Assembly (NCBI GenBank): GCA_045606385.1
Contig: JAZURX010000011.1
Coordinates: 37,680 to 101,679, forward strand
From: Bacteroidales bacterium
GTDB lineage: Bacteria > Bacteroidota > Bacteroidia > Bacteroidales > UBA11471
Direction: 5' to 3'
Length of the DNA: 64,000 nt
The translations under genes were made by a program, and so were the position numbers. The notes beneath the pieces are model-generated. The model did no database searches, was not told where the DNA came from, and worked only from the letters and a program-made list of their open reading frames with translations. Numbering within the stretch: position 1 is the first letter of the stretch; each line of letters opens with the position of its first letter. Of the stretch, positions 1-64,000 are shown piece by piece.

Positions 1-177
1 GAAATGGCAGGCCACATCATCATGAGTCACTTGCTTATACTCGATACCGAGCGTAATGAATCATTCCGCACATCGGCCGAAGTATACACACGATACGCCG
101 AAGCCGAAGTGCGTCGAAATGCTTCATTCATAGAGTCGTTCGACCTCAACGACATGGCACTCTATCGCAAAGATTAA
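1..177 (+). CDS. 3' end of an acyl-CoA dehydrogenase-like protein (partial, enters from the window edge)
   Basis: Frame 1 is open from base 1 to TAA at 175-177: EMAGHIIMSHLLILDTERNESFRTSAEVYTRYAEAEV...; resembles the C-terminus of Bacteroides acyl-CoA dehydrogenases (recalled, not searched). Confidence 0.6.
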   Translation, partial: EMAGHIIMSHLLILDTERNESFRTSAEVYTRYAEAEVRRNASFIESFDLNDMALYRKD

Positions 178-201
178 TTTTCTTTATCCTTATTTTATAG
201 G

Positions 202-237
202 CTGCTGTGTCAAAAATAATTTTGACACAGCAGTTTT
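202..237 (+). terminator. Intrinsic terminator hairpin
   Basis: CTGCTGTGTCAAAA (202-215) / TTTTGACACAGCAG (220-233), 14-bp perfect stem followed by TTTT. Confidence 0.75.
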
Positions 238-338
238 ACAATACTAATACTCTCTATTTTTTTTAATTTTTATTACTAAAATCTTTTATATGGTGCAAAT
301 AATTAATTATCTTTGCAGGATATAAAAATATTTTCACC

Positions 339-932
339 ATGAAACAAATTACCTTTATCATTGCATTTATTGCAAGCATTACAAGCAGCTCTTTCGCACA
401 AGGCTACCGAGGTTTTGTCGAAACGGGAGCTCTCATCAATCTACGATTGAGCGGAATAAAAATAGAAGTAGCAGGCATAACCGAAGACTTAGGTTCAATT
501 GAACTTATAGACGACAAAGGAGGTTTCAGTTTTCAGACATCGCACGGCTATCAATTCTCACCACACATATTTTTTGGCGCAGGCATAGGTATCGATTATA
601 TGGCCTCAGGCAAATGCGTAAAACTACCAATATTTGCCGACTTCAGAACCTATTTCTTAGACCGGAATACTTCTCCGTTTTTAGGCATGAAAATAGGATA
701 TGCATTAGGAGGTAAATATTCGGAGAAAATAAATCCGGGATTCTACTTAAACCCCACATTTGGCTTAAGCTTTCCGGTCGGTAAACGAATCTATATGAAT
801 GCAGCCTTTGGCTACAACCTTATACAAGAAATCAGCGCCGGCTACCTATATGATGAATATTATTACGAATATGACGTAACAGCCAAATGTCTATGTCACG
901 GACTTACATTGCGCATGGGTGTCGAATTCTAA
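339..932 (+). CDS. Outer-membrane beta-barrel protein (small porin-like)
   Basis: Signal peptide (SSFA-Q), alternating aromatic/Gly beta strands, C-terminal Phe (MGVEF); -7 box TATCTTTG at 308-315. Confidence 0.7.
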   Translation: MKQITFIIAFIASITSSSFAQGYRGFVETGALINLRLSGIKIEVAGITEDLGSIELIDDKGGFSFQTSHGYQFSPHIFFGAGIGIDYMASGKCVKLPIFADFRTYFLDRNTSPFLGMKIGYALGGKYSEKINPGFYLNPTFGLSFPVGKRIYMNAAFGYNLIQEISAGYLYDEYYYEYDVTAKCLCHGLTLRMGVEF

Positions 933-959
933 AACACATACACATATAAAAGCATACCG

Positions 960-994
960 TCTCCTTGCAGAATGTTGCAAGGAGATATTTTTTT
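960..994 (+). terminator. Intrinsic terminator
   Basis: TCTCCTTGCA / TGCAAGGAGA stem followed by a T-tract. Confidence 0.8.
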
Positions 995-1189
995 ATATTC
1001 ACAAAATATAAGGCACATAATCTATTTAATCCTAAAGATTTGTAGTGAGTCATCGTTTAGCATATAAAGTTTTTTTGTACTTTTGCACTTCGTAAAGAAA
1101 TATACCGATTACGACAGTATCACGATACACGTAATGTTTCCATACCAAATCGGTATACAACAGATGATTAACATTAAAAACAATATATA

Positions 1190-2293
1190 ATGGCATTACA
1201 ATGCGGCATAGTCGGCCTACCTAACGTCGGCAAATCAACACTTTTCAACTGTTTATCAAACGCCAAAGCGCAATCGGCAAACTTCCCGTTCTGCACCATC
1301 GAGCCCAACGTAGGCGTCATAACTGTCCCCGACGAGCGACTCAATAAACTCGCAGAGTTGGTTCACCCGCAACGTATCGTACCGACTACGGTAGAGATAG
1401 TAGATATTGCCGGTCTGGTAAAAGGAGCCAGCCAAGGCGAAGGTCTCGGCAACAAATTCCTTGCCAATATACGCGAAACCGATGCCATATTACACGTACT
1501 ACGCTGTTTCGACGATGATAACATAACACACGTTGACGGCACAGTGGATCCCGTGCGCGACAAAGAGATTATCGACTACGAATTACAAATAAAAGACCTC
1601 GAAACCATCGACAGCCGCATAACGCGGGTACAGAAACAAGCTCAAACCGGCGGTGACAAAAACGCAAAACTCACCTATGAAGTATTGAGCCGATACAAAG
1701 AGGCTCTGGAACAAGGTAAAGCCGCTCGTACCGTTACATTCGACACCAAAGATGAACAAAAAATCGCGCATGACCTATTCCTACTCACCAACAAGCCGGT
1801 AATGTATGTATGTAATGTCGACGAAGCCAGCGCCGTAAACGGGAATATATACGTTGAGAAAGTACGCGAAGCTGTTAAAGACGAAAACGCAGAAATACTG
1901 ATTGTAGCTGCAAAAATAGAGTCGGAGATTGCCGAATTTGACACCTACGAGGAGCGCCAAATGTTCCTCAACGAACTGGGTCTTGATGAGTCGGGCGTTT
2001 CGCGTCTCATTCGTGCCGCTTATAAATTGCTCAACCTGGAGACATATTTTACAGCCGGAGAGCCCGAAGTACGTGCCTGGACATATCATAAAGGCTGGAA
2101 GGCTCCCCAATGCGCCGGCGTGATACACACCGATTTCGAACGAGGATTTATCCGAGCCAACGTCATCAAATATGACGATTACATAACTTTAGGCTCAGAA
2201 GCCGCCTGTAAAGAAGCCGGAAAAATCAATATCGAAGGTAAAGAATATGTCGTACAAGATGGCGACATCATGCACTTCCTTTTCAACGTATAA
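1190..2293 (+). CDS. ychF: Redox-regulated ATPase YchF (Obg family)
   Basis: [36 protein letters not shown]-terminal TGS domain [11 protein letters not shown]. Confidence 0.97.
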
Positions 2294-2296
2294 CAT

Positions 2297-2884
2297 ATGA
2301 GAAAGATTGCGTCGGTATGTGTCTATTGCGCATCGAGTTCTCGTGTGTCGCCGATATATTTCGAAGCGGCAGAGACACTCGGTCGATTATTGGTACAACA
2401 AAACATACGATGCATATACGGTGCCGGAGCCCAAGGGCTTATGGGACGACTTGCCGATACAATACTCGCCCAAGGTGGTAAAATCACCGGTATCATACCT
2501 CAATTTATGTATGACAACGGGTGGTGCCACACCTCGCTGCAAGATGTAATCATAACACCCGACATACACCGGCGAAAAGAGTTGATGTCCAAGCAATCAG
2601 ATGCTATCATTGCTCTTCCCGGCGGTTGCGGCACACTCGAGGAATTGCTCGAAATAATCACTTGGAAACAACTCGGACTATATAAGAATCCGATAATACT
2701 GCTCAACATCAATGGCTACTATGACCCATTGACAGCAATGCTCGACCGGGCTGTAGATGAGCACTTTATTCACCCCGAGCATAGTGTCATGTGGTGCACC
2801 GTAGCGACACCCGAAGAAGCCGTACAGGCCTTATATTCCGCACCCGAATGGAGTGGTAATGTGTCTAAACTCGCTGTAATATGA
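2297..2884 (+). CDS. LOG family (TIGR00730-type) nucleotide phosphoribohydrolase
   Basis: VCVYCASS, GLMG and PGGCGTLEE motifs. Confidence 0.9.
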   Translation: MRKIASVCVYCASSSRVSPIYFEAAETLGRLLVQQNIRCIYGAGAQGLMGRLADTILAQGGKITGIIPQFMYDNGWCHTSLQDVIITPDIHRRKELMSKQSDAIIALPGGCGTLEELLEIITWKQLGLYKNPIILLNINGYYDPLTAMLDRAVDEHFIHPEHSVMWCTVATPEEAVQALYSAPEWSGNVSKLAVI

Positions 2885-3741
2885 GCCACACGTCTGACAG
2901 CACTGAACAAAATACGATACTCACCGACACGACATTGCAATCGATAAGTATCGATACAACTTATATTTTTCACCTTGACAGCGCAGATTGCACATTCCCC
3001 GATAAAATCACCACAACTGACGACAGTTGCCTGCATACAACATATACTCCTGCAATAGAAATACACAATGGCTTAGAAGCAGCCGACATTCGCCATGACG
3101 CGCCCATCAATGATGTCGGTATATTTGCTCTCTTCGGATTTGAATTGATACTGTTCTTGCTACTTATACACCACCGCAAAAAAATATTTTCTTGGCAAAA
3201 CGAAGGCGACTCGCTCTATTCTCACAATCGCAACAAACACCTGTCAAATATAAACTCATATATCCGAAATAGTTTTCTGCTATATACCTTTCTCATCGAG
3301 GGTAATTTATGTTCCATCGCGTTCTACACATTGGGGATTCCAGCTCTAACACAAAGAGGATATGCCGTCGACACACTTTTACTCTCTTTGCCGTTTGCAT
3401 TATATTTTGTACTGCAACAAGGAATATATCTGCTACTATCAGCCATTTTCAGCCCCGACACTCGCGGTCGCGAATGGTGTGGCAGCCACATTGTCATTAA
3501 TTTGTATTTAGGAATTGCGTTATTTCCACTTGTACCATTATCGGTTTACATCCCCGAAATCAATCTTGCAACATTATGGCTATGGGGTACACTATACATA
3601 TCGAGTCGCATACTCTTTATTGCCAAAGGCATAAAACTTTTTTTACAAGATTTTCGTGGATTACTCTACTTTATTTTGTACCTTTGCGCTCTTGAAACAG
3701 CACCTATACTGCTAATTATGGCATACACAGGGTTGTTATAA
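2881..3741 (+). CDS. DUF4271-like membrane protein
   Basis: Several TM helices, C-terminal ILYLCALETAP, position upstream of the hemD-like gene; ATGA overlap with the LOG gene. Confidence 0.65.
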   Translation: MSHTSDSTEQNTILTDTTLQSISIDTTYIFHLDSADCTFPDKITTTDDSCLHTTYTPAIEIHNGLEAADIRHDAPINDVGIFALFGFELILFLLLIHHRKKIFSWQNEGDSLYSHNRNKHLSNINSYIRNSFLLYTFLIEGNLCSIAFYTLGIPALTQRGYAVDTLLLSLPFALYFVLQQGIYLLLSAIFSPDTRGREWCGSHIVINLYLGIALFPLVPLSVYIPEINLATLWLWGTLYISSRILFIAKGIKLFLQDFRGLLYFILYLCALETAPILLIMAYTGLL

Positions 3742-3775
3742 CAAGAATTATACTAATCCATAAAATACAAAAGAG

Positions 3776-4531
3776 TTGAAAATCAAGAAAATACTTGTTT
3801 CTCAGCCTCGTCCGACGTCAGAGAAATCACCCTATTTCGACATTGCACAAAAACATGGTGTCGAAATCATTTTCCGCCCGTTTATCAAGGTAGAAGGACT
3901 TTCGTCAAAAGAATTTCGCCAACAAAAAATATCGTTGTCGGAATTTACAGCAGTTATATTTACGGCTCGCACTGCCATAGATCACTTTTTTGCCATGTGT
4001 GAAAGCCTGCGAGTAAATATACCCGAAACGATGAAATATTTCTGTACCACAGAAGCCATCGCTCTCTACTTGCAGAAATATACCATCTATCGTAAACGTA
4101 AAATATTTTTTGGTACAACAGGAAAACTTGACGACCTGATACCTTCGCTCAACAAGCACAGCAAAGAAAATTTTTTGTTACCCGTATCGGACGTGAGCAA
4201 TGGCGAATACCCTATGCTCGATAAGTCAAAAATAACCTATACCAAAGCGGTAATGTATCGCACGGTAAGTAATGATTTCACTCCCGATGAACCGTTCGAC
4301 TATGATATGCTCATATTTTTCAGTCCGGCCGGAATACAATCGTTGTTAAAAAATTTCCCCAATTTCGAGCAAGGCGATATACGCATAGGCTGTTTTGGTC
4401 CCACCACAGCCAAAGCAGTGAAAGATGCAGGCTTACGACTCGATGTAGAAGCACCACGCCCCGAGGCGCCATCGATGACTACCGCTCTTGATTTATACTT
4501 AAAAGAACAAGCAAAGGCTGCGAAAAAATAA
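3776..4531 (+). CDS. hemD: Uroporphyrinogen-III synthase-like protein (TTG start)
   Basis: KILVSQPRP, FRPFIKVEG, FFSPAGI, FGPTTAKA motifs of the Bacteroidetes HemD-like family. Confidence 0.85.
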   Translation: MKIKKILVSQPRPTSEKSPYFDIAQKHGVEIIFRPFIKVEGLSSKEFRQQKISLSEFTAVIFTARTAIDHFFAMCESLRVNIPETMKYFCTTEAIALYLQKYTIYRKRKIFFGTTGKLDDLIPSLNKHSKENFLLPVSDVSNGEYPMLDKSKITYTKAVMYRTVSNDFTPDEPFDYDMLIFFSPAGIQSLLKNFPNFEQGDIRIGCFGPTTAKAVKDAGLRLDVEAPRPEAPSMTTALDLYLKEQAKAAKK

Positions 4532-4554
4532 ATTCAAAAGCCATCGGATATCCC

Positions 4555-4600
4555 ACACCTTGCCACCAACCCGAAGGAGGGATTCGTGGCAAGGTGTTTT
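4555..4600 (+). terminator. Terminator-like hairpin between hemD-like and rnpA
   Basis: ACACCTTGCCAC (4555-4566) / GTGGCAAGGTGT (4586-4597), 12-bp perfect stem followed by TTT. Confidence 0.7.
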
Positions 4601-4627
4601 ATTATACACAACACAAAATTACATAAT

Positions 4628-5032
4628 ATGACAAATGACAATCGTTTCGGCCATGATGAACGTCTGCGCGGAGAAATTCGCGTAAGCCGCCTCTTTTCCG
4701 AAGGACAATCGTTTGTCATATACCCATACAGGGTGGTGTACCGAATCAATAACAGCTCCACCTATCCCAACACCGCCATATTGATAAGCATACCTAAAAA
4801 ACGTTTCAAACGAGCCGTAAAACGAAACAGGATTCGCCGTTGCACAAAAGAGGCTTTTCGCCTCAACAAAAAGATTCTCAACACACCACTACATGCCGCA
4901 GGAATTTCTCTCGACATAGCCCTCATATACCTCGATAAAGCAATACTCCCATACTCTACCATAGAACGACGTATACAGGAGCTGCTCGAAAAACTGCTCA
5001 CAAAAGTATTACACATACAACACGATGAATAA
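4628..5032 (+). CDS. rnpA: Ribonuclease P protein component
   Basis: RNR motif [18 protein letters not shown] 4628 preferred because the track's GTG 4586 lies in the hairpin arm. Confidence 0.92.
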
Positions 5033-5930
5033 GGGCAAAATAGCAACGTATATCGGCAAGCTCGTATCGGGGATACTATTATTACCTATTTACTTCTATC
5101 GGACATGCATATCTCCCCTCAAACCTCCGACATGCCGATACTCGCCAACGTGCTCACAATATATGATAGAGGCTATACGCCAGCATGGGCCACTACTCGG
5201 CCTATGGCTTGGGATAAAGCGTATAGGGCGTTGTCACCCCTGGGGAGACAGCGGATATGATCCCGTGCCCGCCACCACTCGCTACGACATACATACCCAT
5301 ACACTACCGACTGACGATAATAAGCACTACAGCATTTTCAATCCATACCCATATTACCCGCTCGAAACATTAGATAAACACCCTTCGCTACACTACTCGA
5401 TAGGTATACACCCCTACAAATGTGAAAAATACACCGAAGAAAATTGGGCACAAATCACGGAACTGGCCACACGCCCGCAAGTCGTTGCTATCGGAGAGTG
5501 CGGACTCGACGCAAGTAGGGCTAATTCTCTCGCAAAACAAGAAATATTATTCGAGCGACATATCAGATTGTCAGAAGAACTCAAAAAGCCCCTGATTATA
5601 CACTGCGTAAAAGCTCACGATACACTGATTGCCTTACATCAAAAATACAAACCGGAGCAAACCTGGATAATACACGGATTCAGAGGAAAGCCTCAGCAAG
5701 CCGAGCAACTCATCAAAAAGGGAATTATACTATCAATAGGTATGCGACACAATCCCGCGATATTCGATATAACAGTACCCGGGTGTATACTTTTTGAAAG
5801 TGATGAAAATAGTCTCAATATCGACACATTATATCGTAAAGCCGCCAAAGCGTGGAAAAAACCGCTCTACATCGTTGTAGCCCACACCGCCGATACCGCC
5901 AAATCGGTATTCCTCAAACAACTGTCATAA
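5025..5930 (+). CDS. Fusion of YidD (membrane protein insertion efficiency factor) and a TatD-family hydrolase
   Basis: Residues 1-82 are YidD ([24 protein letters not shown]); residues 87-301 are TatD (DIHTH, GIHP, IGECGLD, IIHCVK, IIHGF, ESD). Confidence 0.88.
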
Positions 5931-6009
5931 TGCTTAAAAAAACAAGACAACAACAAACAACTATTTAGCAAAATATATGTGAAGATATTGCAGAAACAAA
6001 AAAAATACG

Positions 6010-6017
6010 TACCTTTG
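6010..6017 (+). promoter_or_regulatory. Bacteroidetes -7 promoter element for rplY-pth-hslR
   Basis: TACCTTTG matches TAnnTTTG. Confidence 0.7.
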
Positions 6018-6103
6018 CGGTGCTTTTTAAAGTATTCCGTGCGATGGGAAATTAAGAAGCTGAAAATCTTAATTTTGAGTAACACAAAAACAGAACAAAA
6101 AAA

Positions 6104-6754
6104 ATGAAAACATTCCAATTAGAAGGAACACCCAGAACAGCTTTGGGACAAAAAGCAGCCAAAGCTTTGCGCAAAGACGAAATGATTCCTGCCGTATTGA
6201 ACGGTGGCGAAGTATTTGAACTCCCCTATACCGGCACTTTGAAAGCCGGTGAAAAAGTAGTAGAAATAGGCAACAACAAAGGTCTTGTTGTAACCGATTT
6301 CAGTGTATCATTCAATGCAGTTCGCAAACTCGTTTGGACTCCCGAAATCTTTGCCGTAGATCTTACTATCGGTGAGAAAAAAGTAATGGCAGTTGTAAAA
6401 GATATACAATTCCACCCGGTAGAAGAAAAAATTCTTCACATGGATTTCCTCGAAGTAACAGAGAAAAAACCTGTAGTGATGGAAGTACCCGTAACACTCG
6501 AAGGTCACTCAGAAGGTGTGAAAGCCGGTGGTAAATTGAGCCTCGAAATGAGAAAACTCAAAGTAAAAGCCATCTACACCCAAATTCCCGAAAAAATGGT
6601 TATCAACGTAGATAACCTCGGATTGGGCAAAACCATGCAAGTAGGTGATTTACACTTCGACGGTCTTGAAATCATGAATGCCAAGAACGCTGTTGTATGT
6701 GCAGTGAAACTGACTCGTGCCGCTCGTGGTGCCGCTGCAAAAAGTGGTAAATAA
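6104..6754 (+). CDS. rplY: 50S ribosomal protein L25 / general stress protein Ctc
   Basis: IPAVL, KDIQFHPV...ILHMDF, GVKAGG; located upstream of pth. Confidence 0.95.
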   Translation: MKTFQLEGTPRTALGQKAAKALRKDEMIPAVLNGGEVFELPYTGTLKAGEKVVEIGNNKGLVVTDFSVSFNAVRKLVWTPEIFAVDLTIGEKKVMAVVKDIQFHPVEEKILHMDFLEVTEKKPVVMEVPVTLEGHSEGVKAGGKLSLEMRKLKVKAIYTQIPEKMVINVDNLGLGKTMQVGDLHFDGLEIMNAKNAVVCAVKLTRAARGAAAKSGK

Positions 6755-6769
6755 TATCCGTAAAGCTGC

Positions 6770-7333
6770 ATGAAATACCTGATTGTAGGATTGGGAAATA
6801 TCGGCGATGAATATGCCGATACCCGACACAACATAGGTTTTAGAGTATTGGACGCCCTTGCAAAGGCGTCCAATCTCGTTTTTGAAGACAAACGCTACGG
6901 CTTTGTCGCACAAATGCGTCTTAAAGGACATGTTCTGATATTGCTTAAGCCATCGACATATATGAATCTGAGCGGAAATGCTGTTCGGTATTGGCTGCAA
7001 AAAGAAAATATTCCCGTAGAAAATATGCTGATCGTGGTCGATGACCTGGCCCTGCCATTCGGCACATTGCGACTGAAACCCCGCGGCAGCGATGCCGGGC
7101 ATAACGGGCTCAAGCACATACAACAAATACTCGGTAGCGACAACTACGCTCGGTTGCGTTTCGGCATAGGCAATGACTTTCCCCGAGGAGGACAAATCGA
7201 TTTTGTTCTTGGAGAATTTCCTCCCGAGGAGGAGAAAGAGTTGCCTGCAAAACTCGAACGAGCCGGCGAAATTATCAAAGAATTTTGCTTAGCCGGTATC
7301 AACATCGCCATGAACCGATTCAACAACAAATAA
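6770..7333 (+). CDS. pth: Peptidyl-tRNA hydrolase
   Basis: [30 protein letters not shown]. Confidence 0.97.
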
Positions 7334-7337
7334 CATC

Positions 7338-7790
7338 ATGTCCAAAGGAGAAGTAAGAATAGACAAGTATTTATGGGCTACGCGCATATTCAAAACACGC
7401 ACAATAGCCACCGATGCGTGTAAAAAAGGTCGCGTATCGATAGGCAATACCACCGTAAAACCATCACGCACCATACAAATAGGAGAAATCATAGAAGTGC
7501 GCAAACCGCCCATCACATACTCATTCAGGGTACTTGACTTGGCAGAAAATCGCATGGGGGCAAAACTCGTACCGCAATATCTCGAAAACATTACTCCTCC
7601 CGAACAATACGAATTGATAGAGATGATACGTCTCAGCGGATTTGTCAATCGTGAAAAAGGAACCGGACGCCCAACCAAACGCGACGGTAGAGAATTGAAA
7701 CGATTTACAGAAGACAGCTATTTCGGAGCATTACCCGATGACGATTTCGATTTCGAATTTGATATTGACATAGACGACCTCAACCCCTAA
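7338..7790 (+). CDS. hslR: S4-domain RNA-binding protein (Hsp15)
   Basis: RIDKYLWATRIFKTRT and GRPTKRDGR; acidic C-terminal tail. Confidence 0.85.
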   Translation: MSKGEVRIDKYLWATRIFKTRTIATDACKKGRVSIGNTTVKPSRTIQIGEIIEVRKPPITYSFRVLDLAENRMGAKLVPQYLENITPPEQYELIEMIRLSGFVNREKGTGRPTKRDGRELKRFTEDSYFGALPDDDFDFEFDIDIDDLNP

Positions 7791-7806
7791 TTGAGGTCGT
7801 TTTTTT
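7774..7806 (+). terminator. Intrinsic terminator overlapping the hslR stop codon
   Basis: ACGACCTCAA / TTGAGGTCGT stem with TAA in the loop, then a T-tract. Confidence 0.85.
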
Positions 7807-8067
7807 GTAATATTAAGCTGCTATATTTTGACAATGTATTTTTCGCAATCAGAGCAAATAAGTGAATTCTAAAACTTCTACATAGCGCGCAAGACAAAGA
7901 TTCAACCTTTAATACATAATTCGAACAGATTTTAAGAAAGTACAGATTACGCAAATACCTATAAAGGATAAATACTATTGAAAATTTACGCCGAAAAAGA
8001 ATAAATATATTCAAAAAATTCTATCTTTGTAAATTAGAATAAAAACATATCTAAAAACATAGGAATT

Positions 8068-9087
8068 ATGGGAAATATAGATTGGTCAAATCTGTCATTC
8101 GGATATATGCGTACAGATTACAATGTACGTTGTTACTATCGTAACGGCAAATGGGGTGAAATGGAATTGTGCTCGGAAGAGACACTCAATCTGCACATGG
8201 CAGCCACCTGCCTGCATTACGGACAAGAGGCTTTCGAAGGATTGAAAGCATTCCGCGGCAAAGATGGTAAAATACGCGTTTTCCGCCCTGAAGCTAACGC
8301 CGAGCGTCTCCAAAGCACATGCAACGGTATATTGATGCCAGAGTTGTCGACCGAGATGTTTGTAAAAGCCGTAAAAATGGTCGTAAAGGCCAATGAACGT
8401 TTCATACCTCCTTATGAAAGTGGTGCATCGCTCTACATCCGCCCATTGCTCCTCGGCATCAGCGCACAAGTAGGAGTACGTCCCTCGATGGATTACTTGT
8501 TTGTAATCTTTGTAACCCCTGTAGGGCCCTATTTCAAGGGCGGTTTTTCGACCAATCCGTATGTAATCATACGAGAATTTGACCGTTCGGCACCGCTTGG
8601 AACCGGTATATACAAAGTAGGAGGCAACTACGCCGCCAGTTTACGTGCCAATAAAATGGCTCATGACTTGGGATATTCATGCGAGTTCTACCTTGATGCC
8701 AAAGAGAAAAAATATATCGATGAGTGCGGAGCCGCCAATTTCTTTGGAATCAAAGACAACACCTATATAACCCCGCTATCGACTTCGATATTACCCTCCA
8801 TCACCAATCGCAGTCTGATGCAACTTGCTGAAGATATGGGTATGAAAGTCGAACGTCGCCCGATACCCGAAGAGGAACTCTCTACATTTGAAGAAGCCGG
8901 AGCATGCGGAACAGCAGCTGTCATTAGCCCTATCGAGCGTATCGATGACCTCGAAAACAAAAAATCGTATGTCATCGCCAAAGACGGAAAACCCGGTCCC
9001 ATCAGCACTCTACTTTACAACAAACTGCGTGCAATACAGTATGGCGACGAACCAGATACCCATAACTGGGTTACTATCATTGAATAA
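8068..9087 (+). CDS. ilvE: Branched-chain amino acid aminotransferase
   Basis: LHYGQEAFEGLKA, LYIRP, KVGGNYAASL, ILPSIT; -7 box TATCTTTG at 8022-8029. Confidence 0.95.
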   Translation: MGNIDWSNLSFGYMRTDYNVRCYYRNGKWGEMELCSEETLNLHMAATCLHYGQEAFEGLKAFRGKDGKIRVFRPEANAERLQSTCNGILMPELSTEMFVKAVKMVVKANERFIPPYESGASLYIRPLLLGISAQVGVRPSMDYLFVIFVTPVGPYFKGGFSTNPYVIIREFDRSAPLGTGIYKVGGNYAASLRANKMAHDLGYSCEFYLDAKEKKYIDECGAANFFGIKDNTYITPLSTSILPSITNRSLMQLAEDMGMKVERRPIPEEELSTFEEAGACGTAAVISPIERIDDLENKKSYVIAKDGKPGPISTLLYNKLRAIQYGDEPDTHNWVTIIE

Positions 9088-9123
9088 ATCGGCCGGCATA
9101 CAACAGATTCGAAAACAGCAAGT

Positions 9124-9672
9124 ATGGATTCTTCGAAAATCATAGAAAAATACTATCTCCCCGGCACGCCACTATACGATATACTTATAACACATAGTCG
9201 TAGAGTTGCCGAGAAAGCCGTAGCAATAGCTGTAGCCCACCCTGAGCTGAATGCCGACGTAACATTTCTCTATGAAGCTGCCATGTTGCACGATATAGGC
9301 ATATATCTTACCGATGCTCCCGATATACATTGCTACGGTAATCGCCCATATATATGTCATGGCACACTCGGAAGCGAATTGCTCAAAAACGAGGGATACT
9401 CCCGTCATGCACTTGTGTGTGAGCGGCATACAGGATCCGGTCTTTCGCTCAATGATATAATCGATCAAAATCTACCGATACCTCATCGCGAAATGTTACC
9501 CATAAGCATCGAAGAACAGATTATCTGCTATGCCGACAAATTCTACTCCAAATCGTCGCCCGACCACGAAAAAACGCAAGATCAAATATTACGTAGTCTG
9601 TCGAAATATGGAGAAGAATCGGTAAAACGATTTGAAGAGTGGGACACAAAATTCTCATCTAAAAATTATTAA
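9124..9672 (+). CDS. HD-domain phosphohydrolase (HDIG type)
   Basis: HS...MLHDIG...H...ERH...YADKF. Confidence 0.85.
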   Translation: MDSSKIIEKYYLPGTPLYDILITHSRRVAEKAVAIAVAHPELNADVTFLYEAAMLHDIGIYLTDAPDIHCYGNRPYICHGTLGSELLKNEGYSRHALVCERHTGSGLSLNDIIDQNLPIPHREMLPISIEEQIICYADKFYSKSSPDHEKTQDQILRSLSKYGEESVKRFEEWDTKFSSKNY

Positions 9673-9676
9673 AACG

Positions 9677-9717
9677 TCTGCCCGACACTTATATGTCGGG
9701 CAGATTGCTTATCTTTG
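9677..9717 (+). promoter_or_regulatory. Hairpin abutting the -7 promoter element of the lptD-like gene
   Basis: TCTGCCCGACA / TGTCGGGCAGA stem (9677-9704), then TATCTTTG at 9710-9717. Confidence 0.6.
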
Positions 9718-9742
9718 CAAGTTAATTGCCCATATCGCGTAA

Positions 9743-12598
9743 ATGCAATCAAAGAGTAAGTATGGACATATAGTTATAATTCTCGCATTATGCGGGTTGT
9801 TTTATTGCGTGCCGAGCGGTACGGCAAGCAATAAATATGTCCCTATTTCACTCGACAACGACTACAAAGATTTGCATCAATACCTCATCGAAACATATGC
9901 GACAAACGACACAGCAAGCGTCGCAGAAGGGTCAAATCGTCGACGCCGTCGACGCAACAAACTCGAAGCCCACAACACTATTGTCGATACTACCACAGCA
10001 GCAATAGATAGCACGGCAAACGACTCTATCCCAACCGATTCTACAAACCACAAGCCCGCTCGAAAAGAGGCATTCGAAGACATCATTAAATACCACGCCA
10101 CCGACTCGGCGGTATTTACCAACACCAATACAGGTTTTCTCTACGGCGAAGGAGTAGTAACATACCAGAATATGGAACTCACCGCCGACGAGATGCATAT
10201 GGACATGGATAGCAGCCAGATATACGCCACAGGCCGACTCGACTCCATAGGCGATGTGATAGGCAAACCGATATTCAAAGACCCCAGTGGTGAATACCAC
10301 ACCAAGAATATGAAGTACAACTTCAAATCGCAAAAGGCATTTATCACCGATGTCGTAACGCAACAAGGCGAAGGCTACCTCACAGGAGGGAAAACCAAGA
10401 AAAATCCCGATGGCTCATACTATCTGCGCGACGGAATGTACACAACTTGCGACAAGCACGATGAACCACACTTCTATATGAAACTCACCAAAGGTAAAAT
10501 GCGCCCCGACAAAGATGTGGTAAGCGGTCCGGCCTACATGGTACTCGGTGGTATACCCTTACCGATCGCGCTTCCTTTCGGATATTTCCCTTTCACAAAG
10601 AAATATAGTTCGGGTATCATTTTTCCATCATTCGGTGACGAAACGGCACGCGGATTTTATTTACGCGACGGAGGTTATTATTTTGCCATAAGCGACTACA
10701 TCGATTTGGCTCTTACCGGAGAAATATATACCAAAGGTTCATGGGGTGTAAATGCTCAATCGGTTTATGCAAAACGCTACAAATTTTCAGGAAATTTTCA
10801 TTTCAGCTACCTCGCCACTGTATTAGGCGATAAAGGCATGCCCGACTATTCGAAACAAACCAATTTCAAGCTCACATGGTCGCACTCACAAGACCGCAAA
10901 GCCAACCCCAACCTATCGTTCTCGGCAAGCGTAAACTTTGCGACAAGCGGATATAGCCACAACAACCTCACCAACTATGGTAACGCAACGGCATTCACAC
11001 AGAACACCACAAGTTCTACAATAAGTATGTCGTACAATATACCCAACACACCGTTCAGCCTCTCCATGACAGCCAATGTCACACAACGCAACTCCGACTC
11101 TACACTCAATGTATCATTCCCCAACCTTACCCTCAATATGAGTCGTATATATCCATTCAAGCGAAAAAAACGGGTTGGAAAAGAAAAATGGTACGAAAAA
11201 ATAAGCCTCAGCTATACGGGATATTTCAAAAACTCATTGCAAAGCAAGCAAAACGAATTCTTCAAAAAGAATCTCATTCGCGACTGGAACAATGGTATGC
11301 AACACAATGTACCTATCTCAGCCACCTTCACGCTATTCAAGTATATCAACATCACGCCCTCATTCAGCTTTACCGACCGCATGTACACACATCGCATCAT
11401 GCAGGAATGGGATCCTCGCAGCGCGGCCGTCGTACGCGACACGACATACGGTTTCTACAATGTATATAATTACAATTTCAGCGTAAGTGCGCAAACGAAA
11501 CTTTACGGCTACTATCGTCCATTACCATTTATCGGGAAAAAAATACCGATGATACGCCACGTACTCACACCATCGGTACGATTCTCGGGCGCACCCGACT
11601 TTGGAAGTTCTCGTTATGGATATTGGCAACGTTATACCAAGGTTAATAAAGACGGCACAACGGATATTGTACATTACTCACCCTTTACAGGCAGTCTTTA
11701 CGGAGTACCATCGCGCGGGAAAACCGGAAGCATATCGCTTTCACTTGCCAACAACCTCGAAATGAAAGTCAACACCGACAAAGATACAACCGGTGTACGA
11801 AAAGTAAGCCTTATTGAGAACTTATCGGCCAGCATGAGTTACAATCTCGCAGCCGACTCGCTCAATTGGAGCAACCTCAACACCTCGATACTCATCAAAC
11901 TCACCAAACAGTTCAATCTGCAAGTAAGCGCAGTGTTTGACCCATACACATACCAACTCAATTCGAGCGGAAATCCTGTACGCGTAAACGTGCCTCGCTG
12001 GAAGGCAGGCAAAGGCTTCGCCCGACTATCAAGTGCCGGAACATCATTCTCATACACTTTCAACAACAGCACATTCAAGCGAAAAGACAAGAAAGGATCA
12101 GTCTCTGCGCAAGAGGAAGGAGGTGATAATATGGCTCTCGAAGATGAAATCATGTCAAATGCCGAAGATATAAACAGTAACGACAGCGGGGAAAATAACA
12201 AAGACGAGGTAAAAATGAAAGACGGATACATGGTATGGACAGTGCCATGGAGTTTGTCTATAAACTACTCAGTCAATTACGGGTACGGTACATTCAACAA
12301 AAAAAAGATGGAATACGATGGAAAGATAAACCAAAATCTCAGCATATCGGGTTCTCTTCAACCAACAAAAAACTGGTCATTCAATTTTTCTGCCAGTTAC
12401 AACTTTGCCACCAAACGTATTGCCTATATGAATTGTAACATATCACGCGACCTACATTGTTGGTCGATGACTGCAAGTTTCATTCCAGTAGGGCCATACA
12501 AATCTTATAATTTCAGTATAAGAGTAAAATCGTCGATGCTGAGCGACTTGAAATATGACAAAAGCGGCAACTCATATAACCGTCTGAAGTGGTATTAA
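9743..12598 (+). CDS. lptD: Putative LPS-assembly outer-membrane protein LptD (Bacteroidetes type)
   Basis: N-terminal jelly-roll-like region, YTTCD...PHFY, RGFYLRDGGYYF, long beta barrel, ISRDLHCW near the C-terminus. Confidence 0.8.
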   Translation: MQSKSKYGHIVIILALCGLFYCVPSGTASNKYVPISLDNDYKDLHQYLIETYATNDTASVAEGSNRRRRRRNKLEAHNTIVDTTTAAIDSTANDSIPTDSTNHKPARKEAFEDIIKYHATDSAVFTNTNTGFLYGEGVVTYQNMELTADEMHMDMDSSQIYATGRLDSIGDVIGKPIFKDPSGEYHTKNMKYNFKSQKAFITDVVTQQGEGYLTGGKTKKNPDGSYYLRDGMYTTCDKHDEPHFYMKLTKGKMRPDKDVVSGPAYMVLGGIPLPIALPFGYFPFTKKYSSGIIFPSFGDETARGFYLRDGGYYFAISDYIDLALTGEIYTKGSWGVNAQSVYAKRYKFSGNFHFSYLATVLGDKGMPDYSKQTNFKLTWSHSQDRKANPNLSFSASVNFATSGYSHNNLTNYGNATAFTQNTTSSTISMSYNIPNTPFSLSMTANVTQRNSDSTLNVSFPNLTLNMSRIYPFKRKKRVGKEKWYEKISLSYTGYFKNSLQSKQNEFFKKNLIRDWNNGMQHNVPISATFTLFKYINITPSFSFTDRMYTHRIMQEWDPRSAAVVRDTTYGFYNVYNYNFSVSAQTKLYGYYRPLPFIGKKIPMIRHVLTPSVRFSGAPDFGSSRYGYWQRYTKVNKDGTTDIVHYSPFTGSLYGVPSRGKTGSISLSLANNLEMKVNTDKDTTGVRKVSLIENLSASMSYNLAADSLNWSNLNTSILIKLTKQFNLQVSAVFDPYTYQLNSSGNPVRVNVPRWKAGKGFARLSSAGTSFSYTFNNSTFKRKDKKGSVSAQEEGGDNMALEDEIMSNAEDINSNDSGENNKDEVKMKDGYMVWTVPWSLSINYSVNYGYGTFNKKKMEYDGKINQNLSISGSLQPTKNWSFNFSASYNFATKRIAYMNCNISRDLHCWSMTASFIPVGPYKSYNFSIRVKSSMLSDLKYDKSGNSYNRLKWY

Positions 12599-12736
12599 CC
12601 TCATAAAACCTCACACTGCGGCAAAACAAATAAAAACGGCGCAAAAGCGATAAAAAAAGAATGAAATTTTATAGATACAACTACAACGATATGCTATATT
12701 TGTCGTGAAAATACACAATACATATATATACTTATC

Positions 12737-13771
12737 ATGAAAGGAAGAATATTAGTAACAGGAGGTGCCGGATATATCGGTTCGCATACAGCCGTAGAGT
12801 TACAAAATGCGGGCTACGAAGTAATAATACTCGACAATCTCTCAAATTCCAATGCAGAAGTAATTGATGGCATAGAACGTATCACGGGTACTCGTCCTGC
12901 TTTTATAAAGATGGACCTTCAAGACAAAGAGGCTTTGCGTCAATTATTTGAAGAATATCCCGGTATCAAAGGAGTAATAAACTTTGCAGCCAGTAAAGCT
13001 GTAGGCGAATCGGTAAAAAAACCTTTGCTATACTATCGAAATAATCTGGTAACAATTCTCAATCTGCTCGACCTTATGCCCGAATATGGAGTAGAAGCTC
13101 TTGTATTCTCGTCGTCATGCACCGTATATGGTCAACCCGACATATTGCCTGTAACAGAAGAAGCACCCATAAAACCTGCTCTCTCTCCATACGGCAACAC
13201 CAAACAGATATGTGAAGAAATCATTACCGATACCATACATGCCGGAGCGCCATTTAAATCGATACTGCTTCGCTACTTCAACCCCGTAGGCGCACACCCC
13301 ACAGCCGAAATCGGCGAATTGCCTCTCGGAGTACCACAAAACCTTCTTCCCTACGTCACCCAAGCTGCCATGGGTATACGTGAAAAACTCAGCGTATTCG
13401 GTGATGACTACGACACTCCCGATGGCTCATGCATACGAGATTACATACACGTTGTAGACCTTGCCAAAGCTCACGTAAAAGCTGTTGACCGTATGCTCAA
13501 TGGTGAAAGTGCCGATAATGTTGAGATTTTCAATCTTGGTACAGGAAAAGGCGTATCTGTACTTGAATTGATAAAGACATTTGAAGAATCGACCGGCGTA
13601 AAACTCAATTATGAAATCGTAGGCCGTCGCGAAGGCGACATCACCAAAGTATGGGCAGATCCAGAAAAGGCCAACAAAGTTCTGGGGTGGACAGCTACAG
13701 AAACTCTTGCCGACACATTATGCTCTGCTTGGAAATGGCAACAGCATCTTCGTAAAAAAGGAATTATGTAA
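12737..13771 (+). CDS. galE: UDP-glucose 4-epimerase
   Basis: ILVTGGAGYIGSH, KAVGES, YGNTK, LRYFNP, RDYIHVVDLA. Confidence 0.97.
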   Translation: MKGRILVTGGAGYIGSHTAVELQNAGYEVIILDNLSNSNAEVIDGIERITGTRPAFIKMDLQDKEALRQLFEEYPGIKGVINFAASKAVGESVKKPLLYYRNNLVTILNLLDLMPEYGVEALVFSSSCTVYGQPDILPVTEEAPIKPALSPYGNTKQICEEIITDTIHAGAPFKSILLRYFNPVGAHPTAEIGELPLGVPQNLLPYVTQAAMGIREKLSVFGDDYDTPDGSCIRDYIHVVDLAKAHVKAVDRMLNGESADNVEIFNLGTGKGVSVLELIKTFEESTGVKLNYEIVGRREGDITKVWADPEKANKVLGWTATETLADTLCSAWKWQQHLRKKGIM

Positions 13772-13800
13772 CCGAACTGAATATTTAAGTATATATACTT

Positions 13801-13839
13801 TTAGGGCAATATCTTTACTGTAGATATTACCCTAATTTT
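13801..13839 (+). terminator. Intrinsic terminator after galE
   Basis: TTAGGGCAATATCT / AGATATTACCCTAA (one mismatch) followed by TTTT. Confidence 0.65.
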
Positions 13840-13942
13840 CTGCATATTATAAGATAAAATAGACTATATATTTCGAATACCACATTTTCAAGATGTATTT
13901 TAAAATATTTTAACCAACTATTTTATTAAAATATTTTTTATT

Positions 13943-13957
13943 TTAGAATTATTCTAC
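13943..13957. promoter_or_regulatory. Candidate PerR box (7-1-7 inverted repeat)
   Basis: TTAGAAT-T-ATTCTAC lies directly upstream of a near-consensus -7 box (CATATTTG, 13958-13965) of perR-rbr. Confidence 0.6.
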
Positions 13958-13984
13958 CATATTTGCAGTAGAAAATTTTATACG

Positions 13985-14422
13985 ATGATAGACGAAAAAA
14001 GAATATCTGAAATGTTTCGTGCAAAAGGGCTTCGGGTGACCCCCCAAAGACTCGTAACATACCGCACACTATACGATATGCAACACCCTTCAGCCGAAAA
14101 AGTGATAGAAGAAGTTCGTAATCGCATTCCGGCTATCACGGTTGCCACGGTATACAACACGCTCGAATGTCTCGTCAATGCAGGATTGGTAACGAAAGTA
14201 TTTTCGCCCGACAATAAGATGTATTTCGATGCCGATACTCGACCGCACCAGCATCTGCACGACACCGACAATCATCGCATAATCGATATACACGACAATG
14301 AGTTACATAATATAATTACAGACCATCTGAAAAAAAATGAGCTACTTAGCAGATACACTATACATGAAATAAAATTACATCTCACAGGAAGAGAAAACAA
14401 AATAAAAAATCAACCACAATAA
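13985..14422 (+). CDS. perR: Fur-family peroxide regulator, PerR-like
   Basis: [21 protein letters not shown]34/D82/H88/H90/D101 spaced like the B. subtilis PerR metal ligands; directly upstream of rubrerythrin. Confidence 0.75.
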
Positions 14423-14433
14423 AACTTACTATT

Positions 14434-15009
14434 ATGAAAAGCGTAAAAGGAACCCGCACAGAACAAAATTTGTTGAAATCATTCGCAGGCGAATCACAAG
14501 CCCGAGGCCGTTACACATACTTTGCAAGCATCGCAAAAAAAGAAGGATATGAGCAAATAGCCGCCATATTCATGGAAACAGCCGAACAAGAAAAGGAACA
14601 CGCAAAAAAATTCTTCAAATACCTCGAGGGAGGAATGGTAGAAATCACCGCTACATATCCCGCCGGCATACTTTCAACAACTGCCGAGAACTTAAAAGCC
14701 GCAGCTGAAGGTGAAAACGAAGAATGGGTAGACCTCTATCCCGAATTTGCCAAAATCGCCGACGAAGAAGGCTTTCCCGCAATCGCTGAGACATTTCGTC
14801 GCGTAGCCATGGTAGAAGAAGAACACGAAATACGCTACCGCAAACTTTACGACCGCGTGGTAAACGGCTCGGTGTTTGTCGATGAAGACGAAATCGAATG
14901 GCAATGCCGCAACTGCGGATACGTGCACAAAGGGAAAAAAGCTCCCGAAACATGCCCGGCATGCCAACACCCTAAAGCATACTTCGAACGCAAGAAAAAC
15001 AACTATTAA
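14434..15009 (+). CDS. rbr: Rubrerythrin
   Basis: FAGESQA, EKEH, EEEH diiron motifs; C-terminal rubredoxin CRNC...CPAC. Confidence 0.96.
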
Positions 15010-15059
15010 TTAAAAGAAGTGTGACAGATACTCTAAAATAATAACATATAATTACGATA

Positions 15060-15088
15060 AAAAGCCCCGAAATAAATTCGGGGCTTTT
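15060..15088 (+). terminator. Intrinsic terminator after rbr
   Basis: AAAAGCCCCGAA / TTCGGGGCTTTT perfect stem. Confidence 0.85.
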
Positions 15089-15266
15089 CAGGTTAAATCC
15101 GGAATAAAAGTAAATATTCGAAGAGAAACTCAGCACTGCAACAACAGGCATATAGATTTAATTGAAATTTGTATGTAATCACAAAAACCATATTTTTCGA
15201 AAAAAAAATTTACCCAACAAAAAATATATATATCTTTGTTCATTACAATCATACATTATTATCACC

Positions 15267-17969
15267 ATGAATAAAAGAATATTACTTTACACTGTTTTGT
15301 ACATATTGTGTAGCAACATATATGCACAAAAAATTGATTTTAATCTCTACGGACGCAACGAAAACGAAGGAACAGAACCGGGATACACACCTTGGGCAGT
15401 AGTACAAGGGTCAAATGCCTCACTCACATTAAGCAACGGAGTAATTGCGACACTGAGTTGCGATGCCACACAAAGTATGACACTGAGATCGAATTGGTGG
15501 AAACAAGCAGTAACAAGCAATAATTCAAAAATAATAGGCGACTGCGTAGCAGTATATGGTCTCGATGCCGAAAATAATACATACCATTATACCGATAAAA
15601 GCACCGCCATCACCCTTACTCTCAAAGGACTATCGGCCGGAGAGCACTCAATTCTCGCATATCACAACGTAACTGATGGCGCTCAAACATCAGTTGCGCC
15701 AATAAATGTGGCAGTAAATGGCAACACATTATTACACGGAGTCGCTCAAACATCACGAGAATTACAACCTTCAAACAGCGGGCAATCATACATAAAATTC
15801 ACCGTAACAGAGGGAGAAAATGTAACAATAACCTACTCGACAGTTCCGGAATCAGGCTCATCGTACACCACAACTTGCGTATTTATAAATGCGCTTATCT
15901 TTGATCAGCCCAACCCAAAAACAACAGCGCTCGATCCCTCGCCTGCCACCAACGATATGCATGTCGATGCCGACAATGGCACACTACAATTATCGTGGGT
16001 CATGGCTACATCAGCAGTCAAAAATCACCTCTACATCGGCACATCAGAAGAAAATATGCAAGAGGTAAGCGTAACGACCGATAGCAAATACACTCTCAAC
16101 GATGTGTACTCGATGAATACATACTATTGGCGAGTTGACCAAGAAGATGCCGAAGGGAATGTCTACCAAGGAGAGATATGGAAATTCCGTCCTCGCCAAT
16201 TAGCATTTCCCGGAGCAGAGGGATATGGTAGATTTGCCACCGGAGGTCGTGGAGGTATTGTATACCACGTAACCTCACTCGACGATGACGCCGACAATCC
16301 CCAACCGGGTACTTTACGATATGGTATAACACAGTTGAGCGGGCCTCGTACCATCGTATTCGATGTAGCCGGTGTCATCACATTACAAGCACGACTTGCA
16401 GTATCCGATCCCTATGTAACAATTGCAGGACAGACAGCTCCGGGTACCGGCATCATGCTACGCGGTAAGCCATTCGGTGTTGCCAACGAAAGTATCACAC
16501 AATTTATACGTATGCGATTGGGAGGAGCCGACGATTGGGACGGAGTCTCGCCCAACCCCAATACCGCTGACGGATTAGGTATGGCCGGTAACGACCATTC
16601 CATTATCGACCACTGCTCAGTGGGCTGGACCATCGACGAAGCATTCAGTTCGCGAAACGCCAAAAATGTAACCCTGCAACGCACACTCATCAGCGAGGCA
16701 TTGAATATTGCCGGTCATGCCAACTACGAAGCAGGCAAAGGGCACGGATATGCCGCCACGATAGGTGGTAATTACGGCACATACCACCACAATTTATTGG
16801 CACATAACGAAGGTCGCAATTGGAGTATGTCGGGAGGCCTTGATGGTTCGGGAGCTTATGCCGGACACCACGATATGTTCAACAACGTATGCTATAACTG
16901 GGGCAATCGTACCACCGATGGAGGTACTCACCAAGGTCAGTTTGTAAACAACTATTATAAGGCAGGTCCGGCCACGACCCATACTTACTTACTCACTGCC
17001 GACCTTGAAGGGACAGGTACCGGCACACAATCGTACTATGTAAAGGGCAATATCAGAGAAAACATCAACGGCACACTCACCGGCGACGCATTGAATGTCA
17101 CTTATCGCCAGAGAGCCACAAATGGTCAAGTTGTCAACTGGGATGTATTTGTAGACCAGCCATTTTTTGAATCGTATGCTACGATAGAGCCTGCCAAATT
17201 GGCTTTCAAAACCGTATTGTCGGACGTAGGCTGTAATCAACCATTCTTTGACAATCATGACACCCGTATGGTAAAAGAGACACTGACCGGAACTACAAGT
17301 ACCCAAGGAAGTCGCAGCAAACTACATGGAATCATCGATAAAGAGAGCGACGCAGAAGGCTTCGATGGTCTCAACATCGTTGAGGAATATCGTACTGCCG
17401 ACTGGGATAGTGACCAAGATGGTATGCCCGATTGGTGGGAAAAGATAAACGATCTCGACCCCAAAGTAACCAATAATAACGATGATACCGATCGCAATGG
17501 ATACACCGAACTTGAAGAATATCTGCACTGGATTTCGGTACCCCACTACACAATATCAGCTAATGCCACCAAGGAAATCGACCTTACCACATTGTTCGCA
17601 GGATTCGACAATGCCCCCACATTCGAAGTAGTCACCGAAGGTAAGATTACAGCCACTGTAAATGGTACTACACTCAAAATCACCCCCACAACCGGAGTGA
17701 ATGCTCTTTACTCAGTAAAGGTTACAGCCAACGATGCCGATAATGTAGGCACAATGACACGTACGCTCAATTTCTACGCCGACACAGAAATTTCATCGGT
17801 AGAATCGACAACAGTCAACGACGAATTGGTAAGTAGCGAAATATACACCATCAACGGCACACTTGTGCGTAACACAAACAATCTCAATGGATTAAGCGAT
17901 GGCGTATATATTATAAAAGAGACTCGCAGATCGGGCGTAAACAGTTACAAAATATTACACAAGAATTAA
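15267..17969 (+). CDS. Secreted pectate lyase (PL1-like) with Ca-binding repeats and a T9SS-type C-terminal domain
   Basis: AFPGAEGYGRFATGGRGG, GTLRYG, TIAGQTAPG, IIDHCS, DSDQDGMPDWWE, tail IYTINGTLV...GVYII...KI. ATG 15267 (signal peptide MNKRILL) follows the -7 box TATCTTTG at 15231-15238. Confidence 0.85.
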   Translation: MNKRILLYTVLYILCSNIYAQKIDFNLYGRNENEGTEPGYTPWAVVQGSNASLTLSNGVIATLSCDATQSMTLRSNWWKQAVTSNNSKIIGDCVAVYGLDAENNTYHYTDKSTAITLTLKGLSAGEHSILAYHNVTDGAQTSVAPINVAVNGNTLLHGVAQTSRELQPSNSGQSYIKFTVTEGENVTITYSTVPESGSSYTTTCVFINALIFDQPNPKTTALDPSPATNDMHVDADNGTLQLSWVMATSAVKNHLYIGTSEENMQEVSVTTDSKYTLNDVYSMNTYYWRVDQEDAEGNVYQGEIWKFRPRQLAFPGAEGYGRFATGGRGGIVYHVTSLDDDADNPQPGTLRYGITQLSGPRTIVFDVAGVITLQARLAVSDPYVTIAGQTAPGTGIMLRGKPFGVANESITQFIRMRLGGADDWDGVSPNPNTADGLGMAGNDHSIIDHCSVGWTIDEAFSSRNAKNVTLQRTLISEALNIAGHANYEAGKGHGYAATIGGNYGTYHHNLLAHNEGRNWSMSGGLDGSGAYAGHHDMFNNVCYNWGNRTTDGGTHQGQFVNNYYKAGPATTHTYLLTADLEGTGTGTQSYYVKGNIRENINGTLTGDALNVTYRQRATNGQVVNWDVFVDQPFFESYATIEPAKLAFKTVLSDVGCNQPFFDNHDTRMVKETLTGTTSTQGSRSKLHGIIDKESDAEGFDGLNIVEEYRTADWDSDQDGMPDWWEKINDLDPKVTNNNDDTDRNGYTELEEYLHWISVPHYTISANATKEIDLTTLFAGFDNAPTFEVVTEGKITATVNGTTLKITPTTGVNALYSVKVTANDADNVGTMTRTLNFYADTEISSVESTTVNDELVSSEIYTINGTLVRNTNNLNGLSDGVYIIKETRRSGVNSYKILHKN

Positions 17970-18315
17970 GCAATTACCTGAATTTTATATAAAGGAACTC
18001 TTAAGAATACAGCGGCGCGTCTCTGAAGAGAAACACGTCGCCGTATTTCTTATGTAAATGTATATAATTTTTTCAAGGAAATCTTTATCGGGTTACAATT
18101 TTAATAGCAAGTGATTGCGATATACGACTGGCACAAACTCTTTTACCTCACTTCGATAGAGTATTTTCTTCACCCAATTATTATTCTTATCGTATTCATC
18201 TATAGAGGCGATCGGTTTCCCTATGAGTGCTATTGCACGTCCGTGACAAAAGCACGTCGAAAGACTTATTATGGGTTATTATAACATATCGCTTGAACAA
18301 GATCTGCGTCGCATG

Positions 18316-18768
18316 CTATTTCAAAGGAATTTTATCAACGCGATTTTGATGACGACCACCTTCAAATTCGGTACTGAGAAATGCCGCTATTATGGCCTTT
18401 GCCGTATCATTAGAAATGAAACGTCCCGGCATCACACAAACATTTGCATCATTATGCAGGCGAGCCAATAAGGCAATCTCCTCTATCCAGCATAGTGCCG
18501 ATCGAATACCTTGATGCTTATTGAGCGTCATATTTATACCGTTACCACTGCCGCACACAGCAATACCGGGATAACACTCTCCGGTCTCCACCGCCATAGC
18601 AAGAGGGTGCGCAAAATCGGGATAATCGCAACTTGCTACAGAATTTGTACCAAAATCTATATACGGCACTCCCATTTCATCGAGCAAAGTTTTCACATAT
18701 TGTTTCAATTCATACCCTGCGTGGTCACTGGCTAATCCCACCGGAAGATTCGATTTCAAAATACTCAT
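18316..18768 (-). CDS. rpiB: Ribose-5-phosphate isomerase B
   Basis: ASDHAG, DYPD, CGSGNG, ARLHNDAN, FEGGRH; start moved to ATG 18768. Confidence 0.93.
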   Translation of the reverse strand: MSILKSNLPVGLASDHAGYELKQYVKTLLDEMGVPYIDFGTNSVASCDYPDFAHPLAMAVETGECYPGIAVCGSGNGINMTLNKHQGIRSALCWIEEIALLARLHNDANVCVMPGRFISNDTAKAIIAAFLSTEFEGGRHQNRVDKIPLK

Positions 18769-19008
18769 TATAACATTTTTTAGTACAACACACACAGCAA
18801 GCTCATGCTTCGCCACTACAAAAATAACACATATCTGCCGATAGTACAAAGGAAATCGATGATTTTATATAAATATGTGATAACAGTGAATATTTAATGA
18901 AATAAAAATCTTGTTGATATTTCAAAGTTTTCATTAACTTTGTTTCGTCTTGAAACCTGCCAGAGGCTTAGAATCGACAACCGAATACAAAATAAAAAAT
19001 ATTCAACA

Positions 19009-21663
19009 ATGAAAAAGTTTTTGAAAATCATCGGCATTTTGACATGTGTCGTTTTGGTGTTGCTTATTACGCTCCCATTCTTGCTCAAAGGAAAAGTAAC
19101 AGAAATTGTAAAAACAGAAGCCAATAAAATGCTCAATGCCAAGCTTGACTTTGAGACATTAGACATAAGTCTCATTCGCAATTTCCCCAAAGCCACCATA
19201 TCTCTATACGGGCTCAGTGTAGTAGGAATCGATCATTTTGAAGGCGACACTTTGGTGGCTGCAAAGAAAATAGCCATAGCCGTCGATGTAATGAGCCTTT
19301 TCAGCGATAGCGGTTACGAAATCACCTACGCATTGCTCGACCGTCCGGTGATAAATGCATTGATACATGAAGGCGGTACTGTAAACTGGGATATCATAAA
19401 GACAACCGGTAGTGATAGCGAAGAAGAGGTTGCGACAGAAGAAGCCGAAGAGGAATCGGTATTTAAATTGCAATTAAAAAAATTCCGCATAAAAGATGCC
19501 TCTATTACCTATATCGATGATGCAGGCAAAATGGCTTTTTGCACAGAGGACATGGATTTGACCCTCTCGGGCGATATGAGTGGTATGCAGACCGCACTCA
19601 AGTGCGAGACCCAACTATCGAAGATATATTTTTCCATGGACAATGTGGACTATCTCAATAATGCAGAACTCGAAGCCGACATGAAACTACTCGCCGACCT
19701 CGACAACTATAAATTTACGCTCGATGAGAATCGCCTGCGTCTCAATGCCATAGAAATGGTACTCGATGGTTGGGTGGCTATGCCCGGCGAAGATATAGAT
19801 ATGGATATAAAACTCAATACGCCCAAAATCAATTTCAAAGATATACTTTCGATGATTCCGGCTATATATCAAAATAATTTCGCAGACTTACAAACATCGG
19901 GAAACGTATCGTTACAAGCTTCAGCCAAAGGTAAATTGGCGGGCGAATCACTCCCCTCGTTTACCGTAGCTCTCGACGTAAACAGTGCCAAGGTATTCTA
20001 TACCGGCATGCCTAAGTCGGTCGATGATATAAACATTGCCTTACGCATAACCAATACCGGCGGTAGCATCGACAATACAATCATCGATATTGCTCCCTTC
20101 AAATTCTCTTTTGTAGGTAATCCGTTTGCACTTACACTGCATGCCGCCACCCCCATGAGTGACTTACAATTTGGTGCTACCGCCAATGGTACCATCGATC
20201 TCGGTGCTATAAAAGAAATATATCCGCTTGGCGACTCCATAAGCCTTAACGGTATTGTCACCACAGCTTTATCATTCAAAGGGAAAATGTCCGATATAGA
20301 AAAAGAGTCATACCAAAATATCGAAGGTAACGGTTCGTTGGGCATTACCGATATGAAACTCGATATGACAGGACTCCCTCCTATTGTACTCTCTAAAGCA
20401 TCAGCCGAGATTACGCCAAAATATCTCTCGCTGGATAAATTTGATATTACCGTCGGAAATAGCGACCTGCATGCCAACGGGAAAATAAGCAACTATCTGC
20501 CTTATGTGTTGAACGACGAAACTCTCACAGGCACACTCACTCTCACATCATCAATGCTCAACCTTGACGAGCTAATGGGTGAGACCACCGAATCGGACAC
20601 TGCAAAAGAAGAAGAGAACAGTACCGAAGAAGAATCGGCACCACTTACAGTTTTTGTTGTACCTGAAAATCTGAATTTATCGTTGCAAACGAAAATAGAG
20701 AAGATATTATTCCAAAATATGACACTCTCTGACTTCAAGGGTAAAGTAACTGTCAACAATGGCACGGCACGACTCAATTCCATATCGGTAGAGGCCCTTG
20801 GTGGCAACATCTCTGCAAATGGCTTGTATAGTACTGCACAATCGACCACATCACCGGTCATCAATTTCTCGGCCGATATAAAGAAGGCATCTTTCGAAGA
20901 GACATTCAAGCAGCTCGATATGATACAACAACTTGTACCACTTTTTGCCAAAACCGGCGGGAGCTACTCGGTATCACTTGACATGGATTGCCGCCTCGAC
21001 AATGAGATGTCGCCCATGCTCGAAACCATCTCGGCAAAAGGTCGATTGAAATCGAACGATATACAGATACAAAACATAGAAGCATTTGATATACTTGCCT
21101 CACTACTCAAAAACGACAAATTACGCAATATCGAAACCAAAGATATAGATATAGCCTTCACCATTGAAAACGGACGTGTAAAAACTGCTCCTTTCACATT
21201 GAAAATCGGCAATATCGGCATTACCTTGTCCGGTTCAACAGGCTTGGATCAAACAATCGACTATATTGCTGCCATTGACTTGAGTAAAGAGAAAGTGGTA
21301 AGCGAATATGTAGGCATAATAAATGCCACTATCGGCGGAACATTTACCAGTCCCAAAATAGGAATAGACACCAAATCCATTGTAAAAGAAGCCGTAACCA
21401 ATAAAATAGTAGAGGCTATAGCCGGCGAAGGCACTACCGAGGAACAAATCGCGTCTATAAGGTCAAAAGCCGAGGATGCCGGTCGAAAGTTGGTGGAAAT
21501 TGCCGAAAAAGAGGGTAATAAATTGGTAGAAAAGGCAGAGAATCCTCTCGGGAAAATAGCCGCAAAAGCCGCCAAAGCCAAATTGGTAGATGAGGCTAAA
21601 AAGCAAGCGGCAAAACTCGCCGACGAGGCCGAGGCGCAAATACGGAAAATGAAAGGTCTATAA
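19009..21663 (+). CDS. AsmA-family bridge-like envelope protein
   Basis: N-terminal TM anchor, repeated beta-rich segments, helical C-terminus; ATG 19009 follows the -7 box TAACTTTG at 18935-18942. Confidence 0.8.
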   Translation: MKKFLKIIGILTCVVLVLLITLPFLLKGKVTEIVKTEANKMLNAKLDFETLDISLIRNFPKATISLYGLSVVGIDHFEGDTLVAAKKIAIAVDVMSLFSDSGYEITYALLDRPVINALIHEGGTVNWDIIKTTGSDSEEEVATEEAEEESVFKLQLKKFRIKDASITYIDDAGKMAFCTEDMDLTLSGDMSGMQTALKCETQLSKIYFSMDNVDYLNNAELEADMKLLADLDNYKFTLDENRLRLNAIEMVLDGWVAMPGEDIDMDIKLNTPKINFKDILSMIPAIYQNNFADLQTSGNVSLQASAKGKLAGESLPSFTVALDVNSAKVFYTGMPKSVDDINIALRITNTGGSIDNTIIDIAPFKFSFVGNPFALTLHAATPMSDLQFGATANGTIDLGAIKEIYPLGDSISLNGIVTTALSFKGKMSDIEKESYQNIEGNGSLGITDMKLDMTGLPPIVLSKASAEITPKYLSLDKFDITVGNSDLHANGKISNYLPYVLNDETLTGTLTLTSSMLNLDELMGETTESDTAKEEENSTEEESAPLTVFVVPENLNLSLQTKIEKILFQNMTLSDFKGKVTVNNGTARLNSISVEALGGNISANGLYSTAQSTTSPVINFSADIKKASFEETFKQLDMIQQLVPLFAKTGGSYSVSLDMDCRLDNEMSPMLETISAKGRLKSNDIQIQNIEAFDILASLLKNDKLRNIETKDIDIAFTIENGRVKTAPFTLKIGNIGITLSGSTGLDQTIDYIAAIDLSKEKVVSEYVGIINATIGGTFTSPKIGIDTKSIVKEAVTNKIVEAIAGEGTTEEQIASIRSKAEDAGRKLVEIAEKEGNKLVEKAENPLGKIAAKAAKAKLVDEAKKQAAKLADEAEAQIRKMKGL

Positions 21664-21677
21664 CAGATACAAAATAG

Positions 21678-21731
21678 ATGTCGAAACAGAGCAAATGTAT
21701 AAAAACATAAAAAAACGCTCTGTTTCGACAT
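21678..21731. repeat. 15-bp perfect inverted repeat with a 24-nt spacer between asmA-like and pstS
   Basis: ATGTCGAAACAGAGC (21678-21692) / GCTCTGTTTCGACAT (21717-21731). Confidence 0.85.
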
Positions 21732-21826
21732 TTATCACTATATTTGCAAAATAATATAAATAATGTAACTGCGTAATCTCCGAGCCGTTGTGAAATACCC
21801 TCGGAGTCGGTATATAATATACCTGT

Positions 21827-22813
21827 ATGAAAAAATTACTAATCTTATTGGGTATAGTCGCTGCTGTTGCAACCACCGCATGTAAACAAGCGGTTTCGCA
21901 GACGGAATATGACAATACCAATACAACAAATATAGGAGATACGCTTACCGGAGACATATCATTTTCGGGAGCGTTTGCTCTATACCCCATGGTTGTAAAG
22001 TGGGCCGATGAATTTCGCAGACTTCACCCCAATGTACGCATTGACATATCGGGCGGAGGGGCAGGAAAAGGCATGACCGATGCACTCGCCAAAATGGTCG
22101 ACTTAGGCATGGTATCTCGCGAAATATATGATGTAGAAAAAGAAAAAGGCGCAATGGAAATTGCCGTAGTAATCGACGCTGTGGTTCCTACCATCAACTC
22201 TGAGAATCCATTTTACGACGAAATATGCCAAAAGGGCATTACCAAACACACTGCAGCCGCCCTATGGAACAATGAATACAAAACCTACGGACAATTTCTC
22301 GGCACTAACAGTAAAATACCTATACGCATATATACACGAAGTGACGCATGCGGTGCAGCCGAAACATGGGGAGCATGGTTTGATCGTCGCCAAGAGGATC
22401 TCCAAGGCACAGCAGTATATAGCGACCCCGGAGTAGCTCGCGCCATACAAAAAGATAAAGTGGGAATCGGATATAACAACATAGCCTACGTATATGACCT
22501 TCGTAGTCGAAAACCACACATAGGACTTGCTGTATTGCCCCTCGATGTTAATGAAAACGGACAAATCGATCCCGAAGAACAATTCTACGAAACAAGTACC
22601 GACTTGATAACAGCTATCAGTGCCGGGAAATTTCCTTTTCCTCCGGCGCGTGACCTCTATTTGGTGTCAAACGGTCTTCCCGACAGATATGTGGTCAAAG
22701 AGTTTCTTCGATACATATTGACAGACGGTCAAAAATATGCTGTAGAAACGGGTTTTATACCCTTGTCGCCCGAAACAGTAGAAAAAGAACTTGCTAAATT
22801 GGAGGGTAAATAA
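21827..22813 (+). CDS. pstS: Phosphate ABC transporter substrate-binding lipoprotein
   Basis: Lipobox TTAC, ISFSGAFALYP, GGGAGKG, RSDACGAAE; first gene of pstSCAB; -7 box TATATTTG at 21739-21746. Confidence 0.88.
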   Translation: MKKLLILLGIVAAVATTACKQAVSQTEYDNTNTTNIGDTLTGDISFSGAFALYPMVVKWADEFRRLHPNVRIDISGGGAGKGMTDALAKMVDLGMVSREIYDVEKEKGAMEIAVVIDAVVPTINSENPFYDEICQKGITKHTAAALWNNEYKTYGQFLGTNSKIPIRIYTRSDACGAAETWGAWFDRRQEDLQGTAVYSDPGVARAIQKDKVGIGYNNIAYVYDLRSRKPHIGLAVLPLDVNENGQIDPEEQFYETSTDLITAISAGKFPFPPARDLYLVSNGLPDRYVVKEFLRYILTDGQKYAVETGFIPLSPETVEKELAKLEGK

Positions 22814-22815
22814 CA

Positions 22816-23724
22816 ATGAAAGTAACATTACTCCAACGCCGAATATTCAAAGACAAAGCCGCTCGTACGACGATGCTTGTTCTTACATGGCTATCTTTGT
22901 TTATGCTGGTGGCTATCGGTATAGGATTGTACTACAAAAGCCGATTATTACTCTCCGAAAATTCACTTTGGGAATTACTATCTGGCTCGGTGTGGAAACC
23001 ATTGAGCGGAGAGTTCGGATTTCTACCCTTCATCGTAGGCACACTATTTGTCACCGCCATGTCGATAGCCATTGCCCTTCCCATATCACTTTTATCGGCT
23101 ATATTTCTCACCGAATACGCAAGTTCATGGGTAAAGCGCGTAGTATTTCCCATTTTTGACATATTAGCCGGCATACCATCGGTGGTTTACGGTGTATGGG
23201 GAACCCTCATCATTGTACCATGGATTGCCGACCATTTCGGGCCTCGTTTTGTAGAATTTACAACCGGCTATACCGTACTGGCAAGTGGAGTGGTACTCGG
23301 AGTGATGATATTACCCATATTGGTAAGTCTGCTTATTGAGATCTTCACCATCGTACCGCAGGATTACCGCGAAGCGTCTGCATCGTTAGGCGCCACCAAA
23401 TGGCAAACCTGCTCGAAAGTAATCTTACGCAAGGCACTGCCCGGTATCATCGCTGCCGTGGTATTATCTATCTCCAAGGCTTTCGGTGAGACCATTGCCG
23501 TACTTATGGTGTGTGGCAACTACGCAGCAATACCACGGTCTCTTTTCGACCCATGCTACCCGCTACCAGCACTTATCGCCAACGCTTACGGAGAAATACT
23601 GTCGCTACCCATGTACGAATCGGCCTTGATGTTTGCCGCGTTCATATTGTTTTTCATTATTTTGGTTTTCAATATATTCTCTCGATGGATATTGCGAAAA
23701 ATAGAACGTAACTTCAAAATGTAA
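22816..23724 (+). CDS. pstC: Phosphate ABC transporter permease PstC
   Basis: LAGIPSVVYG, EASASLGATKWQ, AFGETIAV. Confidence 0.93.
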   Translation: MKVTLLQRRIFKDKAARTTMLVLTWLSLFMLVAIGIGLYYKSRLLLSENSLWELLSGSVWKPLSGEFGFLPFIVGTLFVTAMSIAIALPISLLSAIFLTEYASSWVKRVVFPIFDILAGIPSVVYGVWGTLIIVPWIADHFGPRFVEFTTGYTVLASGVVLGVMILPILVSLLIEIFTIVPQDYREASASLGATKWQTCSKVILRKALPGIIAAVVLSISKAFGETIAVLMVCGNYAAIPRSLFDPCYPLPALIANAYGEILSLPMYESALMFAAFILFFIILVFNIFSRWILRKIERNFKM

Positions 23725-23734
23725 CAAAGGAGAG

Positions 23735-24589
23735 ATGGCAATGAAGACAAAATTCATAACAGAAAAAATTTTCCTTGGGCTGATGATTATATCAGTTATT
23801 TTAGTTTTCGCGTTTCTTGGCAGTATCCTCATCACCATTGTACGCAACGGCTGGCCGGCCATGACATGGGATATGATAACCAAACTCCCCGGAGGCGGAT
23901 TCTATATAGGGAAAGAAGGTGGCGTACTCAATGCCATCGTAGGCTCACTCTATATCGTAGGAGCCTCTACATTACTCGGGTTGCTCATAAGCATTCCTAT
24001 TGTGTTTTTCATTAATATATATATCAAAAACGATTCAAAGTTGGCCAATCTCACACGCCTGTCATCCGATGTTCTCTATGGTATTCCATCAATAGTATAT
24101 GGCGCGTTCGGATTTGCCATCATGATATTTCTCGGGCTCCGTACCTCATTATTGGGAGGTATTATAGTAATCACACTGCTTATCATACCCATCTTTGTTC
24201 GCTCTATGGACGAAGTTGCACGGCAATTACCCAAGAATTTGCTCGATGCCACTTACTCGTTGGGAGCTACACGACTCGAAACCATAAAAGTAGCTATACG
24301 TCAAATAGCTCCCGGTATAGCCACCGCGACACTTTTGTCGATAGGACGCGCCATAGGAGATGCTGCGGGAGTGATGTTCACTGCCGGATTTACCGATAGT
24401 ATACCTACCTCGCTCAACCAGCCGGCAGCAACCTTGCCATTGGCAATATTTTTCCAACTAAGCAGCCCCGTCCCCGAGGTACGAGAACGCGCTTATGCCG
24501 CCGCAATGTTACTCACCCTTATCGTATTGATTCTAAGCATCATTGGTCGTATGATTACCCACCGATTCTCAAAAAATAAAATAAAATAA
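23735..24589 (+). CDS. pstA: Phosphate ABC transporter permease PstA
   Basis: GGVLNAIVGS, GIPSIVYG, SLGAT, GRAIGDAA. Confidence 0.92.
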   Translation: MAMKTKFITEKIFLGLMIISVILVFAFLGSILITIVRNGWPAMTWDMITKLPGGGFYIGKEGGVLNAIVGSLYIVGASTLLGLLISIPIVFFINIYIKNDSKLANLTRLSSDVLYGIPSIVYGAFGFAIMIFLGLRTSLLGGIIVITLLIIPIFVRSMDEVARQLPKNLLDATYSLGATRLETIKVAIRQIAPGIATATLLSIGRAIGDAAGVMFTAGFTDSIPTSLNQPAATLPLAIFFQLSSPVPEVRERAYAAAMLLTLIVLILSIIGRMITHRFSKNKIK

Positions 24590-25449
24590 TGGATAAAAAA
24601 TCACGCACCGCCCGTTTACTCGACAAACTCACATTCCGAAAGGGCAGAGAGGAAGAAAGCGCATTTTCGCTTGAAAACGAGAATATGCGAAGCGGAAACG
24701 CCGTTATCGACATCAAAGATTTGAATATTTATATCCGCAACAACCATATTCTGAAAAACGTAAATCTCACTCTACACGACAAAAAGATAACATGTATCAT
24801 CGGACCATCGGGTTGTGGCAAAACGACTTTGTTGCGCAGCATCAACCGCATGATAGATACTACAGAATATCTTAGAGTCGAAGGAGGTGTAATGGTTGAT
24901 GGTGAGGATATATATGACAACAAAGCCGAAATAACCCATATACGCAAAAAAATAGGTTTGCTCTCTCAACGTCCCACTCCGCTTCCCATGTCGATATACG
25001 ACAACGTAACATACGGTTGCCGCATACATGGCACACGCAATCGCAAAGTGCTCGACGCCATTGTAGAAAAGTATCTGCGTGCTGTAAATTTGTGGGAAGA
25101 AGTGAAGGATCGTCTGCACAGCCCTGCCTCAGTTCTCTCCATCGGTCAGCAACAGCGTCTGTGTCTTGCTCGCGGACTGGCGGTAGAGCCGCAATTTATT
25201 CTGGCCGACGAATCGACTTCGGCCCTCGACCCCATATCAAGCAAACATATAGAAGACCTCTTTGCCAAATTGCGCGAGCAATACGGCATCATCATGGTTA
25301 CACACACACTGCGCCAAGCATTGCGTATAGCCGATTATGTGGTATTTATGTATATGGGCGAGGTTATAGAACAAGGTACTGCCGAAGAACTCTTCAAAAA
25401 TCCGAAACACGAACTTACCAAACAATATCTGAGCGGAGTTTTCAGCTAA
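24589..25449 (+). CDS. pstB: Phosphate ABC transporter ATPase PstB
   Basis: GPSGCGKT, LSIGQQQRLCLAR, DESTSALDP, IMVTH. Confidence 0.93.
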   Translation: MDKKSRTARLLDKLTFRKGREEESAFSLENENMRSGNAVIDIKDLNIYIRNNHILKNVNLTLHDKKITCIIGPSGCGKTTLLRSINRMIDTTEYLRVEGGVMVDGEDIYDNKAEITHIRKKIGLLSQRPTPLPMSIYDNVTYGCRIHGTRNRKVLDAIVEKYLRAVNLWEEVKDRLHSPASVLSIGQQQRLCLARGLAVEPQFILADESTSALDPISSKHIEDLFAKLREQYGIIMVTHTLRQALRIADYVVFMYMGEVIEQGTAEELFKNPKHELTKQYLSGVFS

Positions 25450-25476
25450 GTCTTAAATTATAATTTTATCGAAATA

Positions 25477-25526
25477 AATAAGAGGCACGTATCAAGGTAT
25501 AAACCCCTATACGCCTCTTATTTTTT
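25477..25526. terminator. Probable bidirectional terminator between pstB and the convergent tamL
   Basis: AATAAGAGGC (25477-25486) / GCCTCTTATT (25513-25522) flanked by A- and T-tracts. Confidence 0.6.
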
Positions 25527-25645
25527 CATGCCAATAATCGTCGTATTAGCGCAATGTCATGTCTTCAATAAGAGATACATATCGAAGACATCGTGTAGGT
25601 GGGTCTTTATTTTAGATAGATATATTCCGCAAAAGCTCGCATATA

Positions 25646-27949
25646 TCAAAACGGATAACCAATTGCGAGATGGAAAGCAAGACTTCGTCCGAAACTTTCC
25701 ATATTGTAATAATGAGGTTTATCGTTGTTATAGGGTGCATGTAACCCTATACCCAAGTCGGCACGAATGATGAGGAAGGTAATATCATACCTCAGACCGA
25801 CACCTGTTCCGAGCGCAATATCTTTGAAAAAGGTGGTACGATTGAGCGTTCCACCGGGGCGCCCCTCCTCGGCTTTGAGCAACCATATATTGCCGGCATC
25901 GAGGAAAACAGCTCCCTGTAACCCGCCCAATATGGGAATACGCAACTCTATATTAGCTTCGAGTTTGAAATTTCCCGTTTGGTCGAGATAGGCATCGGTA
26001 TCATCAGATTTAGGAGCATAACTACCGGGGCCTACCGAGCGAATGGTAAAAGCTCGAATACTGTTAGCGCCACCTATGTAGAATTGCTCACTATAAGGCA
26101 ATACCAAAGAATTGCCATAGGCCCAGCCGGCACCCACAGACAGACGTGTGGCCAACCAAGCGTCACCCCACAATTGCCGATAATAACGGAAATCTGTTGT
26201 AACTTTAGAAAATTGTGAAAACGGTATATTAAGGAATTTTTTATGCCCTTTACTGCCCGATATAAGCGAACCCAAGATATTACCTGCCGTCGAGAGCGAT
26301 GTTTGCCAATAAATATGATTTGACTCATGGCGACCGAAATAGTTATCATACCTATATGTATATCCTATAACCGGTATCAATTGATTTTCGAAACTCAATG
26401 CTATGGCAGGATTCTCAGCCAAGGTACTATCGAAAGAGGGTGTAGAATTGAACAGATAATTATACCCTATACGAGGCAATTGTATGGTATGAAAACTCGA
26501 TTTTGAGGTCTGAAAGTCAAACGCTGCCGACAAATTGAGCGATAACATACGGAAATATTCGGGACGATTGAGCAACTCCGCTCCCAATTGAAATGTAGAT
26601 TTACCGCCATATCTGCGTTCGACATGAGTATTCCAAAACCAACGCATAGGCAATAATCGCGGAAAAACAAGAGAGGTTTTTATACCAAACTCATAGGAGT
26701 TGAGAAGCGAACTTTTTTTATTATTGTTTTTGCGACCGGTCTGCCACTCATACGAGCCCGATAATTCGAGAGAAAGACGTTCGCCGCCGCCAAAAATATT
26801 TTTATGCGCCACACCGAAAATTGCACCGGGGCCGATAAAGCTATTGGTCGAAGAGGTCACATTTGCTTCGAACCATGCCTCCATAGGAGTATCCATCGCC
26901 GCATCGATGGTAATATCGAGTTTATCATCAAACCCTGCTGTATCGGGCGAAGCAACATCTAAATTGACATATCTGAAAATACCCATACGTACAAGACTGT
27001 TGAGAGACTCGGTCTGGTGGTCGAGTGTGAATAGGTCGCCTGTATGCAAAGAGATATTACGTTCGAGTATCTTACGACGCACCTTCAGAGGGCGCTGATA
27101 AACAAGTTTAATACCAGATAGGTACGTTGTATCAAAACTTCCCTTACCCGATTCACTTGCGATATTTACGGTTATATCGCCCACCTTGTAGGTACGCAAT
27201 GCTTCAATGGGAGTATTGGGACGAATTTGCACCCGTACAGCAGCGTTATAGGGAGATATAGTGGTGTCGACCTGATAGGATACATAATCGGGTCTGAAAA
27301 AATAGTATCCGTTATTGCGCAATAAAGTCGCAATACGTGAGCGCTCCGACGATAGAGTCTCGGCATTATATATATCGCCGACATGCAACAATGATGCCTC
27401 TTGCGCCGAATCTACAAGCGTTGTAAGACAATCGACAGGTCTTGGATATTCTATAGATGAATATATATAAGGTTTTCCATATACGACATTGTAATTGATA
27501 CGAGCCTTCTTGTCATTTTTCTTATTGTACAGCAATTCATACGACGCAGAAGAACCGAAATAGCCATAATTGGCCAATATATCGGGAACCACAGCCACTC
27601 GCAACGAGGGTTGTACGGAAGAAATCAATACCGGTGTTTTGGAAAATTTATCATAAAACCAATGCTTGAAACCCTTTTCTTTGGTAGGCACTACATGATT
27701 GTACACCCATAATCCGAATGGGAACGGCCAACGCCAATAGGGACTGTAAAGTGCATTGTTGGGTTTTACCGATAGAGCTTCGCGCACAGCGCTTTCGGCT
27801 TCACTATCCAATTTTACGCCTTCTACTTGCGGCTCTATCGACATCTTTTTTACGCCCGTATACAATACCTCACCGTTTCCGATACGACTCGTTGTATCGC
27901 AACCAAGCAACAAAAGCAATAGAGGTAATATGTATAAAATATTTTTCAC
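25646..27949 (-). CDS. Omp85-family lipoprotein TamL (TamA/BamA-like), GTG start
   Basis: Lipobox LLGC, POTRA-like N-terminus, YIGGANSIRAF, FLDAGNIW, C-terminal AIGYPF. Confidence 0.85.
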   Translation of the reverse strand: MKNILYILPLLLLLLGCDTTSRIGNGEVLYTGVKKMSIEPQVEGVKLDSEAESAVREALSVKPNNALYSPYWRWPFPFGLWVYNHVVPTKEKGFKHWFYDKFSKTPVLISSVQPSLRVAVVPDILANYGYFGSSASYELLYNKKNDKKARINYNVVYGKPYIYSSIEYPRPVDCLTTLVDSAQEASLLHVGDIYNAETLSSERSRIATLLRNNGYYFFRPDYVSYQVDTTISPYNAAVRVQIRPNTPIEALRTYKVGDITVNIASESGKGSFDTTYLSGIKLVYQRPLKVRRKILERNISLHTGDLFTLDHQTESLNSLVRMGIFRYVNLDVASPDTAGFDDKLDITIDAAMDTPMEAWFEANVTSSTNSFIGPGAIFGVAHKNIFGGGERLSLELSGSYEWQTGRKNNNKKSSLLNSYEFGIKTSLVFPRLLPMRWFWNTHVERRYGGKSTFQLGAELLNRPEYFRMLSLNLSAAFDFQTSKSSFHTIQLPRIGYNYLFNSTPSFDSTLAENPAIALSFENQLIPVIGYTYRYDNYFGRHESNHIYWQTSLSTAGNILGSLISGSKGHKKFLNIPFSQFSKVTTDFRYYRQLWGDAWLATRLSVGAGWAYGNSLVLPYSEQFYIGGANSIRAFTIRSVGPGSYAPKSDDTDAYLDQTGNFKLEANIELRIPILGGLQGAVFLDAGNIWLLKAEEGRPGGTLNRTTFFKDIALGTGVGLRYDITFLIIRADLGIGLHAPYNNDKPHYYNMESFGRSLAFHLAIGYPF

Positions 27950-27955
27950 AGAGTA

Positions 27956-30900
27956 CTATTTATTTTTATCTGTTTTACGAGATGAACGGCGGAATAAGTC
28001 GGCCAGACGAGAGAGTTTTTTGCGGACCGCAAAACCCACACCAGTTTTGGTGATTTCGCCTTCGAGAATACTTTCCTGCCCTGTATGACGGAATATTTTC
28101 AAAAGCATATTATCGCGTTTATCGAGGAAATATTCCAATGCTATATCCTCGACAAGATTCTGTTTCAATGCTTCGGCCGAGTTGTCATCGGGACTATAAC
28201 TACCGCCAACCACAATACGTATACGGTCGTTGAATAATTTTTTTGACAACTTATATGAGTAATCTGTATGGGTAGTACCATCAACTTCATCGGTACTGCT
28301 AATACCAAAAGACAGATCGACACCTTTGAGATTGTTTCTCGACCACTTATTAAGCTCGTTTTGTAAAAACTGATTCAGGGGATTCCCCGAAAAGATATCG
28401 CCTTGTGACGAAGCTCCGGGCCCGGTGTACATATTATATATGAGCAGACTCATTGCCTGTGAAGCACGTTGCTCGGCAGTCATCGCCGACAATTCGTTCT
28501 GTATAGCCATATCACCCGGAGCCTCTGCATCGAATACAATTGACAGATGCTCGAGATTGCCCACAATCGCAATAGAGACATTAAATTGCACGTTGCGCGA
28601 CGCATTGCCCGAGGTTACAACGATATCGAGTTTGTCGATAGCTGTAATATCTATTGTAGGATTGGCTATATCGCTTTTCCAAACAACCGAACTACCCTCC
28701 TTGATAGTAAAAAGTTTTTCTCCGATGAGTGGAGGAGTGTAACACACCGTTCCACCCGAAAGTTCGTATCGACCTGTAAATCGATTATCCCCCAAATTAT
28801 TCATAGCGTACGTAAGGCTTCCTCCGCCTTGGAGATCGATATAACTATTACCATCGGGGGTAAGTTCTACCGATAGATCCACCGCATTACCTACGTCAAC
28901 ATTGACCAGCATATCCATACCGGCGACACGTCTCATCGGTAGCACATTGTCGTCGGTCAACGTATCGGCAAACGATGTAAAAGTGACCATATCGCCATAG
29001 TCGCTTACCCCCGGTAAAGAGTTGTTATCGCGCAACACATAGGTCGCCTCTGTTCCATTCAGCAGTTCTACATCGCCACGCAACAACAAGTCATCGGTAT
29101 AACCTCGGGCAGAAAGGTCGATATCGGCCAACGCTTCGCCATAGAGTATTGATGTCTTATTCTTTTTTACGTCGAACAACTGAAAATCACGGGCATGAAC
29201 CGCAGCATCGACGTATGGCCGCGCAAAATCAGAGAGGTTAATATTGCCCGTGATAGATAATGGTTGCATGTTAGGTCCACATATCGCAAATGTATCGATA
29301 CATGCCTTATCGCCATGCATCGACAACACAGATGGGGAAGACAACGTATATTTGGCACCTATCATCGGCACCGTTATATCACTATCTGTAATTTTAATGA
29401 CACCCTCGATTTGAGGTTTTTCCATGCGACCTTTAACTTGTACATCACCGGTAAGCATACCCGACATTTGCAACACGTCATCACCGGCAAACGCGTTGGC
29501 AATCCGTAACGGAATTCCCGGGATATATACCGAAGCATTGATAGGCTGAGAAACCAACGTATCGGTATCGTAACCGAGTGCGAGAGATACTGCTTCAAGT
29601 GAATCGATAGAGAGTGTCGAGGCTATTTTCAATAGTGTCGATGATGGCTGACTATACTTCATTGCCAAACGAATATCTCCCACATAACCTCTGTTGTACA
29701 CCATAGAATCGAGCGATATATACCCATCGACACTCGGGTAACGACCTGAAAAATCAGCTGCCACATGGGTCGAGAGTCTCGATTTCAATGGAGGCATGCC
29801 GGGAAAGGTCTGCAAAATAGAATTGAGATTGAGATTTCGTATATCAAGATATACCGTATCGGCACCGGGCACAGCCCCCGACTGTAATGATACCGATTGC
29901 GAACCATGTTTCATCAATAAATCAGCCGCCAAACGACCATCGAAATAGTAATCGACAAAATTATGTTTGTTAAGCGACCAGCCGGGGGTACCTAAAGTCG
30001 GATTTTCAGGAACAAAAGCAACGTGCACCAAGCTATCATATAAAAACGCATCTAATCCCAGTTGCAAACTCTGCTCACGGCCTTGATTTTGTTGCTGCAA
30101 CATGACTGCCACTTCTTGTGAAGCAATGTACCCCGATACCGATGCGGATGCTAAAATATCAGAGGTCTCGGGTGTATTCTCTATTTTTAATGCGTACACT
30201 ACACTATCGTTACTCTGCGCGACATCGAATCGTAATGTATCGATAAGCATCGATGACACATCGATATGCTGTAATTCCGTCATAAATAAGAATGGCTCAT
30301 TGCGGCCTTTGTACGACAACATATGTAACGCATCAATTTTTACGCCGTTGTCGGCAAGAAATTTTTCCACCAATTGCTCAGGGACAATCGACAGTCGCAT
30401 TTTGTATGGTGGTAGGGCATCACATAACGCTTGCGGGGCAATCTTTTTATGATCGACCGCATATTGCAATGTATCTGATACGACTGCTACTCGCGCCAAA
30501 AAGGTATCGACACCGACCGACGAAGAGAACGAGAAGCCTACTCCCGGCATCTGCAGACGAGCATCGAGAGAGTCATATTTCATGACCGCGGCAAGGCATA
30601 TACTATCATACCGCGCATCGGCATCGAGTAGGTGCAATCGCACATCATCAAAATTCGATGTAAAAGTATATTGAGCCGATGTGTCGGCCGTAGCACGTAT
30701 ATCGACTTGTGAAGCAATCGTAATAGAGTCATCGGCAAAATGAAGAGTTTTGAGGTCGACTTGCTCTATCACCCCGGTCAGTACCGCAGCATACTTATCG
30801 GCGGAAATCGTACCCGACAAATTTATATCTAACATGACAGCATCGTCGTTACTTGCGATACGTCCTGTAACATTACCGTTGTCGAGAACGGCATCGAGGT

Positions 30901-32677
30901 GTATATTGCGGTAAGTATGCGACGCATATTCGAGTGTATCAATGCATATATCGGCACGCATAGATGTTGCAGTAGAATATGGATTGTAACCTGTGCCTGC
31001 GGTCAATAAACTCATCGAAAGCATTCCCAATGTCTGACGGGGCAGGAATCTACACAAGGGAAATCGATTTATATCCAATTCTACACTATATGAAGTATCA
31101 GGGAACAAATATGCCCCGACAAGTGACAAATCTCCATCGGGCAATGAGAGCAATAGTTGTGCCTCGGCATTGCAGTTGTTCACAAAATCGGCCGAAGCCG
31201 TCAGTTGTATCGAATCGGGAATGGCTATACTGCCCGCTAAGGAATCAGGCAACATCTCAGCAACAAATCCTAATCGATGAAGATGTGCTGCAATATCGAG
31301 CGAAGCCGACAAGCTATCGGTCACGACCGAAGACTGCACCATACCCTGCAATAACATATCGGCATAATGTGGCATTTCGGCATATAACCTATGCAAAGAG
31401 AGTGTGTCTAATGTTCCACCTATATGAGTATCGAACAATACCGTATCAAAAGGCAATTTATCGATAATACACGAAATATCAGGGTCATATATAAGCAAAT
31501 CGGCAAGACCGGCAATCATATCTATATCGGCCGATATTGCAGCCTTACTATCCATAGATAGCAATGAAGCATCGGCATATATATCGGCAGAGATAGAGGA
31601 ATTATCTGTTTCTACAATTAAATTTCGGGCTTGTACAACCACAGAATCCATCATAAAATCGACTTCACCCCTACGTATCGCAAGCCCGGAACGTTCTTGT
31701 AATGACAATCGCGTAAGATGCGCCGACACTTCTGTACCTCTATTATAAAGTGTATCGAGCGAAATATTTACATTAGAGAGTTGAATGAATTCAGTATCGA
31801 AGCCCGGTAAAGGTTCATGACGAGACTCGCCATATAACACCTCACTGTCATCGAGGTCTATTCTTTGCACCGATACAGTCCAAGGCATCGATGGTATAAG
31901 AGGGAGCGTATCACATATAATTGCGTTGCTTGTCGGTGGAACAACAACCATAGAATCGGTAAGATATGCTACTGAAACTGCCCGCAACATTACATTATCG
32001 ACATCGACATCTTGTCGTGCGAGGTCTACAGATGTATGTTCTATACCTGCTACCGACACCTGCGCTGTAAAGAACGATTCGGCATATGTACCTTGTAATT
32101 CATATACGACATCATCAATAGTCACCGTATCGACACCTATCGTCCATGCCAACGGAACAGAAAGTGTTGTATCTGATGGTAATACATCAACATCGGATTG
32201 CCTACCCTGCCGCATATAGATCTTGCCCCCCGATAATTGCAACGAGGATATGGTTACCTCTTCTCTCGAAAGATTGGCAAATGCATTATGAATTGACGCA
32301 TCTCGCACAGATATATTCATCGCAAACCCCGTACTATCGTCCATATTGAACAGTACATTTTGTGCCGACAATTCGGGGGCAAAGGCCTGCATTCGCACCA
32401 AAGGCATAAGAGAAACATCTATATGAAATCGACCAACCGCACACATAGTATCACCGGAACAAACAACAACAGCGTCTAAAACGTTGAGATGCAAAGGAAA
32501 TCGAAGGCTGAAATCGCCTACCGATATATGCGTAGAATCATCGGAAAATGCAATGCACGCCCATTGTACAAAGGCTTTTTGCATAGGAGGCACATAAAAC
32601 AATGCCACCAATGAAAAAAGCAATCCGACAAAGAGCGCCAATGAAATTGACAAATATTTAAGAATACGATAAATCAT
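27956..32677 (-). CDS. tamB: Translocation and assembly module TamB (DUF490 C-terminus)
   Basis: 1573 aa, N-terminal TM anchor, beta-rich body, YSYKLSKKLFNDRIRIVVGG; adjacent to Omp85 genes. Confidence 0.82.
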   Translation of the reverse strand: MIYRILKYLSISLALFVGLLFSLVALFYVPPMQKAFVQWACIAFSDDSTHISVGDFSLRFPLHLNVLDAVVVCSGDTMCAVGRFHIDVSLMPLVRMQAFAPELSAQNVLFNMDDSTGFAMNISVRDASIHNAFANLSREEVTISSLQLSGGKIYMRQGRQSDVDVLPSDTTLSVPLAWTIGVDTVTIDDVVYELQGTYAESFFTAQVSVAGIEHTSVDLARQDVDVDNVMLRAVSVAYLTDSMVVVPPTSNAIICDTLPLIPSMPWTVSVQRIDLDDSEVLYGESRHEPLPGFDTEFIQLSNVNISLDTLYNRGTEVSAHLTRLSLQERSGLAIRRGEVDFMMDSVVVQARNLIVETDNSSISADIYADASLLSMDSKAAISADIDMIAGLADLLIYDPDISCIIDKLPFDTVLFDTHIGGTLDTLSLHRLYAEMPHYADMLLQGMVQSSVVTDSLSASLDIAAHLHRLGFVAEMLPDSLAGSIAIPDSIQLTASADFVNNCNAEAQLLLSLPDGDLSLVGAYLFPDTSYSVELDINRFPLCRFLPRQTLGMLSMSLLTAGTGYNPYSTATSMRADICIDTLEYASHTYRNIHLDAVLDNGNVTGRIASNDDAVMLDINLSGTISADKYAAVLTGVIEQVDLKTLHFADDSITIASQVDIRATADTSAQYTFTSNFDDVRLHLLDADARYDSICLAAVMKYDSLDARLQMPGVGFSFSSSVGVDTFLARVAVVSDTLQYAVDHKKIAPQALCDALPPYKMRLSIVPEQLVEKFLADNGVKIDALHMLSYKGRNEPFLFMTELQHIDVSSMLIDTLRFDVAQSNDSVVYALKIENTPETSDILASASVSGYIASQEVAVMLQQQNQGREQSLQLGLDAFLYDSLVHVAFVPENPTLGTPGWSLNKHNFVDYYFDGRLAADLLMKHGSQSVSLQSGAVPGADTVYLDIRNLNLNSILQTFPGMPPLKSRLSTHVAADFSGRYPSVDGYISLDSMVYNRGYVGDIRLAMKYSQPSSTLLKIASTLSIDSLEAVSLALGYDTDTLVSQPINASVYIPGIPLRIANAFAGDDVLQMSGMLTGDVQVKGRMEKPQIEGVIKITDSDITVPMIGAKYTLSSPSVLSMHGDKACIDTFAICGPNMQPLSITGNINLSDFARPYVDAAVHARDFQLFDVKKNKTSILYGEALADIDLSARGYTDDLLLRGDVELLNGTEATYVLRDNNSLPGVSDYGDMVTFTSFADTLTDDNVLPMRRVAGMDMLVNVDVGNAVDLSVELTPDGNSYIDLQGGGSLTYAMNNLGDNRFTGRYELSGGTVCYTPPLIGEKLFTIKEGSSVVWKSDIANPTIDITAIDKLDIVVTSGNASRNVQFNVSIAIVGNLEHLSIVFDAEAPGDMAIQNELSAMTAEQRASQAMSLLIYNMYTGPGASSQGDIFSGNPLNQFLQNELNKWSRNNLKGVDLSFGISSTDEVDGTTHTDYSYKLSKKLFNDRIRIVVGGSYSPDDNSAEALKQNLVEDIALEYFLDKRDNMLLKIFRHTGQESILEGEITKTGVGFAVRKKLSRLADLFRRSSRKTDKNK

Positions 32678-32801
32678 GAACTTTTATAGCGTGCGAAATT
32701 ACAAATAAATCGGACTTTACACTAATCTATTTATCCGAAAGTTTTGTTCTATTTTCCCAACAAAAAAAGTATGTTTTTGGTTTTCTAATATTATGAGCAG
32801 G

Positions 32802-35126
32802 TTAGAATGGATAACCTACTGCAAAATGGAACGAAGAGTCACGATTGAATCGATGATGAGCAATCACCCATGGTCTGTTACCGATGAGTGAAGGGTCATA
32901 CATCTTCATACCCATATCAACACGTAATAAGAAATAATTGAAGTCGAGACGCACTCCAAGCCCATAAGCCAAAGCAATCTGCTTATAGAATGAATTAAAT
33001 TTGAATTGTCCACCCGGTTGCGACGAATAATCTTTGATAGTCCATATATTACCGGCATCGAGAAATAAAGCCAACTCCAATTTCCAGATTAGTTTGCTTC
33101 TGTATTCTGCATTGAGGTCAAGACGAATATCACCACATTGATTCATAAAGTCTATCATCGGATCTGTACCCCGATAAGTACCCGGGCCCAACGTTCGAAC
33201 CGACCAACCACGCACACTATTGGCACCTCCGGAATAATAGCGTTTCTCAAAAGGAACCATATCTGAATTTCCATAAGGATATATAATACCTGCACCGGCA
33301 TGTAATGCCAAAGCATTTTTTTCATTGAAATTGATGACTCGGGTATAATCAAAATCAAGTTTAGCATACTGCGAATAACCGATACCAAGTATCTCATATT
33401 CGCCATTGCTCGAACGTTGCATTTTCGAGAGAGACGATATAGCATACAACATATTTCCGGCAATCTCTCCGGCAGCACGCAAAGTGTAGAATGTGCGTTG
33501 TTTATGCTTAGCTGCCGACGACTTTCCATAACGCAGATTTGTCATATAAAACACATATGACATACGCATGATGAAGTGGTCTTCGTAACTATACCGCAGC
33601 AAGGGATTATCGGCAGCTATACTATCAAGATTATTTTTAAACGCGGCTGTCATTTGCGGAAGATAGACATAGCTTACATCTATAAGATCGAAATGATGAC
33701 GAAAGCGATTGTTGTTGCTATACCACTTGTAATTCCAACCCACGCCCGATATAAGGCGCACATATTCGGGACGCTTCTGATAGTCCATATTCATGGTAAA
33801 CTGCGTAGTAGCACTTTTACGACGCAGAAACGATGTTTTAGTAAACGGGAAAAGAAACTTTGGAAACGATACACCAAGTTCACCGCTGAGCTCGAGATAA
33901 TTATTTGACAATAGGCCGCCTATATCTCCGGTCATATTTTCATACGCAGCACGGAATTTGGCACTGAAAGTCTGAGAGCCCCTAAATATATTTCGATGTT
34001 GGTATGTAAGTCCCAAAGAGAATCCGAAATTACCGGCCGAATTTGTTCCTTCGAGTTCGGTTGTCACCAATTGAGTTTTACCCTCGGTAAGCATTACATA
34101 ACAATCGAGTTGACAAGGGTCTCCGTTTGATGCTTCTCTGAATACTATATTTACATATTTCAACACTTTGAGTCGAGAGAATGCCGAATAGGTATTATCG
34201 ACCATGCGAGTGGAATAGAGTTGACCGGGTACGATATAACAATTCTCGACCAACGTCGATGGACGCAAGTACTCTTTCTCTCCATTAAGAATATAATACC
34301 CCTTATAGAGAATCGTATCTTTCGTCATTGCGGCCATATCACGATTCATCGGGTCGTAGTCTGTAACAAAATATACTTTGCTTATCGTATAGGTATCGTG
34401 CGCTCGATATGTAATCAACTTGTTTTCCTCGGTAACCGGTATATCCGATAAATTCAATTCCAAATCGACTCCTTTGTTGCCAATGGTGGTATCGGCCATA
34501 AATGTGATATACTCCTTATTGAAAGCATAATATCCATGAGCCCGCAATTGCGTGGCTATCCGCTGACGCTCCTGCTCCAACACATTTCTATCGAAAAGGA
34601 TTCCTTTCTTTATCAAAAATTCTGCCGAATCACTCATCACAATCCGCCTCACCGAGTCATCGGGAATACGATAAGTCAGTTTATCGATATAATAGGGTTC
34701 TCCCGTCTGCACTTGATACTTCACCTTAATGCGTTTCTTGCTCTTTATCGTATCGACCGTTACCACGGCATCGGCATACCCCTTATTATTCAATGCTTTT
34801 TGTATCTGGCTACGCGACCTCTCTGTGAGATCGCCATCGTATATAACCGGAGGGGTACCTATACGTTGCAACCATCGATTCCAACCATTGTCTTTTGTCC
34901 CCGACAGATTATAGAAGAAGAGAGGCAAACCTATGATACCAAATGTCTTGTGATTGGGTTCCTGTCGTATATACGATTTGAGTTCACTATTCTTGATATT
35001 TTTATTATCGGTCGATAGTGAGACCTTGTTGAGCAAATACTCTCCATCGCCCACGTGTTTTGTGGTCCGACACGAAAACAGTAACGGAACAATAATCAAC
35101 ATCAGCAAGCGACAGAGTCTTTTCAT
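32802..35126 (-). CDS. Second Omp85-family lipoprotein TamL (TamA/BamA-like)
   Basis: Lipobox LFSC from ATG 35126, YYSGGANSVRGW, FLDAGNIW, C-terminal AVGYPF. Confidence 0.85.
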   Translation of the reverse strand: MKRLCRLLMLIIVPLLFSCRTTKHVGDGEYLLNKVSLSTDNKNIKNSELKSYIRQEPNHKTFGIIGLPLFFYNLSGTKDNGWNRWLQRIGTPPVIYDGDLTERSRSQIQKALNNKGYADAVVTVDTIKSKKRIKVKYQVQTGEPYYIDKLTYRIPDDSVRRIVMSDSAEFLIKKGILFDRNVLEQERQRIATQLRAHGYYAFNKEYITFMADTTIGNKGVDLELNLSDIPVTEENKLITYRAHDTYTISKVYFVTDYDPMNRDMAAMTKDTILYKGYYILNGEKEYLRPSTLVENCYIVPGQLYSTRMVDNTYSAFSRLKVLKYVNIVFREASNGDPCQLDCYVMLTEGKTQLVTTELEGTNSAGNFGFSLGLTYQHRNIFRGSQTFSAKFRAAYENMTGDIGGLLSNNYLELSGELGVSFPKFLFPFTKTSFLRRKSATTQFTMNMDYQKRPEYVRLISGVGWNYKWYSNNNRFRHHFDLIDVSYVYLPQMTAAFKNNLDSIAADNPLLRYSYEDHFIMRMSYVFYMTNLRYGKSSAAKHKQRTFYTLRAAGEIAGNMLYAISSLSKMQRSSNGEYEILGIGYSQYAKLDFDYTRVINFNEKNALALHAGAGIIYPYGNSDMVPFEKRYYSGGANSVRGWSVRTLGPGTYRGTDPMIDFMNQCGDIRLDLNAEYRSKLIWKLELALFLDAGNIWTIKDYSSQPGGQFKFNSFYKQIALAYGLGVRLDFNYFLLRVDMGMKMYDPSLIGNRPWVIAHHRFNRDSSFHFAVGYPF

Positions 35127-35261
35127 AAATAGCGTATCAAAAAAGATGCGAATAGATTTTTCGGCATACAAACGTACACATTTTGCTCCGCATACACAAG
35201 TAAGAAAGAGTCTATTCGCTAAATTATGGGAATAAATCCGTCACACAAGGAAATTCTTATC

Positions 35262-35969
35262 CTATACATCGCTCGTGCAGAGTAAGCGGGTAAGTTCTTG
35301 CACACCAGCCGAAGCACCTTGGGCTATAACATGCGACACACGTCCGCTCGCATCGTTTACCGGGTTGGGATCGATAAGATACACCGGTACACCTTGGCGC
35401 ACATATCGCAAAAGACCGGCAGCAGGATACACATTGAGAGATGTACCTATAACTACATATATATCGGCTTGTTGAGTTTCCTCTATGGCCGGCTCTATCA
35501 TAGGTACAGCCTCACCAAACCACACAATGTGTGGGCGTAGTTGATACCCCTTCTCACACATATCGCCTAAGCATGTATCGAGGTGTTCGGGAGAAACATC
35601 GTACACCAGATAATCATACCGCGAGGAGCGAACTTTCATTAACTCACCATGCAGGTGTATTACCCGACTGCTTCCGGCTTGTTCATGTAAATTATCTACA
35701 TTCTGCGTAATAATGCATACATCATATTCCTTTTCGAGAGCCGCAAGTCCTGTATGTCCATCATTGGGTTTCACACCGAGGAGTTCGCGTCTTCGTGCAT
35801 TATAGAAGTCGAGTACTTGCTGCGGGTCAAGTACCCAACCTTCGGGGGTTGCCACTTCTTTTATCTTGTAGCCCGACCACAATCCATTACTACCACGAAA
35901 TACGGCCAACCCACTCTCTGCACTCATTCCTGCACCGGTAAGTACGACCAACCGTTTCTTCTCTTTCAT
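35262..35969 (-). CDS. cobB: NAD-dependent deacylase (sirtuin)
   Basis: LTGAGMSAESG, TQNVDNLH, HLHG, RPHIVWFGE, GTSLNVYPAA; start moved to ATG 35969. Confidence 0.93.
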   Translation of the reverse strand: MKEKKRLVVLTGAGMSAESGLAVFRGSNGLWSGYKIKEVATPEGWVLDPQQVLDFYNARRRELLGVKPNDGHTGLAALEKEYDVCIITQNVDNLHEQAGSSRVIHLHGELMKVRSSRYDYLVYDVSPEHLDTCLGDMCEKGYQLRPHIVWFGEAVPMIEPAIEETQQADIYVVIGTSLNVYPAAGLLRYVRQGVPVYLIDPNPVNDASGRVSHVIAQGASAGVQELTRLLCTSDV

Positions 35970-35979
35970 ATCCGCGTAT

Positions 35980-37188
35980 TTATTCCATTTGCTTATAATC
36001 CTTGGCCAGCCCACCTTCTCCGGTCTCCTTGTAAAGCGACGGCAGGTCGTGGCCGGTTTGCATCATTACCTCTACCACCTTATCAAACGATACTCGATGT
36101 GTACCATCGGTAAAGGCTGCGTATATATTGGAATCGAGAGCACGCGCTGCAGCATACGCGTTACGCTCAATACATGGTATCTGCACCAATCCGCATACCG
36201 GGTCACATGTCATACCCAAATGATGCTCAAGACCCATCTCGGCAGCATACTCTATCTGCGCCGGACTACCACCAAAGAGCTGGCTGGCCGCCGCCGATGC
36301 CATCGAACACGCAACTCCTACCTCGGCTTGACAACCGGCCTCGGCTCCCGATATTGATGCGTTATGCTTCACTATATTTCCTATCAATCCGGCTGTAGCC
36401 AGAGCTCTCAATATGCGCATCTGACTGAAATCGCGACTCTCTTGCAGGTGATAGAGTACCGCCGGCACAACTCCGCATGAACCACAGGTCGGTGCCGTAA
36501 CAATTTTACCTCCCGAGGCATTTTCTTCACACACAGCAAGTGCATATGCAAATACCAATCCGCGCGAACGCAAATTATCTTTATAGCCTTTGGCTTTGAT
36601 ATAATAGGTCGAAGCTTTACGTCTCAAATTGAGTGGTCCCGGCAATACGCCCTCTTGGTCAAGACCTCGCTCCACAGCATCACGCATGGTTTTCCACACC
36701 TCGGCCAAATAATCCCATATATCTGTATCTTCACATTCTTGGACGTACTCCCAGTAACTGCGTCCGGTGCGCTCACACCATGGTAATATATCGCCCATAG
36801 TTGTCATTTCATAAATATCAGGCGATATTGCACCTATGCAACCCTCTTCGTGCAAAGCTCCACCACCCACACTATATACAGTCCACTCATCGGTGATATT
36901 TCCGGCAGAATTTTTCGATCGGAATGTCATACCATTGGGATGATATGGCAGAAACATATGAGGCTCCCATACAATATGCGTAGGAGCATGAGGTTGCAAC
37001 GTATCAAGCAATGCAATATCGGTCATATGACCTCTACCTGTTGCAGCAAGACTACCATATAAGACAACTTCGAAACCAACAGATTCGGGGTGACGAAAAA
37101 GGAATATTTCGGCAGCCTTGCGAGGTCCCATGGTATGGCTGCTCGATGGGCCCGTGCCTATGCGATATAGTTCTTTGATACTTTTCAT
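35980..37188 (-). CDS. sdaA: L-serine ammonia-lyase (Fe-S dependent)
   Basis: GPSSSHTMGP, VTAPTCGSCG, GCQAEVG, LGMTCDP, PCIERN; start ATG 37188; -7 box TACCTTTG at 37254-37247. Confidence 0.94.
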   Translation of the reverse strand: MKSIKELYRIGTGPSSSHTMGPRKAAEIFLFRHPESVGFEVVLYGSLAATGRGHMTDIALLDTLQPHAPTHIVWEPHMFLPYHPNGMTFRSKNSAGNITDEWTVYSVGGGALHEEGCIGAISPDIYEMTTMGDILPWCERTGRSYWEYVQECEDTDIWDYLAEVWKTMRDAVERGLDQEGVLPGPLNLRRKASTYYIKAKGYKDNLRSRGLVFAYALAVCEENASGGKIVTAPTCGSCGVVPAVLYHLQESRDFSQMRILRALATAGLIGNIVKHNASISGAEAGCQAEVGVACSMASAAASQLFGGSPAQIEYAAEMGLEHHLGMTCDPVCGLVQIPCIERNAYAAARALDSNIYAAFTDGTHRVSFDKVVEVMMQTGHDLPSLYKETGEGGLAKDYKQME

Positions 37189-37458
37189 AAAAAAGGTATT
37201 TGGCATATCAATATATAAACATTTGCAAGCGATTAATTTTCTCAAGCAAAGGTATAAAATAGAGAGAATATCACAACCTAATTACTATAAAATTCTTTCT
37301 ATCTACCTTACTTCTCATCAATTTACGGAGAATAATCCCTTTAATTATATTTTTTTTGGAATTATATCGGCAAACTATGCAATAAAAGGCTTATCTTCGC
37401 ACGAATTTATCTAAAATAGCATTTACGACTGTAATAAGTCATTACAAAAAATAACAAT

Positions 37459-38043
37459 ATGGACAAATTGAGTTACGCCTTAGGTTTGAGCATGGGTAAT
37501 AATTTCAAATCATCGGGCATAGATAAAATCAACGTCGAAGATTTCACACGCGGTGTCCAAGCCGTATTTGAAGGAACAAAACCCGAAATGACTTACGACG
37601 AAGCCAAGCAAATAATCAACGATTATTTCACCCGTTTGCAAACTGAGGCAGAGGAACGCAACTTAAAAATAGGCGAAGCTTTCCTCGAAGAAAACAAAAA
37701 ACGCGAAGGCGTAGTAACATTACCTAGCGGATTGCAATATGAAATCATAACAGATGGTAAAGGTCGTCGCCCGTCGGCTACCGACCAAGTGCAGTGCCAC
37801 TACCATGGTACGCTTATCGATGGTACTGTATTCGATAGTTCGGTACAACGAGGCACACCTGCCGTTTTTGGGGTAAACCAAGTAATTGCCGGATGGGTAG
37901 AAGCTTTGCAACTAATGACCGAAGGTTCGAAATGGAAATTATATATCCCGTCGAATCTTGCCTATGGCAAACGTGGTGCCGGTAATGCAATCGGGCCTAA
38001 TACAGCGCTCATATTCGAAGTAGAACTTATAAAAATCATCTAA
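37459..38043 (+). CDS. fklB: FKBP-type peptidyl-prolyl isomerase
   Basis: DKLSYALG, HYHGTLIDGTVFDSS, VIAGWVEAL, LAYG. Confidence 0.92.
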   Translation: MDKLSYALGLSMGNNFKSSGIDKINVEDFTRGVQAVFEGTKPEMTYDEAKQIINDYFTRLQTEAEERNLKIGEAFLEENKKREGVVTLPSGLQYEIITDGKGRRPSATDQVQCHYHGTLIDGTVFDSSVQRGTPAVFGVNQVIAGWVEALQLMTEGSKWKLYIPSNLAYGKRGAGNAIGPNTALIFEVELIKII

Positions 38044-38055
38044 AAATAACATGTA

Positions 38056-38904
38056 ATGAAAAAATCAACTCTTAGCTTTGTTGCAGCGCTTTCATTGGCC
38101 GCTGTTACATTCACATCATGCAACAACTGTTGCCAATCAGTAAAAGAATTAAATACCGATGCTGACTCTCTCGTATACGCATTTGGTGTACTTACAGGCT
38201 CTGACGTTGCCGGTGGCATACAACGCCTCGACCAGCCTGTCGACACAGATCAATTTCTCAAAGGCTTGTGTGAATCATTGAAATCAGATTCTGCTGCATT
38301 CTCATATGAAGTAGGTTACTCTTTTGGATCGGGTCTCAAACAACAACTGAAACAAATGAGTGAACAACTCGATGTAGAAGTAAACAACGACATATTGATT
38401 GCCGCCATCTACTCTGTTCTGAACAACGACACCAATATGTTGATGAACCAAATGCAGGCTCAAATGACATTCCGCACCAAAGCTATGGCTGCCGAAGAGA
38501 AAAAACTTGCCAACTCAGAAGAATCACGCCAAAATAAAGCCGACGCTGATGCATATATGGCCGAGAAAGCAAAAGAAGAAGGTATCGTAAAAACCGAAAG
38601 CGGACTTCTCTATAAAGTTATAAAAGCAGGTAAAGGCGCATCGCCTAAAGTCGGAGACAAAGTAAAAGTAAACTACAAAGGTACTCTAGTCGATGGTACT
38701 CAATTTGATGCTAATGATGACGTACAAATGGTTATTGGCCAGATGGTTCCCGGTTTCAACGAAGCACTCATGTTGATGGCTCCCGGTGCTAAATATACCG
38801 TATACATACCTGCCGATCTCGGTTACGGTGTGCGCGGCCGTGGTCAGATTCCTTCAAATGCCGTTATGATTTTTGACATCGAGCTCAAAAGCATCGTGAA
38901 ATAA
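38056..38904 (+). CDS. FKBP-type peptidyl-prolyl isomerase (lipoprotein)
   Basis: Lipobox FTSC, TESGLLYKV, YKGTLVDGTQFD, IPADLGYG. Confidence 0.88.
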   Translation: MKKSTLSFVAALSLAAVTFTSCNNCCQSVKELNTDADSLVYAFGVLTGSDVAGGIQRLDQPVDTDQFLKGLCESLKSDSAAFSYEVGYSFGSGLKQQLKQMSEQLDVEVNNDILIAAIYSVLNNDTNMLMNQMQAQMTFRTKAMAAEEKKLANSEESRQNKADADAYMAEKAKEEGIVKTESGLLYKVIKAGKGASPKVGDKVKVNYKGTLVDGTQFDANDDVQMVIGQMVPGFNEALMLMAPGAKYTVYIPADLGYGVRGRGQIPSNAVMIFDIELKSIVK

Positions 38905-38923
38905 TCAGTTCATTCACATATAC

Positions 38924-38951
38924 AAAAAGCCATACATTGTGTGGCTTTTTT
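38924..38951 (+). terminator. Intrinsic terminator after the FKBP pair
   Basis: AAAAAGCCATAC / GTGTGGCTTTTT stem. Confidence 0.75.
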
Positions 38952-39076
38952 ATTTATCACTGTGAACGTATGATGCAAGCAATAGGAGATTTTCAATAGA
39001 AGAGAATGTTTTTCTATAAAATCGACGCAGCATAAATAGTCTGCCCGAAATCGAAAAGGAATAACCGGATTTACGT

Positions 39077-39118
39077 AAAAACGACACGAGACAACGTGCA
39101 ATGCGCTGTCTCGTGTCG
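39077..39118 (-). terminator. Intrinsic terminator after gdhA
   Basis: CGACACGAGACA / TGTCTCGTGTCG 12-bp stem with a T-tract on the minus strand. Confidence 0.8.
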
Positions 39119-39139
39119 ATAAGTGGAAAACGTACGTGA

Positions 39140-40474
39140 CTAAAGTATACCTTGCGCCATCATAGCTTTGGCAACTTTCATAAATCCTGCTACGTTTGCG
39201 CCTTTTACATAGTTGACATAGCCATCGGCCTGTGTACCATATTTGACGCATTGTGTGTGTATATCAAACATGATTTGTTTCAAACGGGCATCAACTTCCT
39301 CTTTTGTCCAACTCAATTTTATCGAATTTTGAGTCATTTCGAGACCGCTCACCGATACTCCACCGGCATTGGCTGCTTTACCCGGAGCGTAGAGTATTTT
39401 TGCATTGAGAAACTCTTCGATAGCTTCGGGAGTAGAGGGCATGTTTGCACCTTCTGACACAGCAAAACAACCATTGGCAAGGAGTGCACGTGCATCATCG
39501 CCATCGATTTCGTTTTGGGTTGCCGACGGCATGGCAATGTCGCATTTTTCGTTCCAAGGACGCGCACCTTCGACATATTTACAGCCATATTTTTCGGCAT
39601 ACTCACGTATACGACCGCGGTAGAGGTTTTTCAACTCGAATATGTAGGCAAGTTTCTCTTCGTCGATACCATCGGGATCATAGATGTATCCGTTACTGTC
39701 AGACATGGTAATAACTTTCGCTCCGAGGCTAATCAACTTCTGAACTGTGTATTGTGCCACATTACCCGAGCCCGATACGGCTACAACTTTTCCTTTTATA
39801 TCGATATTGCGAGTTTTCAGCATTTCGAGCAAGAAATATACGTTTCCATAACCGGTAGCTTCGGGGCGAATGAGAGAGCCACCAAATTCGAGACCTTTAC
39901 CCGTAAAAGTTCCTGTATTTTCGAGTGCCATTTTCTTGTACATACCATACATGTAGCCTACTTCGCGACCGCCTACACCTATATCTCCGGCAGGAACGTC
40001 GGTTTGTGGACCGATGTGACGCCATAATTCTGTGATGAAAGCTTGGCAAAAACGCATAATTTCACCATCGGATTTTCCACGAGGGCTGAAGTCCGAGCCT
40101 CCTTTTCCTCCACCCATAGGGAGAGTTGTGAGTGAGTTTTTGAATGTTTGTTCGAAAGCCAAGAATTTCAGAATTGAGAGGTTCACCGATGAGTGAAAAC
40201 GAATACCGCCTTTGTACGGACCGATGGCATTGTTGTGCTGAATACGGTATCCCATATTGGTTTGCACTTGACCTTTGTCGTCGACCCATGTCACACGGAA
40301 TGAGAATATTCTATCGGGTATACACAATCTCTCTATCAGATTATATCTATCAAATTCGGGATGTTCGTTATACGCTTCTTCTATAGTTCCTAATACCTCG
40401 GCCACGGCTTGGTGATACTCGGGTTCGTTGGGGAAGCGTCTTTTCAAATCGCTCAGTACTTTTTGGGCATTCAT
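39140..40474 (-). CDS. gdhA: Glutamate dehydrogenase (GdhA family)
   Basis: GPYKGGIRFH, GGGKGG, DVPAGDIGVG, RPEATGYG, SGSGNVAQY, EGANMP; -7 box TATCTTTG at 40599-40592. Confidence 0.95.
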   Translation of the reverse strand: MNAQKVLSDLKRRFPNEPEYHQAVAEVLGTIEEAYNEHPEFDRYNLIERLCIPDRIFSFRVTWVDDKGQVQTNMGYRIQHNNAIGPYKGGIRFHSSVNLSILKFLAFEQTFKNSLTTLPMGGGKGGSDFSPRGKSDGEIMRFCQAFITELWRHIGPQTDVPAGDIGVGGREVGYMYGMYKKMALENTGTFTGKGLEFGGSLIRPEATGYGNVYFLLEMLKTRNIDIKGKVVAVSGSGNVAQYTVQKLISLGAKVITMSDSNGYIYDPDGIDEEKLAYIFELKNLYRGRIREYAEKYGCKYVEGARPWNEKCDIAMPSATQNEIDGDDARALLANGCFAVSEGANMPSTPEAIEEFLNAKILYAPGKAANAGGVSVSGLEMTQNSIKLSWTKEEVDARLKQIMFDIHTQCVKYGTQADGYVNYVKGANVAGFMKVAKAMMAQGIL

Positions 40475-40921
40475 AATAGTAACTTATAATTAAATGTTAA
40501 TACTTTTAGAAGTTGATGTTGAAGTTGTGTTTTTATTACAAGAAATTTCAAAAACAGCTTCTTTTTTACCTTTGTTTTTAGATTACGTCTGCAAAGATAA
40601 AACAATCAAATGAAAAAAATCAAATATTTTTACAAGAAAATTGACAAAAAGCGTATTTTTTCTTATTTCTATGGCAAAAAGCATCTAAAATTGAATTTTT
40701 ATTTGATTTTTGATAAATATAAATCGATTATCGATACAATAGATGTATCATTCAATGGCTTGAGTATTGACTATGGAAACACATATTACAAATTTGACGA
40801 AAACGCCCTCTGATTATCGAAAAATAATTATTTTTGCCGACAATAAGACAAAATAGGTTATGATGAAAAATTTCTTCGAATAAACAACCCATTTTTGTCA
40901 TGCACCGTTCAATAAATTCTT

Positions 40922-42151
40922 ATGAATATAACTCTCACAGCACCATCGCAAATAGAGGCACAGATAAAGCTTCCATCGTCAAAAAGCATTTGCAACAGAG
41001 CACTCATAATACGGGCACTTTCGGGCGAAGAGTCACCACTACACAATCTGTCCGATTGCGACGACACCCGAGTACTGATAAAAGCTTTTGCCGAGGGTGG
41101 GCCACACTTCGACATCATGGCTGCAGGTACGGCTATGCGTTTTCTCACTGCTTACTTGGCGCAAACGCCCGGAGAGTGGACGATTACCGGTACCGAACGC
41201 ATGTGTCATCGTCCCATACACCTATTGGTTGATGCACTACGCTCATTGGGCGCGCATATCGAATACATGGGCAATGAAGGATTCCCTCCTCTACGTATTA
41301 TAGGTCGCCGATTGCAAGGTGGGGCGTTATCTATGAGTGCAGGAGTAAGCTCACAATATATTTCGGCTCTGCTTATGATAGCACCGCATATGAACAACGG
41401 ACTTACGCTCTGCCTTACCGGAGAACTTATATCACGTCCCTATATATCCATGACACTGCAGATAATGCGGCAATGGGGTGTAAAATGCGATTGGGTCGAC
41501 AACGTAATAAAAGTACCTCATACCCCATACACTCCCGCGCCATTCACTATAGAGGGTGATTGGTCGGCCGCCTCTTATTGGTATGAAATAGTAGCATTTA
41601 CTCCCGGTTCACGGGTAATATTGCCTGCACTATATTGCGAAAGCACTCAAGGCGACAGCCGTGTGTCAGAATTTTTCAAACATTTGGGGGTAGTGACCGA
41701 ATACACAGATATGGGGATAATATTACAACATGTAGGCATGAGCGAGACTTCACCACTACATCTCGACCTTTCCGACCAACCCGATTTGGCTCAGACATTG
41801 GCAGTCACTTGCGCCATGCTTGGACGCAGATTTTGTTTCACAGGATTACAGACTTTGCGCATAAAAGAGACCGATCGCATATCGGCACTGGAATGCGAAT
41901 TGGAGAAATTGGGTTATAAAATATCAAATAGAGCCGACTCGATATTGGAATGGGACGGTGCTCGATGTAAAGCACAATCGAATCCACGCATCGCCACATA
42001 CGACGACCATCGCATGGCTATGGCATTTGCGCCGGTGGCTCGTTTTATTCCGGGAATTGAAATTGCCCATTCCGAAGTTGTTTCTAAATCGTACCCTTCG
42101 TATTGGCAACACTTATCGAGTGCAGGATTCAAAATCATAGATAAAGTATAA
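40922..42151 (+). CDS. aroA: 3-phosphoshikimate 1-carboxyvinyltransferase (EPSP synthase)
   Basis: PSSKSICNR, AGTAMRF, SSQYISALL, KETDRI, DHRMAMAF, KSYP. Confidence 0.96.
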   Translation: MNITLTAPSQIEAQIKLPSSKSICNRALIIRALSGEESPLHNLSDCDDTRVLIKAFAEGGPHFDIMAAGTAMRFLTAYLAQTPGEWTITGTERMCHRPIHLLVDALRSLGAHIEYMGNEGFPPLRIIGRRLQGGALSMSAGVSSQYISALLMIAPHMNNGLTLCLTGELISRPYISMTLQIMRQWGVKCDWVDNVIKVPHTPYTPAPFTIEGDWSAASYWYEIVAFTPGSRVILPALYCESTQGDSRVSEFFKHLGVVTEYTDMGIILQHVGMSETSPLHLDLSDQPDLAQTLAVTCAMLGRRFCFTGLQTLRIKETDRISALECELEKLGYKISNRADSILEWDGARCKAQSNPRIATYDDHRMAMAFAPVARFIPGIEIAHSEVVSKSYPSYWQHLSSAGFKIIDKV

Positions 42152-42153
42152 GT

Positions 42154-42570
42154 ATGGGATTGTTCTATATTTTTCTATCTATAATATTGCTCGGTATCGC
42201 ATGTTACACATGGGATTATCGCCGACGTAAAAATCGCATATGGCCCAACGAAAGTACAAACGATACCCCATTCGAGGAAGAGTGTTGCGGACAACATGCC
42301 GTATGTGAAAAAGAGAGTCTGCTGGCTGCTGTGAGTAAAGAAATTGTTTACTACGACGATGAAGAACTCGACCGCTTCAAGGGTAAAACACCCTGTGAAT
42401 ACACTTCAGACGAAACAACAGAGTTTGAAGAGGTGTTTTATACATTAGCTGCCGATGAGGTGGCAGGTTGGGTACGCAGTTTACATCTGCGAGGCATAGA
42501 ATTGCCATCGGCAATTACCGACGAGGTACTACTTATAGTCGGTGAACGCCGTAACCAGTCATCGAAATAG
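42154..42570 (+). CDS. Single-pass membrane protein with a CCGQHAVC motif, function unknown
   Basis: N-terminal hydrophobic helix, basic stop-transfer RRRKNR, EECCGQHAVCEK, YYDDEELD. Confidence 0.75.
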   Translation: MGLFYIFLSIILLGIACYTWDYRRRKNRIWPNESTNDTPFEEECCGQHAVCEKESLLAAVSKEIVYYDDEELDRFKGKTPCEYTSDETTEFEEVFYTLAADEVAGWVRSLHLRGIELPSAITDEVLLIVGERRNQSSK

Positions 42571-42579
42571 AATTATACT

Positions 42580-43416
42580 ATGTTCGAAATATTACAATAC
42601 ACATTTTTTCAAAACGCATTGTGGGCACTGCTACTTATAAGTATCGTCGGTGGTATAATCGGCACTTATATTGTGACTCGACGCATGATATTTATTGCCG
42701 GAGGTATCACCCATGCATCATTTGGAGGATTGGGCATAGGCCTCTATCTCGGAATAAACCCCACGATTAGTGCGATGTTGTTTGCCATAGGCTCGGCTAT
42801 AGGGGTAGTTCGGTTGTCCCGCAAAGGGAAGGTACGTGAAGATTCGGCCATAGCCACTTTGTGGGCGTTAGGTATGGCAATAGGTATTATATGCATATTC
42901 AAGACACCCGGTTACACTCCCGGTCTCAATGAATTTCTATTTGGCAATATACTCACCATTACAACAACCGATTTATTATGGTTTGCATTATATACAATGC
43001 TGCTCATAGTAGCGACATCATTGTTTTATAGACAAATGGTAGCGGTAGCTTTTGATACCGATTTTGCTATTACCCGAAAATTACCCGTAAAGTTTATCGA
43101 CTACACAATGATAATTATGGTATCGCTCTGCGTGGTACTAACTATCAGATTGATAGGAATTATGCTTCTACTGTCGATGCTCACCATACCGCAGATGACC
43201 GCCGAATTATTCACCCGACGCTACCATATGCTGCAAATTCTTTCAGGACTGATTACCGGTGTATCGGGTGTGACTGGTTTATTTTTGGCTTATTGGCTCG
43301 ATGTACCGGCCGGGGCCTGCATCGTCTTTATCTCCATATTGTTCTACACCATAATGCGAATTGCCACATGGCAATACAATAAAGTTATCATCCTAAAAGG
43401 CTCAATAAGGCAATAA
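42580..43416 (+). CDS. Metal (Zn/Mn) ABC transporter permease, ZnuB-like
   Basis: GGITHASFGG, FLFGNIL, IGIMLL; ABC-3 family pattern. Confidence 0.88.
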   Translation: MFEILQYTFFQNALWALLLISIVGGIIGTYIVTRRMIFIAGGITHASFGGLGIGLYLGINPTISAMLFAIGSAIGVVRLSRKGKVREDSAIATLWALGMAIGIICIFKTPGYTPGLNEFLFGNILTITTTDLLWFALYTMLLIVATSLFYRQMVAVAFDTDFAITRKLPVKFIDYTMIIMVSLCVVLTIRLIGIMLLLSMLTIPQMTAELFTRRYHMLQILSGLITGVSGVTGLFLAYWLDVPAGACIVFISILFYTIMRIATWQYNKVIILKGSIRQ

Positions 43417-43462
43417 AAAAACCTTTTTGCAGTTTATATATAAGATAAAGAAGTTGCCTGTT

Positions 43463-46267
43463 ATGCCCATTTCCCGACTCCGAATATTGATACCGCTTAT
43501 ATCGGTATTGTTTTTGGTGGCGTGTTCTACTCAAAAGAATACGCGCGGAACACGTTTTTATCATTCATTTACGACTAAGTACAATGTTTATTTCAATGGG
43601 ATAGAAAGTTATAAAGAACAGCTTCGTGCCATGCAGAACGACTACGAGGATAATTTCACTCATTTACTGCATATGCATCCGGTATCAGCCTATGGCGTAC
43701 CCACCGATCCCAAGCCGAAAGGAGACTTTTCTCGAGCTATGGACAAGAGCAAAAAAGCTATACGTACACACTCCATACAGAAATCGCCCAAACGTAACGC
43801 AAAAAAAATGGACGATCCTGAATATCGAGCATTTGTAAAGCGCACCGAGTTCAACCCATTTATCCACAACGCATGGACACTTATGGGACAATCACAATTC
43901 TACCAAGGCGACTTTTTAGGAGCCTTAGCTACTTTTATTTACATAACCCGACATTTCCCGTGGAAAACCGAACTGCTTATCGATACCCGGGTGTGGATTG
44001 CACGTTGCTACCTCGAACTTGGCTGGTTATATGAAGCAGAAGATGCCTTAAATAAAGTATCGAAAGAACCTAATCTCACAACCTCACAGAAACGATGGTA
44101 CTCTACTGTAGTGGCCGACCTGATGATACGTCGTGGCGAATATGCCGGAGCCATACCCCACCTTCAAGAGGCAATAAAAGATGCTGATGGCAGAGCTCAA
44201 GAAATACGCATGACCTTTCTCTTGGCTCAGTTGCAATCAAAAGTTGGAGACAAAGCAGGTGCATTTCAATCATACAAAAAGGTACTGAAACGCAACCCCG
44301 ACTTTCGAACCGAAATGAATGCCCGCATCAATCAGACCGAAGTATTCACCGGTGGAGATGCTTCTAAAGCCGAAAAACGACTTCGCCGTATGGCCCGCAA
44401 CTATAAAAACCGAGACTACCTCGACCAAATATACTACGCTTTGGGCAATATATCACTTTCGCGCGGTGATACGACACAAGCCATCGAAAATTACGTATTG
44501 GCAGCTGAGAAAAGCACCCGTAAAGGTGTGGAAAGAGCTATCAGTCAGCTCACATTGGGAGCCCTCTATTTCGAGCGAAGAGAGTACACCAAAGCACAGC
44601 CTTGTTATGCCGAAGCGATACCCCTTATCGATGAGAATTATCCCGACTACGAAAATCTCAAACGACGTTCGACCGTACTCGACGAGCTTGCTGTATATGC
44701 CGAGAATGTAGAGCTACAAGACAGTTTGCAATGGGTTGCCGGCATGAGCGAAGAGGAACGAACAAAACATATACAAAAAATCATAGACGACCTTATAGCC
44801 GCCGAAGAAGCCGCCGCAGAAGAGGCCCGACGAGCCGAAATGCTCGCCGAACAGGAGGCAAATGCTCCTCAACTCGATCGTATAAAACCGGTAAATACAC
44901 CCACTATACCTGGAGGAGCAAGTACTTCGTGGTATTTCTACAATTCATCACTCATCACAGCCGGTAAATCCGAATTCCAACGCAAATGGGGTCGCAGAAA
45001 ACTCGAAGACGATTGGCGACGACGCAACAAAGCCTCTTTCTCGCAAGAAGATATTACCGAAGAAAGCGATAACACAGATTTGTCCGAAGGAGAAGAAATA
45101 ACCGATACCGAAGGTATGGATATTACCGCAGAAGGCGATACCATTGCAATAGCTACCGAACCGGAATTTAGCAATGACCCCAAAGACCCGAAATTCTACT
45201 TGCAACAATTGCCATTTACTGAAGAAGATATAACCGCATCTAACGAAATAATTTCCGATGGCCTTTTCAATATGGCTCTTATATTGAAAGATAAGCTCGA
45301 AGACATGACCGCAGCAATGGCAAATTTCAACGAGCTCGAACGACGTTTCCCGCAAAACGATTATCGTCTCGAAGCCTATTACAATTGTTACCTTATAGGT
45401 ATGCGCATAGGAGACAAAACCATGGCCGAAATGTATCGCAACCGTATTCTGACAGAGTTCTCCGACAGCAAATATGCCATAGCACTATCCGACCCCAACT
45501 ACCTCTACAATCTGCGCCGCATGGACGTTGTTCAAGACTCTCTCTACATGACGACCTACGATGCTTATGTATCCGGTGAAAATGAGCGAGTACATGCCCT
45601 TTATGAATATACTCGCGATACATATCCGCTATCGAAACTCATGCCCAAATTTATGTTGGTCGATGCTTTAGCATATGTCAATGAAGGGAAAATAGAAGAT
45701 TTCAAAGCGGGGCTGAAATTACTTCTCGACACTTATCCTCAAGAAGATGTAAGTACATTGGCTGCCGACATGTTACGTGGTGTTGCACAAGGTCGTGAAA
45801 TAGTAGCCGGAGCTGCGCGCAATGATATTTGGAACGTACGCATCGGCTCCGATGACGGCGAATCGACAACACCTACCGATACGGCACAACAAACATCGCC
45901 CTTTGTCGCTGATAAAGATGTGCCGCACCTGCTTGTTTTGGTATATCCGACGGACCGTATCAACGCCAATCTTTTACTATTCAATATCGCAAAATACAAC
46001 TTTGCACACTTCATAATTCGCGATTTCGACCTCGAAATAATGAGTTTTAACGAAATAAGCATGCTTGTTGTCAAAGGTTTTTATACCTTTGACGAATTAT
46101 CGCAATACCGTCGTATGCTCAGCGCATCTGACGGGGTGACATTCCCCGACGCCGTACGTCCGGTTATGATTAGCGAGCAAAATTTCAAACTCCTTGTCGA
46201 AGGACATTCCTTTGAGGAGTATTTCCGATTTGTCGAAGAAAATCAAATATTGCAGTATGAAGAGTGA
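43463..46267 (+). CDS. porW: TPR lipoprotein, T9SS component PorW/SprE-like
   Basis: Lipobox LVAC then STQKNTRGTRFYHSFTTKYNVYFNG, TPR repeats, WYFYN...FQRKWGRRKLEDDWRR; start ATG 43463. Confidence 0.72.
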   Translation: MPISRLRILIPLISVLFLVACSTQKNTRGTRFYHSFTTKYNVYFNGIESYKEQLRAMQNDYEDNFTHLLHMHPVSAYGVPTDPKPKGDFSRAMDKSKKAIRTHSIQKSPKRNAKKMDDPEYRAFVKRTEFNPFIHNAWTLMGQSQFYQGDFLGALATFIYITRHFPWKTELLIDTRVWIARCYLELGWLYEAEDALNKVSKEPNLTTSQKRWYSTVVADLMIRRGEYAGAIPHLQEAIKDADGRAQEIRMTFLLAQLQSKVGDKAGAFQSYKKVLKRNPDFRTEMNARINQTEVFTGGDASKAEKRLRRMARNYKNRDYLDQIYYALGNISLSRGDTTQAIENYVLAAEKSTRKGVERAISQLTLGALYFERREYTKAQPCYAEAIPLIDENYPDYENLKRRSTVLDELAVYAENVELQDSLQWVAGMSEEERTKHIQKIIDDLIAAEEAAAEEARRAEMLAEQEANAPQLDRIKPVNTPTIPGGASTSWYFYNSSLITAGKSEFQRKWGRRKLEDDWRRRNKASFSQEDITEESDNTDLSEGEEITDTEGMDITAEGDTIAIATEPEFSNDPKDPKFYLQQLPFTEEDITASNEIISDGLFNMALILKDKLEDMTAAMANFNELERRFPQNDYRLEAYYNCYLIGMRIGDKTMAEMYRNRILTEFSDSKYAIALSDPNYLYNLRRMDVVQDSLYMTTYDAYVSGENERVHALYEYTRDTYPLSKLMPKFMLVDALAYVNEGKIEDFKAGLKLLLDTYPQEDVSTLAADMLRGVAQGREIVAGAARNDIWNVRIGSDDGESTTPTDTAQQTSPFVADKDVPHLLVLVYPTDRINANLLLFNIAKYNFAHFIIRDFDLEIMSFNEISMLVVKGFYTFDELSQYRRMLSASDGVTFPDAVRPVMISEQNFKLLVEGHSFEEYFRFVEENQILQYEE

Positions 46268-47798
46268 AATTGTACTTTGGGCCGATGATGAAATAGATTT
46301 ACTCAAGCCTCATATACTCTTTCTACGTCAGAAAGGCTATGAAGTAGTGACCGTTACCAATGGGCGCGACGCACTCGAACATGTTGTCGCAAACCACTTC
46401 GACCTCATAATTCTCGATGAAAACATGCCCGGGCTCAGCGGTCTCGAAACACTTTCACGTATCAAAGAGATAGCTCCACACACACCGGTAGTAATGATTA
46501 CCAAGAGTGAGGAAGAAGACATCATGAACCAAGCTATCGGCAACAAAATTGCCGACTACCTCATAAAGCCTGTAAATCCCAATCAGATACTTCTCTCCAT
46601 AAAGAAAAACCTCTATCGCAAAGATATGATTTCGGAGCAGACCTCTACCGACTATCAGCAAGAATTCAATCGTATCAGCATGCTTATCAACGATGCCTCA
46701 TCGTGGAACGATTGGTACGAAGTATATCGCAAATTAGTCTATTGGGAACTTGCTCTCGAGCAAACCGAAGGACACTTCAAAGAGATGCTCCTCATGCAAA
46801 AAGATGAGGCGAACGGAGCCTTTGTCAAATATGTAAAACGCAATTACGAAAAATGGCTTACCGAGGATAATCACCCGCTCATGAGCCACGAGCTATTCAA
46901 GCAACGTGTTTTTCCCTTGCTCGATAACGGAGAAAGAGTATTTGTTATTCTCATTGACAATTTTCGCCTCGACCAATGGCGTGTCATCATGCCACTACTA
47001 AGCGACTATTTCACTATCGATGAGGAACTATACTGCAGTATATTGCCCACTGCCACACAATATGCCCGCAATGCGATATTCTCGGGATTATTACCCGACA
47101 AAATAGCCTCAATGTTTCCCGACCTTTGGGTCGATGAAGACTCGGAAGAAGGTAAGAATATCAACGAATCGCCCCTTATCGGGACATTACTCGAACGTTA
47201 TCGCAAACGCTATACATACTCCTATACAAAAATCAACGAATCGGCCTACGGAGAACGCGTCATACGCGATTTTGCTCAAATGGAGAAATATGATCTCAAT
47301 GTATGTGTACTCAACTTTGTGGATATGCTCTCTCACGCACGCACCGATTCCAAAATGATACGCGAACTGGCCGGTACCGATGCCGCCTACCGCTCACTCA
47401 CCGAGTCTTGGTTCAAGCACTCTCCGGCTTTCGATTTATTCAAGAAGATTGCCGAGAAAAACTACAAAGTCATCATTACCACCGACCATGGCACCATACA
47501 TGTCGACAATCCCATAAAAGTAATATCCGATCGCGCCACAAACACAAATCTGCGATACAAAGTAGGTAAAAATATGTCATACAATCCAAAACAGGTATTC
47601 GAAATAAAAACGCCGGCTCGCTATGGATTACCTTCACCCAATGTAAGTTCGGCATACATATTTGCAACCAACCACGATTTTTTTGCCTACCCCAATAACT
47701 ACAACCACTACGTAAGTTACTATAAAGACACTTTCCAACACGGCGGCATATCGATGGAAGAGATGCTCATACCCCTTATTACCCTTACACGCAAATAA
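46257..47798 (+). CDS. porX: Response regulator with a PglZ/alkaline-phosphatase domain (T9SS regulator PorX)
   Basis: Receiver domain WADDE...ILDENMPG...MITKSEEE, then IDNFRLDQW, SILPTAT, TTDHG, FQHGG; start ATG 46257. Confidence 0.9.
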   Translation: MKSEIVLWADDEIDLLKPHILFLRQKGYEVVTVTNGRDALEHVVANHFDLIILDENMPGLSGLETLSRIKEIAPHTPVVMITKSEEEDIMNQAIGNKIADYLIKPVNPNQILLSIKKNLYRKDMISEQTSTDYQQEFNRISMLINDASSWNDWYEVYRKLVYWELALEQTEGHFKEMLLMQKDEANGAFVKYVKRNYEKWLTEDNHPLMSHELFKQRVFPLLDNGERVFVILIDNFRLDQWRVIMPLLSDYFTIDEELYCSILPTATQYARNAIFSGLLPDKIASMFPDLWVDEDSEEGKNINESPLIGTLLERYRKRYTYSYTKINESAYGERVIRDFAQMEKYDLNVCVLNFVDMLSHARTDSKMIRELAGTDAAYRSLTESWFKHSPAFDLFKKIAEKNYKVIITTDHGTIHVDNPIKVISDRATNTNLRYKVGKNMSYNPKQVFEIKTPARYGLPSPNVSSAYIFATNHDFFAYPNNYNHYVSYYKDTFQHGGISMEEMLIPLITLTRK

Positions 47799-47800
47799 GT

Positions 47801-48220
47801 ATGGAATTTTTAATACATAATCTCGACGAAATCGGTGTGGTAGCTCAACAATTTATACAGGCTATAGGCAACCACAAGATACTCGCATTCCATGGTTCCA
47901 TGGGTGCAGGAAAAACGACATTTATCAAAGCCCTATGCGAGAAACTCGGTGTAAAAAATTCAATAAACAGTCCCACGTTTGCCATTGTCAATGAATATGA
48001 GTCGGCAACCACAGGCGATATTATATACCATTTCGATTTCTACCGCATAAATCGGTCCGAAGAAGCTCTTGACTTTGGTTACGACGATTATGTATATAGT
48101 GGCAATCTCTGCCTCATGGAATGGCCCGAAAATATCGCGACACTGCTTCCCGATGACGTAATAGATGTCACTATCGTAGAACAACCCGACTCCTCCCGTC
48201 TCATAACCATCCAATTATAA
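47801..48220 (+). CDS. tsaE: tRNA threonylcarbamoyladenosine biosynthesis ATPase
   Basis: GSMGAGKTT, SPTFAIVNEY, HFDFYR, EWP. Confidence 0.95.
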   Translation: MEFLIHNLDEIGVVAQQFIQAIGNHKILAFHGSMGAGKTTFIKALCEKLGVKNSINSPTFAIVNEYESATTGDIIYHFDFYRINRSEEALDFGYDDYVYSGNLCLMEWPENIATLLPDDVIDVTIVEQPDSSRLITIQL

Positions 48221-48376
48221 GTCTTACCACATCGCCATCGGGTTGTATTCAGTTATTAACATTACATAGATATTATTTTACAATAAAAATATATCGTCTC
48301 TTATTTGACAAATTGTCAGAAAAAGTATGGTAAGATGATATTTTTTCTATTTTGAACATTATTTTCTATAAATTCT

Positions 48377-48407
48377 TTTGGTTGTTTCGCATAAAGCATT
48401 ACCTTTG
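48377..48407 (+). promoter_or_regulatory. Consensus Bacteroidetes promoter of the ilv operon
   Basis: TTTG (48377-48380), 19-nt spacer, TACCTTTG (48400-48407). Confidence 0.8.
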
Positions 48408-48441
48408 TGCCATTATCTCACAAGAATTGGTAAAAAAGAGT

Positions 48442-48504
48442 ATGATAAGCACATTATTGCATATTATTAGCCTACTATCTATTATTATCGTCGTCGTGGC
48501 ATGA
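48442..48504 (+). CDS. ilv leader peptide MISTLLHIISLLSIIIVVVA
   Basis: 20 codons, 13 of them Ile/Leu/Val, lying between the promoter and the attenuator. Confidence 0.85.
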   Translation: MISTLLHIISLLSIIIVVVA

Positions 48505-48507
48505 TAA

Positions 48508-48600
48508 GAGAAGAAAGGCGTATGCATATATTTGTGTATAAAAACATAAACCATAATAAAAACCTTTCTTCTCACTATTGAAGGAAGGTTTTCCTTATTA
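48508..48600 (+). promoter_or_regulatory. Transcription attenuator (antiterminator / terminator)
   Basis: Terminator AAAACCTTTCTTC (48559-48571) / GAAGGAAGGTTTT (48580-48592); alternative 11-bp helix GAGAAGAAAGG (48508-48518) / CCTTTCTTCTC (48563-48573). Confidence 0.82.
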
Positions 48601-48611
48601 ATATAATAAAT

Positions 48612-50441
48612 ATGAAACACGAATTACGAAGCGCGACCTGCACCGAGGGTCGACGTATGGCTGGTGCCAGAGCCTTATGGCGTGCCAACGGTATGAAAGA
48701 GGAACAAATAGGCCGTCCGATAATCGCTGTCGTCAATTCATTTACGCAGTTTGTCCCCGGTCATGTGCACCTGCATGAGATAGGACAGCTGGTAAAATCA
48801 GAAATTGAGAAACTTGGTTGTTTTGCAGCCGAATTCAATACAATAGCCATCGATGATGGTATAGCCATGGGGCACAACGGTATGCTCTATTCTTTGCCTT
48901 CACGCGACCTTATAGCCGATAGCGTAGAATATATGGTAAACGCACATAAGGCCGATGCTATGGTATGTATCAGCAATTGCGACAAGATAACTCCGGGTAT
49001 GTTGATGGCATCGATGCGATTGAACATTCCAACAATTTTTGTATCGGGCGGACCTATGGAAGCTGGGCATCTCGGCAGCCGTTCGCTCGACCTCATCGAT
49101 GCCATGATAGAGGGCGCAGACAATACAGTAAGCGACGAGCAAGTCGCTGCTATCGAACGATATGCATGTCCCGGTTGCGGCTCTTGCTCGGGAATGTTTA
49201 CAGCCAATTCGATGAATAGTCTTAATGAGTCTATCGGCATGGCTTTACCGGGCAACGGATCTATCGTGGCTACTCATGTAAATCGTCGCCGTTTGTTCGA
49301 AAAAGCGGCACGACAGATAGTCGATAATTGCTACGCCTACTATCGTGATGGTGATGAGAGCGTACTGCCTCGCTGTATAGCTACTCGCGCGGCACTTCTC
49401 AATGCCATGACACTCGATATCGCCATGGGCGGGTCTACAAATACTGTTCTGCACCTCTTGGCAATAGCTCAGGAAGCCGGCGTAGATTTTACAATGGACG
49501 ACATTGATCGCTTGTCACGCAAATCTCCCGTACTATGCAAAGTTGCTCCCAACTCATCGTACCATATGCAAGACGTAAATCGCGCAGGAGGTATTATTTC
49601 TATTATGTATCAACTTGCAAGGCAAGGACTCATCGATACCTCTGTGCGTCGTGTCGATCGCAAAACGCTGGGAGAAGTAATAGAGCAATATGCTATCGAA
49701 GGAACCGCCTTCAGCAATGAAGCAGAGAATCTGTGGAAAAGCGCACCTGCCAATCGTTTCAATATACAACTCGGCTCACAAGATAGCTACTACGACACAT
49801 TAGATACCGATAGAGAATCGGGTTGCATACGAGATTTCGAGCATGCATACGTAAAAGATGGCGGTCTTGCCGTACTGCGAGGTAATATAGCACTCGATGG
49901 TTGCGTAGTAAAGACGGCAGGTGTTGACAAAAGTATCTTTCATTTTTGCGGAAAAGCCAAGGTCTTTGAATCGCAAGAAGATGCCTGTGATGGTATCCTC
50001 GGCGGCAAAGTAGAAAGCGGTGATGTCGTGGTCATTACATACGAAGGGCCTAAAGGCGGTCCCGGTATGCAAGAAATGTTATATCCCACTTCGTACATCA
50101 AATCTCGCCACCTCGGTAAGGAGTGCGCACTCATCACAGACGGTCGTTTCTCCGGAGGCACATCGGGATTGTCAATCGGACACATATCGCCAGAAGCAGC
50201 AGCCGGAGGCAATATCGGATTGGTATGCGACGGCGATATGATAGAAATAGATATACCCTCTCGCAGTATCAATGTATTGGTGAGCGATGAAGAACTTGCC
50301 GTTCGTCGGGACAAAGAAAGTGCACGAGGGAAACAAGCATTCACGCCATATCATCGCGACCGCAAAATATCAAAAGCGCTTCGAGCCTATGCGGCTATGG
50401 TAAGTTCTGCCGATAAAGGAGCTACTCGTATTATCGAATAA
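48612..50441 (+). CDS. ilvD: Dihydroxy-acid dehydratase
   Basis: [53 protein letters not shown]. Confidence 0.97.
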
Positions 50442-50504
50442 AATCGTTCAGGAATTATATAAAGCGATAATTTCTATAATCATTCAAAGCTAGAGAAAAT
50501 TCTG

Positions 50505-52202
50505 ATGAATAAAGAAAGAATAACAGGCGCGGAAGCACTGATGCGATCGCTCGAGCATCAAGGAGTAAAAACACTCTTCGGATACCCGGGAGGCTCTATT
50601 ATGCCGGTATTTGATGCGCTCTATGACCACCGCGACAGATTACAACATATATTGGTACGTCACGAACAAGGAGCGACACACGCAGCTCAGGGATATGCCC
50701 GAGCATCGGGAAGTGTCGGGGTATGTCTCGTAACCAGCGGACCGGGAGCAACCAACACCATCACCGGCATTGCCGACGCTATGATAGACAGTACTCCGAT
50801 TGTAGTGATTGCGGGGCAGGTAGCTACATCTTTTTTAGGTTCTGATGCATTCCAAGAGGTCGATTTAGTAGGTATTACACAACCTATTTCGAAGTGGAGC
50901 TATCAGATACGTCGAGCCGAAGATGTTCCTTGGGCCATAGCACGTGCATTCTACATTGCTTCAAGTGGCCGGCCCGGCCCGGTAGTACTCGACTTTGCAA
51001 AAAACACACAAGTCGACACACTCGATTATGAGCCTGTAACCCTCGATTTTGTACGCAGTTATATTCCCGAACCCGATACCGATAAAATGTCTATAATACG
51101 CGCGGCCGAATGTATCAACAAGGCCGAACGGCCTCTTGTTCTTGCAGGACAAGGCATAGAACTCGGTAATGCGCAAGAGCAATTACGCATCTTTATCGAA
51201 AAGGCCCAATTGCCAACAGCATCAACTCTACTCGGTCTTTCGGTTTTACCTTCGGAGCACCCCCTCAATATGGGTATGCTCGGCATGCACGGAAATCTCG
51301 CGCCCAATGTAAAAACCAACGAATGCGATGTACTCATCGCTGTAGGTATGCGATTCGATGATCGTGTCACCGGCAATTTAGCCACATATGCACGTCAGGC
51401 AAAAGTAATACATTTCGACATAGACCCGGCCGAGATAAATAAAAATGTAAAAGCAGATATCGCAGTTCTGGGTAATTGTAAAAATACCCTGCAAGCAGTC
51501 ACAGAGTTACTTCTTCCCGCTACACACAAAGAGTGGATTGCATCTTTTGCCCCATACAGAGAAGAAGAGATATGCAAGGTAATAGAACCCGAAATACACC
51601 CCACAGATAGCGCGCTCAATATGGGTGAAGTGGTAAGGGCCGTGAGCGAAGCTACACACAACAATGCGGTATTGGTCACCGACGTAGGTCAAAACCAAAT
51701 TATGTCGGCACGCTACTTCAAGTACACTCACAAGCGCAGTATCATTACTTCGGGAGGATTAGGAACTATGGGATTTGGTATGCCGGCAGCCATCGGTGCC
51801 ACATTTGCCGTACCCGATCGTACCGTATGTGTGTTTATGGGCGATGGCGGTATACAGATGAATATACAAGAATTGGGCACGATCATGGAACAAAAAGCCC
51901 CCGTAAAAATGATATTGCTCAACAATAATTATTTGGGGAATGTACGTCAATGGCAAGCAATGTTCTTCAATCGCAAGTATTCATTCACCCCTATGGTAAA
52001 TCCCGACTACATGAAAGTGGCCGAGGCCTATGGTATACCGTCTCGGCGTGTCATCGAGCGTAGCGAACTTGCATCGGCCATCGAAGAAATGCTTACTACC
52101 GATGGGCCGTTCTTGATGGAAGCCTGCGTGATAGAAGAAGGTAATGTATTGCCCATGACACCTCCCGGGGGCACGGTCGATACAATGTTACTCGAATGTT
52201 AA
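50505..52202 (+). CDS. ilvB: Acetolactate synthase large subunit
   Basis: FGYPGG, RHEQGA, TSGPGATN, RFDDRVTG, TPP motif GDGG...NN. Confidence 0.96.
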   Translation: MNKERITGAEALMRSLEHQGVKTLFGYPGGSIMPVFDALYDHRDRLQHILVRHEQGATHAAQGYARASGSVGVCLVTSGPGATNTITGIADAMIDSTPIVVIAGQVATSFLGSDAFQEVDLVGITQPISKWSYQIRRAEDVPWAIARAFYIASSGRPGPVVLDFAKNTQVDTLDYEPVTLDFVRSYIPEPDTDKMSIIRAAECINKAERPLVLAGQGIELGNAQEQLRIFIEKAQLPTASTLLGLSVLPSEHPLNMGMLGMHGNLAPNVKTNECDVLIAVGMRFDDRVTGNLATYARQAKVIHFDIDPAEINKNVKADIAVLGNCKNTLQAVTELLLPATHKEWIASFAPYREEEICKVIEPEIHPTDSALNMGEVVRAVSEATHNNAVLVTDVGQNQIMSARYFKYTHKRSIITSGGLGTMGFGMPAAIGATFAVPDRTVCVFMGDGGIQMNIQELGTIMEQKAPVKMILLNNNYLGNVRQWQAMFFNRKYSFTPMVNPDYMKVAEAYGIPSRRVIERSELASAIEEMLTTDGPFLMEACVIEEGNVLPMTPPGGTVDTMLLEC

Positions 52203-52214
52203 TTGATTGAAGTT

Positions 52215-52769
52215 ATGGATAAAATATTATATACACTCATCGTATACTCCGAAAACATAGCAGGTCTTCTCAATCAGATTACCGCCGTATTTACACGTCG
52301 CCAAATCAATATTGAAAGTCTCAACGTATCGGCATCGTCGATAAAGGGTGTGCATAAATACACCATTACTGCATGGACCGACGAGGAGACTATCAAGATT
52401 ATAGTACGACAGATAGAGAAGAAAATAGATGTATTACAAGCCCATTATTTTACCGATAATGAAATATTTTCGCATGAAATAGCGCTCTATAAACTATCAA
52501 CTTCCATACTCGAAAAAGACCCGCGAGTATCGGCTCTTATTCGTAAGTACAACGCCCGTGTGGTAGAGATAAATCCCACCTATTCGGCCATGGAAAAAGA
52601 CGGTTCAACCGAAGATATTACCGCCTTCTATGACGAATTGAAAGCTCTCGACTGCGTCTTGCAATTTGTACGTTCGGGACGTATAGCACTTACCAAGAGT
52701 TGTGTAGAACGTGTGAACGAATTTCTTGCCGAACGCGAGGCAAGGCATCTTAATCAAAAAAAGGATTAA
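52215..52769 (+). CDS. ilvN: Acetolactate synthase small (regulatory) subunit
   Basis: ACT domain ENIAGLLNQITAVFTRRQINIESL, VRSGRIA; start ATG 52215. Confidence 0.93.
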   Translation: MDKILYTLIVYSENIAGLLNQITAVFTRRQINIESLNVSASSIKGVHKYTITAWTDEETIKIIVRQIEKKIDVLQAHYFTDNEIFSHEIALYKLSTSILEKDPRVSALIRKYNARVVEINPTYSAMEKDGSTEDITAFYDELKALDCVLQFVRSGRIALTKSCVERVNEFLAEREARHLNQKKD

Positions 52770-52770
52770 T

Positions 52771-53520
52771 ATGACAAGCAATAAAGAATTGGTCGGGAAA
52801 TATAATTTTGTCGCTGAACCATTCTGCTCCGATTTTACCGGGCACATGTCGCTCAGCACATTAGGTGAAATGTTGCTCAATGTAGCCGAGTTTCATGCTT
52901 CAGACCGCGGTTTTGGCATCATCGACATCAATCAAGGAGCACACACATGGGTACTCTCACGACTGGCATTAGAGTTCGACGAGATGCCTCGTCAGACCGA
53001 GCCATTTGCCATACATACATGGGTAGAAAATGTGTACAAACTCTTCACAGCACGTAACTTCGCCATCATCAACAAGGAGGAAAGAGCTATCGGTTATGCT
53101 CGTTCGGTATGGGCCATGATCGACCTCGAAACCCGTAAGCCGGTCGACCTACTGAGCGTATACGGAGGTGGAATTAGCGACTACATATGCGACAAAGAGT
53201 GCCCCATAGAAGGGATAGGAAAGGTGAGAATAAACAGTACAGAACCTGCGCGAGAGATACAAATGCTTTTCAGCGATATCGACATCAACGGGCATGTAAA
53301 CAGTATCAGACATATTGATCATATACTCGACTTGTTTCCCCTCGATTTATACAAAGAAAAGCGTATAAAACGATTCGAAATAGCTTATGTAAACGAGAGT
53401 TACTATGGCGATACCTTGACATTCTACCTCGACGACAAAGGTTGTGGAGAATACCAAATAGAAGTAAAGAAAAAAGAGAACGGCGATATTATTTGCCGCA
53501 GTAAAGTGTTATTTATTTAG
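52771..53520 (+). CDS. Acyl-ACP thioesterase (double hot-dog fold)
   Basis: WVLSRL and DIDINGHVNS motifs; start ATG 52771. Confidence 0.88.
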   Translation: MTSNKELVGKYNFVAEPFCSDFTGHMSLSTLGEMLLNVAEFHASDRGFGIIDINQGAHTWVLSRLALEFDEMPRQTEPFAIHTWVENVYKLFTARNFAIINKEERAIGYARSVWAMIDLETRKPVDLLSVYGGGISDYICDKECPIEGIGKVRINSTEPAREIQMLFSDIDINGHVNSIRHIDHILDLFPLDLYKEKRIKRFEIAYVNESYYGDTLTFYLDDKGCGEYQIEVKKKENGDIICRSKVLFI

Positions 53521-53548
53521 TAAGTCAAACTTATAAAAAACAAGAACA

Positions 53549-54595
53549 ATGGCAGTTATCAATTTTGGCGGTGTTGACGAAAATGTCGTTACCCGCGAAG
53601 AATTTCCTTTGGAAAAAGCAAGAGAAGTACTCAAAGACGAAATTATAGCCGTAATCGGATATGGAGTACAAGGCCCCGGTCAGAGCCTCAACCTCCGCGA
53701 CAACGGTTTCAATGTAATAGTCGGTCAACGCAAAGGCGGCAAAACATGGGAAAAAGCTGTTGCCGACGGTTGGGTTCCCGGCGAAACCTTGTTCGAAATC
53801 GAAGAAGCATGTCAACGTGCGACTATTATACAATATTTGCTCTCCGATGCCGCACAAATCGAGGTATGGCCACGCATAAAACCATATCTTACACCGGGCA
53901 AAGCTCTCTACTTCTCGCACGGTTTTGCCATTACATACAAAGAGCGCACCAACATCATACCACCCGCCGATGTCGATGTTATACTCATCGCTCCCAAAGG
54001 TTCGGGAACAAGTCTGCGCCGTATGTTTTTACAAGGTCGCGGTCTCAACTCGAGCTACGCCATATTCCAAGATGCCACCGGTCGTGCCAAAGAGCGTGTT
54101 ATTGCCCTTGGTATAGGTGTTGGTTCGGGTTATCTCTTTGAAACCACATTCAAAAAAGAGGTATATTCCGACCTTACCGGTGAACGCGGTACACTTATGG
54201 GAGCTATACAAGGCTTGTTGCTGGCACAATACGAAGTGCTGCGCGAAAATGGTCATGAGCCATCTGAAGCTTTCAACGAAACGGTTGAGGAACTCACCCA
54301 ATCACTCATGCCTCTCTTCGCCGAAAATGGCATGGATTGGATGTATGCCAATTGCTCTACCACAGCTCAACGCGGTGCACTCGATTGGATGGGGCCGTTC
54401 CACGATGCCGTAAAACCTGTATTCGAGAAACTCTACCAAGAGGTAGCATGTGGTAATGAAGCTCAACGTTCTATCGACACAAACAGTAAGCCAGACTATC
54501 GCGAAGGTCTGGAAAAAGAATTGGCCGCACTGCGCGAAAGCGAAATGTGGCGTACCGGAGCTGTAGTTCGCAAACTTCGCCCCGAAAACAATTAA
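53549..54595 (+). CDS. ilvC: Ketol-acid reductoisomerase
   Basis: VIGYGVQG, SHGF, APKGSG, SDLTGERG, CSTTAQRG. Confidence 0.96.
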   Translation: MAVINFGGVDENVVTREEFPLEKAREVLKDEIIAVIGYGVQGPGQSLNLRDNGFNVIVGQRKGGKTWEKAVADGWVPGETLFEIEEACQRATIIQYLLSDAAQIEVWPRIKPYLTPGKALYFSHGFAITYKERTNIIPPADVDVILIAPKGSGTSLRRMFLQGRGLNSSYAIFQDATGRAKERVIALGIGVGSGYLFETTFKKEVYSDLTGERGTLMGAIQGLLLAQYEVLRENGHEPSEAFNETVEELTQSLMPLFAENGMDWMYANCSTTAQRGALDWMGPFHDAVKPVFEKLYQEVACGNEAQRSIDTNSKPDYREGLEKELAALRESEMWRTGAVVRKLRPENN

Positions 54596-54642
54596 TTGCC
54601 ACAGACAAATAAGACGGCAAATCATCTATCAGATTTGGAAGT

Positions 54643-54677
54643 AAAGAGTTCGGCTATTTGTCGAACTCTTTGTTTTT
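54643..54677 (+). terminator. Intrinsic terminator of the ilv operon
   Basis: AAAGAGTTCGGC / GTCGAACTCTTT stem followed by GTTTTT. Confidence 0.8.
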
Positions 54678-54804
54678 ATAATAATACATATTTATAGACC
54701 TGCGGACACACAAAACCATAAACTGCTGTTCTTAAATCTCGACATGATTATATTATACACCAATAACAGAAAGCAAGCATGACTTAGTATAAAAATTAAA
54801 TAAA

Positions 54805-54838
54805 TTTGTATTTCTACTCTCGTCTTTCACTATCTTTG
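54805..54838 (+). promoter_or_regulatory. Promoter of the GNAT-SDR pair
   Basis: TTTG at 54805-54808 and TATCTTTG at 54831-54838; the 22-nt spacer is slightly long. Confidence 0.6.
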
Positions 54839-54842
54839 CACT

Positions 54843-55403
54843 ATGCATAGTGATGAGATAACAATAAGAGCGGGACAGAGAGATGATGCAGAATTTATAG
54901 CCACTGTCGTGTGCATGGCACTCGATAGCACTCCCGAAGAACATCCATTATATCCGGTATTCAGAGAACTTGCCGGCAGAGATAAGGCGCAATATAGCTA
55001 CCGAAATGCCCTAATAGCCGAAGTCGATGGTCGGCGTGCCGGCGGCATAGTAGGCTACGATGGCGCCCGTCTGCATGAACTGCGTGAACCGATATATGCG
55101 CTTATACAGCAACAGTTGGGACAAGACATCGTCATAGAAGAAGAAATAAGTGCCGGAGAATTTTACCTCGACTCTGTGGCTGTACTGCCCGAGTACCGTA
55201 ACAAAGGTATAGGAGCAGCCCTACTCACAACGCTACGCGACAAGGCTTTTTCCGAAGGTCATAAATACGTGGGATTACTTGTCGATACCGAAAACAATCG
55301 CGCCGAGGCTCTATACCGCACTATCGGTTTCGAACGTGTAAATGCCACGACATTTCTCGGCATACCCATGTGGCACATGCAATGCAAAATCCGAACAAAA
55401 TAA
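54843..55403 (+). CDS. GNAT-family N-acetyltransferase
   Basis: YLDSVAVLPEYRNKGIG, NNRAEALYRTIGF. Confidence 0.88.
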   Translation: MHSDEITIRAGQRDDAEFIATVVCMALDSTPEEHPLYPVFRELAGRDKAQYSYRNALIAEVDGRRAGGIVGYDGARLHELREPIYALIQQQLGQDIVIEEEISAGEFYLDSVAVLPEYRNKGIGAALLTTLRDKAFSEGHKYVGLLVDTENNRAEALYRTIGFERVNATTFLGIPMWHMQCKIRTK

Positions 55404-55413
55404 TTAATTATAT

Positions 55414-56148
55414 ATGAAAAGACGCATATTTATTACCGGAGGAGGTCACGGCATAGGCCGCGCCATAGTCGAAGCATTTGTTGGAATCGGAGATTGCGTG
55501 GCATTCTGCGACATCAACACCAACTACGGCTCGGAGACCGCACATGCCACAGGAGCACGATTCTACAATATAGATGTGTGCAACAAGAAGGCTTTGGAAC
55601 AATGTATAGAATCTCTACTCGACGAGTGGGGCGACATCGATATAATTGTAAACAACGTAGGTATCGGCGGTTTCGAATCGATAATCGATGGTTCGGTAGA
55701 GCACTTCGAACAAGTACTCAACACCAATCTGCGCAGTGCATTTATTACCTCACGCCTGCTAGCCATACATCGCAGTAAACAAAACGAAATCAATCCATAC
55801 GGCCGTATTATCAACTTATGCTCCACCCGCTACTTGCAAAGCGAAGCCGGTACAGAGGCATACGCTGCATCGAAAGGGGGTATATGGTCGCTCACACATG
55901 CCTTAGCTGTTTCGCTTGCCCCCTACCATATCACGGTAAACTGTATAGCACCGGGGTGGATAAGTGTAAACGAAGACGAAATTATACGAAGCGAAGATAA
56001 AACATTCCATCTCTCGGGGCGCGTAGGTACTCCCGAAGATATTGCTCGCATCTGCATGTTCCTATGCGAAACAGGCAACGACTTCATCAACGGGCAGTGT
56101 ATCACCGTCGATGGAGGTGCAACCAAAAAGATGATTTACCCCAAATAA
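55414..56148 (+). CDS. SDR-family oxidoreductase
   Basis: TGGGHGIG, NNVG, YAASK, VNCIAPG, VDGG. Confidence 0.9.
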   Translation: MKRRIFITGGGHGIGRAIVEAFVGIGDCVAFCDINTNYGSETAHATGARFYNIDVCNKKALEQCIESLLDEWGDIDIIVNNVGIGGFESIIDGSVEHFEQVLNTNLRSAFITSRLLAIHRSKQNEINPYGRIINLCSTRYLQSEAGTEAYAASKGGIWSLTHALAVSLAPYHITVNCIAPGWISVNEDEIIRSEDKTFHLSGRVGTPEDIARICMFLCETGNDFINGQCITVDGGATKKMIYPK

Positions 56149-56208
56149 TTGTTCCTCGACATAGGCATACTACTTGTCTGCAGATAAAGGTCGCTACTTA
56201 CGATAAGA

Positions 56209-57269
56209 TTATTCTACGACAAACCGCGGATTCTCATCGAATCTGATGTATAGGGTTTTGGAACCTTCGACGGGATAAAAATATTCGCCACGTTTTTCAC
56301 AGATATTCCAACAAAACTTGCGCGCATTATATATATAATTGTGATAAAAACAGATGTCGGAAGGTGCAGAATGGAAATCACTTTCCAACTCGTTATCATA
56401 TATTGCAGCCTTGACAATAGTTGTTCCTGCACAATAAAACAACCCTGCCGTAAAACTTTTAGAATAGCTGCCCCCCAATTCTCCATGATGCGATAGGAGA
56501 TAGTATTGTATGTTGTTGCGCTCGATGGGATATATTTTTGTAGGCATAAAACCCTCGCGCATATATACTTGCCAACGCCCCTCATCGTCACAAAAAAATA
56601 CAGGATTGGAACAAGGATAATATACGCTTTGAATACTACCCATATTCATGATGGCCACACGACCATCGGGCGATACCACATGAGCGAGCATCTTTATATC
56701 AGGAACAAATCGTACCATCTGCTGCAACAAGCGGAAACAGATCAAACGATATTGATCTCCGCCGAAATATCCTTCGGAATAATTTCGAGTATATTTCGAA
56801 TGAAAATTCTCTAATCCGGCAAGAAGCTCCTCGGTCGGATACACATTTATATCCCCATCGACATAACGTTGCAATTGCCATATGGCATTATGATAATCAT
56901 CGATACACTTTCTTCGAGTTTTTTCACTGTCGGCATCTTCACTCATATAATCCCACCCTTCCTCGGCTATATAATAATCGGAAACATCACCAAATAATCG
57001 ATAATACTTTGAGGTTCAGGGGTAGTTGTAATATGTTCGGTAACCATTTCGACATAGTTGGCAATCATTAACTCTCTTAAGTCCCACGCAATATAATCAT
57101 CGTTGTATTTTATCGTCACATCGGATATATGATCCAAAAGAGTAAGTTCTCCCCCCAATGTAATCGATTCTGCAGTCTCGACTTTGTCTGATGCCCGATT
57201 ACAAGCAGAAATGCAAACAGTAAATATAACCACGATAAAAAGCTGGACAATTAATTTTCGGATATTCAT
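56209..57269 (-). pseudogene. Hypothetical lipoprotein split by a frameshift (ORFs 57269-56967 and 56946-56209)
   Basis: ORF1 has a lipobox (ISAC). The ORF2 frame is open across the last ~15 codons of ORF1; one added base near 56992-56994 joins them. Confidence 0.55.
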
Positions 57270-57320
57270 AGTCTAAATAAATAAGAGTTTGATGTATTTA
57301 TAGAGAGTGCTCAATAGTGC

Positions 57321-57647
57321 CTAACCTATCACTATATGAGTATCTTTCAAGGGAAATTTTCGAAGCACATCGGTATACTCTACCACAATACATACCACAT
57401 CACCTACTTTACACGGCACTTTCTTGGTTGATACTACGTTGTCTTTTTCCACATTAATACAAGTCGTTTCACACCGTTTTTCACCATTGACAAGAGTCAG
57501 TGTTTTACCGGCAACTATCTCGGTATCACACAACACCTCACACCTAAACATCACACCAAACGACAACGGTATACAACCCGTAATAGCTAAAGCATCACAC
57601 TCTTCACGTTTACGAGAACGGATTAGAAAAGAAAAAAGATTTCTCAT
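57321..57647 (-). CDS. Hypothetical 108-aa protein
   Basis: ATG start with its own -7 box (TAAATTTG, 57692-57685); beta-strand-like composition. Confidence 0.55.
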   Translation of the reverse strand: MRNLFSFLIRSRKREECDALAITGCIPLSFGVMFRCEVLCDTEIVAGKTLTLVNGEKRCETTCINVEKDNVVSTKKVPCKVGDVVCIVVEYTDVLRKFPLKDTHIVIG

Positions 57648-57731
57648 CGAAAATATATTGAATTTTAATTTGAATTTTGTCGCACAAATTTATCCAAAAG
57701 GTTATGAAAGTGCAAATAAGGCATTACGTAT

Positions 57732-57762
57732 TTTGCCATGCGAATCATATTTTATACCTTTG
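57732..57762 (+). promoter_or_regulatory. Consensus promoter of the inositol-lipid operon
   Basis: TTTG (57732-57735), 19-nt spacer, TACCTTTG (57755-57762). Confidence 0.78.
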
Positions 57763-57792
57763 CACGACTTTTTATGGTCACGATACATCGTT

Positions 57793-58281
57793 ATGAAAAA
57801 AACACACAACGCTCGTCCCCCTTTTATTGTATCATTTATCTCTACCGGTTTTGGCTCGGGCTATTCGCCCATAGCGCCGGGGACAGCAGGAGCTATACTT
57901 GCAACGCTTATGTGGCTGGGAGGGTATTATTTGCTCCCGTTCGACGCATTACAATTAGCTCTTGCCGCTGCCATATTCCTTTTCACCATACTCGGGGTAT
58001 GGTCAAGTAGTGTGGCGGAGCGATATTGGGGAGAAGACCCGTCGCGAGTGGTAGTAGACGAGATGGTGGGTGTATGGATACCTCTTATAGTAGTACCTGA
58101 AGGTAATTTGTGGTATGCATTGGCCGCCCTTATTCTATTTCGATTCTTCGACATTGTAAAACCCTTAGGAGTGAGAAAGATGGAAAAATTAGGCGGAGGA
58201 TTGGGCATCATGATGGACGATATATTGGCCGGAACATATAGTGCGCTGTTACTTGTAGCAGCTCACTTTATAATTGTATAA
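57793..58281 (+). CDS. pgpA: PgpA-family lipid phosphate phosphatase (probable PIP phosphatase)
   Basis: GSGYSPIAPGTAG, DPSRVVVDEMVG, FRFFDIVKP, GIMMDDILAG; start ATG 57793. Confidence 0.88.
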   Translation: MKKTHNARPPFIVSFISTGFGSGYSPIAPGTAGAILATLMWLGGYYLLPFDALQLALAAAIFLFTILGVWSSSVAERYWGEDPSRVVVDEMVGVWIPLIVVPEGNLWYALAALILFRFFDIVKPLGVRKMEKLGGGLGIMMDDILAGTYSALLLVAAHFIIV

Positions 58282-58285
58282 ACCG

Positions 58286-58756
58286 ATGTCGAAAAAAACA
58301 TTCAAGCAACTAATTAAATCGCTCTTCTCGGCACAACTGGCGGGGATTATCGATTTTCTCACCGCCCTATTGCTCGCCAACTGCGGATTGTACTATGTGG
58401 CATCAACATTCTGCGGAGCATTGACAGGAGGTGTAGTCAATTGTTGCATCAACTATAAATGGGTATTCAACTCGACCGACTGCTCCAAACGCAACATCGC
58501 TATAAAATACCTATTGGTATGGACAGGGAGTATCTTTCTCAACACTTACGGCACCTACATGCTTACCGAGAGCATTCTTGATATGGAATGGGCCTCGCAA
58601 CTGAGCGGACTTTTTGCCATAAACCTTTTCCTTATACCCAAAATTATTGTCGCTATATTTGTATCGATATTTTGGAATTTTCTATTACATAAAAATTTTG
58701 TGTATCGAGATTGCCACATCGACGAAATGCACATATTCCATCGTCACCACAAATAA
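58286..58756 (+). CDS. GtrA-family membrane protein
   Basis: Four TM segments, NCCINYKWVF, KIIV...WNF...FVY. Confidence 0.8.
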   Translation: MSKKTFKQLIKSLFSAQLAGIIDFLTALLLANCGLYYVASTFCGALTGGVVNCCINYKWVFNSTDCSKRNIAIKYLLVWTGSIFLNTYGTYMLTESILDMEWASQLSGLFAINLFLIPKIIVAIFVSIFWNFLLHKNFVYRDCHIDEMHIFHRHHK

Positions 58757-58768
58757 TCATATACTACC

Positions 58769-59413
58769 ATGCATTACAGAGACTTTCTACAACAAGTAAT
58801 CTATAAGATTATCAACCCATTGGTAAACGGAATGATAAAAATAGGGATTACACCCAATTTCATTACAACCACAGGTTTAATACTCAATATTGCGGCAGCA
58901 GCCATCTTCATCTATGCCGGATACCAGAGTTGCGACACTTTGATGTATGTGGGTATCGGTGGAGGCGTCGTGCTTTTTGCCGGATTGTTTGATATGCTCG
59001 ATGGCCGTGTAGCCCGTGTAGGCGGTAAAGTATCGCGATTCGGAGCATTCTACGACTCGGTTCTCGACCGATACAGCGAGTTGTTTACTTTATTCGGCAT
59101 ATTCTTTTTTCTCATACTCAAAGGGTATATGGCATGGGCTATTGTCACCTTTGTTGCTCTGATAGGTTCTATCATGGTAAGCTACGTGCGAGCTCGTGCC
59201 GAAGGCCTCGACATAGAGTGTAAAGTAGGGCTCATGCAACGCCCCGAGCGCGTAGTTCTCACAGCTCTCGGCGCCATATTCTGCGGCGTGTTTGCCGACA
59301 TAACCCTCTTCGATCCCGTATTAATACTTACCATACCGCAGGCCATTATTGCCGTACTTGCCAATTACACGGCATTTATACGCATTGCCCACTGCTATAA
59401 AAAATTGAAATAA
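58769..59413 (+). CDS. CDP-alcohol phosphatidyltransferase (probable phosphatidylinositol-phosphate synthase)
   Basis: DMLDGRVAR...[27 protein letters not shown]. Confidence 0.9.
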
Positions 59414-59427
59414 GATATACACTTGTC

Positions 59428-60357
59428 ATGGCATACACCCTACCCTCTCGTCGCGAATCGATAGTAATGTTCGGCTGTGTAGCCACATTTTTACTGCTTA
59501 CAGGCATATTTATAGGTTTCCGCCCCGAGCATATATTTTTGGCAGCACTCTATATAGTACTATTCTATGCCTCGTCATATACTCGCAAACTATCGATTGC
59601 CCTACTACCATTCACCATCTTTGCCGTATCGTATGACTGGATGCGTATCGTACCCAATTATATGGTAAACGACATAGATGTTGCCGGACTGTACAATGCC
59701 GAAATAAGCTACTTTGGAATAACCATAGATGGCATAAAACAGACGCTTTGCGAGTATTTTGCCAACCATCATTGGTCTGTTGCCGATTTCTTTGCCGGTA
59801 TATTCTACCTATGCTGGGTACCCGTTCCCGTGTTGTTCGGAGTAGCACTATATATACAAGGGCGTAAGGAATTGGCACTACGTTTTGCCATTGTATTCTT
59901 GCTTGTCAACCTCATAGGATTTGCCGGATACTATATATACCCGGCTGCTCCGCCTTGGTATGCTATACAATATGGTTTCGAACCGATACTTGGAACACCC
60001 GGCAATGTAGCAGGATTGGGTAGATTTGATGCCATGGTGGGAATGGATATTTTCGCCCCCATGTACGGTCGTAATGCCAATGTATTTGCTGCCGTCCCTT
60101 CGCTCCACTCGGCCTATATGCCGGTAGCATTCACCTACGCATTGATAGGCGGTTGTAAGAAATGGGTTATTACACTGTTCAGTATCATCATGGTGGGAAT
60201 ATGGTTTACCGCTGTATATTCAGGGCATCACTACGTAATAGATGTATTGCTGGGCATAGTATGCGCCGGAGCCGGCATACTACTATTCGAGCAAGGGCTT
60301 ATGCACATACCCTCATTCCGTCGCTTTATAGCACGTTACACTGCATACGTATCGTGA
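59428..60357 (+). CDS. Inositol phosphorylceramide synthase-like protein (AUR1/PAP2 family)
   Basis: YPAAPPWY, FAAVPSLH, VYSGHHYVID. Confidence 0.85.
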   Translation: MAYTLPSRRESIVMFGCVATFLLLTGIFIGFRPEHIFLAALYIVLFYASSYTRKLSIALLPFTIFAVSYDWMRIVPNYMVNDIDVAGLYNAEISYFGITIDGIKQTLCEYFANHHWSVADFFAGIFYLCWVPVPVLFGVALYIQGRKELALRFAIVFLLVNLIGFAGYYIYPAAPPWYAIQYGFEPILGTPGNVAGLGRFDAMVGMDIFAPMYGRNANVFAAVPSLHSAYMPVAFTYALIGGCKKWVITLFSIIMVGIWFTAVYSGHHYVIDVLLGIVCAGAGILLFEQGLMHIPSFRRFIARYTAYVS

Positions 60358-60559
60358 TAATTTTTAAATTTAACATGACAAAGAACGTCGGGAATTTTTC
60401 AAATCCTCGGCGTTTTTATCTTGCTCCAATCTCTATTTTATCAAGAGCTACTAACTTTTCACCAATTGGTGATAGTATAACTATCCTTTCGATAAAGAAA
60501 ACATAGGAGGCTAATGGAAAAAGAAAGCGAGAACTAAAAACCATACACATACAGATCTT

Positions 60560-61858
60560 CTAAGAATAGCGACGAGGCAATCTCAAAAGAATAGCCAATA
60601 AAGCAGATACCCCCAACAACAACGGATAGTATAGATACGACATAATAGAAAGCGGTGAGAGATGCGTAAGTCCCGCAGCAATAAGCAACTGAGCGCCATA
60701 AGGTATAAGACCTTGCACCATACATGAGAAGGTGTCGAGTATCGAAGCCGTCTTACGTGCGTCGAGTTGATATTTGCGAGTTATGTCACGCGCTATAGGG
60801 CCGGTCGTGATGATAGCTATGGTATTATTGGCCGTGCAGAGATTAGCCAACGAGACGAGGCTCGCTATACTCAATTCGGCCCAACGTTTACTGCCAACAC
60901 GAGCCGTAAGCCGAGATATGATAAAGTCGATTCCTCCATTGTATCGTATGAGTTCGAGCAAACCACCGGCGAGCAGAGTAACAATAATGAGTTCACCCAT
61001 GCCGGTAATACCCTCACCCATGGCAGACAGACACTGTAAGAAATCATATGCACCGCTAAGCATACCTACAATCATAGCCGTAACAATACCCAAGGTGAGT
61101 ACAACCATTACATTAACACCCATCACAGCCGTTGCTAATACCACAACATAGGGAATTACTTTAAACCACTCCACATTGTCGGGAACGGCAATAGTATCGA
61201 GCCTATAACCTACTACAGTATAATAGACAAGCAAAATGAGAGTCGCGGGGAGAACGATACGCACATTTACCCTGAATTTATCCTTCATTTCACACATCTG
61301 AGTACGTGTGGCAGCAATTGTAGTATCAGAGATAAAAGACAAATTATCTCCGAAAAACGCACCTCCGACAACAATCGCCACAGTGTATGCCAACTCTACT
61401 CCCACCGTTTCGGAAATGCCAACAGCTACCGGGACAAGAGCCACAATAGTACCGACTGATGTTCCTACCGAAAGCGAAATAAAACATGAAGCCACAAATA
61501 TACCGACAAGCAAAAAATGGTCGGGCAACAACATAAGCGTAAGATTTACCGTTGCATCGATAGCCCCCATCGCTTTGGCCGAACTGGCAAATGCGCCTGC
61601 GAGCACAAATATCCATATCATCGTAAGGATATTTTTATCTGAAGCTCCAATCGAAAATCGAGCAATACGTTCGCTCAAAGATATACCGCGTGTCATACAT
61701 ACCGCTACAATCGAAGCCACCACAAAGGCCACAGTGATAGGCACGGCATAGAAATCATTTACCTATATCGAAACGATAAGATATACGCTTAGAAATACAA
61801 ACAACGGCACAAGAGCTAAAAATCCTTGACGACGAGATGATAGGTTATTCTCACCCAT
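60560..61858 (-). pseudogene. NhaC-family transporter interrupted by an in-frame TAG at codon 32
   Basis: ATG 61858 gives MGENNLSSRRQGFLALVPLFVFLSVYLIVSI*VNDFYAVPITVAF, continuing in frame into the 394-aa ORF (GTSVGT, GAFFGDNLSFISDTT). Confidence 0.75.
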
Positions 61859-61878
61859 AAGTTATGATAGATTATGAT

Positions 61879-61920
61879 AAAAATATACCCGCCCAATCAA
61901 TCGTGTATGATACGGGCGGG
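61879..61920 (-). terminator. Terminator-like hairpin after the decarboxylase beta subunit
   Basis: CCCGCCC / GGGCGGG stem followed by TATATTTTT on the minus strand. Confidence 0.55.
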
Positions 61921-61940
61921 CATATATGATACAAGAGATA

Positions 61941-63098
61941 TTATCCGAGGAATCCGAGCAAGATACCGGCAGCGACAGCCGAGCCAATAACACCGGCCAC
62001 ATTGGGCCCCATGGCGTGCATCAACAGATAATTAGACGAGTCGTATTCAAGACCTACTGTTTGTGAAATACGAGCCGAATCGGGTACTGCCGATACACCT
62101 GCATTACCAATAAGCGGATTGATTTTGTTATCTTTCTTCAAGAAGATATTAAATATCTTAACAAACAATACACCGGTAGCTGTCGCAATTACAAACGAGA
62201 CGGCACCAAGTATAAATATCTTCACCGAATTGGCAGTAAGGAACTGTGAAGCTTGTGTCGATGCGCCAACAGTAACTCCCAACAAAATGGTGATGACATC
62301 GATAAGCGGGCCACGGGCTGTCTCGGCCAAACGACGGGTAACACCACTCTCTTTGAGGAGATTTCCAAAGAACAGCATACCCAATAAAGGAAGACCGGAG
62401 GGAACAAAGAAACAAGTAAGTAACAGACCTACGATAGGGAATATAATCTTTTCGGTTTGTGATACAACGCGTGGAGGACGCATACGGATAAGACGTTCTT
62501 TCTTAGTCGTGAGCAATCGCATAATAGGCGGCTGTATAACCGGTACCAGAGCCATATAGGAGTATGCCGATATGGCAATAGCACCCATGAGGTTCGGAGC
62601 CAATTTCGACGACAAGAATATTGCCGTCGGGCCATCGGCGCCACCGATAATAGCGGTAGCGGCAGCCTGGCTGGGGTCGAAACCTATAGCCAAAGCAATG
62701 GCGTATGCTCCAAAGATACCAAATTGAGCTGCAGCACCGATAAGCATCAACTTAGGATTGGATATAAGCGCCGAGAAATCAGTCATAGCTCCGATACCCA
62801 GGAAAATGAGCGGAGGATACCAACCCTGTACCACACCTTGATATAGGATATTGAGCACCGAGCCTTCTTCGTATATACCCAGTTGCAACCCTGCATCTTT
62901 GAAGGGTATATTACCTATAAGAATACCAAATCCGATGGGTATAAGCAACATCGGCTCAAACTCCTTGGCTACAGCCAAATAGATAAAGAAACAGCCGATT
63001 ATTATCATCAACAAGTTTCCTAACTCTACATTATAAAAACCTGTATAGGTAAGAAATTCCTGAATATTCTCGCCTAAGAATGTTAAAACGTCACCCAT
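61941..63098 (-). CDS. oadB: Na+-translocating decarboxylase beta subunit (OadB/MmdB)
   Basis: FEPMLLIPIGFG, IIGGADGPT, GVSAVP, HAMGPNVAGVIGS. Confidence 0.93.
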   Translation of the reverse strand: MGDVLTFLGENIQEFLTYTGFYNVELGNLLMIIIGCFFIYLAVAKEFEPMLLIPIGFGILIGNIPFKDAGLQLGIYEEGSVLNILYQGVVQGWYPPLIFLGIGAMTDFSALISNPKLMLIGAAAQFGIFGAYAIALAIGFDPSQAAATAIIGGADGPTAIFLSSKLAPNLMGAIAISAYSYMALVPVIQPPIMRLLTTKKERLIRMRPPRVVSQTEKIIFPIVGLLLTCFFVPSGLPLLGMLFFGNLLKESGVTRRLAETARGPLIDVITILLGVTVGASTQASQFLTANSVKIFILGAVSFVIATATGVLFVKIFNIFLKKDNKINPLIGNAGVSAVPDSARISQTVGLEYDSSNYLLMHAMGPNVAGVIGSAVAAGILLGFLG

Positions 63099-63105
63099 AA
63101 TTTAA

Positions 63106-63534
63106 TTATCCAATAACTACAATATCATCTCCTTCAAGAACTGAATCGCCTTTGCTTACTTTTATTTCGGTTACTGTACCATCTTGCGTGGCAGCTATGG
63201 TATTTTCCATCTTCATGGCTTCGAGCACAGCTACTTTTTGACCGGACTTCACTACATCGCCGACTTTTACATTGATTTCAAGAATTACACCGGGCAGCGG
63301 AGAACGTACTGCACCTGTCGCGCCTACAGTCGGACGACTTACCACCGGTGCACCTATAGGCGTAACGGGTGCAGCTTGCGGACGAGTAAGTGGCTTAATT
63401 TGTTTTTTTGCAGGTTTATCAAGTTCTACTTTATAGGGCGTTCCATTCACCTCTACAGTAGCAATGTTATCTTCTATCCGATTGATATTTACGGTATAGA
63501 GATTACCATTGATTTTATATTTATACTCTTTCAT
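63106..63534 (-). CDS. Biotin carboxyl carrier subunit of the decarboxylase
   Basis: Pro/Ala-rich linker, SPLPG, biotinylation motif LEAMKMEN. Confidence 0.92.
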   Translation of the reverse strand: MKEYKYKINGNLYTVNINRIEDNIATVEVNGTPYKVELDKPAKKQIKPLTRPQAAPVTPIGAPVVSRPTVGATGAVRSPLPGVILEINVKVGDVVKSGQKVAVLEAMKMENTIAATQDGTVTEIKVSKGDSVLEGDDIVVIG

Positions 63535-63552
63535 GTGTTCTTATTTTTTTGA

Positions 63553-64000
63553 TTATTTTCTTTGAGGAATTTGTCGCATACCATAGATTTTGGAGCTCCA
63601 TGGAGAGTAACTGCGTTTTACTTGTTTCATGGTGAGAATCGTATCTTCATAATCATGATCGGCTCCTTGATGCTCGTACAAGGCCATAGAGATCGCAGTC
63701 AATACCTCTCCGGGTACTCCGGCTTCTTTAGCTTCGGAAATAGTAGTTGCCGCACCGGATTGCATCGCACGACGCGCACTAATAAAAACAGATATTTTTC
63801 CGACACCTTTGAACGCCAAGAACAAGAGTATTAATGCCACAAAAACTACAGACATCGCAGTGATTGCCATAGAAACTCCATCGGGGTCATGCTCGGAAAA
63901 ACGGTCGACTTTTGGATTTGAATTTTCGACATAATTTGCCGCCTCAGGCGTGGGATTTTGCAATACATTTCTCTCTTTCATACCATCTCGCACTGCGCCC
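63553..64000 (-). CDS. OadG/MmdD-family decarboxylase subunit (partial, 5' end beyond the window)
   Basis: TM segment AMSVVFVALILL, AISMAL, SPWSSKIY; frame stays open to the window edge. Confidence 0.8.
   Translation of the reverse strand, partial: GAVRDGMKERNVLQNPTPEAANYVENSNPKVDRFSEHDPDGVSMAITAMSVVFVALILLFLAFKGVGKISVFISARRAMQSGAATTISEAKEAGVPGEVLTAISMALYEHQGADHDYEDTILTMKQVKRSYSPWSSKIYGMRQIPQRK

Follow-up and report, generated by a model that had tools for sequence, protein, structure and literature searches.

The E. coli ilvGMEDA, ilvBN, and leu operons are preceded by attenuators (with the leaders ilvL, ivbL, and leuL, respectively), in which a short leader rich in codons for the end product, including the rare CUA, works through protector, antiterminator, and terminator hairpins. 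Attenuators in Bacteroidetes and before ilvD were reportedly predicted by Vitreschak in 2004 and Lopatovskaya in 2010, and because of this coverage, a prior computational prediction of a Bacteroidales ilvD attenuator is likely. Experimental support has come from other systems. In Listeria monocytogenes, Rli60 is a branched-chain leader-peptide attenuator that lies before ilvD and works under CodY (PMC5864092); in Corynebacterium glutamicum, the ilvBNC attenuator has an anti-antiterminator, an antiterminator, and a terminator (PMC11857589). A different type of element, the ilvD RNA motif WRC-18-2, is reported only in Veillonella and has been proposed as a weak riboswitch candidate (PMC8632094).

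Within the Bacteroidetes, the Bacteroid-trp leader RF01692 is a peptide-leader RNA (Weinberg et al. 2010, PMC2864571), and thus peptide-leader regulation has already been catalogued in the phylum. However, this family is concerned with Trp rather than Ile/Leu/Val, it does not match the region described here, and the term "ilvD" does not occur in the accessible supplements of that paper. For Flavobacterium psychrophilum, a 2021 supplementary table of structured 5' regions annotates a "leader peptide attenuation element" ahead of ilvE-ilvD (PMC9723704). In B. thetaiotaomicron, the mapped start of BT_2078 (ilvD) lies 5 nt past TACCTTTG, giving a 196-nt 5'UTR, and a 25-codon ORF, sORF_00173, begins 22 nt into this transcript (Ryan et al. 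2020, PMC7366714). sORF_00173 is an automatic small-ORF candidate, and the main text of that paper contains neither "ilv" nor a description of an attenuator; the data do support a long ilvD leader transcript containing a small ORF. A full-text literature search recovered no paper that describes or tests an ilvD attenuator in Bacteroidales; an earlier note on this DNA was aware of little experimental work there. The accessible parts of PMC13753749, PMC8305728, PMC13370916, and PMC4833913 contain nothing on such an element.

The ilvD leader region

The window, i.e., the whole 64-kb stretch of DNA that was analysed, contains an ilv cluster whose genes and upstream features are collected in Table 1. 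The genes porX and tsaE lie upstream of the attenuator region. The position of the thioesterase gene inside the cluster hints at a link of the operon to branched-chain fatty-acid metabolism. The gene for the branched-chain aminotransferase, ilvE, is found outside the cluster, at 8152-9075 of the window (~39 kb upstream).

Table 1. Positions of the ilvD leader elements and ilv genes in the window
Feature	Position	Strand	Details
Bacteroidetes housekeeping-type promoter	48377..48407	+	-33 box TTTG 48377-48380, -7 box TACCTTTG 48400-48407
Leader ORF	48442..48504	+	ATG to TGA, 20 codons; TAA as second in-frame stop, 48505-48507
Predicted protector (1:2, anti-antiterminator) hairpin	48458..48526	+	24 pairs, -19.7 kcal/mol; 48458-48464/48520-48526, 48470-48473/48516-48519, 48478-48480/48509-48511; inner stem 48482-48507
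Antiterminator 5' arm GAGAAGAAAGG	48508..48518	+	pairs with 48563-48573; -14.0 kcal/mol alone
Small hairpin in spacer	48521..48540	+	species-specific
Intrinsic terminator	48559..48596	+	13-pair stem 48559-48592, -16.2 kcal/mol; tail TTTTCCTT
ilvD, dihydroxy-acid dehydratase	48612..50441	+	NF009103, TIGR00110 above cut-off; proposed first regulated gene
ilvB, acetolactate synthase large subunit	50505..52202	+	TIGR00118
ilvN, acetolactate synthase small subunit	52203..52769	+	TIGR00119
Acyl-ACP thioesterase gene, between ilvN and ilvC	52774..53520	+	PF01643, PF20791
ilvC, ketol-acid reductoisomerase	53549..54595	+	TIGR00465

The consensus promoter claimed in the earlier note was located as the TTTG and TACCTTTG boxes of the Bacteroidetes type. 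Within the window, both strands counted, the two boxes are found in this arrangement at 7 places. Among the 77 relatives in which both a leader and a terminator were called (see below), 62 have a -7 box no more than 70 nt ahead of the leader. When the start offset of B. thetaiotaomicron ilvD (5 nt past the -7 box) is applied to this promoter, transcription is predicted to begin at ~A48412, which would give a 200-nt leader before ilvD, versus 196 nt in that species. An inverted repeat, TGACAA-A-TTGTCA (48306-48318), precedes the -33 box by ~60 nt, and by eye a related AYAAATTGAYAG-like block occupies the equivalent place in same-genus loci. This repeat is possibly a candidate transcription-factor site that would provide a second layer of control.

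The leader ORF starts with an ATG that has an A at -3. Its codons are those given in the earlier note: 6 Ile, 4 Leu (TTA TTG and the tandem CTA CTA), and 3 Val. At the genome Ile/Leu/Val frequency of 0.225, the probability of at least 13 such codons out of 19 is ~2.5e-5, a value for a single ORF that is uncorrected for the number of ORFs. The leader is indeed missing from the ORF track, as had been remarked, presumably because it falls below the length cut-off of such lists. The peptide has no match in Pfam.

The antiterminator arm begins 3 nt past the leader stop. It is a perfect reverse complement of 48563-48573, where 9 nt belong to the 5' arm of the terminator and 2 nt to its loop, and none of 200 shuffles equals this fold (z -6.98); the 11-bp pairing reported in the earlier note thus stands. 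The 13-bp terminator also stands, at the reported 19 nt before the ilvD ATG (48612), with a qualification: what follows the stem's last G-C pair is an interrupted U-tract (TTTTCCTT). The stem has one G.U and 4 G-C among its pairs (z -4.57), and the 3' end of a terminated transcript is predicted at ~48595-48596. In folding, the small hairpin in the spacer is a rival of the protector's outer stem, and within the antiterminator it is stacked.

Three RNA sequencing runs are listed, one of which contains 0.35 of the words. In the contigs of that run, a metatranscriptome, a 464-nt piece with 1 difference extends from 48559 to 49022, spanning the terminator into ilvD, and 48205 to 48507 is uncovered; these contigs show neither ends nor strand and may be DNA, and no conclusion is based on them.

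When the Rfam covariance models were run on the region, there were 6 weak matches, all to unrelated families and far below the gathering score. No leader family (Leu, Thr, His, Trp, Bacteroid-trp, and others), T-box, or riboswitch was found at the gathering score. Nine related ilvD leaders together with the leuA leader described below likewise gave no Rfam leader family; one same-order locus has a match to the Bacteroidales SRP RNA.

Conservation among the Bacteroidales

Upstream DNA was taken from every genome with an ilvD match; such matches were obtained for 30 of the 41 near relatives and for 96 of the 251 genomes sampled across the order (104 distinct genomes). The caller required an ORF 10-35 codons long in which some stretch of 10 codons has 7 or more for Ile/Leu/Val, followed by a terminator within 110 nt. 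By this rule, a leader is present upstream of ilvD in 90 of the 104 genomes, and a leader with a terminator in 77, representing 45 of 58 families; a search of Bacteroidales ilvD leaders for a like layout, as proposed in the earlier note, was therefore positive in 77/104. Applied to the regions upstream of long ORFs in the source genome, a set that includes operon-internal coding DNA and is incompletely matched, the same rule calls a leader at 124/1310 and a leader plus terminator at 3/1310, with ilvD among the 3. The caller errs both ways, and all rows were kept in the counts: the element is visible by eye in several of the 27 uncalled genomes (e.g., G020, G040, G116, G169, G222, G049, G205, and G230), three calls of the "leader only" kind seem to be spurious (G097, G162, and G163), and there are doubtful picks among the 77 (G110, G170, and G193). 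A phylum-wide search matched 65 of 201 genomes, mostly through distant ilvD homologues of ~53% identity; the counts cover the 104 order-level genomes, leaving out 27 new phylum-wide loci.

The leaders of the 77 relatives have a median of 21 codons, of which 58% are for Ile, Leu, or Val. Their composition is kept while their sequence is free, all synonymous codons are used, and the place of the stop is fixed with respect to the antiterminator arm. An A at -3 is found for 47/73 leader ATGs versus 226/559 other upstream ATGs. CTA, the Leu codon that the source genome uses least (6%, the only reference used for this comparison), accounts for 63 of the 280 Leu codons in the relatives' leaders. In alignment, the same-order ilvD leaders resemble that of B. 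thetaiotaomicron, whose sORF_00173 lies at the orthologous position and shares Leu-His-Ile-Ile and a run of Val (PMC7366714). Together with the promoter type, the presence of porX, and the SRP RNA of the same-order locus, this resemblance points to Bacteroidales as the order of the source genome.

In one same-genus locus (L014, genome G003), the promoter, the arm, a GTTATGCAG block, and the terminator are kept ~170-20 nt upstream of ilvD, and this region showed no clear Ile/Leu/Val leader starting with ATG. The leader there has possibly decayed or been frameshifted, or the assembly may be in error.

The antiterminator is conserved as a pairing. A duplex that reaches -8 kcal/mol or better and joins the region around the stop codon to the 5' strand of the terminator is found in 72/77 relatives; it beats shuffles (p<=0.05) in 61/77, and the cognate duplex beats the mean of non-cognate terminators in 70/77. 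At the third position of the antiterminator, the arm and the two strands of the terminator switch in concert (T/A/A in 32, A/T/T in 18, and G/C/C in 3 of 73, with a mismatch in 11), a count that was anchored on the GG/CC core, so that pairing of the core itself is by construction. In an alignment of 29 sequences, picked by eye from the 77 and including 9 of the same genus, 92% of 232 antiterminator cells are paired with 8 double changes, a result reached by 0/500 shuffles.

The location of the arm relative to the stop codon is also characteristic. In 28/73 relatives, the 8-nt core of the arm begins 1 nt inside the stop codon, and in 56/73 it begins between -3 and +9 of the first base of the stop, often using the TGA itself; in 11/73 (offsets -8 or lower), the arm itself is translated as part of the leader. 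From these positions, direct masking of the arm by the ribosome is judged to be a conserved feature, in line with the earlier reading. A ribosome covers up to 12 nt past a stop (PMC4833913). The arm and the terminator are separated by a median of 34 nt in the relatives. A consensus pause site for RNA polymerase is present in 21/77 of these spacers versus 19.2 expected from shuffles, i.e., without enrichment.

Predicted alternative folds and a model for the proposed switch

Folding predicts a chain of mutually exclusive structures: the protector (48458-48526), the antiterminator (48508-48518/48563-48573), and the terminator (48559-48592), which lies between the leader and the first gene and excludes the antiterminator. 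The protector joins codons 6-17 to the stop, to 7 of the arm's 11 bases, and to the 8 bases past the arm. For the nascent leader no fold is better (z -2.48, with 1/200 shuffles as good), and in the relatives, a conserved GTATG-like block 3' of the arm is the pairing partner of Leu-His-Ile codons. Within the 29-sequence alignment, 85% of 170 protector cells are paired, with 16 double changes; slid controls reach at most 58%. By three of five measures of covariation, 0/500 shuffles do as well, and by the other two, 77/500 and 33/500. The pair that covaries best involves the synonymous third base of a Leu codon (A-U in 15, G-C in 9, and G-U in 3), although 8 of its 9 G-C cells come from the genus of the source genome.

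Using one genome per family, leader-arm pairing beats synonymous recodings (p<=0.05) in 14/45 and has z<0 in 38/45. Before the terminator is made, the arm is paired to the upstream leader with a probability of at least 0.5 in 42/45 families, a figure that has no null. The outer stem alone is weak across the families: it reaches p<=0.05 in 4/45, the same as a spacer control, with a median z of -0.73 versus +0.27 (Wilcoxon p 0.014). For the source genome, 48/1000 synonymous recodings fold as well as the protector and the duplex p is 0.065, which is borderline. At equilibrium and with no ribosome, the probability of the antiterminator is 1.0 when the transcript ends at 48575 or 48580 and 0.83 at 48586, and that of the terminator is 0.998 at 48592. 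Consequently, the antiterminator displaces the protector at equilibrium once 48563-48573 has emerged, and the protector could act only kinetically. Taken together, these comparisons argue, with moderate confidence, that the predicted protector is real and selected; its covariation is moderate, and in the source genome alone it is borderline. The earlier note had seen no separate 1:2 hairpin and had proposed a minimal design, neither of which is borne out given this 24-pair fold and its compensatory changes in relatives; its interpretation as an Ile/Leu/Val attenuator of the ilv operon with masking at the stop codon is supported.

The region is thus most probably a classical three-hairpin, ribosome-mediated transcription attenuator, which would allow expression of ilvD-ilvB-ilvN-thioesterase-ilvC upon a shortage of charged tRNAs for Ile, Leu, or Val. 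The promoter, leader, arm, and terminator are seen in the sequence and the hairpins are predicted by folding; from these we infer translation of the leader, termination, and a response to amino acids. When amino acids are plentiful, the ribosome would reach the TGA, masking about half of the antiterminator arm; after its release, the protector would re-form and sequester the arm during transcription of the 40-nt spacer and the terminator, and with the arm held in this way, the terminator would form. Under starvation, the ribosome would stall at about codons 9-16 (Ile9, CTA CTA, and Ile14-16), or less cleanly at Val17-19, and would occupy the 5' side of the protector, leaving the arm free to capture the 5' strand of the terminator and allow read-through. 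A folding model in which a ribosome footprint, assumed to extend from -16 to +11 around the A site, was masked gives values that fit this scheme. With the A site at codons 9-16, pairing of the arm to the leader falls from 0.60 to 0.03-0.25, and with the A site on the Val codons it is 0.26-0.46; the probability of the antiterminator is at least 0.98 at codons 2-19 and 0.01 with the A site on the TGA. In the model, then, stalling at Ile/Leu/Val codons would give read-through and a finished leader would give termination, and the masking of the arm by a ribosome at the stop, as put forward in the earlier note, is reproduced. A further idea, that the conserved Leu-His-Ile codons at the base of the protector double as a His sensor so that histidine shortage would also open the ilv operon across Bacteroidales, appears decidedly unlikely; a His codon is present in 38/77 leaders, and in the model the outer protector stem is lost when the ribosome stalls at His7.

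The minimal design of the earlier note would dispense with the protector: only the direct masking of the arm by the ribosome at the stop would matter, and the leader-arm pairing would be incidental or dispensable. Such a scheme is consistent with an arm that lies inside the footprint of a stop-codon ribosome in most relatives and is even translated within the leader in some, with the loss of the protector to the antiterminator at equilibrium, and with the borderline significance of the protector in the source genome. However, it leaves unexplained why the best fold of the nascent leader is the protector, why double changes preserve its pairs (one of them at a synonymous Leu position), and why pairing exceeds that of synonymous recodings in 14 of the 45 families. 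In addition, given the median 34-nt spacer, a released ribosome would presumably leave the arm free unless something held it. We consider this scheme rather unlikely.

The switch could also be run by something other than the ribosome (an RNA-binding protein, a metabolite or tRNA-binding RNA), or the terminator could be constitutive, with the Ile/Leu/Val-rich ORF encoding a small membrane peptide or being a by-product of constraints on the RNA; hydrophobic short ORFs are in fact common, given the 124 leader calls among the 1310 upstream regions of the source genome at 7 or more Ile/Leu/Val in 10 codons. Yet the leaders of the relatives maintain their Ile/Leu/Val content without a kept sequence and with all synonymous codons in use, their stop is fixed relative to the arm, and there is no T-box, riboswitch, or Pfam match, all of which make such a switch highly improbable. 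A chance arrangement without any regulatory role might be imagined for an A+T-rich intergenic region, where ATT and TTA codons and hairpins arise easily. Because of the conservation counts (77/104 relatives versus 3/1310 ORFs of the same genome), chance is very unlikely indeed, close to negligible; the fold z-scores of -4.6 to -7.0 and the compensatory changes in both the antiterminator and the protector also speak against it. The classical attenuator thus remains the preferred reading.

Relation to described attenuators

The same genome has a separate leuA-leuC-leuD-cimA-like-leuB cluster, outside the window, with a candidate leader of its own (L143:75-250; G000:C31, ~2524-2700). This leader has a -7 box and a 26-codon ORF with 3 Leu codons (2 of them CTA) and a run of Ile, and its terminator (z -4.77) shares a CCTTTCTC...GAAAGG core; antiterminator and protector folds in the leuA leader are no better than shuffles. 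Farther upstream, at G000:C31:2036-2290, there are three imperfect, GTAG-tagged palindromic units that resemble the REP type.

The ilvD element is real, well conserved, and most probably a classical Ile/Leu/Val attenuator; it has no Rfam model. The supposed twist of a missing protector, the sole claim that would have made it unusual, is unsupported. What is gained is the filling of an annotation gap, an order-wide attenuator family that lacks an Rfam model, and the importance of this is modest. The branched-chain amino-acid output of these bacteria is relevant to their hosts, and their membranes contain branched fatty acids. The attenuator offers a ready reporter for the tightness of transcription-translation coupling in Bacteroidales, as well as an obvious target where branched-chain synthesis is to be de-repressed in a laboratory strain.

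Like the E. coli ilv and leu leaders, the element combines leader-peptide logic with rare Leu CUA codons. By Rfam, it has no detected sequence similarity to them; it differs in having a Bacteroidetes promoter and no evident Shine-Dalgarno sequence, and its antiterminator is long-range, with a 44-nt loop. Rli60 (PMC5864092) and the C. glutamicum ilvBNC attenuator (PMC11857589) belong to other phyla, and the likeness is one of layout, by their published descriptions. Among the closest described elements is that of F. psychrophilum, which comes from the same phylum and has an Ile-rich leader with branched-chain synthesis genes downstream (PMC9723704). It differs in lying before ilvE and in having several leader-terminator units in tandem, and it is known from annotation; by eye, rather than from a sequence alignment, its terminator core is the same as our alignment consensus, AAGCCTTTCTC...GAGAAAGGCTTTT (PMC9723704). 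The mechanism is therefore of the textbook type and the layout is common in the order, with an example of the same class annotated in F. psychrophilum, and given this wide conservation, the ilvD switch is an ordinary member of a well-described class of attenuators.
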